From: Patescibacteria group bacterium
Lineage (GTDB): Bacteria > Patescibacteriota > Patescibacteriia > UBA10025 > JAHIVO01
Assembly (NCBI GenBank): GCA_018816445.1
Contig: JAHIVO010000028.1
Location: 1 to 11,432, forward strand
Direction of reading: 5' to 3'
Length of the DNA: 11,432 bases
In this document: one piece after another, positions 1 through 11,432 of the stretch
How the letters are laid out: the number at the start of each line of letters is the position of its first letter
How positions within the stretch are numbered: position 1 is the first letter of the stretch
Position numbers and translations under genes: made by a program
The notes under the pieces: generated by a model
What the model saw: only the letters and a program-made list of their open reading frames with translations
Told to the model about the DNA's origin: nothing
Database searches by the model: none

Positions 1-205
1 AATGAACTACCTCGCAGCAAGCTGACGAGGTATCCGTCAGCAATCACCTAGGTTAGTTTATTCTCCGTAGCTGCCTATCCCCCTTCGCTAAACGCTACGG
101 GGGATTCTCCCCATCTGTTTCTCCGCAGCCCGGCCTTCGCAGCCAGTGCTGCTACGGCGGAGATGGCCAAGCTGCGGAGTATAATAGCGGAGGAGAATAA
201 AAAAC
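1..205. other. GC-rich, hairpin-dense segment in AT-rich context; its terminal motif (gcggagtaNaataat) and ctccgcag/ctgcggag stems recur at 6226-6358
   Basis: Visible inverted repeats: acctcg/cgaggt, ctgacg/cgtcag, ccgtagc/gctacgg, ctccgcagc/gctgcggag. Local GC is far above the flanking CDS. The 3' motif at 174-200 is shared with 6344-6358. Identity unknown and the element may be truncated by the window start. Confidence 0.35.
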
Positions 206-236
206 AAGGCCGGAATTGAAAAGTCCCGTTTTTTGT

Positions 237-2576
237 TTACTTAATTTCTGGTAGAAATTTTATAGGCCATTGTTTTGGGTCATGGATGTACTTCAGGTCA
301 TGGATGCCGATTTTTCCTATATATAATTTTTTTAATTCATCTATCCCCTTGTCTTTAAGTAGTCTTTGGATCATCTGGTAGCCGATAAAATAAACAATAT
401 CCTTAGCAAAAGCGCCGGGTTCATTAGTATTTTCCAGACCCCTTTTAGTGCGTACACAAATACGCCAAGCTTTAGCTTTGTCTATTTTAAAGTTACTTTG
501 CAGGAAGTGGAATAGTTCTGTGAAAGACAAGTTATTGCCATGGTAAATAGCCGCGATGTTCAGGGCAGGTGAAAAATATTTTTCTCCTAAAGGTATACCC
601 AGACTGTTTTGGTTGTAAATTGCTAAACCCTCTTCAGTCGTCAGATAATTAGCTGTTCCCTGCTCAAATAAGCTGTATTTTTGCAAGCGGCCATTTTCCA
701 GGCGGAAAATATGTGTTTCAATTTCATGAGCAATCAGCGCTTTTAGACGGTTTTCAGAAAAGTTGGCTTTCTTATTAACGAAGATTGTATTTTTTTTATT
801 AATTTGCATGCCTGAAGTAGCAGTTTCCAGAATTTTTATTTTCCATCTGGTTAATTTTTTTTGGGAAAGGTACGCAGATAGGCGTTTGATTACCTCCTCA
901 GTGTTTAATTTCTTGCTAGTATCTTTTTCTAGCTTCTCATTTTTCATGAATGACAGAGCCTGCTCATATAATTCATTAGATACACTGCCAAAAAGTTTAA
1001 TTGAGTACTCCGCCATTTCCGGACGCCCAATATTGTCAATTAGTGATAGTTTATCGTCAATTTCTTTAATTTTTTCTAAGTACAACGGCATCAGCGGGTG
1101 GTCAATATTCTTTGGAATTTTTTTAATCTCGTTGCGCAGGTGGTTTATATTAAGATCATGTTTCTTGTAAATGAATTGCGGTGAGTGGACTGGTTTTTTT
1201 ATGAATTTTTTAAATTCATCATTCAGGTTTTGGGGCTTAATTCTAGCGATCAGGTGTATGCACTCATTTATTGCCAGAATTTTCTTATCAATATTTAGTA
1301 AAATTTTTTCTTCTTTTGATTCAATGGGCGCAGAACTAGTTGGTTCTGGCTTAATCTTAGAGGTATCAATTAAAAAGTCAGTCAGGTATTTGCCAGAGAG
1401 AATGGCTTTATATGGCTTGTCTTTAAAATTATCCGTAGTAAAGGGAATTTTAAGTTTTTTTTCTTTTAACACGATGGATAGCAAGCGTCCGGCTGGGGAT
1501 AATTTAATCCCCTGGTCAATGATATTGTTTTCGCTGTGGGGATCAATTTTTACGTGGATATTGGCACCATTGATTGCATTAATTATATTAATTGATTCAA
1601 AAAGGCCAATAATTGGCTTGGCAGTTTTTACATTTAATACTTTTTCTTCTTTTACTACTCGCGTAAATAAAGTTTTTCCGATTTTTACGCCTTCTTTTGT
1701 TGACATTACTTTAAGATCGGCAATCTTTTCCAATCTTTTACGCAGTAAGGTTTGGTTAGATATCTGAATGGCCAAACCTGCTCGGGCGTTGAGTTCTAGT
1801 ATTTTAATGCCATTTTTTGCTAAAGTTATGTCTACTGCCAGGTAGCCGATTTGTGATAAGTATTGGGTGCGGCTGGCCGTGGCTAAGATTTCATCCCACT
1901 GCGGGATGGCAATACTCCCGACTGGGTCACCAGTAGGCAGTCTTTTTACCAGCTTATTATGCCTTACGCCGAATGTTGTTTTGCCGGTACCAATGTCTAT
2001 GCCCAGACCAATGGCTCCTAGATGAAGATTGGCTTTACCATGAGATTCGGCAGTGGGCAGGCGTAGCATAGCAATGACCGGCACGTACTTAAAGACAATA
2101 ATCCTGATGTCAGGCAGTCCGCCTGCTTCCATAAATTTTTTGAAATAATCATGGGGTTCCAGCATCTCTTCAAAAATAACCGTGTCGCTAAGGCCGGATA
2201 TGGCGTATTTTCCATCCAGGATGCCGATACAATGCTCATATAAATCAGACCATGAAATATTTTTATTATTAACATCTGTGTATGTATCGCCGTGCCATCT
2301 TTTAATAGCCCATATTCCCTCCCCACCATAACCTTTATTCGGTTTAATCACAAAACTTGGAGGTAGGTTGCTTCTATTGAAATTCCTTAATTCAGGCAGT
2401 GAATTAATTGAAGCATAGAGCCTGGCTACCCCAACATCGCGCGCTTGCAAAAAATGTTTGGTGTGGATTTTACTGTCGGCCAATTCTTTCTTGCCTCGTG
2501 TATTATATTTTGTTATATACAGTAAATTTCTTGCGTTGATGCCGAGAATATCTGATGCTTTGCCAAAAAATGACAT
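237..2576 (-). CDS. Fusion protein: N-terminal alpha-L-glutamate-ligase-like ATP-grasp (RimK-related, sugar-transfer-associated ATP-grasp type) plus C-terminal DUF1704/MATCAP-like metallopeptidase domain (HExxxH ... EEGLA)
   Basis: 779-aa ORF. N-terminal motifs LGINARNLLYI, FVIKPNKGYGGEGIW and DIRIIVFKYVPVIAMLRLPTAESHGKANLHLGAIGLGIDIGTGKT match the rimK-related alpha-L-glutamate ligase-like family as I recall it. C-terminus has HEIETH (HExxxH) followed ~27 aa later by TEEGLAIY, matching the QEGLA motif of DUF1704. The middle is a K/I/N/E-rich linker. Stop is TAA. Confidence 0.7.
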   Translation of the reverse strand: MSFFGKASDILGINARNLLYITKYNTRGKKELADSKIHTKHFLQARDVGVARLYASINSLPELRNFNRSNLPPSFVIKPNKGYGGEGIWAIKRWHGDTYTDVNNKNISWSDLYEHCIGILDGKYAISGLSDTVIFEEMLEPHDYFKKFMEAGGLPDIRIIVFKYVPVIAMLRLPTAESHGKANLHLGAIGLGIDIGTGKTTFGVRHNKLVKRLPTGDPVGSIAIPQWDEILATASRTQYLSQIGYLAVDITLAKNGIKILELNARAGLAIQISNQTLLRKRLEKIADLKVMSTKEGVKIGKTLFTRVVKEEKVLNVKTAKPIIGLFESINIINAINGANIHVKIDPHSENNIIDQGIKLSPAGRLLSIVLKEKKLKIPFTTDNFKDKPYKAILSGKYLTDFLIDTSKIKPEPTSSAPIESKEEKILLNIDKKILAINECIHLIARIKPQNLNDEFKKFIKKPVHSPQFIYKKHDLNINHLRNEIKKIPKNIDHPLMPLYLEKIKEIDDKLSLIDNIGRPEMAEYSIKLFGSVSNELYEQALSFMKNEKLEKDTSKKLNTEEVIKRLSAYLSQKKLTRWKIKILETATSGMQINKKNTIFVNKKANFSENRLKALIAHEIETHIFRLENGRLQKYSLFEQGTANYLTTEEGLAIYNQNSLGIPLGEKYFSPALNIAAIYHGNNLSFTELFHFLQSNFKIDKAKAWRICVRTKRGLENTNEPGAFAKDIVYFIGYQMIQRLLKDKGIDELKKLYIGKIGIHDLKYIHDPKQWPIKFLPEIK

Positions 2577-2681
2577 AATAAGTAATTCAAAAGTAAAAAA
2601 TCAAAATGCAAAAATGCATGTTAAGTATTTCAAATTTTATTTGTCATTTTTATTTTTTATCTTTAAAATTTTCATTTTGTT

Positions 2682-4235
2682 CTATTCTTCAATATTTTTT
2701 TCTTTGAATAATGTTCTGAAACGGACATATTCCATAAATCTAAGCCCTGTGAATTTACCTAGGATTATTAATCCAAGTAATGGTGCCAGAACGAGTTCAG
2801 GCCATGACATTATCAGGTTTGTAAAAGCAGTCCAAACCACTAGATAATAAGCAGCTAGGGCCACTAGGATAGTTTTAAATACGCCGAACAGAGCTTCCCT
2901 TAAGCCTTCTTCAGACTGAGCTGACAGGAATTTTTCAGAAATTGTTGACATAACTAGCATAGGAAAAATTGCCAGGGAAATGGCTAGAGAAACCTGATAG
3001 TATGACAAGAACCAGATAAGTCCTAAAAATGACAAACCAATGCTAGCCAATATCAGGCCGGATTTAGGCATGTACAACAGCCTAAACCTGTTGAGAATGG
3101 ATCTTAAAATATAACTGACAGCTACAACTATTATTATTGTACCTAGGCCAAATAAAATTCCCAGGATGAGCAAGGAAAGAGCAATAACCGAAGGAGTATA
3201 AATTCCAAAAGCTGAAATACCGACTATCTGCCGGAAAAAGGCGATTACAAAAACAATAAATGGGTAAGCTAATATCAAATAAATAGTGTTAGTTGGTATG
3301 CCCTTGGTAATAAAATTTGTTATGGCATGGGAAAGAATAAAGAGCGGCGATTTTTCACTGCGTGAATCAATTACACGATATTCAATAGCTCTATTTGAGA
3401 GGTTGGTGGTTAGCAGATTATAATCATCTATTTCAAATATTGGATTAAGTGCTTCTTTACGGGTGAGCAGGATAAAAGCAGGCTGCATCACTTCAAACGA
3501 TTGAAAGGTCAGCTTTTCCGTAATACCGATATTTTGGTCAGTGATTTTTACTAATAGTTTTTTCTTTAAGTTAATTTTATTATCATCTTCCAGGTTTTGC
3601 CAGTAACGCGTGAATGACTGCAAGCCAAGGGAGGTTTGGGTGTAAAAGATTAAGCCGTCTGATTCCTTAATAAATTCTATTTCTTCACCAATGATTGAAA
3701 CCATTTTTTCTTCAGTTAAAAACCCAGTCTCTTCTCCAACGGCGGATATGATTTTTAAAAAGACGCCATTATGCGCTGCCTGGTCTACAATCAGCTCTAA
3801 TCCATCCGTTGTGTCCTTATCAGTAATTATTAATATTTTTTTGTTATAAACAAATATTGTTTTTTCAATATTGGCCTTGAATTCACCCTGCTGGATGGTT
3901 AAGGTGATTTCATGTATGCCGGTTGATTTATACTCATGCACCACTTCTTTCCCAAACTGAACAATATTATCATCTGTGAAATCCCAGCGGTATGATGGGT
4001 TAAAATCTGTTGGTAAAAGTTCTGATTCGGAAGCGTCAAATAAAGCTTTTTTATTAACCATAATAAAGTCTTCTGAAGTTATAACAGGAGATAGCTGATT
4101 TACCTCAATCCCTTCGTCGCTATCTGTTTCCAATATTGGGGCATCCTGAGCTAAGGCCATAGGACTGAAAAAAAATAGTGATATCAGCCCTATGAAGATT
4201 GTGGTCAGTAATTTTTTCATATAATTATTATACAC
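2682..4235 (-). CDS. Signal-peptide protein with extracytoplasmic PKD-like domain and C-terminal 7-TM bundle (resembles the 7TM partner proteins of RimK-like ATP-grasp systems; 7TM-transglutaminase-associated type)
   Basis: 517 aa. N-terminal signal peptide MKKLLTTIFIGLISLFFFSPMALAQ. PKD-like motif YRWDFTDDNIVQFGKEVVHEYKSTGIHEITLTI. About 7 hydrophobic helices in the last ~220 aa. Start is 2 nt after the upstream ATP-grasp stop (4238), suggesting translational coupling. Confidence 0.65.
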   Translation of the reverse strand: MYNNYMKKLLTTIFIGLISLFFFSPMALAQDAPILETDSDEGIEVNQLSPVITSEDFIMVNKKALFDASESELLPTDFNPSYRWDFTDDNIVQFGKEVVHEYKSTGIHEITLTIQQGEFKANIEKTIFVYNKKILIITDKDTTDGLELIVDQAAHNGVFLKIISAVGEETGFLTEEKMVSIIGEEIEFIKESDGLIFYTQTSLGLQSFTRYWQNLEDDNKINLKKKLLVKITDQNIGITEKLTFQSFEVMQPAFILLTRKEALNPIFEIDDYNLLTTNLSNRAIEYRVIDSRSEKSPLFILSHAITNFITKGIPTNTIYLILAYPFIVFVIAFFRQIVGISAFGIYTPSVIALSLLILGILFGLGTIIIVVAVSYILRSILNRFRLLYMPKSGLILASIGLSFLGLIWFLSYYQVSLAISLAIFPMLVMSTISEKFLSAQSEEGLREALFGVFKTILVALAAYYLVVWTAFTNLIMSWPELVLAPLLGLIILGKFTGLRFMEYVRFRTLFKEKNIEE

Positions 4236-4237
4236 GT

Positions 4238-5191
4238 TTATTTAATACATTGCATGAGCGTTTTAAGCAGTTCTTTATGCCAGATATGATAGTACATTTT
4301 CCATTGTGGATATGGAAAGCCTGCCCGTGGGTTTAATTCGAAGACATAAGGTCGGCCATTTTCAAAGCCAAAGTCCATGGCATACATGCGATTGCCCATT
4401 CTTTTGATTTTTTTATCTATTAGAAAAGCAATTTTTATTGCTTTTTTTGGCACAGCACTTTTTTTAATTTCTAGCATTTTTCCTCCCTGAGCAACATTGG
4501 CTAATAGTGAGCCTTGCTTGGGAATACGTATGTATGTTTGAACGATTCTGCCGTTCATAAGTAATATTCTCATGTCATGGCGGGTTTTACATATGCCCGG
4601 CACTCCGCTAGAGGTGTCTAAAAAATCCTGTAATATTCCATTAAATGATTTTAATTTATTTTTTATCTTTTTTTTATCAGCAATGATAATACCCTTGCCT
4701 TCGGAGCCGCGTAAGGGCTTAAAAACAACTTGTTTGGTTTTAATTTTTTTTATTTGCCGGTTAAAATCAGATTTATTCTTAATTCTATAAGTAGGCTTCA
4801 TGTATTTTTTCAGGAGTTTATAGGTGTGATATTTATTGTCCATTATGAACAGGAGATTCCATTTGTTTAATACGCTCCAGTCTTTTCCGCCATTACAATG
4901 TAAGGGAGCCTTATTAAATACGACTTTGGCATAAATTTTTTCTTTCAAGCGGAGAAATTTTCCTTTTTTAAATTCAAAACCATCCGAAAAAATGCCATTG
5001 CCCAAATGCTTTTTGGTACCGCGAACATAAAATACGTTAAATTTTGACTCAGCAAGTCTCAGGAACTCCATGATTGATTGGCGATAATTGGGGTTATCAA
5101 GCGGATAATCAGACAAGGTGCCAGACTTAGTGAGATAAACCAAATTTGGTTTGTTATTTTGATAACGCTGTTTATTCGTTACTGCTGCCAT
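4238..5191 (-). CDS. RimK-like ATP-grasp family ligase
   Basis: 317 aa. Motifs VVFKPLRGSEGKGIIIA, RHDMRILLMNGRIVQTYIRIPKQGSLLANVAQGGK and YAMDFGFENGRPYVFELNPRAGF are typical of the RimK/ATP-grasp core. First gene of a tightly packed minus-strand three-gene cluster. Confidence 0.7.
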   Translation of the reverse strand: MAAVTNKQRYQNNKPNLVYLTKSGTLSDYPLDNPNYRQSIMEFLRLAESKFNVFYVRGTKKHLGNGIFSDGFEFKKGKFLRLKEKIYAKVVFNKAPLHCNGGKDWSVLNKWNLLFIMDNKYHTYKLLKKYMKPTYRIKNKSDFNRQIKKIKTKQVVFKPLRGSEGKGIIIADKKKIKNKLKSFNGILQDFLDTSSGVPGICKTRHDMRILLMNGRIVQTYIRIPKQGSLLANVAQGGKMLEIKKSAVPKKAIKIAFLIDKKIKRMGNRMYAMDFGFENGRPYVFELNPRAGFPYPQWKMYYHIWHKELLKTLMQCIK

Positions 5192-5297
5192 AAGAAATAA
5201 TTAAATACCATAATCCAGACTCAATTTAAATTATTGTGTCCTTTTTATCTTTGTTTTTATTAGACTGGGCAAATTGGCGTTTTATTTTTTTTAAAAG

Positions 5298-5381
5298 TGC
5301 CGCGGGAGAGAATCGAACTCTCAAGGTGTTGCCACCACTGGATTTTAAGTCCAGCGCGTATACCAGTTCCGCCACCGCGGC
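5298..5381 (-). tRNA. tRNA-Leu(TAA), class II (long variable arm), CCA not encoded
   Basis: Minus-strand fold: acceptor GCCGCGG/CCGCGGC, 3-bp D-stem with long D-loop, anticodon stem CTGGA/TCCAG with loop CTTAAAA (anticodon UAA), variable-arm stem GGTG/CACC, T-arm GAGAG-TTCGATT-CTCTC, discriminator A. Confidence 0.85.
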
Positions 5382-5636
5382 TCATTTGTCAATAAGAGTA
5401 TTTTTTAACATTGCCTTTATGGATGCTTTACCTTTTGAGATTTTAAAGTATCGTTCTCTTTTTTCAGCATCATCTTTATTGTTAAATACTTCATAAAAAA
5501 TTAATTTTATAGGGAGTCTATTTTTCGTAAATGGACTTCTTCCTTTTTTATGTTCGTTTAATCTCCGAGTGAGATTATAAGTTAATCCACAGTATAATTG
5601 TTTGTTTGAAAGTAAAAGTAAATAAATGTAGTACAT
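5382..5636 (-). CDS. Small GIY-YIG nuclease family protein (COG2827/YhbQ-like, ~84 aa); ORF is open upstream to 5663
   Basis: MYYIYLLLSNKQLYCGLTYNLTRRLNEHKKG carries GIY (YIY), YIG (YCG), Arg and Glu (NEH) motifs. The TGA stop abuts tRNA-Leu position +1. About 28% GC. Confidence 0.75.
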   Translation of the reverse strand: MYYIYLLLLSNKQLYCGLTYNLTRRLNEHKKGRSPFTKNRLPIKLIFYEVFNNKDDAEKRERYFKISKGKASIKAMLKNTLIDK

Positions 5637-5654
5637 ATTTGTATGTATACCACC

Positions 5655-5705
5655 CTGCACCACTAAAGGGTGCAGGATAGCTGTGAACCCTTTAGTGGTT
5701 CACAG
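5655..5705 (-). repeat. Paired hairpins with mutually complementary loops (ctgcacc-actaaag-ggtgcag and ctgtgaacc-ctttagt-ggttcacag) in the GIY-YIG 5' leader
   Basis: Stems of 7 bp and 9 bp. The loops actaaag and ctttagt are reverse complements, so an alternative 11-bp long-range pairing (ccactaaaggg/ccctttagtgg) is possible. Confidence 0.6.
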
Positions 5706-5723
5706 CAGTTCCGCCACCGCGGC
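5706..5723 (-). repeat. 18-nt direct repeat identical to the first 18 nt of tRNA-Leu (5364-5381); partial tRNA 5' fragment
   Basis: cagttccgccaccgcggc occurs at 5364-5381 and 5706-5723. Both copies are immediately preceded on the minus strand by a stop codon, TAG of the SpoU gene and TGA of the GIY-YIG gene respectively. Confidence 0.8.
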
Positions 5724-6188
5724 CTACTTGTTTACTATTTCAAATATGGTTATGCCTGAGGCTATGGCTACATTTAATGACTCCTTTTTGCCATACATTG
5801 GTATTTCAATAATTTCATGACATTCTTTCAGTAAGTTACTAGGCAGGCCTTTTACCTCGCTGCCGAGAAGCAGGGCTAATGGATATTTGGGTCTGAATTT
5901 AGTGTATGATATGCTTTTTTTTGACTGTTCAAGAGCGACAATATTATATCCTGCTGTTTTTAATTTTTTCAATGCGCGTTTGGTGTGCCGCCATGATTCA
6001 AAGGGGATAGATTTTTCCGCACCCAATGCTACTTTATCAATTTTAGGATGGGGCGGTGCCGGTGTAATGCCGCCAAGAAATATTTTTGTTATTCCAGCGG
6101 CATCGGCTGTTCGGAAGATAGCACCAACGTTAAAACAACTTCTAATATTATATAAAATCAGCACAAATGGTTTGGTATGCTTTATCAT
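5724..6188 (-). CDS. SPOUT (SpoU/TrmH) family RNA 2'-O-methyltransferase, TrmL-like by size (154 aa)
   Basis: LILYNIRSCFNVGAIFRTADAAG (SpoU motif 1), LLLGSEVKGLP and ESLNVAIASGITIFE (motifs 2 and 3). Stop is TAG at 5724-5726. Confidence 0.75.
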   Translation of the reverse strand: MIKHTKPFVLILYNIRSCFNVGAIFRTADAAGITKIFLGGITPAPPHPKIDKVALGAEKSIPFESWRHTKRALKKLKTAGYNIVALEQSKKSISYTKFRPKYPLALLLGSEVKGLPSNLLKECHEIIEIPMYGKKESLNVAIASGITIFEIVNK

Positions 6189-6206
6189 GCAAAGTACGTT
6201 TTATTA

Positions 6207-6219
6207 TGGTCAATGACCA
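6207..6219. promoter_or_regulatory. Perfect 13-nt palindrome TGGTCAaTGACCA just upstream of the SpoU-family gene start; possible operator
   Basis: Seen directly; lies 19 nt upstream of the minus-strand ATG at 6188. Confidence 0.25.
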
Positions 6220-6225
6220 CGAGCA

Positions 6226-6358
6226 AATTCAGCAGAGGTGGATGAGTTGAGTGGAGCGAGAGAGGGGACTCGCCCGTCCTCCGCAGAAGCAGGTTTCTGC
6301 TTCGGAGGGTGGAAACCCCCGACCTTTTCCCCCGCCTGCCAAAGCGGAGTAGAATAAT
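6226..6358. repeat. GC-rich hairpin element, second copy of the family seen at 1-205
   Basis: cctccgcagaagcagg...ctgcttcggagg stem-loop. Terminal ccaaagcggagtagaataata resembles ccaagctgcggagtataatagcgg at 166-190. Confidence 0.35.
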
Positions 6359-6404
6359 ACTCTTATATATCTAGGTTCTAATTGTCGGGGTATTAAGTTT
6401 TAAA

Positions 6405-6480
6405 TGGAGCGGCAGACCGGACTCGAACCGGCGACCTTTTCCTTGGCAAGGAAACGTTCTACCAACTGAACTACTGCCGC
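6405..6480 (-). tRNA. tRNA-Gly(GCC), CCA encoded
   Basis: Acceptor GCGGCAG/CTGCCGC, D-arm GTTC-AGTTGGTA-GAAC, anticodon stem TTTCC/GGAAA with loop TTGCCAA, T-arm GCCGG-TTCGAGT-CCGGT, discriminator T plus CCA. Confidence 0.9.
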
Positions 6481-6504
6481 GTATTTGCTGCTGCGGCGGG
6501 CAGG

Positions 6505-6538
6505 TTGGCAAGGAAACGTTCTAGCCAACTGAACTACT
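6505..6538 (-). pseudogene. Partial tRNA-Gly copy (D-arm to anticodon loop, ~33/34 nt with one 1-nt insertion) lying 24 nt 5' of the intact tRNA-Gly
   Basis: ttggcaaggaaacgttctagccaactgaactact versus tRNA-Gly ttggcaaggaaacgttctaccaactgaactact (6444-6475). The flanks do not restore an acceptor stem or anticodon stem. Confidence 0.7.
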
Positions 6539-6624
6539 CTCGCGCGTCCAAATGGTGCTATCGGTTTCATTTCTCCGCATTCGCGGAGCAACTACACCTT
6601 TCGCACGCATTTCTCCTTTTCCTC

Positions 6625-6746
6625 GCTGCGTATAATTACGCAGCTCGGATTGTTATTTTTAAATTGTTAAGAACCGTGATGAGAATCTTTTGCGATTCCT
6701 TCTTTACTCGCCGCGTCGTATAGTATATACGCAGCTCGTATTTTTT
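6625..6746 (+). repeat. Two copies of a hairpin plus T-run unit sharing tacgcagctcg (6625-6660 and 6713-6746); terminator-like on the plus strand
   Basis: gctgcgta-taat-tacgcagc followed by tcggattgttattttt. cgtata-gta-tatacg(cagctcg) followed by tattttttattt. Confidence 0.35.
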
Positions 6747-6763
6747 ATTTATACTAGCTCAAG

Positions 6764-6837
<74 letters not shown>

Positions 6838-6870
6838 TAATATTGTTATATTGTTTAAAAATTGTTAAGG
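6838..6870 (-). promoter_or_regulatory. AT-rich promoter-like motif cttaacaattt(t/a)taaa..., repeated at 6649-6672; candidate tRNA promoter (-35-like TTAACA)
   Basis: attgttatWtttWaaattgttaag occurs twice, each 5' of a tRNA or pseudo-tRNA on the minus strand. Hexamer assignment is uncertain. Confidence 0.3.
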
Positions 6871-6960
6871 TTTTGTCTCCCTGCGGGAGATGTCCCGAGG
6901 GGACACAGACCCCTGCCTGGATCCTGCCCCGCTGAATAGCGGGGACTTGGCTACGTGGCC
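6869..6960 (-). pseudogene. Degenerate copy of the tRNA-Cys 5' half (positions ~1-43) interrupted by two GC-rich hairpin insertions, one in the D-loop and one in the anticodon loop
   Basis: cttggctacgtggcc (6946-6960) equals the tRNA-Cys 5' end (6823-6837). cagacccctgcct (6906-6918) and ggttttg (6869-6875) also match tRNA-Cys. The insertions are ~27 nt (ggatcctgccccgctgaatagcggggac) and 30 nt (tctccctgcgggagatgtcccgaggggaca). Confidence 0.65.
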
Positions 6961-7058
6961 AGGCCCTTAAAAAAACAAACATATTTTATTAACTATGTAA
7001 GAATATAATAACAGAAAAATCCATTTATTACAAGTGTTTTCTGGTGGTATTTTTTTCT

Positions 7059-7085
7059 AAAAAGGCCCGTGTTAGGGCCTTTTTA
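7059..7085. terminator. Bidirectional rho-independent terminator (aggccc-gtgtta-gggcct flanked by A-run and T-run), 3' of the 3D-domain gene
   Basis: aaaaaggcccgtgttagggcctttttag: 6-bp GC stem flanked by A5 and T5. Confidence 0.6.
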
Positions 7086-7087
7086 GT

Positions 7088-7591
7088 TTAAAGAATTTCA
7101 ATTGTTGTATATCTAACTCCCCATTGCTTGGCTGCGTCGCGAGTCTCCATCCATATATCAGCCCGCTGCCAATAGCGCTGGTGCATGCGATCTTCAACAA
7201 TAAATATTTTATTACCATATTTTTCTGGGAATCTTACTTTTGTGCCAATAGGCAGAAAGTTGGCGGCGATAATTCCATCACGTACACGGCTGCCAGAAGC
7301 GGTGATAAGGGGGTCGCCTGATGTTTGATCAGGGGTAGACGAATAAGCAGTGACTGAAATTTTCAAAGACCGTTTAGCTTCTGGCTGTGGCCTGTCCGGT
7401 ATTTCCGGTAGGTGCAGTACGGGTGGTTCTTTGGCAATTGAAAAATTTATTTGTGTAGATTCAAAAATGCTTGGCTCTATTTTTATTTCACTGGCTGTAG
7501 CCTGGTATGGGAACGAGAATTCCCCGATTAGGATTATCAGTAGCACGATAATCAGGCGTTTTGCTTCAATTGAGTTAATACTTGTAAACAT
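7088..7591 (-). CDS. 3D-domain (MltA-like double-psi beta-barrel) protein with N-terminal signal/anchor; YuiC/YocH-like cell-wall hydrolase-type protein
   Basis: 167 aa. Hydrophobic N-terminus LIIVLLIILIG. The C-terminus ISVTAYSSTPDQTSGDPLITASGSRVRDGIIAANFLPIGTKVRFPEKYGNKIFIVEDRMHQRYWQRADIWMETRDAAKQWGVRYTTIEIL fits the 3D-domain consensus (TAY..G..T..G......G.IA.....P.GT...I....G...V.D.G..I.G..ID.......A..WG.R.V.V.IL). Confidence 0.85.
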   Translation of the reverse strand: MFTSINSIEAKRLIIVLLIILIGEFSFPYQATASEIKIEPSIFESTQINFSIAKEPPVLHLPEIPDRPQPEAKRSLKISVTAYSSTPDQTSGDPLITASGSRVRDGIIAANFLPIGTKVRFPEKYGNKIFIVEDRMHQRYWQRADIWMETRDAAKQWGVRYTTIEIL

Positions 7592-7672
7592 ATTAGGTTT
7601 TTTATGAATTTAATTAGAGAATTTAGCAATAATTAGCTTTCCTAGGCTAAAATTAGCTAATAACTAGGTATC

Positions 7673-7694
7673 AAAAAACACCCTATCAAGGGTG
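7673..7694 (-). terminator. Hairpin caccc-tgatag-gggtg followed by a U6 run, located ~10 nt downstream of the predicted TSS of the 3D-domain gene; attenuator-like leader element
   Basis: Minus strand reads aatctcacccttgatagggtgttttttgatacc. Confidence 0.4.
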
Positions 7695-7702
7695 AGATTT
7701 GA

Positions 7703-7738
7703 ATCGCCTATCTTAGCAAAATAGTAAAATATGTCAAC
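7703..7738 (-). promoter_or_regulatory. Sigma70-type promoter: -35 TTGACA (7733-7738), 16-nt spacer, extended -10 TGcTAAGAT (7710-7718)
   Basis: Minus strand reads ggggTTGACAtattttactatttTGcTAAGATagg, upstream of the 3D-domain gene (ATG at 7591). Confidence 0.45.
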
Positions 7739-7902
7739 CCCGTATAATAAACATACTATCCACAGGGTATTTTCCAGTATTTATTAGATTATTTAATTTT
7801 TAAAATGGCGACTGAATTTGCGGGGTCAAGGGGATATAGTATGGATGTATTTTTAAGCTTTAATTTGACTTTTTTGGTAGACTATAGAAAAAGCATAGTC
7901 TT

Positions 7903-7911
7903 TGCTATAAT
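7903..7911 (+). promoter_or_regulatory. Extended -10 element TGcTATAAT about 26 nt upstream of the first HPS-like gene start
   Basis: tttGCTATAATtagtatataagtattcatttaatttATG. No convincing -35. Confidence 0.35.
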
Positions 7912-7936
7912 TAGTATATAAGTATTCATTTAATTT

Positions 7937-8605
7937 ATGCGCTTACCAGCTAAAAAAAAATATTTGCAGATTGCCTTTAACCGGACTTGGAGTGAAGTAC
8001 GGGAGATGGTTAATTATTTGCCAGCTTCAGACAGAATACTGGTGGAAGCAGGCACTCCTTTTATAAAAAAATACGGCCAAGAGGGAATTAGCGCACTTGA
8101 TCAATGGTGGTCGGTTAGATTGGGACGGCCTGGTTACGTTGTGGCTGATTTAAAATGCATGGACCGGGGATCTACTGAAGTGGAAGAAGCCGCAGCTGCC
8201 GGAGCTTCAGCTGTTACCTGTTTGGGTTTGGCACCTATTGATACAATCAATGAGTTTATCAAAAAGTGCCAGAATTCACAGGTTGATTCTATGATAAATA
8301 TGCTGAATGTTGATTTTCCATTTGAGGTACTGCAAAAATTAAAAAGTATGCCGGATATTGTCGTGCTGCACCGCGGAGCTGACGAGGGAGTGATTAATAG
8401 AGAGAAGATGCTTAGGCTTGACCAGATTCGTCGGATTAAAGGGGCCTATAATATTTTTATTTCCGTAGCCGGTGGTGAAACATCCAGAGAAGTTATCAGT
8501 TCGGCTTTTAATGATGCTGACATTGTTGTTGTCTGGAGGACTTTTTATGAACAGCCAAAACAGACAACCCAGCTGGCAGAAGATTTTTTAAGGAATGTAA
8601 AATAA
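7937..8605 (+). CDS. OMP-decarboxylase-suprafamily enzyme of the 3-hexulose-6-phosphate synthase / 3-keto-L-gulonate-6-P decarboxylase (HPS/KGPDC) family, paralog 1
   Basis: 222 aa. KYLQIAFN (first beta-strand), VEAGTP, ADLKCMD (DxKxxD), VVLHRGADEG (conserved His), ISVAGGE and ADIVVVW follow the HPS/KGPDC motif pattern. Asn replaces the usual Asp of the LQVALD motif. Confidence 0.8.
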   Translation: MRLPAKKKYLQIAFNRTWSEVREMVNYLPASDRILVEAGTPFIKKYGQEGISALDQWWSVRLGRPGYVVADLKCMDRGSTEVEEAAAAGASAVTCLGLAPIDTINEFIKKCQNSQVDSMINMLNVDFPFEVLQKLKSMPDIVVLHRGADEGVINREKMLRLDQIRRIKGAYNIFISVAGGETSREVISSAFNDADIVVVWRTFYEQPKQTTQLAEDFLRNVK

Positions 8606-8607
8606 CC

Positions 8608-9537
8608 ATGAATCCTTCAGCCGATTCCTTTATTGAAGTTATCCGATCCTTAGTTTGGTTTGTGGTAATATTTTTAATAATATACAGTTTAAAAAAGAAT
8701 AAAAATAAAGCGACCTCGAAGGGCAAGCCCTCATCAAGCAGCCAAACTTTAATTGATCTTATTACACGTTTAAGCCAGGAGGTAGCTAAAAAGAAAGCTA
8801 TGGTGCTACCAGGCAGCCGGCCAAGTGTTGGGTCTCCCCGTTCATTGTTTGCCACCCCGGCATTATTAGCTCCACCGCCGCCTAAATTATCCCAAAAAAA
8901 CAAGTATTTGCAGGTAGCCCTTAATAGCACTTTACACGAAGCGCGGAGTATAATTTATCAGCTGCCGCAATCACACAGGATTATACTGGAGGCCGGCACC
9001 CCGCTTATGAAAATTTACGGTAATGAAGCCATTCGGGCGATGAAATCCGCCGCCTGGCCAGGCGCTTATATCGTAGCGGATATTAAAACTACTGATTTGG
9101 CAGTTCGCGAAGTTGCCGAGGTTGCCCAGGCCGGCGCTAATGCTGCAACATGCCTGGGTGTAGCCCCAGTAGAAACAATAAATGAATTTATTGCCGCTTG
9201 CCGAAAATATGGGCTTGATTCAATGGTTGATATGATGAACGTGGATAATGCGCTGATAGTGCTAAAGAAACTAAAAAAAGTTCCGGATGTAGTCATGCTG
9301 CATCGTGGTGTTGATGAAACCGAATTTTCAAAAGAAAGACAAATTCCTTTTTATCAGATTAAGCAGATTAAAGGGGCATATGATATTATGGTCTCTATTG
9401 CTGGCGGAGATCAGATTCGGGAAGTTCAGCGAGCAGTGTTTAATGACGCTGATATTGTGGTTGCGTGGAAAGATTTTTATCGCCTTAGTTCAGACACAGC
9501 TACTCTGGCTAATCAGTTTTTACATGAAGTAAAATAA
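8608..9537 (+). CDS. HPS/KGPDC-family paralog 2 with ~90-aa N-terminal extension (one predicted TM helix plus Ser/Pro-rich linker)
   Basis: 309 aa. The C-terminal 215 aa are ~45% identical to paralog 1 (KYLQVALN, LEAGTP, ADIKTTD, VMLHRGVDET, VSIAGGD, ADIVVAW). ATG lies 2 nt after the paralog-1 stop. N-terminus LVWFVVIFLIIYSL, then SSSSQ...PPPP. Confidence 0.75.
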   Translation: MNPSADSFIEVIRSLVWFVVIFLIIYSLKKNKNKATSKGKPSSSSQTLIDLITRLSQEVAKKKAMVLPGSRPSVGSPRSLFATPALLAPPPPKLSQKNKYLQVALNSTLHEARSIIYQLPQSHRIILEAGTPLMKIYGNEAIRAMKSAAWPGAYIVADIKTTDLAVREVAEVAQAGANAATCLGVAPVETINEFIAACRKYGLDSMVDMMNVDNALIVLKKLKKVPDVVMLHRGVDETEFSKERQIPFYQIKQIKGAYDIMVSIAGGDQIREVQRAVFNDADIVVAWKDFYRLSSDTATLANQFLHEVK

Positions 9538-9548
9538 TAAGGAATAAA

Positions 9549-9586
9549 AAATAACCCCGAAATTTTTTACCGGAGTTATTTTATTA
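9549..9586. terminator. Bidirectional rho-independent terminator between convergent HPS-like paralog 2 and the SPFH gene
   Basis: aataaccccg-aaattttttac-cggagttatt is a 10-bp stem with one G-U pair, flanked by T-runs on both strands. Confidence 0.6.
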
Positions 9587-9591
9587 TATAT

Positions 9592-10353
9592 TTATTTTTG
9601 AGAATCTTTACCTAAGGCCTTAATCCCTTCCATGACTTCCACCGGCAGGGCAAAGATGACAGTTTTGGACGGGTCTGGATTAATTGCTTCAATAGTCTTC
9701 AGGGTGCGCAGGGACAAACCGCCTTTGGCCATGGAAAGATTCTGGGCAGCCGCTCTGAGGTTTTCCGAAGCGGATAGTTCGCCCTGGGCGCGGATGATAA
9801 CAGCCCGCCGTTCTCTTTCTGACTCAGCCTGTTTAGCCATAGCGCGCTTCATATCCGCTGGCAGTTCAATATCCTGGATTTTAATAGCTGTTACGTTAAT
9901 ACCCCAGGGGTTAGTGGCTTCATCAACGATTTTTTGTATTTCATCAGCAATTTTATCGCGTTCTGCCAGTGAAGTATCCAGCTCAACACTACCAATAACA
10001 TCGCGCAGGGCAGCCTGGGCATATTGGGCTACGGCGGTGGAATAATTTTGGATTTTGAGGATAGCACTCTCGGCTTTCTCAACCTGGAAATATACAACTG
10101 CGTTGATACCGACTGGCACGTTATCCTTGGTAATAACTTCCTGCTGGGGGATATCCACAGTGGTGATACGCAGGTCAACTTTGATCATGCGCTGGATAAT
10201 GGGGAAAATCCAGGTTAAACCCGGAGTCCGGGTGCCGGTGTACTTGCCCAGAGTTAAGATAACACCGCGTTCGTACTGGTTAATAATGCGCAAGCCAGTT
10301 AGCATGAAGAATCCGAAAAAGATGATGATGAAGAAAAAAACTCCTAAAACCAT
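9592..10353 (-). CDS. SPFH/band-7 (stomatin/prohibitin-like) membrane protein
   Basis: 253 aa. N-terminal TM FFFIIIFFGFFMLTGL, then QYERGVILTLGKYTGTRTPGLTWIFP...KDNVPVGINAVVYFQV and a C-terminal coiled-coil Ala/Glu/Arg-rich segment, as typical of SPFH. Confidence 0.9.
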   Translation of the reverse strand: MVLGVFFFIIIFFGFFMLTGLRIINQYERGVILTLGKYTGTRTPGLTWIFPIIQRMIKVDLRITTVDIPQQEVITKDNVPVGINAVVYFQVEKAESAILKIQNYSTAVAQYAQAALRDVIGSVELDTSLAERDKIADEIQKIVDEATNPWGINVTAIKIQDIELPADMKRAMAKQAESERERRAVIIRAQGELSASENLRAAAQNLSMAKGGLSLRTLKTIEAINPDPSKTVIFALPVEVMEGIKALGKDSQK

Positions 10354-10386
10354 ATGTTTTTTATTAATGAAAAATTAACTATAGTA

Positions 10387-10395
10387 ATTATATCA
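10387..10395 (-). promoter_or_regulatory. Extended -10 TGaTATAAT upstream of the SPFH gene
   Basis: Minus strand reads ctaTGATATAATtactatagttaatttttcattaataaaaaacATATG. Weak -35. Confidence 0.35.
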
Positions 10396-10442
10396 TAGAT
10401 AATTTTAATATAAAATCCCTTAATATGTAGAATATTAATAAA

Positions 10443-10470
10443 AAACCGGATAGTATATACTACCCGGTTT
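10443..10470 (-). terminator. Rho-independent terminator (aaaccgg-14-nt palindromic loop-ccggttt plus U-run) immediately after the TAA at 10478-10480
   Basis: Minus strand reads TAActgagccaaaccgggtagtatatactatccggttttttatt. Confidence 0.6.
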
Positions 10471-10477
10471 GGCTCAG

Positions 10478-10663
10478 TTAGAGTTTGATTTTCAGTTCGA
10501 GCCAGCCTTGTTTTCCTTGTACACCTGTTAGATATTCTCCAATATATCCGTTTAGTTCAAGGTTGGGGGTCAATTTGTATAACCAGCCCAGGCCCAGGGA
10601 TTGCTGGTATGAACCTTGCCAGCGCCATTCAGTTTGCAGGCGCAGCTGAAGTGATTCTATTAA
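10478..10663 (-). other. 61-codon in-frame continuation of the upstream ORF beyond its TAG (10664-10666), ending at TAA 10478-10480 directly before a terminator; readthrough, recoding or pseudogene remnant
   Basis: Same frame as 10664-11077. Translation is LIESLQLRLQTEWRWQGSYQQSLGLGWLYKLTPNLELNGYIGEYLTGVQGKQGWLELKIKL with composition similar to the upstream part. Confidence 0.45.
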
Positions 10664-11077
10664 CTAATAGCTCGTGTAATACCTGCCCCAGGACCACCAG
10701 TCCAGGTCAGGATCAATCAGGTCTTTCAGTGCCAGCGTGCGGTTGAAGAAAGTCCAGCGGCCTATTTGCCAGGTTAAAAATAAATCCGTACCCCAGTCTT
10801 TTACTGGCCACTCGGTGTCCCTGATTTCCAGCCGGTTGAACAAAAAGCCATTGATTTGCAGCTTGGCGGTAACATAGCGCGGACCCAGGCCAGCCATTAA
10901 CCAGGGTTTGTCCCCGGTCTGGTACAATAAATACCAGTTCCAGTTTTCAGCCGTATTTATGTAGTAGAGGGTGGCTTGTTTACCGATGTTCTGTTTGACT
11001 TTCAGGGTGTGGGTGGCGGCTGTGGCGTTGGTAATGAGTAGTACCAGGCAGATAAGCAGACATAAAACTGTTTTCAT
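10664..11077 (-). CDS. Signal-peptide, Trp/Tyr-rich beta-type secreted or outer-membrane-like protein of unknown function; 137 aa up to the in-frame TAG
   Basis: MKTVLCLLICLVLLITNATAA signal peptide, preceded by AAGGAG at 11085-11090 (7-nt spacing). The ORF is open upstream to 11146, but the SD supports ATG 11077. About 48% GC. Confidence 0.55.
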   Translation of the reverse strand: MKTVLCLLICLVLLITNATAATHTLKVKQNIGKQATLYYINTAENWNWYLLYQTGDKPWLMAGLGPRYVTAKLQINGFLFNRLEIRDTEWPVKDWGTDLFLTWQIGRWTFFNRTLALKDLIDPDLDWWSWGRYYTSY

Positions 11078-11094
11078 TAAAATTCTCCTTGGGT

Positions 11095-11432
11095 TTATTT
11101 GAAGAACTGAATGCTTTGGATCGGCATGAAATCGGTAAAAGCCCAAGCTTTCCAGCTACCGTCACCTGAGACATCGGTACTGTGAATAAATTCAAGCATA
11201 ATACCTTCCCGCATACCCGGTGAGTAAAGTCGTAGCATCCACCCCCTGTTTATTCCTCCATCCTTTGAGCAGCTGTGCATGTCATAGGCGGCGATCACGA
11301 AGCCGTAGATGTTTCTGTGAAGATTTTCGGGCTTTATTGCGCCGTCATCAACACCACTAATGGCAACGAACGTCACCTTCATGCCCAAAAGTTTCTGCGG
11401 TTTTGATGGCAAGCCAATACCTGGATTGGCGG
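11095..11432 (-). CDS. Hypothetical protein, 5'-truncated by the window end (frame open to 11432); no family recognised
   Basis: ...LPSKPQKLLGMKVTFVAISGVDDGAIKPENLHRNIYGFVIAAYDMHSCSKDGGINRGWMLRLYSPGMREGIMLEFIHSTDVSGDGSWKAWAFTDFMPIQSIQFFK. TAA at 11095-11097 is followed 4 nt later by the SD of the next gene. The M of the ORF track is a TTG codon and the frame stays open to the window edge. Confidence 0.45.
   Translation of the reverse strand, partial: ANPGIGLPSKPQKLLGMKVTFVAISGVDDGAIKPENLHRNIYGFVIAAYDMHSCSKDGGINRGWMLRLYSPGMREGIMLEFIHSTDVSGDGSWKAWAFTDFMPIQSIQFFK

Follow-up and report, generated by a model that had tools for sequence, protein, structure and literature searches.

What does a compact cluster of genes for ATP-grasp ligases, a 7TM membrane protein and a MATCAP-type peptidase do in an uncultured Patescibacteria group bacterium, represented by a MAG, and on which substrate would it act? 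An earlier note on this DNA had read the cluster as a ligase-plus-eraser system. We followed up that reading with profile searches, structural comparisons and a survey of related loci.

The locus and its conserved gene pair

In the window, that is the whole analysed stretch of 11,432 nucleotides, three co-directional ORFs lie on the minus strand exactly where the earlier note had placed them: gene A (4238-5191, 317 aa), an accessory RimK/GshB-type ATP-grasp ligase; gene B (2682-4235, 517 aa from GTG), a 7TM partner with a secreted ectodomain; and gene C (237-2576, 779 aa), a cytoplasmic enzyme of three domains. The stop codon of gene A (4238-4240) adjoins the start of gene B, which is either GTG at 4235 (517 aa) or ATG at 4220 (512 aa, the NCBI choice). 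Both this junction (4238/4235) and the 105-nt gap between B and C (2577-2681) are as previously described. Directly 3' of the gene C stop, a terminator-like hairpin with a T-run (211-228, minus strand), a weak pattern match in a consensus scan, probably marks the end of the transcription unit.

The cluster had also been called the most AT-rich part of the window. At 36.2% GC it is indeed poorer in GC than positions 6189-11432 (43.2%), but the adjoining stretch 5192-6188 is equally AT-rich (36.5% GC), a GIY-YIG gene has 27.7% GC and the ATP-grasp part of gene C reaches up to 42%. A high AT content is not peculiar to the cluster.

Relatives of C were found in 245 species genomes, and the best 80 are all from Patescibacteria. 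B stands directly upstream of C in 65 of 70 testable species, whereas gene A adjoins the pair in 15/66 and lies on the opposite strand in 7 of those 15. The conserved unit is the obligate gene pair B + C, not the triad A-B-C, and gene A is an accessory that most species dispense with; the earlier idea of two ligases, a 7TM protein and a peptidase forming one module has to be given up on this point.

The assignment of gene A to the RimK-like ATP-grasps holds, with matches to Pfam RimK (2.9e-11; 43.8 bits against a cut-off of 21) and GSH-S_ATP (2.9e-10). The NCBIfam rimK_fam match (5e-14) is under that model's cut-off, TIGR00768 gives 52.3 bits against a cut-off of 143.4, and the best PDB match is 7qys (E 0.007). 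Judged by these profiles, gene A is a member of the RimK-like fold and, missing the RimK family threshold, no RimK orthologue. K158, D273, E285 and N287 are invariant within its family, which comprises 24 proteins in all, every one from CPR.

Domains of the fusion enzyme and its membrane partner

Gene C opens with an RloC-type ATP-grasp ligase domain (residues 7-292; 1701-2558, minus strand). It matches ATPgrasp_ST PF14397 at 1.6e-54 (185.5 bits, cut-off 31.4) and TIGR02291 at 2.1e-71 (240.5 bits, under the equivalog cut-off of 314), and K78, E261 and N263 are invariant. At the other end lies a MATCAP/QEGLA gluzincin carboxypeptidase domain (residues 430-766; 279-1289, minus strand), with PF08014 at 5e-42 (144.6 bits, cut-off 27) over residues 462-766 and TIGR02421 (QEGLA) at 1e-47 (163 bits, under the equivalog cut-off of 338.65). 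The fusion of an ATP-grasp to DUF1704/MATCAP in this ORF, claimed from the letters of the DNA, is thereby borne out. Within the peptidase, H617, E618, H622, E648 and E649, which belong to the HEIETH (711-728, minus strand) and TEEGLA (621-638, minus strand) motifs, are invariant across 15 C homologues. In the alignment with human MATCAP (PDB 7z5g, E 6.6e-12), these motifs stand opposite HEIGTH and TEEGLA. The zinc peptidase of C is intact, with a putative carboxypeptidase activity on acidic tails.

Between the two enzymes lies a third domain (residues ~322-411; 1344-1613, minus strand), which the earlier note missed and which is the key for placing the system. This degenerate RloA/RimB-like domain has the retropepsin fold, with no Pfam match at E up to 10 and nothing significant in a profile search against PDB. 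The triplet DPH (1536-1544) replaces the catalytic DTG; both the catalytic D-T/S-G and membership of the RimB-like/RloA profile (PF05618) are found in the paralogue L084 and lacking in C. DTG is kept in 80/80 ligase-retropepsin fusions devoid of MATCAP, compared to 2/80 MATCAP fusions; it seems that the aspartic peptidase has given way to the metallopeptidase. In 3 loci, a stand-alone MATCAP gene is found inside the same cluster. Furthermore, QEGLA adjoins a GshB-like ligase in Sinorhizobium and Photobacterium; in Proteobacteria, MATCAP is independently associated with ATP-grasp ligases. Taken together, the fusion, the neighbour links and what looks like the replacement of a poly-Glu endopeptidase point to bacterial MATCAP/QEGLA proteins trimming ligase-made acidic C-termini.

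Gene B likewise agrees with its earlier description as a secreted PKD-like/7TM protein. A predicted signal peptide, read from hydropathy and an AxA motif, MKKLLTTIFIGLISLFFFSPMALA and then QD (4149-4220, minus strand), is followed by a PKD domain (residues 54-118; 3882-4076, minus strand; PKD_4 2.6e-8, PKD 4.6e-6), an alpha/beta ectodomain private to the family (residues ~132-310; 3306-3842, minus strand) and an RloB-type 7TM domain (residues 316-509; 2709-3290, minus strand), the last also seen in hydropathy. The 7TM domain matches 7TM_transglut PF14402 at 4.1e-26 and NF052267 (RloB) at 1e-15, the latter at profile positions 312-508 only, its C-terminal part. Because NF052267 covers the 7TM part only and a transglutaminase finds no Pfam match in the ectodomain at E up to 10, we rejected the ectodomain as a transglutaminase; in its AF2 model, generic flavodoxin/Rossmann-like folds were the sole matches.

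B ends in a tail, RFMEYVRFRTLFKEKNIEE (2685-2741, minus strand), which is predicted to be cytoplasmic from hydropathy and the positive-inside rule only and is a candidate acceptor or substrate. Its last two residues are Glu-Glu (2685-2690, minus strand). A terminal Glu is found in 113/115 family proteins (100 of them Glu-Glu) and in 73/74 species, independently of B-C spacing, compared to 0/78 of the 7TM partners from MATCAP-less systems; Legionella RloB ends in KARS, and in the 3 loci with a stand-alone MATCAP gene the 7TM tails are basic, not acidic. Ribosomal protein S6 is extended by RimK at its C-terminal Glu-Glu, and alpha-tubulin is left with -EE once MATCAP has acted; the terminus of B resembles both the RimK acceptor and the MATCAP product. 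The window lacks rpsF, and B is the one protein for which an -EE terminus was identified. The analogy with the tubulin TTL/MATCAP cycle, first drawn in the earlier note, is strengthened by a predicted cytoplasmic end that is nearly always Glu-Glu, and this only in MATCAP-fused systems. Instead of being a substrate, the Glu-Glu end of B may serve for docking or mimic a product. MATCAP fusion, PKD-type B and -EE tail may have one common origin, and their co-variation, maintained down to ~28-35% identity, may therefore be one evolutionary event.

A candidate write/erase cycle and its alternatives

The domain homologies are firm, and the mechanism is inferred. For Pseudomonas aeruginosa, a genetic study of the homologous rloABC operon appeared in 2025 (Lormand et al., mBio 2025, PMC12239564), which makes the earlier statement that no function had been shown experimentally outdated. 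In Pseudomonas, RloA is a periplasmic, poly-Glu-cleaving protease, and loss of the Glu-cleaving RloA proteases is suppressed by deletion of rloB or rloC (PMC12239564); therefore, the homologues of B and C act together, upstream of the peptidase. The Rlo system has a role in hypo-osmotic tolerance, cell shape and antibiotic resistance (PMC12239564). RimB cleaves poly-Glu tails and stimulates RimK, which then makes free poly-alpha-Glu, and a natural RimBK hybrid is known (Little et al., JBC 2025, PMC11957791). These characterised relatives, RimK/RimB and RloC/RloA, back the ligase-plus-eraser logic (PMC11957791, PMC12239564).

We favour, with a probability of roughly 0.4, a mechanism in which the ligase of C extends, and the MATCAP domain of C trims, a peptide on the cytoplasmic tail of B. 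The system would be sited at the cytoplasmic face of the membrane. There, at the expense of ATP, the ligase would attach amino acids to a C-terminal carboxylate, with Glu the likeliest choice by analogy with RimK and B's own Glu-Glu tail the preferred acceptor. MATCAP would take C-terminal residues off and reset the tail to -EE, so that a membrane protein would pass through a cycle of writing and erasing, or of length control. The retropepsin domain, though dead, may be kept as a ligase-activating or acidic-chain-binding module, comparable to RimB stimulating RimK, and gene A, where present, might add a further or different residue. Finally, the state of the tail would tune the envelope role of the 7TM and ectodomain protein B. 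The full proposal, a self-contained write/erase code on a membrane-protein tail in which C reversibly lengthens and shortens the Glu-Glu end of B and thereby controls an envelope function, is offered as a tentative one.

The periplasmic location of the peptidase in Pseudomonas argues for an exported product in the Pseudomonas version and counts against the tail mechanism, as do the basic 7TM tails in the 3 loci with a stand-alone MATCAP gene. Along classical Rlo lines, C would make a free poly-alpha-glutamate-like peptide in the cytoplasm, B would export it or couple it to the envelope, MATCAP would trim, recycle or set its length, and the -EE of B would be a dock or primer mimic only. Poly-Glu is cleaved by RloA, the toxicity of losing periplasmic RloA is relieved by rloB or rloC deletion, which implies a product reaching the periplasm, RimB-stimulated RimK yields a free chain, and all variants have the same conserved charged motifs in their 7TM domains. 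We nevertheless consider such a peptide somewhat unlikely here: the one intact peptidase is part of the same cytoplasmic protein as the ligase, which would be futile for an export product unless it served editing, and the occurrence of the Glu-Glu end only with the MATCAP fusion is left unexplained.

Cell-wall chemistry, in which the ligases would build or modify a peptide on peptidoglycan or a lipid-linked precursor, B would pass it across the membrane and the peptidases would edit stem-like peptides, strikes us as improbable. A class A PBP gene does follow the MATCAP-less sister cluster in 32/35 loci, sister loci carry 0-4 extra ligases of RimK, GshB and cyanophycin-synthetase types, and Rlo mutants have cell-shape and beta-lactam phenotypes. 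However, the PBP linkage is seen in a single, rather narrow lineage (62-100% identity), close to dnaA/dnaN, and may therefore be mere synteny, the MATCAP-fused type has no conserved PBP or Mur neighbour, and A, B and C are devoid of a Mur-ligase or transpeptidase fold. Still less probable is that a different cytoplasmic protein is tagged, or a cofactor (F420, methanopterin, folate-like) glutamylated, with B as a regulator only. Gene A matches MptN (8.8e-13) and CofF (3e-5) weakly and far under their cut-offs, and the window holds two hexulose-phosphate-synthase-like genes, but such neighbours recur in only 1/80 related loci, gene A is dispensable in most species and the B-C coupling and -EE tail would go unexplained. 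An anti-phage defence or toxin system has nothing to suggest it but the cluster's general novelty and a small adjoining GIY-YIG gene, and GIY-YIG occurs in only 1/80 related loci. This reading is effectively refuted: A, B, C and three neighbours match no PADLOC defence family (E up to 0.001), and the module sits among housekeeping genes in many lineages, in a stable synteny that looks vertical.

The favoured tail mechanism makes the -EE end of the 7TM partner a candidate substrate for both Rlo and bacterial MATCAP questions, and every activity is packed in two genes, which suits heterologous expression. If true, it would be the first assigned role for a bacterial MATCAP and would hint at the roles of RloB and RloC in pathogens. 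Because the B-C module is kept in many classes despite the very small genomes of Patescibacteria, it likely matters for their envelope biology.

Comparison with known systems

We place the module with the Rlo (RloB/RloC/RloA) system, of which it is the Patescibacteria variant. Shared with Rlo are an RloC-type ATP-grasp (TIGR02291/PF14397), an RloB-type 7TM gene immediately upstream of the ligase, and an RloA-type retropepsin-fold module, with ligase opposed by peptidase. The B-then-C order also recurs in the classical rloABC of Legionella adelaidensis (L166), where the genes overlap. In contrast to separate, secreted RloA, with its signal peptide and active DTG, the retropepsin domain of C is fused to the ligase, cytoplasmic and degenerate; B has a PKD and a private alpha/beta ectodomain in place of the inactive extracytoplasmic transglutaminase of RloB, and ends in Glu-Glu, not KARS; a MATCAP zinc carboxypeptidase is added; and the host has no outer-membrane-bounded periplasm.

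The MATCAP-less sister system of Patescibacteria (L084, L086-L165) likewise has a 7TM_transglut gene directly upstream of an ATPgrasp_ST-retropepsin fusion (43% identity to C over residues 3-379) and A-like accessory ligases. It differs in having no MATCAP fusion, an intact retropepsin, a 7TM protein with a basic C-terminus and no ectodomain, up to four extra ligases and a class A PBP downstream.

RimK/RimB (RimABK) also pairs or fuses an ATP-grasp alpha-L-glutamate ligase with a retropepsin-like peptidase, and the RimK acceptor S6 ends in Glu-Glu. Unlike that system, C has a ligase of the RloC family, the order ligase-retropepsin (the reverse of RimBK), an inactive retropepsin, a 7TM partner and MATCAP, and a ribosome link is not evident. 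Proteobacterial QEGLA (TIGR02421) loci (Sinorhizobium pSMED01, Photobacterium, Vibrio) couple MATCAP genetically to an ATP-grasp, and the Photobacterium pair is induced by low salinity, an echo of the Rlo hypo-osmotic phenotype. Their partner ligase is of the NF009110 'glutathione synthetase' subfamily rather than RloC type, and they have a fused or adjacent N-formylglutamate-amidohydrolase-like domain (FGase) with neither 7TM partner nor retropepsin.

In the tubulin cycle of TTL/TTLL and MATCAP (KIAA0895L; PDB 7z5g, 7z6s), an ATP-grasp writer is again opposed by a homologous MATCAP eraser, and the candidate substrate here is an acidic tail ending in -EE, the state that MATCAP makes on alpha-tubulin. 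Here, the predicted writer and eraser share one polypeptide, the ligase lies outside the TTL family and a 7TM membrane protein is the candidate substrate. That ATP-grasp and MATCAP are paired in bacteria is relevant to how the eukaryotic tubulin-tail code arose, and the module, if the tail mechanism is true, would be a counterpart in prokaryotes, and perhaps a forerunner, of the tubulin tyrosination/glutamylation cycle.

Gene cluster and domain content

The three co-directional ORFs reported in the earlier note are present on the minus strand of the window: gene A (4238-5191; 317 aa), gene B (2682-4235; 517 aa counted from a GTG, the NCBI start being an ATG at 4220, five codons after it) and gene C (237-2576; 779 aa). 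A tRNA-Leu(UAA) gene (5297-5381, minus), 105 nt upstream of A, forms the 5' boundary of the cluster, and a terminator-like hairpin (228-211, minus; a weak pattern match) lies just past the stop codon of C. An 86-aa ORF on the plus strand (5236-5496) overlaps the tRNA-Leu gene and was discarded as spurious. Two other tRNA genes, tRNA-Gly(GCC) (6405-6480) and tRNA-Cys(GCA) (6764-6837), are also on the minus strand. The cluster had been described as the most AT-rich part of the window; it is indeed AT-rich (36.2% GC), but the adjoining stretch at 5192-6188 is nearly equal to it (36.5%) and a GIY-YIG gene reaches 27.7%. The latter (5382-5663, minus; 93 aa; Pfam 1.1e-14) has a stop codon that abuts tRNA-Leu; of 80 related loci just one carries it, so it may be mobile or a recent insertion.

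Elsewhere in the window, two tandem hexulose-6-phosphate-synthase-like paralogues of the OMPdecase family are encoded on the plus strand (7937-8605 and 8608-9537). The second is extended at its N-terminus by about 95 residues, which include a hydrophobic and a Pro-rich segment; to our knowledge, membrane anchoring would be unusual for such a protein. Two minus-strand ORFs with N-terminal hydrophobic segments (7088-7591, 167 aa; 10664-11146, 160 aa) gave no match in Pfam, NCBIfam or PADLOC searches. The 167-aa protein is also found in five closely related loci, and its C-terminus has, by eye, what we take to be a likeness to a 3D/DPBB-type domain.

Profile searches uphold every domain previously named in A, B and C, including the ATP-grasp folds of A and C. 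A is a RimK/GshB-type ATP-grasp protein (RimK 2.9e-11; GSH-S_ATP 2.9e-10), with K158, D273, E285 and N287 conserved throughout its family. B matches PKD (2.6e-8) and 7TM_transglut (4.1e-26), and its 7TM part also matches the C-terminal portion of the NCBIfam model 'RloB' (1e-15), a label that points to the rloABC system of Pseudomonas aeruginosa. C combines a ligase (ATPgrasp_ST 1.6e-54; TIGR02291 2.1e-71) with a MATCAP/DUF1704 peptidase (PF08014, 5e-42; TIGR02421 QEGLA, 1e-47). The ligase residues K78, E261 and N263 and the peptidase residues H617, E618, H622, E648 and E649 show no variation across 15 homologues. Aligned with human MATCAP (PDB 7z5g; E 6.6e-12), the peptidase places HEIETH opposite HEIGTH, and TEEGLA is identical. 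Judged by these residues, the catalytic motifs of A and C are intact.

BLASTP detected no similarity between A and the ligase of C, so that A was rejected as a paralogue of the latter; A is distantly related to the proteobacterial GshB-like partner of QEGLA proteins (23% identity, E 6e-8). Sequences identical to B and C are present in the protein collection, but none identical to A, for which the best match is 56% identical. A is full-length by comparison with its homologues and was perhaps not called, or called otherwise, in the source record.

The B-C pair and the terminus of B

Full-length homologues of C, at 45-70% identity, occur in Kerfeldbacteria, Magasanikbacteria, Peregrinibacteria, Gracilibacteria, Uhrbacteria and Buchananbacteria. 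When GTDB was scanned at one genome per species, 245 relatives of C came up, the best 80 of which are all Patescibacteria fusions. Among these best 80, the gene immediately upstream of C is B in 65 of the 70 loci with sufficient sequence, mostly at a distance of 60 nt or less, whereas A was found in only 15 of 66, in seven cases on the opposite strand and at about 28% identity. The module thus consists of B and C, to which A is accessory, and the triad expected as the conserved unit reduces to an obligate B-C pair. One of the five loci without an adjoining B has a different 7-TM neighbour instead, and in at least one other, B is found elsewhere on the same contig (homologue P0218, related locus L056). 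Clustering of all flanking ORFs at the 80 loci revealed no further widely conserved neighbour: the next commonest clusters occur in at most 13 of the 80 and, judged by their translations, look lineage-specific and housekeeping-like (ArgRS, dUTPase, TilS, EPSP synthase, SufC). Many MAG contigs that clearly bear the module (L002, L004, L014, L018, L020 and others) have 'uncultured Gammaproteobacteria bacterium' or 'Candidatus Peribacteria' as record titles; as taxonomic labels, these are probably placeholders or mistaken.

The ectodomain of B, compared by fold with the PDB, matched PKD alone in a single-sequence Pfam scan at E up to 10. An exhaustive HMMER search recovered the private ectodomain from only 82 of 1.84 billion representative proteins; full-length carriers have it at the same position as in B, the remainder being mostly shorter sequences. 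Hydropathy and the positive-inside rule suggest that the N-terminus of B is outside and its K/R-rich C-terminal tail inside. The 7TM domain (2709-3290, minus) bears conserved polar motifs common to all variants (F.RQ..G..AFG.YTP, FP.L.M….EKF….Q.E.G and GLR..EY.RF), which could represent a conduit, a catalytic site or a docking surface for the ligase.

B ends in …KEKNIEE. Within its family, the last residue is Glu in 113 of 115 proteins; the terminus is Glu-Glu in 100, some of them extended to EEE or EEEE; counted by species, the Glu terminus is present in 73 of 74 loci. The residues right before it are variable, and the A and C families are free of this terminal bias. None of the 78 7TM partners in MATCAP-less systems is Glu-terminal (0/78; tails such as …IIKKM), and the RloB of Legionella ends in …KARS. 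We dismissed the idea that the encoding GAR-GAR end is a by-product of a Shine-Dalgarno sequence, since the pattern is present at every B-C spacing: in 21/21 loci at 13-30 nt, 8/8 at 31-100 nt and 5/6 above 100 nt, the gap in the window being 105 nt. Ribosomal protein S6, the acceptor of RimK, likewise ends in Glu-Glu, and the action of MATCAP on alpha-tubulin leaves -EE. Fusion to MATCAP, a PKD-type B and an -EE tail, which persist down to about 28-35% identity, could all go back to a single ancestor.

A third domain in C and a MATCAP-less sister system

The 'linker' of 120 residues between the ligase and MATCAP domains of C is conserved (…IGL.E…AKIDPH…GK.L.DFLID). Sequence methods alone were not decisive for its identity. 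More specifically, no Pfam match emerged from a single-sequence scan at E up to 10, linker profiles gave nothing significant against PDB sequences, and SNF7 matches of the profile were spurious. With members bearing DTG, the retropepsin catalytic triplet, added to the profile, the RloA-type structure 9g58 was matched over the right region at only E 0.3; scanning 32 linkers individually against Pfam gave weak retropepsin-clan matches in two (5.5e-4), a suggestive result that the fold search supersedes. The AlphaFold model of the domain, built from 76 sequences, is confident (core pLDDT >90). Independent support for a retropepsin identity comes from a paralogue of 464 aa at locus L084, which is 43% identical to residues 3-379 of C (E 7e-80) and aligns KIDTG with the KIDPH of C. 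Its equivalent region matches PF05618 at 39.9 bits, above the cut-off of 27, and NCBIfam RloA1 and RloA3 at about 1e-11. Taken together, the model and these matches indicate that C consists of an RloC-like ligase, an RloA/RimB-like domain and MATCAP, in that order.

The L084 locus (4030-11564) represents a sister system in Patescibacteria and encodes, in order, a 7TM_transglut protein, a ligase-retropepsin fusion without MATCAP, extra ligases and a class A PBP. Its 7TM protein is bare (221 aa; C-terminal part of RloB 8.5e-26), and the extra ATP-grasp ligases of such loci, one to several, are of RimK, A-like or cyanophycin-synthetase type, one accessory ligase resembling the ATP-grasp domain of cyanophycin synthetase at 4.3e-49. 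A metagenome survey returned 80 further loci of this type (L086-L165), with fusion proteins of 462-489 aa. In all 66 loci that could be assessed, the 7TM gene immediately precedes the fusion gene; zero to four extra ligase genes lie downstream, and the ligase cluster is followed by a class A PBP, combining transglycosylase and transpeptidase, in 32 of 35. The PBP and the cyanophycin-synthetase-like ligase form a possible link to the cell wall or to heteropeptides.

The catalytic D-T/S-G is gone from C of the window and from most orthologues: across 80 orthologue species the triplet reads DPH in 39 and D-L-x in about 20, and the Asp is replaced in eight. DTG is retained in 80/80 MATCAP-less proteins versus 2/80 MATCAP-fused ones, the two groups being clades and not independent samples. 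The simplest reading of this distribution is that MATCAP assumed the peptidase role and displaced the retropepsin domain, which decayed and would now be structural or regulatory. At three sister loci (L138, L139, L148), a stand-alone MATCAP gene lies within the co-directional cluster, alongside the genes for the 7TM protein, the DTG-bearing ligase-retropepsin fusion and the extra ligases, in what looks like an unfused intermediate; the 7TM tail is basic in all three (…IIKPK, …IIKSK).

Possible function and known relatives

Three genes make up the rloABC operon of P. aeruginosa. Their products are RloA, a retropepsin-like peptidase that is secreted and cuts poly-Glu in vitro, RloB, an inactive transglutaminase fused with a 7TM domain, and RloC, a cytoplasmic ATP-grasp protein (Lormand et al., mBio 2025, PMC12239564). 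Without its three RloA paralogues, the bacterium dies under hypo-osmotic conditions and is defective in cell shape, biofilm formation and antibiotic resistance, and deletion of rloB or rloC suppresses these defects (PMC12239564). In the ribosomal S6 system, the retropepsin RimB cleaves poly-Glu tails and stimulates poly-alpha-Glu synthesis by RimK, and a RimB-RimK hybrid occurs in nature (PMC11957791).

MATCAP/QEGLA genes on proteobacterial megaplasmids do not adjoin rlo genes. They are fused to or lie beside an FGase-like domain (L081, 5062-7053; L083, 2446-8159, two of the loci gathered for comparison): the Vibrio protein is fused with an N-formylglutamate-amidohydrolase-like domain, and the Sinorhizobium gene overlaps, in translational coupling, an ATP-grasp gene of the 'glutathione synthetase' subfamily (502 bits to NF009110) and has an FGase gene in its vicinity. 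On pSMED01 of Sinorhizobium, the FGase and MATCAP genes are separated by a reverse transcriptase gene of a group II intron (3243-4535, minus). In Photobacterium at low salinity, adjacent QEGLA and GshB-like genes rise 27- and 38-fold and RimK 52-fold (PMC10308900). The link between MATCAP and ATP-grasp ligases is thus recurrent, and again near osmotic physiology.

The observation behind the earlier note is confirmed, and its interpretation as a membrane-associated, reversible tagging system is supported in part. We hypothesize, with a probability of roughly 40%, that C extends and trims the -EE tail of B. C would dock onto B at the membrane; its ligase would lengthen the cytoplasmic tail, likeliest with Glu, and its MATCAP domain would cut the tail back. 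The dead retropepsin domain would activate the ligase or hold the acidic chain, as RimB does for RimK, and A, where present, would add another residue. The main rival, somewhat less probable, is a classical Rlo arrangement, in which a free acidic peptide is made and then exported or coupled via B, the -EE tail being a docking or primer mimic. The PBP linkage in the sister system and the Rlo phenotypes would both favour a role in cell-wall peptides, which we nevertheless consider improbable. Cofactor glutamylation is poorly supported, as is a defence function, rejected on a PADLOC search without a match for A, B or C.

The fusion and the -EE tail have no description in the searchable literature, although Iyer et al. 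(2009) may have mentioned a link between DUF1704 and ATP-grasp ligases. Two features were not found described: a MATCAP carboxypeptidase that appears to replace a decayed retropepsin inside the ligase polypeptide, and the near-universal Glu-Glu end on the 7TM partner. The B-C module bears on two problems, namely the product of RloB/RloC and the role of bacterial MATCAP. It is best viewed as a variant of the Rlo/Rim-type ligase-peptidase systems already known; in the classical copy of Legionella adelaidensis (L166), the genes run rloA-rloB-rloC with rloB and rloC overlapping, an rloB-rloC order mirrored by B followed by C in the window.

Follow-up and report, generated by a model that had tools for sequence, protein, structure and literature searches.

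The locus and its fusion gene

The window, as the whole stretch of 11,432 nucleotides analysed here is called, belongs to a Patescibacteria group bacterium (contig JAHIVO010000028.1) and carries on its minus strand a gene cluster in which a stand-alone RimK-like ATP-grasp protein is followed by a 7TM membrane protein and a long fusion protein (Table 1). The fusion is encoded by a single, uninterrupted open reading frame of 779 codons. The motifs LGINARN (aa 11), FVIKPNKGYGGEGIW (aa 75), DIRIIVF... (aa 156), HEIETH (aa 617-622) and TEEGLAIY (aa 647-654), from which an earlier note on this DNA had read a fused ligase and peptidase, all lie within this one protein.

Table 1. Features of the window, with their supporting evidence
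Feature	Positions	Strand	Evidence or remark
Three-domain fusion gene, 779 aa	237..2576	minus	ORF list; ATG start; stop codon 237-239
ATP-grasp ligase domain, RloC / alpha-L-glutamate-ligase-like, aa 1-303	1668..2576	minus	PF14397, TIGR02291, Foldseek
Flexible linker 1, aa 304-321	1614..1667	minus	pLDDT <50 at aa 308-318; poorly conserved
RimB/RloA-type retropepsin-fold domain, aa 322-412, predicted catalytically dead	1341..1613	minus	
K343-I-D345-P-H347, remnant of AK(I/L)DTGA active-site motif	1536..1550	minus	BLASTP, hhalign
MATCAP/DUF1704-type zinc carboxypeptidase domain (predicted activity), aa 421-779	240..1316	minus	PF08014, TIGR02421, Foldseek, phmmer
HEIETH (H617, E618, H622), zinc-binding and catalytic motif	711..728	minus	Aligned to human MATCAP
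TEEGLA, E649 the probable third zinc ligand	621..638	minus	Aligned to human MATCAP TEEGLA
Terminator-like hairpin just 3' of fusion stop codon	211..228	minus	Consensus scan only; weak
Partner gene, 517 aa: signal peptide, PKD, extracytoplasmic region, 7TM_transglut	2682..4235	minus	Pfam, hydropathy profile
Predicted cytoplasmic C-terminal tail RFMEYVRFRTLFKEKNIEE-COOH, proposed substrate	2685..2741	minus	
Accessory stand-alone RimK-like ATP-grasp, 317 aa, first gene in cluster	4238..5191	minus	PF08443, TIGR00768

The fusion is a genuine three-domain, cytoplasmic protein and, as the earlier note had held, a single polypeptide. NCBI contains a protein 100% identical to it, and more than 120 full-length homologues share 45-70% identity with it. 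A colinear protein of 765-811 residues occurs in more than 120 clusters drawn from independent NCBI, JGI, ENA and Logan assemblies, and 80 GTDB species-level loci, several of which lie on contigs of more than 1 Mb, match fusion residues 1 to ~776. The domain junctions are conserved among these homologues and AlphaFold gives one continuous chain, with a pTM of 0.54 for the AF2 model, which leaves the relative placement of the domains unpredicted. An assembly or frameshift error joining two or three separate genes, the alternative that the earlier note had named and that the window by itself cannot rule out, is refuted by this recurrence and retains a negligible probability, even though a related locus (L068) carries the gene as two open reading frames. 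The literature on DUF1704, QEGLA, MATCAP and ATP-grasp yielded no description of the fusion; Iyer et al. 2009, the likeliest earlier account of these gene neighbourhoods, may note the association.

The stand-alone ATP-grasp protein matches PF08443 (E 2.9e-11) and, below the cut-off, TIGR00768 (52 bits). It was considered as a core component and rejected; as only 23 of 83 loci have a homologue, the gene is accessory, and additional RimK-like ATP-grasp genes are recurrent in the split-type loci described below. Promoter-like sites in the window did not rise above chance, a scan of the window against Rfam found three tRNAs and nothing else, and no gene for a separate, secreted and active RloA protease lies within it.

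Domain architecture of the fusion protein

The N-terminal domain belongs to the RloC clade of ATP-grasp carboxylate-amine ligases. The Pfam family ATPgrasp_ST (PF14397) covers aa 16-285 (E 1.6e-54; 185.5 bits against a threshold of 31.4), in agreement with the ATP-grasp assignment first made for residues 1-300, and the NCBIfam model TIGR02291 covers aa 7-292 (model positions 9-297 of 317) with 240.5 bits, which falls short of its equivalog cut-off of 314.2. The best structural match found by Foldseek is RimK (7qys/5zct; E 1e-8), with LysX/ArgX and Ddl also paired to this fold, and the domain is 38% identical to an 'alpha-L-glutamate ligase-like protein' from an rloABC-like operon of Legionella. 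Invariant residues comprise K78, the G82/G85/G87 loop, E136/E137, D249, E261-x-N263 and R265; K78 and E261-x-N263 are kept in 78-79 of 79 loci, and the ATP-grasp signature residues in 78 of 79. By analogy with the superfamily at large, these would provide the ATP-binding Lys, the Gly-rich loop and the Mg-binding E-x-N. The nucleotide- and Mg-binding residues are thus all conserved, and fold and conserved residues together place the domain in the ATP-grasp superfamily, with glutamate ligation as its predicted activity.

The region that follows had been described as a low-complexity K/I/N-rich linker of about 250 residues, a description that has to be abandoned. The ATP-grasp domain extends to about aa 303 and the MATCAP-type domain starts at about aa 421; linker-like stretches are limited to linker 1 (Table 1) and to aa 413-420 (pLDDT <50 at 414-416), and between them lies a confidently modelled β-domain (pLDDT 80-92) with a retropepsin fold. 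Residues 300-550 have a sequence entropy of 3.86 bits, compared to 4.07 for the ATP-grasp domain, and a composition that reflects an AT-rich genome rather than low complexity.

This middle domain is a retropepsin half-barrel of the RimB/RloA type, with DUF785 structures closest, in which the DTGA signature has decayed to DPH. The remnant motif falls on the AKmDTGA of three DUF785 proteins in the PDB when aligned with hhalign, and BLASTP pairs VKIDPHSENNII of the window with AKIDTGAGLSSI of a three-domain homologue (L100), such that VKIDPH is aligned to AKIDTGA. The window accordingly reads D345-P-H-S where DUF785 peptidases present their catalytic D-T/S-G-A, with K343 as the retained Lys of AKxDTGA. 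A DTG motif is found in none of 120 close fusion homologues, at least 8 of which have the active-site Asp replaced by Asn, and Peregrinibacteria orthologues retain D[TS]G; in RloA, an Asp-to-Asn change (D48N) inactivates the protease (PMC12239564). Pfam PF05618 (DUF785) does not match the window domain or 35 close homologues, and the homologous domains of L100 and of a two-domain relative (L095) score 37.3 and 28.4 bits against a threshold of 27. Since the catalytic DTGA is missing, the domain is classed as a pseudo-enzyme homologue rather than an active member.

The C-terminal domain is a MATCAP-type zinc peptidase bearing an intact HExxxH...E site, with a carboxypeptidase activity predicted from its sequence. 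Pfam MATCAP (PF08014) matches aa 462-766 (E 5e-42; 144.6 bits against a threshold of 27), which confirms the DUF1704/MATCAP domain expected at residues ~380-779, and NCBIfam TIGR02421 matches aa 430-765 with 163.2 bits, under its cut-off of 338.65, so that the domain is a relative of the TIGR02421 'QEGLA motif protein' family and not an equivalog. The AF2 model (pLDDT 89) superposes on human MATCAP (7z5g) in Foldseek with E 1.4e-13 and a target TM of 0.64 over 349 columns, and phmmer recovers the same protein with E 5e-11 at ~21% identity. HEIETH is aligned to the human HEIGTH (H280, E281, H285) and the TEEGLA Glu to E316, presumably the third zinc ligand of the human enzyme. HEIETH is invariant in 69 homologues and occurs in 78 of 79 genome loci, E649-G650 is likewise invariant, E648 is occasionally Gln, as in the proteobacterial QEGLA proteins, and H617/E618/H622 and E649 are kept in 78-79 of 79 loci. 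The fold and the HExxxH with its downstream Glu are those of the gluzincin-like site that the earlier note had anticipated, and the poor conservation of HEIETH and EEGLA that it had named as evidence to the contrary is not seen. Its motifs stand; its spacing of '~27 aa' does not, as 25 residues separate H622 from E648.

The 7TM partner and its Glu-ending tail

In 75 of 79 assessable loci, the gene immediately upstream of the fusion gene has the same orientation and encodes a 7TM homologue. The partner in the window matches PF14402 (7TM_transglut) at aa 316-509 with 92.4 bits and carries a PKD domain at aa 54-118; the transglutaminase ectodomain PF14400 gave no match in this protein, which has the PKD domain instead. 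The RloB model NF052267 is matched by its C-terminal half only (model positions 312-508; 57 bits against a cut-off of 900).

The tails of the CPR partner homologues all end in Glu (78 of 78), with variable residues at positions -3 to -8. Among unique sequences, the partners of three-domain enzymes have a terminal Glu in 76 of 77 cases, 67 of them as Glu-Glu, compared to 3 of 49 partners of two-domain enzymes, the tails of which are basic (Fisher p ~1e-29, not corrected for phylogeny). As background, 0.6% of the other open reading frames in the same loci end in EE. The Legionella RloB homologues also have basic tails, with Glu at the end of 14 of 120, and form a narrow control for tail composition since the RloB-seeded search gave only Legionellales at 72-84% identity. 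Between 1 and 5 terminal Glu residues are encoded, by GAA (125) and GAG (22) codons. An overlap with the downstream gene's ribosome-binding site as the reason for the conservation of these codons was considered and rejected: EE is kept in 11 of 12 loci whose downstream start is 44-436 nt distant, and a Shine-Dalgarno constraint therefore does not account for it. A strict rule by which MATCAP occurs if and only if the partner has an EE tail was rejected as well, since L100 and at least eight split-type loci pair MATCAP with basic tails.

Split and fused relatives

The CPR two-domain ATP-grasp-RimB-like proteins (e.g., L090, L091, L095) are direct relatives of the window fusion. They share with it the PKD-7TM partner family, the gene order and the succession of an ATP-grasp and a PF05618 domain, and some have a MATCAP gene immediately downstream; they differ in keeping the canonical AK[IV]D[TS]GA, in having no fused MATCAP, and in the basic tails of their partners, 46 of 49 of which are without a terminal Glu. 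The relatives form a series that runs from two-domain proteins with an ATP-grasp and a DTGA-bearing retropepsin domain, through the same proteins with a separate MATCAP gene adjoining, to a three-domain protein with DTGA intact (L100) and the derived form in which DTGA is lost (the window). In L095, the separate MATCAP gene starts only 3 nt after the ATP-grasp-retropepsin gene, which bears DTGA. The L100 homologue is 36% identical to the window fusion over its full length (E 7e-127) and exceeds the gathering thresholds of the Pfam models ATPgrasp_ST, PF05618 and MATCAP, yet its partner ends in ...RKKHRA despite the fused MATCAP. Basic 7TM tails are found in at least eight split-type loci, and one two-domain locus (L125) has a ...EDREE tail. 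The metagenome scan for relatives took a 6-sequence alignment as query; a match on a Halobacterium plasmid is an unannotated fragment adjoining transposases.

The Rosetta-stone argument of the earlier note, that the two families are encoded elsewhere by separate neighbouring genes, holds, as CPR loci such as L095 show. In the proteobacterial replicons inspected, the MATCAP homologue adjoins a GshB-like ATP-grasp rather than a TIGR02291-like one (Sinorhizobium), and TIGR02291-type ligases occur in rloABC-like operons that lack MATCAP.

Proposed function and its alternatives

As suggested in the earlier note, ligase and peptidase may be writer and eraser of one modification, and their functional coupling is supported by the relatives that carry the same modules split, with MATCAP adjoining, and by the Sinorhizobium MATCAP homologues beside a GshB-like ATP-grasp. 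The ligase would extend a free carboxyl terminus with amino acids, most likely the α-linked glutamates that RimK adds, and the MATCAP domain would take residues off the C-terminus singly, in the manner of the eukaryotic MATCAP/TMCP enzymes on tubulin tails, and so determine how long the extension grows. The retropepsin domain, presumably no longer able to cut, may have kept a role in binding poly-Glu or in stimulating the ligase, as RimB does for RimK. In the most speculative step, the substrate would be the 7TM partner's own C-terminal tail, predicted to be cytoplasmic, whose ...EE-COOH end is of the kind found on ribosomal protein S6, where RimK extends it, and the modification state of this tail would tune the envelope function of the 7TM protein. 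That the enzyme extends and trims an RpsF-like or tubulin-like tail of its partner is, in our estimate, quite possible if somewhat short of an even chance. The fuller proposal for CPR, a reversible cycle of C-terminal glutamylation (or of another amino acid added and removed) on the 7TM ...EE tail with writer, reader-regulator and eraser in one polypeptide, is rather doubtful.

Several observations speak against such a tail cycle. MATCAP and EE tails do not always go together, as the basic tails of L100 and the split loci and the EE of two-domain L125 illustrate, and the two outer domains fall below their NCBIfam equivalog cut-offs (240 < 314; 163 < 338). A chain in which ligase and peptidase act on the same bond would run a futile cycle unless regulated. 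The product could instead be a free acidic peptide, such as poly-α-glutamate, made by one or more ATP-grasp enzymes and exported, anchored or sensed by the 7TM protein, with MATCAP (ancestrally the retropepsin) limiting its length or recycling it in the cytoplasm and the EE tail serving as primer or product mimic at most. RimK does yield free poly-α-Glu, both in vitro and in cells with RimB (PMC11957791), and the RloA proteases are periplasmic and cut runs of at least eight Glu (PMC12239564). Deleting rloB or rloC in P. aeruginosa suppresses the phenotype of losing the RloA proteases (PMC12239564), as expected if RloB and RloC make a product that needs degradation, and proteobacterial Rlo genetics indicates a periplasmic product rather than a modified cytoplasmic tail. 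Most relatives, be they two-domain, split or L100, pair with basic-tailed partners, and the order of 7TM gene followed by ATP-grasp gene is common to the Legionella rloABC-like operon. A free polymer nonetheless leaves unexplained why E/EE is fixed in 76 of 77 three-domain partners as opposed to 3 of 49 two-domain ones, no polymer product has been demonstrated for any RloC-type ligase, and the peptidase modules here are all cytoplasmic whereas RloA is secreted; we consider it somewhat unlikely.

The EE terminus could also be a docking motif peculiar to this clade and not an acceptor, that is, an unmodified pseudo-substrate held by MATCAP, the pseudo-retropepsin or both, which would tether the enzyme to its membrane partner while the true substrate is a small peptide or some other protein (e.g., ribosomal protein S6). 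Acidic C-terminal tails are what MATCAP-type enzymes recognise (PMC10499314), poly-Glu binding by RloA and RimB involves conserved Lys/Arg residues, among them the Lys of AKxDTGA (here K343), and the varying number of terminal Glu is what a loose binding motif would show. The invariant H617/E618/H622/E649 site would, however, be expected to trim a bound EE and not merely to hold it, and the gene neighbourhood points to no other substrate; we consider docking unlikely. An envelope glycan or peptidoglycan peptide is more improbable still: here the ATP-grasp would amidate a sugar-linked or muropeptide carboxylate, the peptidase would edit the product, and the 7TM protein would act as flippase or scaffold. 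The Pfam label of PF14397 ('sugar-transfer associated'), the Mur-ligase genes that follow the module in L090 and the glycosyltransferase and GNAT genes in L110 allow such a substrate, and mutants in RloB-type genes show envelope, vesicle and cell-shape phenotypes (PMC12239564; PMC12096838). Such neighbours are not conserved, however, and are absent from the window and from L001 and L003; the nearest characterised relatives of all three domains work on α-peptide chains of proteins, and the EE tail is again left unexplained.

Significance

The locus unites three poorly understood groups, namely the bacterial MATCAP/DUF1704 proteins, the RloC-type ATP-grasp ligases and the 7TM_transglut proteins, and its relatives provide a natural series in which a carboxypeptidase module replaces an endopeptidase module, coinciding with the appearance of an RpsF- or tubulin-like EE terminus on the partner. 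The question of the substrate can now be put directly to a defined peptide of 13-19 residues (candidate acceptor RFRTLFKEKNIEE), and the middle domain, at present unlabelled in more than 1000 database proteins, can be named a degenerate RimB-like domain. The eukaryotic pairing of ATP-grasp and MATCAP enzymes at tubulin tails has here a tight prokaryotic parallel. If the tail cycle were true, it would give prokaryotes their own counterpart to the tubulin tail code and would provide the first membrane-protein substrate of a RimK-like system, with hints at the targets of the unsolved RloABC systems and bacterial DUF1704 proteins.

Comparison with known systems

In RimK-RimB, RimK polyglutamylates RpsF at its ...EE C-terminus and makes poly-α-Glu, which RimB trims; RimB also raises the ATPase activity of RimK about fourfold, such that the peptidase both opposes and stimulates the ligase, and an active RimB-RimK hybrid is a precedent for both modules in one chain (PMC11957791). 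The window shares with this system the physical coupling of an ATP-grasp enzyme of the α-L-glutamate-ligase-like type to a DUF785/PF05618 retropepsin-fold partner. It differs in that the ligase belongs to the PF14397/TIGR02291 clade without a TIGR00768 match (some homologues have faint precomputed PF08443 matches), the order of ligase and retropepsin is the reverse of that in RimBK, the retropepsin lacks DTGA, a MATCAP metallocarboxypeptidase domain is added, and the partner is a 7TM membrane protein rather than a ribosomal one.

RloABC is an operon for osmotic-stress tolerance in Pseudomonas and other Gammaproteobacteria. The 7TM_transglut gene directly upstream of the ATP-grasp gene is common to both, with an identical order in the Legionella operon. 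RloA, however, is separate, secreted and active, whereas its counterpart fold in the window is fused, cytoplasmic, without signal peptide and degenerate; RloB bears an inactive transglutaminase ectodomain (PF14400) where the window partner has PKD and another region; and the Rlo operons lack MATCAP and have RloB tails that are basic, not EE.

The proteobacterial DUF1704/QEGLA proteins share the Pfam family, HExxxH and (Q/E)EGLA with the window, and their genes likewise recur beside an ATP-grasp gene (Sinorhizobium, GshB-like); that of Photobacterium, which adjoins 'GshB', responds to low salinity with a 27-fold induction. These proteins differ in standing alone (426 aa), in being fused to an FGase-like domain (Vibrio, 663 aa) or in having another N-terminal extension, and no 7TM partner lies beside their genes in the loci examined.

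In the tubulin tail cycle, ATP-grasp enzymes of the TTL/TTLL family add, and MATCAP (TMCP1/2) carboxypeptidases of the HExxxH...E type remove, residues at an acidic ...EE tail; the MATCAP/TMCP enzymes strip C-terminal Tyr and Glu and are also deglutamylases (PMC10499314). The window enzyme is, by contrast, prokaryotic and single-chain, its ATP-grasp is not of the TTL family, and its presumed target is a membrane protein. The window system is a new variant of the RimK/RimB- and RloABC-type systems.

Architecture and distribution of the fusion protein

The fusion of an ATP-grasp ligase with a MATCAP/DUF1704 peptidase proposed in the earlier note is borne out by domain searches, with Pfam placing ATPgrasp_ST (PF14397) at residues 16-285 (E 1.6e-54) and MATCAP (PF08014) at residues 462-766 (E 5e-42). 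All of the motifs quoted there are present in the ORF, namely LGINARN at residue 11, FVIKPNKGYGGEGIW at residue 75 and DIRIIVF... at residue 156, together with HEIETH at residues 617-622 and TEEGLAIY at residues 647-654. The NCBIfam models TIGR02291 ('alpha-L-glutamate ligase-like protein') and TIGR02421 ('QEGLA motif protein') match residues 7-292 and 430-765, respectively, with scores well over noise and under the equivalog cut-offs; the protein belongs to PF14397 and PF08014 and is not an equivalog of either model.

An assembly or frameshift artefact, named in the same note as a possible refutation, is excluded by an identical NCBI entry (named 'DUF1704 domain-containing protein'), by homologue clusters and by colinear genome loci. 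The best 120 database clusters, drawn from NCBI, JGI, ENA and Logan assemblies, all share the same precomputed PF14397 and PF08014 architecture (45-70% identity, 761-811 aa), and query residues 1 to ~776 are covered colinearly in 80 species-representative genomes of Patescibacteria (Kerfeld-, Magasanik-, Uhr- and Parcubacteria), Peregrinibacteria/Peribacteria and Gracilibacteria, some on contigs of more than 1 Mb. Under genetic code 11, the gene appears broken or shortened in a few loci (L068 5661-7999; L023 6505-8316); the broken genes of Gracilibacteria are probably explained by UGA being read as Gly (code 25), and in L068 the cause may be a real frameshift or a pseudogene. Many 'MAG TPA_asm' loci carrying this typically CPR module (L008, L010, L020, L024 and others) are titled 'uncultured Gammaproteobacteria bacterium', a title that their flanking genes and 45-66% identity to Patescibacteria proteins suggest to be a placeholder or wrong taxonomy.

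Public databases already list the combination of ATP-grasp and MATCAP domains as a Pfam architecture, and protein names at NCBI and JGI reflect it; the fusion in itself is thus no discovery. Literature searches, whose coverage did not extend to a key 2009 survey, found no published description of it. As far as can be told, the new elements are what the middle domain is and how it has decayed, the series from split to fused genes and the association with an EE tail.

Gene neighbourhood

The 7TM partner opens with a signal-peptide-like N-terminus and a PKD domain, continues with an acidic stretch of ~190 residues that matches no family and closes with a C-terminal 7TM_transglut domain (PF14402); its likeness to RloB, the membrane protein of the proteobacterial RloABC system, is confined to the C-terminal half. 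In 75 of the 79 genome loci that could be assessed, the gene immediately upstream of the fusion gene encodes a 7TM homologue, but the extra stand-alone ATP-grasp gene occurs in only 23 of 83, and the core module is therefore taken to be the 7TM protein and the three-domain enzyme. A consensus scan places a terminator-like hairpin 3' of the fusion gene, which is weak evidence.

Features of the window, with position and strand
Feature	Position	Strand	Remarks
Three-domain fusion ORF	237..2576	-	uninterrupted, 779 codons
7TM partner, 517 aa	2682..4235	-	starts a few bases past the ATP-grasp stop
Stand-alone RimK-like ATP-grasp	4238..5191	-	upstream of the 7TM gene, same strand as the fusion gene
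tRNA-Leu(UAA)	5297-5381	-	same strand as the GIY-YIG ORF
GIY-YIG domain ORF, 93 aa	5382-5663	-	ends exactly at the start of tRNA-Leu(UAA)
tRNA-Gly	6405-6480		GC-richer stretch
tRNA-Cys	6764-6837		GC-richer stretch
ORF, 167 aa	7088-7591	-	hydrophobic N-terminus
First OMP-decarboxylase/HUMPS paralogue	7937-8605	+	in tandem with the second
Second OMP-decarboxylase/HUMPS paralogue	8608-9537	+	~95-residue N-terminal extension with a hydrophobic segment and a Pro/Ser-rich stretch
ORF, 160 aa	10664-11146	-	hydrophobic N-terminus

Elsewhere in the window, the HUMPS-family paralogues are closest to 3-hexulose-6-phosphate synthase (NF009833, 158 and 173 bits) and fall under all equivalog cut-offs. The 167-aa and 160-aa ORFs have no Pfam or NCBIfam match; the C-terminal region of the former may resemble small domains of the cell-wall-binding or lytic kind.

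The outer catalytic domains

Both outer domains look catalytically competent, as judged from conserved residues. The C-terminal domain resembles human MATCAP (7z5g) in sequence (E 5e-11) and in fold (Foldseek E 1.4e-13, target TM 0.64), with HEIETH aligned to HEIGTH (H280, E281, H285), TEEGLA to TEEGLA (E316) and CVRTKRG to CVRAKRG of the human enzyme. The microtubule-bound MATCAP chain in the PDB carries Q at position 281, and the E281A variant is catalytically dead (PMC10499314). The HExxxH motif and downstream Glu on which the MATCAP assignment had been based withstand a conservation check, H617, E618, H622, E648 and E649 being invariant in 69 homologues and holding in 78 of 79 genome loci; among these loci, E648 is at times replaced by Q, as in proteobacterial 'QEGLA' proteins, and E649 is fixed. 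The best solved-structure match of the ATP-grasp domain is RimK (Foldseek E ~1e-8), and the domain is 38% identical to a Legionella adelaidensis protein annotated 'alpha-L-glutamate ligase-like protein'. Its conserved residues include K78, the Gly-rich loop, E136/E137, D249, E261-x-N263 and R265.

A degenerate retropepsin between the two

A low-complexity linker of ~250 residues had been described between the outer domains. The AlphaFold2 model (69 homologues; mean pLDDT 89.3) restricts disorder to residues 1-12, 308-318 and 414-416, forms six β-strands from residues 322-394 (pLDDT 80-92) and begins the helical MATCAP-type domain at residue 421; given these ordered strands and the early MATCAP start, no such linker exists. 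The entropy of residues 300-550 is 3.86 bits, against 4.07 for the ATP-grasp domain, and their composition is that of an AT-rich genome.

The lead to the identity of this domain was the likeness of 'GLFE...VKIDPH...GKYLTDFLID' to RimB/RloA (DUF785) retropepsin-like peptidases. Sequence methods run on the window's own middle domain gave no match to the RimB/RloA family, and hhalign against three DUF785 sequences of the PDB placed GLfE..AKIDPH on GryE..AKmDTGA with a probability of only 5%. The connection is provided by the metagenomic homologue L100 (800 aa), which shares 36% identity with the window protein across its full length (E 7e-127) and passes the Pfam gathering threshold in each of the three domains, with 231.9 bits for ATPgrasp_ST, 37.3 bits for PF05618 (threshold 27) and 148.1 bits for MATCAP. 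Its AKIDTGAGLSSI aligns with VKIDPHSENNII of the window protein, thereby placing D345 at the position of the catalytic Asp and K343 where RloA has K46, its poly-Glu-contacting Lys (PMC12239564).

The Thr-Gly-Ala of the DTGA motif has been lost in the window protein; among the 120 close homologues, DTG occurs in none and DPH in most, with Asn replacing the motif Asp in at least eight. The equivalent replacement, D48N, inactivates RloA (PMC12239564). Peregrinibacteria orthologues keep AKID[TS]G and give sub-threshold matches to retropepsin-clan families. The middle domain evolves fastest (mean identity to the window protein of 34%, where the ATP-grasp domain reaches 56% and the catalytic half of the MATCAP domain 50%), with G324, E327, K343, I344, D345 and F401 near-invariant. 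It is no more than a degenerate PF05618 homologue and is read as a pseudo-protease kept for binding or regulation.

From split genes to fusion

Relatives were found in CPR metagenomes from 7TM homologues with differing tails. Among them are 49 distinct two-domain proteins (435-512 aa) composed of ATP-grasp and retropepsin, with a canonical AK[IV]D[TS]GA in 47. In at least eight two-domain loci, MATCAP has its own gene a short way downstream, as in L095, where a 373-aa PF08014 protein (143 bits) starts 3 nt past the ligase-retropepsin gene; the premise that these families also exist as separate neighbouring genes thus holds. The three domains are fused with DTGA intact in L100, and fused with degenerate motifs in L118 and L124. 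Read from these sequences, the series shows a likely order of change in which MATCAP was recruited, then fused, after which the retropepsin site was lost.

The MATCAP gene of L095 is followed by a gene (6355-7827) for a 490-aa double ATP-grasp-like protein with a weak tubulin-tyrosine-ligase family match (PF03133, 27.3 bits; no single stretch passing), and ATP-grasp genes of ~485 aa recur in L096, L098, L106 and L117. Two-domain modules are followed by a RimK-like ATP-grasp gene and two Mur-ligase-family genes in L090 (7509-10793) and by a glycosyltransferase and a GNAT-like gene in L110 (5126-7106), neighbours that hint at envelope peptide or glycan chemistry.

The C-terminal tail of the 7TM partner

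The 7TM protein of the window ends ...RFRTLFKEKNIEE, its last 19 residues being RFMEYVRFRTLFKEKNIEE. In all 78 CPR homologues encoded beside a three-domain enzyme, the last residue is Glu, and nearly all carry a run of it, from EE and EEE up to EEEEE, with the ~six preceding residues varying freely and C-domains only 33-86% identical. Among unique sequences, a terminal Glu is found in 76 of 77 partners of three-domain enzymes (67 with EE) versus 3 of 49 partners of two-domain enzymes (Fisher p ~1e-29, not corrected for phylogeny); an EE end is seen in 0.6% of the other ORFs of these loci that reach 150 aa. The RloB tails of Legionella type and of Aeromonas are basic. In a set of 150 7TM_transglut C-domain representatives (P0241-P0390, 50% identity clusters), a GLRxxEYxRFR motif is kept after the last helix, followed by either an acidic ...EE tail or a Lys/Arg-rich tail; tails of the latter, basic kind could hold an acidic polymer without a covalent bond.

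A constraint from an overlapping ribosome-binding site was considered as the origin of EE and rejected: the terminal Glu codons are GAA in 125 cases and GAG in 22, and EE is kept in 11 of 12 loci whose next start lies 44-436 nt away.

Proposed mechanism and comparison with known systems

Beyond the observed three-domain architecture, two conserved outer active sites, decayed middle site, tight gene pairing and tail statistics, a mechanism can be proposed by analogy. The ATP-grasp domain would extend a carboxyl terminus by alpha-linked amino acids (most likely Glu), which the MATCAP domain would trim off again. The dead RimB-like domain may retain a role in poly-Glu binding, in stimulating the ligase or in both; RimB stimulates the RimK ATPase fourfold (PMC11957791). 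The EE tail of the 7TM partner is proposed as acceptor. RimK extends the ...EE terminus of ribosomal protein S6 (PMC11957791), and alpha-tubulin is left with ...EE after MATCAP takes off Tyr, MATCAP-family enzymes also removing terminal Glu (PMC10499314). Since the PKD-bearing ectodomain is extracytoplasmic and is followed by seven helices, the tail is inferred to be cytoplasmic, consistent with its five Lys/Arg residues. With this tail as acceptor, the enzyme would control how an envelope protein is modified on its cytoplasmic side.

The main rival holds that a free acidic polymer is synthesised and then handled by the 7TM protein. Against the tail as acceptor, L100 and the split-type loci pair MATCAP with basic-tailed partners. 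The defects of a P. aeruginosa mutant without its three RloA proteases are suppressed when rloB or rloC is lost (PMC12239564), and Rlo genetics suggests a periplasmic product. A writer and an eraser in one chain would also require regulation. A 7TM tail serving purely for docking and an envelope-glycan or muropeptide substrate are lesser rivals.

Proteobacterial MATCAP homologues show further links to ATP-grasp proteins. On the Sinorhizobium medicae plasmid pSMED01 (L006 3494-9207), the gene for a 627-aa MATCAP protein runs into the start of the next gene, which encodes a GshB-like ATP-grasp, with a separate FGase gene 2 kb upstream, and a Vibrio sp. HDW18 plasmid (L004 6137-8128) encodes a 663-aa fusion of FGase (N-formylglutamate amidohydrolase-like) and MATCAP. 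In Photobacterium, the QEGLA gene adjoins 'GshB', and low salinity induces it 27-fold.

A Legionella plasmid locus displays the canonical rloABC order of PF05618 protease, PF14400 and PF14402 membrane protein, and PF14397 ligase. The window module shares with RloABC the ligase and 7TM families and their order, although its 7TM partner lacks the transglutaminase domain of RloB, and it is assembled from parts of the RloC, RloA and RloB families. In its proposed mode of working, the fusion protein would resemble both the RimK/RimB system, including the RimBK hybrid, and the TTL(L)/MATCAP pair.

Follow-up and report, generated by a model that had tools for sequence, protein, structure and literature searches.

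Why should the first 18 nucleotides of a tRNA-Leu gene occur twice, with a pair of hairpins and a small nuclease gene between the two copies? This question is raised by an 11,432-nt stretch of Patescibacteria DNA (the window), in which all features of the region concerned lie on the minus strand (Table 1). The repeat unit, GCCGCGGTGGCGGAACTG, forms the 5' end of an intact tRNA-Leu(UAA) gene and occurs a second time, without a mismatch, at 5723..5706 (repeat search; blastn-short E 1e-5). By chance, a sequence of 11.4 kb with uniform base composition should contain about 0.001 exact direct-repeat pairs of 18 nt. Since two independent assemblies (ENA and NCBI) both contain this sequence, it is not an assembly artefact. 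A first-pass annotation had pointed out the repeat and placed its copies 343 bp apart; the measured start-to-start spacing is 342. On balance, this 342-bp segment is probably a small and selfish DNA cassette with tRNA genes as its insertion targets.

Table 1. Features of the tRNA-Leu(UAA) region in the 11,432-nt window.
Feature	Coordinates	Strand	Basis or remark
Intact tRNA-Leu(UAA)	5297..5381	-	ARAGORN; Rfam RF00005 61 bits
Right direct repeat, first 18 nt of intact tRNA-Leu(UAA)	5364-5381	-	
GIY-YIG nuclease ORF, 84 aa, minimal UPF0213/Slx1-like	5382..5636	-	Pfam PF01541
Decayed pseudo-tRNA continuation GGTATACATACAAAT, resembles tRNA nt 18-30	5637..5651	-	Doubles as short leader before ATG
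Conserved double hairpin between G18 and G19 of relic	5652..5705	-	Inverted repeat
Hairpin H2, loop CTTTAGT	5678..5652	-	
Hairpin H1, loop ACTAAAG	5705..5681	-	
Left direct repeat, upstream relic of tRNA-Leu nt 1-18	5706..5723	-	18/18 identity to 5364-5381
SpoU/TrmH-family RNA 2'-O-methyltransferase gene, 154 aa	5724..6188	-	Pfam PF00588 E 3e-36

The upstream copy, or relic, spans the acceptor 5' strand, the D-stem 5' strand and the D-loop through G18. Stop codons abut both copies, as had been claimed: the relic begins right after the TAG of the SpoU gene (5726..5724), and position +1 of the intact tRNA right after the TGA of the 84-aa ORF (5384..5382). The paired hairpins and the GIY-YIG ORF that had been reported between the repeats were likewise recovered. 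The description of the upstream copy as an 18-mer holds for the exact match; however, it is not a bare 18-mer, as the tRNA sequence resumes past the hairpins in decayed form (GGTATACATACA, corresponding to nt 18-30). The upstream element is therefore a 5' pseudo-tRNA interrupted at G18/G19, a sequence that stands uninterrupted in the adjoining intact tRNA. A weaker resemblance had also been seen just before the repeats (acaaGtAG versus acaaAtGA). It amounts to 5 of 8 positions and is not significant alone, yet it becomes plausible through two relatives: L036, an empty site that reads AACAAATAG up to the junction and GCC after it, and L029, where both stop codons lie 8 nt before the respective 18-mer copies. 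At the gathering threshold, Rfam returned three tRNAs and nothing else across the window; relaxing the cutoff to E 10 for 5250-5800 gave chance-level matches, with no known ribozyme, intron or leader among them.

Comparison with related genomes, which the first-pass annotation had proposed as a check, revealed empty sites. In L035 and L036 an intact tRNA-Leu(UAA) begins right after the SpoU stop, and its first 47 nt are identical to those of the window tRNA. Their SpoU proteins are 76% (L035) and 72% (L036) identical to that of the window, and the order tRNA-Cys, tRNA-Gly, SpoU, tRNA-Leu is common to all three. At the same synteny and tRNA, the site is filled in the window, L034 and L029-31 and empty in L035, L036 and L027. 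The two states interleave among equally related genomes (SpoU 69-78% identical), so that presence and absence are polymorphic at one precise site, as for homing genes. SpoU orthologues stand immediately 5' of tRNA-Leu(UAA) in L024, L027, L029, L035 and L036. The SpoU gene, for which all RlmB/TrmH matches in NCBIfam were sub-threshold, is a resident left flank outside the cassette, and its stop abuts the tRNA-Leu position whether this is filled or empty. A role for SpoU as a component of the system was rejected, the adjacency being locus-specific: rplS, parA or other genes precede other cassettes.

The databases hold no relative above 90% identity that offers an exact filled/empty pair. The best ATP-grasp homologue is 56% identical, and the best SpoU homologue (86%) belongs to a strain variant, which is filled too. 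No filled/empty pair inside one species was found there, so neither the direction of insertion nor co-conversion tracts can be read. The strain variant L034 equals the window across the SpoU 3' end, relic and hairpin and diverges in mid-SpoU by up to 42% per 40-nt block; its contig stops within the hairpin, and the identical tail is close to the assembler k-mer length.

Further searches for cassettes beside other tRNA genes, also proposed earlier, yielded 13 non-redundant cassettes at tRNA-Leu and analogues at tRNA-Val and tRNA-Ser. The Leu cassettes come from metagenome-assembled genomes (MAGs), one single-cell genome and metagenomes. They occupy at least six gene types (two types of taa, and tag, cag, caa and gag) and repeat one order: local tRNA nt 1-18, the conserved double hairpin, decayed tRNA nt 19-30, the GIY-YIG ORF and the intact tRNA. 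Genomes can hold several paralogues, each at a different tRNA gene; in one MAG, two cassettes at different tRNA-Leu genes (L003 and L005) are 83% identical. The tRNA-Val case (L018) shares this architecture, but its hairpins are unrelated and its GIY-YIG ORF, which is frameshifted, matches at 36% identity. At tRNA-Ser (L007), where the hairpins again differ from those of the Leu cassettes, the insertion point lies in the T-loop. Insertion with duplication of the target, as had been suggested, is supported both by this recurrence and by the empty sites.

The junction itself is sharp. The relic matches the local tRNA at 18/18 in 10 of the 13 non-redundant cassettes. The 18-mers before the hairpin carry no mismatch to the local tRNA in 126 positions, versus 27 in 91 after it (P 5e-12), and the post-hairpin segments are closer to other cassettes than to the local tRNA; that of the window differs from its own tRNA at 5 of 13 positions and from L001 at 2. 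As judged from these alignments, the 18/19 junction of the D-loop is the true boundary, target-derived on its left and element-borne on its right. The other end is ragged. Duplications start 0 to 13 nt before +1 (6-13 nt upstream in several loci) and end at G18; the relic is 16-18 nt long for Leu, Val and Cys, and the tRNA-Ser duplication runs from -6 to +71 (about 71 nt). The duplication is longer than the 18 nt that had been put forward, and it is 5'-ragged. An origin of the relic from tRNA cDNA was rejected, as duplications reach 6-13 nt upstream of +1 in L003, L007 and L033. Decayed forms were also found. The ORF is pseudogenised by an in-frame stop (L004), a frameshift (L018b) or an N-terminal truncation (L006), and ORF-less units of relic plus hairpin occur in L019, in L003 (in tandem, with a 117-nt period) and at Ser(cga) in L007. 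Such decay states are typical of the life cycles of endonuclease genes.

The hairpins are a conserved part of the element. They lie at an identical position in every Leu cassette; in the window they are bordered on either side by a TG dinucleotide, with folding z-scores of -5.7 as RNA and -5.5 as DNA. Covariation in the stems is clear: over 18 copies, 97.4% of cells are paired, both sides have changed in 11 of 19 pairs, and none of 500 shuffles was as good. Non-Watson-Crick pairs comprise four G-U and five A-C, that is, without bias toward the sense strand; an RNA-only structure, for which G-U would be expected, was rejected on this ground. Also rejected were kissing loops, or a 13-bp long-range helix joining H1 and H2, which show no covariation. 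Loop complementarity is broken in L029, L016a, L037 and L033, which were found through the protein, the hairpin core being in part fixed by the pattern used for searching. The hairpin was also found alone at non-tRNA intergenic sites with flanking 2-3-nt repeats, and given these solo copies it may be an independent element. One 608-kb contig holds a single exact-pattern copy, and viral contigs gave zero matches to the hairpin pattern or to the protein family.

The protein reaches 55 bits against PF01541 (E 7.7e-15; cutoff 22.6) over residues 1-68. It carries no other Pfam domain, and a DNA-binding module of the I-TevI/Seg kind is absent. Y5, Y15, G17, H29 and E61, residues of the catalytic motif, are invariant in an alignment of nine cassette proteins. 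The family profile matches the structures 1zg2 (E 7e-14) and 1ywl (E 2.5e-13) in the PDB, and only weakly Slx1 chains (E 0.02-0.3) and phage T4 endonuclease II (E 0.02). By these profile matches, the 84-aa protein is assigned to the minimal Slx1-like UPF0213 (COG2827) family and not to the I-TevI/Seg homing enzymes. The earlier remark that small COG2827 proteins lack a DNA-binding domain is borne out, the 84 residues being the catalytic domain alone. To our knowledge, neither an enzymatic activity nor a target has been assigned to the UPF0213/Slx1-like family. Its members BH0048 (1zg2) and EF2693 (1ywl) are, like the cassette protein, single domains of about 85-100 aa without extensions. [quoted passage not shown]

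These features can be joined in one proposed history. A cassette in which a minimal GIY-YIG nuclease gene is preceded by a double-hairpin leader and a fossil remnant of an earlier target would have entered the D-loop of tRNA-Leu(UAA) between G18 and G19, at a place where the SpoU stop originally abutted the tRNA. On insertion, a stretch of the target that starts a few bases before +1 and ends with G18 would have been duplicated, which would regenerate an intact tRNA 3' of the nuclease gene and leave the old 5' part upstream with the hairpins inside it. The tRNA or SpoU promoter probably drives transcription of the cassette, and RNase P processing at the tRNA +1 would set the 3' end of its mRNA. 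Slx1-type enzymes cut hairpin or cruciform DNA. The putative nuclease may do the same here, or it may nick or cut tRNA-gene DNA at or near the D-loop. Repair would then copy the cassette from an occupied allele, as in nuclease-driven homing; alternatively, nick-primed insertion with fill-in of a long staggered break could produce a duplication of variable length anchored at G18/G19. The relic and hairpins could serve as a homology arm, as an operator or site-mimic, or as a leader RNA, and we propose that they are a working part of the element and not a dead scar.

Several observations count against a selfish cassette. The presumed target is uninterrupted in the adjoining intact tRNA, which poses a self-targeting problem. 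Unlike in classical target-site duplications, the length of the duplication is not fixed. Moreover, the protein is Slx1/UPF0213-like, with no known activity and no DNA-binding domain. Finally, purifying selection on the ORF is strong, with dN/dS of 0.02-0.05 between orthologous cassettes, and the ORF has diverged about as much as its neighbour: between the window and L029, identity is 77% for the ORF and 76% for SpoU. Long vertical residence, or a function useful to the host, fits these values as well as recurrent invasion does.

On this basis, the gene could be regarded as a resident. A housekeeping UPF0213 nuclease would have become fixed in tRNA operons after tandem duplication of a tRNA 5' end, the redundant copy then being hit by a hairpin MITE. 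The protein would have a host role in DNA repair or tRNA/RNA metabolism and be co-transcribed with the tRNA, and its absences would be losses by direct-repeat recombination. Besides selection and SpoU-like divergence, orthologous positions have been kept at the SpoU locus, at the rplS locus (L016, L018, L038) and at the locus of L002, L032 and L037, and the solo hairpins with their short flanking repeats would suit a separate MITE. [quoted passage not shown] We nonetheless consider a resident gene rather unlikely. The improbable two-step history would be needed independently at six or more tRNA-Leu types, tRNA-Val and tRNA-Ser, with the hairpin landing each time 5-13 nt before the end of relic homology. 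Post-hairpin fossils that track the element and not the locus, pseudogenes and ORF-less remnants, multiple paralogues at different tRNA genes of one genome, and outgroups devoid of the gene all speak against it as well.

The conservation of the relic raises another possibility. The relic is still 18/18 in L004, L033, L002 and L032, despite ORF dS of 0.29-0.43 (L004/L033, L002/L032), where neutral decay would be expected. In L037 it has been kept unchanged although the adjacent tRNA was replaced by a different one, which weakens gene conversion from the adjacent tRNA as a cause. Judging by these comparisons, the 18-mer is conserved beyond the expectation for a neutral scar. The first-pass annotation had named conservation of the 18-mer for other reasons as evidence against an insertion; the excess conservation is real, yet it coexists with clear insertion polymorphism. 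The relic and hairpin scaffold might thus be a functional RNA that partners the nuclease as a specificity or guide element, as a regulator or antitoxin that mimics tRNA, or as an operator for translation, so that tRNA likeness would be the point and not a by-product. The order of a variable 18 nt, a conserved scaffold and a nuclease ORF would suit such a module, as would the tandem relic-hairpin units of L003 and a protein that has no nucleic-acid-binding domain of its own. Against this, relic length differs strongly between tRNA-Ser and the other targets, the stems lack the excess of G-U pairs predicted for an RNA-only structure, no Rfam family matches, and we know of no GIY-YIG enzyme that is RNA-guided. 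An RNA-level module of this kind is accordingly improbable.

A bolder variant of the selfish cassette would let the leader supply specificity in cis: in the form of RNA or of extruded DNA, the target-identical 18 nt and the double-hairpin scaffold would guide the 84-aa Slx1-like nuclease to its place in the cognate tRNA gene, the D-loop. Such guide- or mimic-directed GIY-YIG homing would belong to a broader phenomenon: in Patescibacteria, one micro-element after another would overwrite tRNA genes, inserting at elbow nucleotides (G18/G19, 55-57) and either supplying or regenerating a replacement tRNA. This is a long shot. It recalls the OMEGA systems (IscB/TnpB with omega-RNA), which also combine about 18 nt matching the target, a structured scaffold and the small nuclease ORF of a mobile element. 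However, the OMEGA nuclease is RuvC/HNH and that of the cassette GIY-YIG, guide length is not uniform in the cassettes, and the likeness goes no further than this layout.

Least probable is an att-like scar, left by an integrative element for which the tRNA gene served as attB and which has since been mostly deleted. In its favour, tRNA genes are classical integration sites, the 3' ends of tRNA genes are duplicated around inserts of roughly 90-110 nt in L027, L036 and L029, L029 has an rve-family gene about 1.5 kb upstream, and integrative elements likewise leave an intact tRNA and a partial-tRNA direct repeat flanking the insert. They carry an integrase and duplicate the 3' end, however, whereas here it is the 5' end, the duplication varies in length, the same 0.3-kb cassette lies between the repeats everywhere, the GIY-YIG gene is the sole ORF between the repeats in the window as in the other loci, and no integrase was found in or beside any of the 13 cassettes.

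Other mobile elements share parts of the selfish-cassette design. A transposase is absent, and the unfixed duplication length departs from transposons and MITEs; a group I intron is not indicated either, with no Rfam intron match and an intact tRNA that exists without splicing. The hairpin, a quasi-symmetric 54-nt palindrome pair with solo intergenic copies and 2-3-nt repeats, resembles REP/REPIN and other hairpin MITEs, but differs in its low copy number, the lack of a RAYT-type transposase and its fixed position inside tRNA relics. In fungal mitochondria, mobile GIY-YIG ORFs carry a partial copy of the gene they invade, for example Allomyces atp6. There, too, an essential gene is invaded and part of it duplicated, leaving one functional copy and a displaced relic beside the ORF; those cases involve the 3' end of a protein gene and an in-frame fusion, whereas the cassette involves a tRNA 5' end and a hairpin-split relic.

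A precedent lies in T-even phages, where Seg genes, like the cassette, encode GIY-YIG proteins, sit between or beside tRNA genes and are patchy among relatives. T4 SegB cuts the tRNA gene region of phages without its gene and thereby drives its own inheritance (PMC2330249), and it can promote segmental amplification of tRNA loci (PMC13096335), with which the tandem L003 units may be compared. A GIY-YIG homing enzyme in a tRNA gene cluster thus supports the selfish-cassette reading (PMC2330249; PMC13096335). Unlike the 84-aa Slx1-like domain, Seg proteins have about 200 aa or more, a DNA-binding domain and I-TevI/UvrC ancestry; their genes sit between genes, whereas the cassette interrupts a tRNA gene, brings a hairpin leader and comes with a duplication that restores the tRNA. 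Within the same phylum, other selfish insertions in tRNA genes occupy the anticodon loop, are spliced and mostly lack endonuclease genes (PMC13011429). The cassette differs in its D-loop site, in the restoration of the tRNA by duplication and in that no ribozyme was detected.

The cassette looks like a tRNA-targeting selfish element of an ultra-small bacterium, and a full-text literature search did not turn up GIY-YIG cassettes that carry tRNA relics. If this is true, serving as the nuclease of such a cassette would be the first biological role for the large, function-less UPF0213/Slx1-like family, and about 340 bp would offer a natural system for studying how a nuclease without a DNA-binding domain finds its site. 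The precise G18/G19 and T-loop insertion points and the unexpectedly conserved relic provide experimental handles, and the cassette may bear on the origin of split or intron-bearing tRNA genes. More widely, tRNA genes in reduced Patescibacteria genomes appear dynamic. The tRNA-Cys and tRNA-Gly genes of the window likewise carry relics of overwritten copies; with such relics at all three of its tRNA genes, the window matters for tRNA annotation in Patescibacteria and for the question of how tRNA genes are replaced horizontally. In further support of a selfish cassette, a different endonuclease gene (HNH) stands at the equivalent place before tRNA-Leu(UAA) in L026.

The first 18 nt of tRNA-Leu(UAA) were described in the first-pass annotation as occurring twice, once after the TAG of the SpoU-family gene and once, at the start of the intact tRNA, after the TGA of a GIY-YIG ORF. 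This repeat (GCCGCGGTGGCGGAACTG) is exact, with the spacing between copies measured at 342 rather than the 343 bp given there, and about 0.001 such repeat pairs would be expected by chance in the window. The organism is a Patescibacteria (CPR) bacterium, and the locus has the same sequence in two independent assemblies (one ENA, one NCBI). The upstream copy is a repeat of the tRNA 5′ end, as claimed, but it is not a bare 18-mer: it continues past two hairpins as a decayed version of tRNA nt 18–30 (GGTATACATACAAAT). Because of this continuation, the upstream copy is a 5′ pseudo-tRNA, or relic, whose D-loop is broken between G18 and G19.

In keeping with the insertion proposed earlier, further copies of this cassette were found beside tRNA genes. 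A protein-guided scan (one genome per species), a hairpin-pattern metagenome scan and look-ups of close protein homologues together gave 13 non-redundant cassettes of one architecture: nt 1–18 of the local tRNA-Leu, the same double hairpin, 10–13 tRNA-like nt, the GIY-YIG ORF, a spacer of 0–45 nt and the intact tRNA-Leu. The target anticodons are taa (two acceptor types), tag, cag, caa and gag, and one MAG carries two cassettes, 83% identical, at different tRNA-Leu genes (L003 and L005; L numbers denote loci of relatives and metagenomes compared with the window). The same plan recurs at tRNA-Val and tRNA-Ser. In L018, tRNA-Val nt 1–17 are followed by two unrelated short hairpins, GGTTAGAGC, a frameshifted GIY-YIG ORF (only a 36% identity match) and the intact tRNA-Val. 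In L007, tRNA-Ser(gct) runs from nt −6 to +71 into a T-loop insert of about 90–95 nt; the T-arm is then completed, and a GIY-YIG ORF (56% identical) precedes the intact tRNA. tRNA-Ser(cga) of the same genome has this arrangement without the ORF, and over the two genes the inserts measure about 85–95 nt.

The boundaries of the element were examined in seven non-redundant simple cassettes by comparing each segment with the local tRNA. The 18 nt before the hairpins showed 0/126 mismatches and the 13 nt after them 27/91 (Fisher P 5e-12). Moreover, post-hairpin segments are closer to those of other cassettes than to their own tRNA, as in L003a, whose segment has 2 mismatches to L004 and 7 to its own tRNA. 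Since they resemble other cassettes more, the left junction lies between G18 and G19, with the target to the left and the hairpins, fossil tRNA piece and ORF travelling with the element. At its right end the element is ragged: upstream of +1, both copies share 6–13 nt in L003, L007 and L033 and an imperfect stretch in L029 and the window. With both stop codons 8 nt before +1 in L029 and 0 nt before it in the window, the last part of the GIY-YIG ORF apparently extends into a second, duplicated SpoU 3′ end. A fixed-length transposon duplication does not fit such an end. The raggedness, including the shared bases upstream of +1, also makes duplication at the DNA level far more likely than an origin from tRNA cDNA.

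Orthologous loci, reached through homologues of the flanking genes, have the order tRNA-Cys, tRNA-Gly, SpoU, tRNA-Leu(UAA) in common. An empty site, with tRNA-Leu directly after the SpoU stop codon, had been anticipated for relatives and was found in L035 (SpoU 76% identical; 247-kb contig) and L036 (SpoU 72% identical; Kerfeldbacteria). In both, tRNA-Leu nt 1–47 equal those of the window, and neither the nuclease gene nor the relic is present at the SpoU/tRNA-Leu locus. L027 is likewise empty. L029–31 (SpoU 76%) and the strain variant L034 (SpoU 86%) are filled like the window, and the two states are interspersed among genomes of about equal relatedness. Absence of the cassette is the likelier ancestral state, since the nuclease gene is missing in three more distant relatives (the empty L036 and L027, and L024, where a nested tRNA interrupts the resident one).

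Hairpins, ORF and relic are all constrained. Across 18 copies the hairpin stems are kept by compensation, with 97.4% of cells paired and 11/19 pairs changed on both sides; neither shuffling nor sliding the register gave pairing near that observed. Wobble pairs in the stems show no strand bias (4 G-U vs 5 A-C), which leaves room for a role of the structure in DNA or on both strands. Purifying selection on the ORF is strong (dN/dS 0.02–0.05 at dS 0.29–2). Decayed ORFs were also found, with a nonsense codon (L004), a frameshift (L018b) or an N-terminal truncation (L006), as were ORF-less remnants (L019, L003 and L007). L019 arose by deletion and is not an unoccupied site, because it still shares leader sequence with the L004-type cassette. 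The 18-nt relic is unchanged in cassette pairs with ORF dS of 0.29 and 0.43. It is also unchanged in L037, whose nuclease is 86–88% identical to that of L002/L032 and whose upstream flank is orthologous, and where another tRNA-Leu(tag) follows the ORF. Its persistence through ORF divergence and this tRNA swap shows that the relic is constrained in its own right; it is more than a fresh scar, and conversion from the neighbouring tRNA is not what maintains it.

Solo copies of the 54-nt double hairpin, with neither tRNA nor nuclease, also lie in intergenic DNA on other Patescibacteria contigs (L012/L023, L013, L014, L015, L020 and L011). These solo copies are bordered by 2–3-nt direct repeats (TG..TG, CA..CA, TTA..TTA) and the D-loop hairpins by TG..TG. 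The hairpin is quasi-symmetric, its reverse complement having the same form, and it is sparse, a 608-kb contig having a single exact-pattern copy. It may itself be a very small mobile element of which the cassette makes use, or else the nuclease's structural target. A profile of the cassette proteins matches bacterial UPF0213 BH0048 (1zg2, E 7e-14) and EF2693 (1ywl, E 2.5e-13) and, weakly, eukaryotic Slx1; no I-TevI or UvrC chain was matched at E up to 1, and NCBIfam has no model for the protein. By these matches it belongs to the minimal Slx1-like branch of the GIY-YIG superfamily. Eukaryotic Slx1 is a structure-specific endonuclease, so cleavage of hairpin, cruciform or cloverleaf-like DNA is a reasonable guess for the cassette enzyme. 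Members of the minimal branch have no auxiliary domain, and a fusion of Slx1-like GIY-YIG to TrmH, the tRNA Gm18 methyltransferase, is on record (PMC1564403).

The data are best read as a selfish cassette that targets tRNA genes and is composed of a hairpin leader and a minimal GIY-YIG nuclease. The main rival, a resident host gene with independent hairpin hits, explains the strong selection and the host-like divergence, but it accounts poorly for the recurrence of one architecture at unrelated tRNAs, for the fossils carried by the element and for the decay series. A selfish cassette would enter at the elbow nucleotides of the D-loop and survive because duplication of the target's 5′ part leaves an intact tRNA. 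Copying might proceed by homing, in which an occupied allele serves as template to repair an unoccupied tRNA gene that has been nicked or broken; alternatively, a long staggered break anchored at G18/G19 might be filled in. The intact tRNA adjoining the cassette creates a self-targeting problem, which nicking instead of double-strand cleavage would soften. Conservation of the relic and hairpins suggests that they have an additional role, whether as homology arm, operator or site-mimic, or RNA. A search of the literature available found no description of this cassette/tRNA-relic arrangement. The nearest precedents are mitochondrial GIY-YIG ORFs bearing a partial copy of the invaded gene, and T4 SegB in a phage tRNA cluster (PMC2330249, PMC13096335).

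Many relics occur at tRNA genes of these genomes. The tRNA-Cys relic of the window comprises nt 1–16, a 26-nt D-loop hairpin insert, nt 21–33, a 30-nt anticodon-loop double hairpin and nt 34–41; a 77-aa ORF called over it (6749-6982) is probably spurious, and no ORF is involved. tRNA-Cys is plain in L035 and L036, as is tRNA-Gly in L035 at the place of the window's nested copy. In that nest, the outer 5′ part (6545..6505) ends in the anticodon loop, where GC-rich inverted repeats (CCTGCCCGCC / GGCAGGCGGG) surround the intact inner tRNA-Gly; the order is the CCTGCCCGCC.. inverted repeat, the inner tRNA-Gly, the ..GGCAGGCGGGG inverted repeat and the outer 3′ part. The outer T-loop contains a 41-nt palindromic insert (6313..6273). 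In its T-arm the outer copy agrees with the resident tRNA-Gly of L035, and the inner tRNA resembles that of L036. Nesting with the same GC-rich inverted repeats (CTGCCCGCC / GGCGGGCAG type) was found in tRNA-Leu (L024, L018) and tRNA-Lys (L029); in L006, the inner tRNA-Leu is flanked only by a 4–5-bp acceptor-stem extension, not by those repeats. None of these four nested inserts has an ORF. In L024 the dead outer copy belongs to the resident type (GCCGCGG...), with a foreign copy inside it. The relic that precedes the GIY-YIG gene in L016 and L018 has its partner in a 3′ relic further downstream instead of in the adjacent tRNA, so later arrivals have been layered on top. All structured inserts lie in tRNA loops (D-loop 17–19, anticodon loop, T-loop 55–57).

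Features of the window and of compared loci
Locus	Feature	Position	Strand	Remarks
Window	SpoU-family gene	6188..5724	minus	ends TAG
Window	upstream repeat copy GCCGCGGTGGCGGAACTG	5723..5706	minus	first 18 nt of tRNA-Leu(UAA)
Window	two hairpins	5705..5652	minus	
Window	post-hairpin segment GGTATACATACAAAT	5651..5637	minus	decayed tRNA nt 18-30
Window	GIY-YIG ORF	5636..5382	minus	84 aa; ends TGA
Window	tRNA-Leu(UAA), intact	5381..5297	minus	first 18 nt GCCGCGGTGGCGGAACTG
Window	nested tRNA-Gly(GCC)	6252-6545	minus	intact inner tRNA-Gly 6405-6480
Window	tRNA-Cys relic	6868-6960	minus	upstream of intact tRNA-Cys 6764-6837, ends 30 nt before it
Window	conserved gene cluster	237-5191	minus	downstream of tRNA-Leu
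Window	two adjacent OMP-decarboxylase/HUMPS-family genes	7937-9537	plus	222 and 309 aa
L007	tRNA-Ser(gct) and (cga) cassettes	2826-3243 and 4333-4515		
L018	tRNA-Val cassette	about 320 nt before tRNA-Val(tac) 1158-1234	reverse	different double hairpin in D-loop
L018	nested tRNA	after first GIY-YIG ORF	reverse	
L024	nested tRNA	2865-3150		
L029	nested tRNA	2355-2650		
L006	nested tRNA	2448-2733		
L026	HNH endonuclease gene	1308-1875		158 aa; Pfam HNH_3 E 8e-6

Several further observations were made. Duplications of the tRNA 3′ end or 3′ part (L027 3745-3875; L036 1380-1490 and 2030-2150; L029 2630-2750; L001 1597-1790) flank inserts of ~70–110 nt rich in GC hairpins, the mirror image of 5′ relics, and the L001 relic has a double hairpin in its T-loop. 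L007 also has another GIY-YIG paralogue, ~200 nt beyond its tmRNA gene. In many Patescibacteria the stop codon of the small SpoU/TrmH-family gene (window, L024, L027, L029, L035, L036) lies directly against tRNA-Leu(UAA) or nearly so. The gene is named tRNA G18 2′-O-methylase in some sources, and the cassette sits exactly after G18; this name, the cassette site and the GIY-YIG/TrmH fusions (PMC1564403) may be a coincidence. L034, a 719-nt contig from the same sample, was compared with window 5637-6355. It equals the window at one end, from the outer tRNA-Gly tail into the SpoU 5′ end, and at the other, from the SpoU 3′ end through relic and hairpin, with mid-SpoU divergence of up to 42% per 40-nt block. 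Either a recombination mosaic or an assembly bubble could underlie this pattern; the identical 3′ tail is about as long as the assembler's k-mer.

The cluster downstream of tRNA-Leu encodes a RimK-like ATP-grasp protein, a PKD and 7TM-transglutaminase-associated protein and an ATP-grasp/carboxypeptidase fusion (a sugar-transfer-type ATP-grasp with a MATCAP-like carboxypeptidase), and is syntenic in L024, L026 and L027. The HNH gene of L026 ends 7 nt before tRNA-Leu(UAA), in the place equivalent to the window's GIY-YIG cassette and, like it, upstream of the same ATP-grasp operon. The two OMP-decarboxylase/HUMPS-family genes have a 61-nt stretch in common at 70% identity (repeat D1).

Follow-up and report, generated by a model that had tools for sequence, protein, structure and literature searches.

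Two adjacent genes in the genome of a Patescibacteria group bacterium, ORF1 and ORF2, were found to encode paralogous (beta/alpha)8 barrels resembling hexulose-6-P synthase (HPS), both belonging to a clade in which the first-strand catalytic Asp of the OMPDC suprafamily is invariably replaced by Asn. The second protein carries an N-terminal membrane anchor, and a stomatin gene adjoins the pair both here and at most loci of the clade. The explanation that we favour, and of which we are about half convinced, is that these genes specify a catalytically competent, HPS-like Mg2+/enediolate enzyme, probably of non-canonical specificity, which would work at the membrane together with the stomatin and, in the present genome, as a heterodimer.

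Organisation of the tandem genes

Within the stretch of DNA analysed (the window, 11,432 nt), ORF1 (positions 7937..8605) encodes a soluble Asn-variant HPS-like barrel of 222 aa, designated F1 type, and ORF2 (8608..9537) a membrane-anchored Asn-variant paralogue of 309 aa, designated F2 type; both genes and all features within them lie on the forward strand. A preliminary description of this DNA had placed the two reading frames at these coordinates, 2 nt apart, and the sequence and ORF list gave the same arrangement, with the gap reading TAAccATG and the reading frames differing. The paralogy claimed there was upheld by BLASTP far beyond chance (E=7e-78), although the identity, originally put at 45%, was measured as 50% over 223 aa. 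The ORF1-like part of ORF2 comprises residues 93-309 only, and its catalytic barrel was assigned to residues 100-309 (8905..9534) from alignment to ORF1 and to HPS structures and from the AF2 model. pLDDT values of 87.9 for ORF1 and 84.1 for ORF2 were obtained when each was modelled as a single chain in AF2. The F1 type is recognised by the motifs AFNRS, MDRG, AGGE and WR, and the F2 type by ALNST, TDLA, AGGD and WK; the relatives of ORF1 numbered 120 and were 62-68% identical to it. The spacer 5' of ORF1 varies in length among loci, and an Rfam scan (E<=0.1) returned three tRNAs only, with no riboswitch or other RNA 5' of ORF1. An anti-phage defence system was ruled out, PADLOC giving no match for ORF1, ORF2 or the stomatin.

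Assignment to the OMPDC suprafamily

Pfam, NCBIfam, PDB alignment and Foldseek all agreed with the earlier placement of both proteins in the HPS/KGPDC branch of the OMPDC suprafamily. Scores against Pfam OMPdecase PF00215 (OMPdecase/HUMPS) were 58.8 bits for ORF1 and 68.4 bits for ORF2, above the gathering cut-off of 27. The best NCBIfam and PDB matches were HPS, yet every HPS equivalog cut-off was missed, with ORF1 and ORF2 scoring 90.2 and 107.5 bits against TIGR03128 (HPS; cut-off 200), 157.9 and 172.8 bits against NF009833 (Fae-Hps; cut-off 274) and 85.4 and 106.6 bits against NF041755 (HxlAB; cut-off 500). Scores with the KGPDC models NF009831/NF009832 were only 33-41 bits against cut-offs of 250-294. 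When the AF2 model of ORF1 was used in Foldseek, ranks 1-3 were taken by the HPS structures 3f4w, 9lj9 and 3ajx (TM 0.75-0.83, 24-25% identity), while the KGPDC structures 1kv8 and 1q6q gave a TM of about 0.76.

The HPS signature, in 3ajx numbering, consists of D8, E30, G32, T33, P34, D59, K61, D64, D109, H134, A164, G165 and G186 (PMC5980557). ORF2 retains 11/13 of these positions and ORF1 10/13, so that neither carries the full signature; D8 is replaced by Asn and G186 by Trp in both proteins, and D109 by Asn in ORF1 only. At three positions by which HPS can be told from KGPDC the family resembles HPS, with Asp in place of Glu, Val/Ala in place of Arg, and Ala in place of Thr. Correspondingly, the residues specific to KGPDC, Glu112, Arg139 and Thr169 (PMC5980557), read Asp/Asn, Ala/Val and Ala in ORF1/ORF2, and the KGPDC signature is absent. 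Members of the clade are currently labelled 'orotidine 5'-phosphate decarboxylase', 'Fae/Hps' or 'KGPDC' in databases.

Active-site residues

Residues were counted across 120 F1 (ORF1-type), 120 F2 (ORF2-type) and 29 single-copy sequences, 269 in total, and are given in ORF1 numbering. The preliminary description had claimed that Asn replaces the first-strand Asp in both proteins, and structure-sequence, HMM and MAFFT alignments bore this out. Asn15 of ORF1 (codon AAC, 7979..7981) occupies the column of HPS D8 and KGPDC D11 and is Asn in 120/120 F1 sequences, and Asn106 of ORF2 (codon AAT, 8923..8925), which falls in the same column in the HMM and MAFFT alignments, is Asn in 120/120 F2 sequences. 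The LQVALN of ORF2 matches, column for column, the LQVALD, LQLALD and LQVAID of the HPS structures 9lj9, 3f4w and 3ajx. A misalignment with Asp one residue away was ruled out, as AFNRTW and ALNSTL contain no Asp/Glu within 3 residues. All 269 relatives carry the Asn, Asp never being found in the clade. What is said here of the first-strand Asp in HPS and KGPDC follows general knowledge of the papers of Gerlt and Rayment and the table in PMC5980557; a search of the open-text literature found no source on its exact role. The Asp was present in 29/32 canonical representatives, and Table 1 of PMC5980557 shows it in all of its OMPDC, KGPDC and HPS rows. An apparent Asn in one canonical sequence, the Fae-Hps P0291, was an artefact of the HMM alignment; this protein reads LQIALDNPS and retains the Asp.

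The second-strand Glu (E37/E128), the DxKxxD motif and the His (H145/H232) had been described as retained in both proteins, and the alignment agreed. The DxKxxD motif corresponds to D71-L-K73-C-M-D76 followed by R77 in ORF1 (8147..8164), and to D158-I-K160-T-T-D163 followed by L164 in ORF2 (9079..9096). Positions N15, E37, D71, K73, H145, G147, D149 and W200 were invariant in 269/269 sequences, and D76 (268/269), R146 (268/269) and D121 (267/269) nearly so. One departure, overlooked previously, is Asn121 of ORF1 (codon AAT, 8297..8299) in the fifth-strand Asp column (HPS D109/KGPDC E112); this position is Asp in 118/120 F1, 120/120 F2 and 29/29 single-copy sequences, and the D121N change is private to the present genome.

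Two further differences from canonical HPS were fixed throughout the clade. Near the phosphate site, the AGG[ILV] of canonical HPS has become AGG[D/E]: the strand-7 phosphate loop of ORF1 reads G179-G180-E181 (8471..8479; Glu in 120/120 F1), and that of ORF2 G266-G267-D268 (9403..9411), the ancestral AGGD state, with Asp in 120/120 F2 and 29/29 single-copy sequences. On strand 8, the phosphate-loop Gly (HPS G186, KGPDC G191) is replaced by Trp, as seen in W200-R201 of ORF1 (8534..8539) and W287-K288 of ORF2 (9466..9471); this position was Trp in 269/269 clade members and Gly in 32/32 canonical representatives.

Distribution of the Asn-variant clade

The 269 Asn-variant relatives form one clade that is almost exclusively patescibacterial. 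Sequences with the Asn/Trp combination clustered apart from those with Asp/Gly in a neighbour-joining tree without support values, and a gap in bit scores separates the clade from canonical HPS. The suggestion that Asn-variant pairs constitute a distinct clade was thereby supported, with the residue Asn in 269/269 sequences. Some lineages, however, possess only a single copy, which has no membrane anchor and carries the same Asn (29 sequences), so the tandem state is not a defining feature of the clade. Mean column identity across named CPR lineages was 76%, which indicates strong selection. A full-text literature search combining CPR, Patescibacteria or Parcubacteria with hexulose, RuMP, HPS, SPFH or stomatin returned no description of the enzyme family or of the gene pair.

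The ORF2 membrane anchor

ORF2 possesses about 95 additional N-terminal residues without homology to ORF1, missed in the preliminary description, which consist of a membrane helix and a disordered linker. Residues 5-30 (8620..8697) form a predicted transmembrane helix (an AF2 helix with pLDDT of about 90) followed by KKNKNK, and the catalytic domain is therefore expected to be cytoplasmic. One or two hydrophobic segments were present at the N-terminus in 101 of 102 long F2 relatives. The linker, residues 31-99 (8698..8904), was modelled in blocks of pLDDT 51-62 and contains one short helix (45-64), the remainder being of low confidence and Pro/Ser-rich; its sequence is poorly conserved, and the segment is never absent. 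In the mechanism proposed here, the N-terminal helix and the linker of about 70 residues would hold the enzyme to the membrane on its cytoplasmic side.

Association with a stomatin gene

Downstream of ORF2, on the reverse strand, lies a gene for a stomatin (SPFH/Band 7) protein of 253 aa with an N-terminal hydrophobic anchor (9592..10353; Pfam Band_7, 2e-44). Using phmmer, its product was found to be similar over its full length to human stomatin (9oh9, residues 59-300; E=8e-56), and it also matched PH1511 (1e-51) and QmcA. This gene, likewise overlooked before, adjoins the enzyme in 73 of 80 non-redundant loci, in convergent (66), co-directional downstream (4) or co-directional upstream (3) arrangement. 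It was the only other conserved family in the 80 loci, the next best occurring in 6/80. With the stomatin as query in a reverse test, the enzyme was found at 62 of 67 informative loci. Furthermore, a more distant Asn-bearing sister group has the enzyme in a co-directional operon with stomatin, with gaps of 6-8 nt. Single-copy members lack the anchor and retain the stomatin neighbour, from which it follows that tethering is not needed for the partnership. Convergent genes might stay adjacent for reasons unrelated to function, for instance because they share a terminator; the occurrence of three different arrangements, however, disfavours this. No stomatin was present on the 3.6-kb contig of the Asp-form outgroup P0275.

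The tail-to-tail spacer between ORF2 and the stomatin gene (54 nt; 9538..9591) contains a weak A-run/hairpin/T-run, the hairpin of which (dG -10.8, z -1.77) is not statistically distinguished as a fold. It is possibly a bidirectional terminator; an intrinsic terminator at this site was rejected, as the consensus scan found none and the hairpin is weak. The reported lack of a PHI gene in the window was corroborated, no SIS/PHI being found; Pfam likewise detected neither SIS nor Fae within it and gave no match for the flanking unknown ORFs. A tblastn search with the PHI domain, confined to the loci themselves (91 loci, 700 kb), gave nothing at E<1, although PHI may be encoded at another place in these genomes, and among the 80 loci neither fusion nor adjacency to PHI or Fae was encountered, there being no third conserved family. 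Nor was NfeD, as protease or OB-fold, among the conserved neighbours, no further family occurring in more than 6/80 loci. We propose that the enzyme acts with the stomatin encoded tail to tail with it, presumably by associating with a stomatin membrane scaffold, whether as a client or as a partner.

Divergence of the paralogues

The stop-start gap between the paralogues was -4 to +6 nt in 36 of 46 tandem loci, and the F1 type was never observed without F2 where the contig allowed. Members of the OMPDC suprafamily are obligate dimers, in which the second Asp of DxKxxD is donated to the active site of the partner. At position 77, beside this trans-acting Asp, F1 has kept the single-copy state (Arg in 119/120 F1 and 29/29 single-copy sequences) and F2 is derived (Leu in 119/120), while at positions 14, 16, 181 and 201 it is F2 that shares the single-copy state and F1 that is derived. 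ORF2 would have retained the ancestral barrel residues and ORF1 the ancestral loop reaching into its partner, a distribution that fits a heterodimer, since with the states divided in this way no other pairing of the subunits would restore a fully ancestral site. This reasoning depends on position 77 lying in the trans-contributed loop, where we take it to lie by analogy with KGPDC and OMPDC, in which the neighbouring Asp has that location.

The ORF1:ORF2 heterodimer raised in the preliminary description thus receives indirect support from the conserved stop-start gaps, the failure of F1 to occur alone and the complementary divergence; the full catalytic set, kept family-wide in both paralogue types, is also compatible with two separate homodimers. 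Such a heterodimer, made by coupled translation, would be the most likely form in the present genome, and the complementary divergence predicts that it has one ancestral and one derived site. The first, comprising the ORF2 barrel and the Asp-Arg loop of ORF1, would have the composition of the single-copy ancestor, and the second, comprising the ORF1 barrel and the Asp-Leu loop of ORF2, would be derived and, in this genome, also devoid of the fifth-strand Asp.

Proposed function and alternative explanations

The whole family retains the residues that serve HPS in metal binding and acid-base chemistry (second-strand Glu, DxKxxD, fifth-strand Asp, His-Arg-Gly-Val-Asp and Ala-Gly-Gly), which points to an active Mg2+-dependent enzyme. 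By analogy with HPS, it would make or break a C-C bond beside a ketose carbonyl via an enediolate, and N15, the acid after the strand-7 Gly-Gly and the strand-8 Trp may reflect either relocation of the carboxylate or a phosphorylated substrate that is larger or otherwise different. The specificity for substrate or reaction probably differs from the canonical Ru5P plus formaldehyde. The earlier suggestion of a reaction unlike that of canonical HPS is plausible, and is strengthened by the two further clade-specific changes, the absence of PHI and the stomatin linkage.

Could the proteins simply be ordinary HPS, interconverting Ru5P plus formaldehyde and hexulose-6-P either to detoxify formaldehyde or to make pentoses by a reverse RuMP route, with the Asn neutral and the stomatin adjacency irrelevant to function? 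Asn is isosteric with Asp and can play the same hydrogen-bonding role, so canonical chemistry could still be supported; pentose-phosphate metabolism is reduced in many CPR genomes, HPS gave the best matches in NCBIfam and the PDB, and the proteins have all but two of the signature residues and side with HPS at the three positions that distinguish it from KGPDC. We nevertheless consider this unlikely, as both proteins score far below every HPS equivalog cut-off and the membrane anchor and reciprocal stomatin linkage would be left unexplained. Genes of the hxlA-hxlB type are normally adjacent or fused, and neither PHI nor Fae was fused or adjacent in the 91 loci. Furthermore, the strand-8 Gly is always Trp, an acid follows the Gly-Gly, and the first-strand Asp, never seen in the clade, is present in 29/32 canonical representatives and all rows of PMC5980557.

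Distinctly unlikely, in our judgement, is a pair of independent homodimers, ORF1 soluble and ORF2 membrane-bound, whose activities would be identical or differ slightly and whose tandem arrangement reflects nothing but a recent-looking duplication. Single-copy members must indeed function as homo-oligomers, and all catalytic residues are kept in both paralogue families; however, the duplication is old, F1 being a distinct subclade and the paralogues 50% identical against 62-75% for orthologues, and this explanation leaves aside the conserved stop/start coupling, the absence of F1 on its own and the division of ancestral states that only a heterodimer would reunite. A non-catalytic ligand-binding module, in which turnover was lost via the Asp to Asn change and a sugar-phosphate sensor or structural partner regulates, or is regulated by, the stomatin scaffold, would account for the replacement of this catalytic-column Asp in every member and for the loss of the fifth-strand Asp from the present ORF1, and the usual partners of SPFH proteins are membrane proteins subject to regulation, not metabolic enzymes. 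Pseudoenzymes, however, normally drift at several catalytic positions, whereas E37, D71, K73, H145 and D149 are conserved in 269/269 sequences and D76 and R146 in 268, with very high overall conservation besides, making such a module very improbable.

On the favoured reading, an active enzyme working with the stomatin, ORF1 and ORF2 probably form an enzyme module linked to the membrane and not a formaldehyde-fixing enzyme of the ordinary kind. A bolder version, which we regard as doubtful, is that the Asn/Trp barrel, whether single or as an anchored ORF1:ORF2 heterodimer, is physically a client of the stomatin oligomer, in the place that NfeD occupies in other prokaryotes, and catalyses a new OMPDC-suprafamily reaction. 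Its phosphorylated substrate would perhaps be imported or close to the membrane, and each heterodimer would combine an ancestral with a neofunctionalised site; if true, an SPFH membrane scaffold would for the first time have been seen to house or regulate a metabolic enzyme. How different chemistries evolve on one active-site scaffold is classically illustrated by the OMPDC suprafamily, and a large, strongly conserved clade with a fixed first-strand Asp swap and remodelled phosphate loops offers a natural experiment on that scaffold, probably marking an activity beyond those so far assigned in the suprafamily. Metabolic reconstructions of Patescibacteria that trust the current labels run the risk of assigning pyrimidine, RuMP or ascorbate steps in error. 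Little is well established about what prokaryotic stomatins do, and the reciprocal, rearrangement-resistant pairing with a soluble-enzyme fold supplies a concrete candidate partner, in a group that has very few conserved accessory modules.

Comparison with known systems

The nearest systems by sequence and structure are HPS enzymes (EC 4.1.2.43; HxlA/RmpA, and the HPS domain in the archaeal fusions Fae-Hps and Hps-Phi; 3ajx, 3f4w, 9lj9), which have the same (beta/alpha)8 fold and share with the ORF1/ORF2 family the strand-2 Glu, strand-3 DxKxxD, strand-5 Asp, strand-6 His-x-Gly and strand-7 Ala-Gly-Gly. Unlike HPS, the family has a first-strand Asn, a strand-8 Trp and an acid after the Gly-Gly, no PHI/Fae partner at its loci, one anchored paralogue and an obligate stomatin neighbourhood. 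KGPDC (1kv8, 1q6q) shares the fold, the Mg2+/enediolate scaffold, DxKxxD and the equivalents of Glu33 and His136; ORF1 and ORF2 differ from it in having no ula/sgb context and in the replacement of Glu112, Arg139 and Thr169. Heteromeric enzymes derived from tandem paralogues follow a general pattern of old tandem duplication, coupled translation and interface active sites, all of which are paralleled here; in contrast to that pattern, both ORF1 and ORF2 types keep complete catalytic sets, the asymmetry being read solely from the distribution of ancestral residues. The prokaryotic stomatin-NfeD operons (Pyrococcus PH1511/PH1510; E. coli QmcA/YbbJ) differ in that the partner here is an OMPDC-suprafamily TIM barrel rather than an NfeD protease or OB-fold, and in that the genes are mostly convergent rather than co-transcribed. 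In those operons, too, one specific partner lies next to stomatin across many lineages, and ORF2, in which a membrane anchor at the N-terminus precedes a soluble domain, has the same layout as the short NfeD proteins.

A tandem pair of HPS-like barrels

The window encodes two HPS-like barrel proteins on the forward strand, ORF1 (7937-8605, 222 aa) and ORF2 (8608-9537, 309 aa), the latter carrying an N-terminal extension. By BLASTP the two share 50% of their residues across 223 aligned positions (E=7e-78), the homology to ORF1 being confined to residues 93-309 of ORF2, and the stop codon of ORF1 is separated from the start of ORF2 by 2 nt (TAAccATG). The preliminary description of translationally coupled tandem paralogues, about 45% identical and 2 nt apart, was thus borne out, and the coupling extends to relatives: at 36 of the 46 tandem loci, stop and start codons lie -4 to +6 nt apart. 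The proposed membership of the HPS/KGPDC family was likewise upheld by matches to Pfam OMPdecase/HUMPS (58.8 bits for ORF1 and 68.4 for ORF2, cut-off 27) and to HPS-type NCBIfam models. The top NCBIfam model, scoring 158 and 173 bits against a cut-off of 274, was the HPS half of archaeal Fae-Hps, followed by HxlA (90 and 108 bits, cut-off 200), while the KGPDC models gave 33-41 bits; the proteins are therefore HPS-like, yet lie under every curated equivalog threshold. The nearest folds to the AlphaFold model of ORF1 (pLDDT 87.9) were the HPS structures 3f4w, 9lj9 and 3ajx, then KGPDC, with TM-scores of 0.75-0.83 at 24-25% identity. The window spans its contig of 11,432 bp from end to end, and both proteins appear in public records as 'orotidine 5'-phosphate decarboxylase [Patescibacteria group bacterium]'; the database labels OMP decarboxylase, Fae/Hps and KGPDC were all contradicted by the residue and threshold tests.

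The Asn said to replace the conserved first-strand Asp in both proteins (N15 of ORF1, N106 of ORF2; other barrel positions follow ORF1 numbering) was found in the catalytic Asp column by HMM and MAFFT alignments, in agreement with phmmer, which aligned LQVALN of ORF2 onto LQVALD (9lj9), LQLALD (3f4w) and LQVAID (3ajx) among PDB sequences. An Asp one residue away in a corrected alignment was ruled out by the neighbouring residues (F-N-R-T in ORF1, L-N-S-T in ORF2), none of which is acidic one position away. Structure-aligned active-site residues are available for HPS (3ajx: A6, D8, E30, G32, T33, P34, D59, K61, D64, D109, H134, A164, G165, G186) and KGPDC (1xbv: A9, D11, E33, G35, T36, D62, K64, D67, E112, H136, R139, T169, G170, G191, R192) (PMC5980557 Table 1). 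The only HPS positions lost in both ORFs were D8 (to Asn) and G186 (to Trp), with D109 also lost in ORF1; DxKxxD, the second-strand Glu and the His are intact, as had been noted. At the three positions separating HPS from KGPDC, ORF1 and ORF2 have the residues typical of HPS (Asp, Val/Ala and Ala), except that ORF1 of the window deviates from Asp at the specificity position, where codon 121 (8297-8299, +; HPS D109, KGPDC E112) encodes Asn. Relatives carry Asp here in 118/120 ORF1-type, 120/120 ORF2-type and 29/29 single-copy sequences, or 267 of the 268 sequences besides ORF1 of the window. With N15 and Asn121, the ORF1 barrel of this genome therefore lacks two usual acidic residues, which would fit a relaxed or altered second active site.

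Conservation of the Asn/Trp family

Relatives of ORF1 numbered 1,417 at E<=1e-3, of which the best 120 share 62-68% identity, have a length of about 222 aa and without exception carry KYLQIAFN; those of ORF2 numbered 1,886, the best 120 carrying KYL[QH][IV]ALNST. Source names span many candidate phyla, namely Staskawicz-, Moran-, Komeili-, Falkow-, Magasanik-, Kuenen-, Shapiro-, Roizman-, Gottesman-, Doudna-, Sung-, Uhr-, Nomura-, Vogel-, Nealson- and Peregrinibacteria, Paceibacterota and Minisyncoccia, the taxon labels of many MAG records being generic or unreliable. When 1.84 billion cluster representatives were searched exhaustively, 49 matched at E<=1e-30, with scores then declining gradually to about 115 bits and 39% identity, where canonical HPS-like proteins start. 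Key columns of the clade read QAN, AGG[D/E] and W[K/R]xxY, as against QAD, AGG[I/L/V/M] and G[R/S/G]xxT in canonical relatives.

Conservation of the barrel family is very strong. Among 269 sequences (120 of the ORF1 type, 120 of the ORF2 type and 29 single-copy forms), N15, W200, E37, D71, K73, H145, G147 and D149 were invariant (269/269), and D76 and R146 were each present in 268/269. Mean column identity across candidate phyla was 76%. In this family of HPS-like barrels the Asn and the Trp never vary and an acidic residue has been added, and its suggested status as a distinct clade agrees with a neighbour-joining tree without support values, in which N/W forms grouped apart from Asp/Gly forms. 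An apparent Asn in P0291, a Fae-Hps representative, arose from misalignment; the protein reads LQIALDNPS and keeps its Asp. We regard the family as a separate and so far uncharacterised branch of a well-known suprafamily, unexpectedly associated with the membrane and SPFH proteins, and a full-text literature search found no description of the barrel family or of a stomatin-HPS-like pair.

Membrane anchor, copy number and proposed active-site pairing

AlphaFold placed in ORF2 a confident helix at residues 5-30 (VWFVVIFLIIYSL..., then KKNKNK), a short helix at 45-64, a low-confidence Pro/Ser-rich stretch at 65-99 and the barrel at 100-309. The N-terminal helix is, as modelled, a membrane anchor, and a hydrophobic helix or helical hairpin recurs there in 101/102 long ORF2 relatives, in a region otherwise poorly conserved in sequence. 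Because positive charges follow the helix (positive-inside rule), the catalytic domain of ORF2 would lie on the cytoplasmic side. This duplicated, translationally coupled and partly membrane-anchored form exists beside a single-copy one, the only form in about 29/80 genome loci, which is without anchor, equidistant from ORF1 and ORF2, and reads ...KRYLQ[IV]ALNST. The ORF1 type was never seen without ORF2, save where a contig ends, and forms a distinct subclade, the ORF2 type nesting with single-copy forms (neighbour-joining tree without support values). Two loci about 10 kb apart on one 62-kb contig (L063/L064; CAYLXU010000001.1, 28178-36846 and 38691-47359) have identical barrel and stomatin match statistics, which may reflect either duplication of the module or a repeat introduced in assembly.

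Ancestral and derived residues were judged by match to the single-copy state. At barrel positions 14 (ORF1 type F, ORF2 type L, single copy L), 16 (R, S/N, S/N/G), 181 (E, D, D) and 201 (mostly R, K, mostly K), the ORF2 type retains the single-copy state and the ORF1 type is derived. The reverse holds at position 77, after Asp76, where ORF1-type (119/120) and single-copy (29/29) sequences have Arg and the ORF2 type has Leu (119/120). Asp76 is the counterpart of the second Asp in DxKxxD, which in OMPDC and KGPDC enters the partner subunit's active site. If position 77 acts like Asp76, only an ORF1:ORF2 heterodimer restores a fully ancestral active site, which would consist of the ORF2 barrel and the ORF1 loop, the other site being derived on both sides. 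We infer from these residue patterns that ORF1 and ORF2 of the tandem form would pair as a heterodimer whose two sites are unequal; separate ORF1 and ORF2 homodimers, neither of which would restore that site, are improbable.

The barrel proteins are probably catalytically active, because none of the metal and acid-base residues varies, unlike in pseudoenzymes, and for the same reason a non-catalytic ligand sensor is highly improbable. The chemistry would be of HPS/KGPDC type, through an Mg2+-enediolate. The three fixed changes appear to cluster at the metal/phosphate end of the barrel, suggesting either a shift of the carboxylate from strand 1 to the strand-7 loop or a different substrate. An ordinary HPS is unlikely, given scores below the equivalog thresholds, although the Asn could hydrogen-bond as Asp does and the usual partner PHI could be encoded elsewhere in the genome; a PHI gene had already been reported missing from the window, and no PHI/SIS sequence was detectable in any of 91 loci spanning 700 kb.

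Genomic context and the stomatin partner

The module is flanked in the window by ORFs at 7088-7591 (-, 167 aa) and 10664-11146 (-, 160 aa), which have hydrophobic N-termini and no Pfam or NCBIfam match; a relative of the former occurs in 4/80 loci. Also on the reverse strand lie tRNA-Leu(TAA) (5297-5381), a 93-aa GIY-YIG nuclease ORF ending exactly at its start (5382-5663), and tRNA-Gly(GCC) and tRNA-Cys(GCA) (6405-6480, 6764-6837); a GIY-YIG gene is also near the module in L005/L006. A three-gene cluster (237-5191, -) encodes an ATP-grasp_ST and MATCAP (tyrosine-carboxypeptidase-like) fusion (779 aa), a PKD and 7TM_transglut protein (517 aa) and a RimK-like ATP-grasp protein (317 aa), and looks like a peptide-ligase/7TM 'inactive transglutaminase' system. 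In one case only, a Peregrinibacteria contig (L003:13148-15508, -), the module has an XFP phosphoketolase, an enzyme acting on Xu5P/F6P, some 3.5 kb away. No PADLOC defence family or Rfam element was associated with the module.

A full-length stomatin is encoded at 9592-10353 (-; Pfam Band_7, 2e-44), and phmmer matched it to human stomatin, solved as a 16-mer (E=8e-56), Pyrococcus PH1511 (E=1e-51) and E. coli QmcA (E=8e-39). The order barrel, barrel, convergent Band_7 was also found in other CPR lineages, in three contexts independent of one another. All-against-all clustering of ORFs of at least 80 aa from 80 non-redundant loci (4-8 kb flanks) gave just two conserved real families, the barrel in all 80 loci and stomatin in 73, with no third above 6/80 loci, the next clusters being antisense shadow ORFs; of the seven loci that lack stomatin, five are truncated just downstream. 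The genes are convergent in 66 loci (stop codons <=16 nt apart in 35), with stomatin co-directional downstream in 4 and upstream in 3, so that the pairing survives rearrangement. The partnership is reciprocal: with stomatin as query against metagenome contigs, a barrel gene adjoined it in 62/80 loci, and as the contig extends <700 nt on the side in question in 13 of the 18 others, in 62/67 informative loci.

A distant Asn-bearing group (L087:1-920, L090:2128-3504) reads AFNDD, with its Asn in the column of N15, and AGGV, without the Trp or AGG[D/E], and has stomatin directly upstream of the barrel in a co-directional operon (6-8 nt gaps). Because genes for an alpha-L-rhamnosidase and a type I restriction HSDR_N protein are also present on the L090 contig, the group may lie outside CPR. 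In six loci (L010:1665-1988 (-), L014, L021, L024, L037, L078), the gene for a stand-alone EF-Tu domain-2-like beta-barrel protein of 82-108 aa (Pfam GTP_EFTU_D2, 4.7e-9) immediately follows stomatin and separates it from ORF2. A multi-pass membrane protein of about 290 aa with YD, GGGD and PALP motifs (Pfam SPP, presenilin-type intramembrane aspartyl protease, 9.5e-21) is encoded 15-75 nt upstream of the barrel on the same strand in 6/80 loci (L044, L053, L072, L075 (3091-3957, +), L076, L078), reminiscent of the membrane proteases with which other SPFH proteins are paired. The enzyme would act at the membrane together with the stomatin scaffold. In most prokaryotes the usual gene neighbour of stomatin is NfeD, whose genomic position would here be held by the barrel enzyme.
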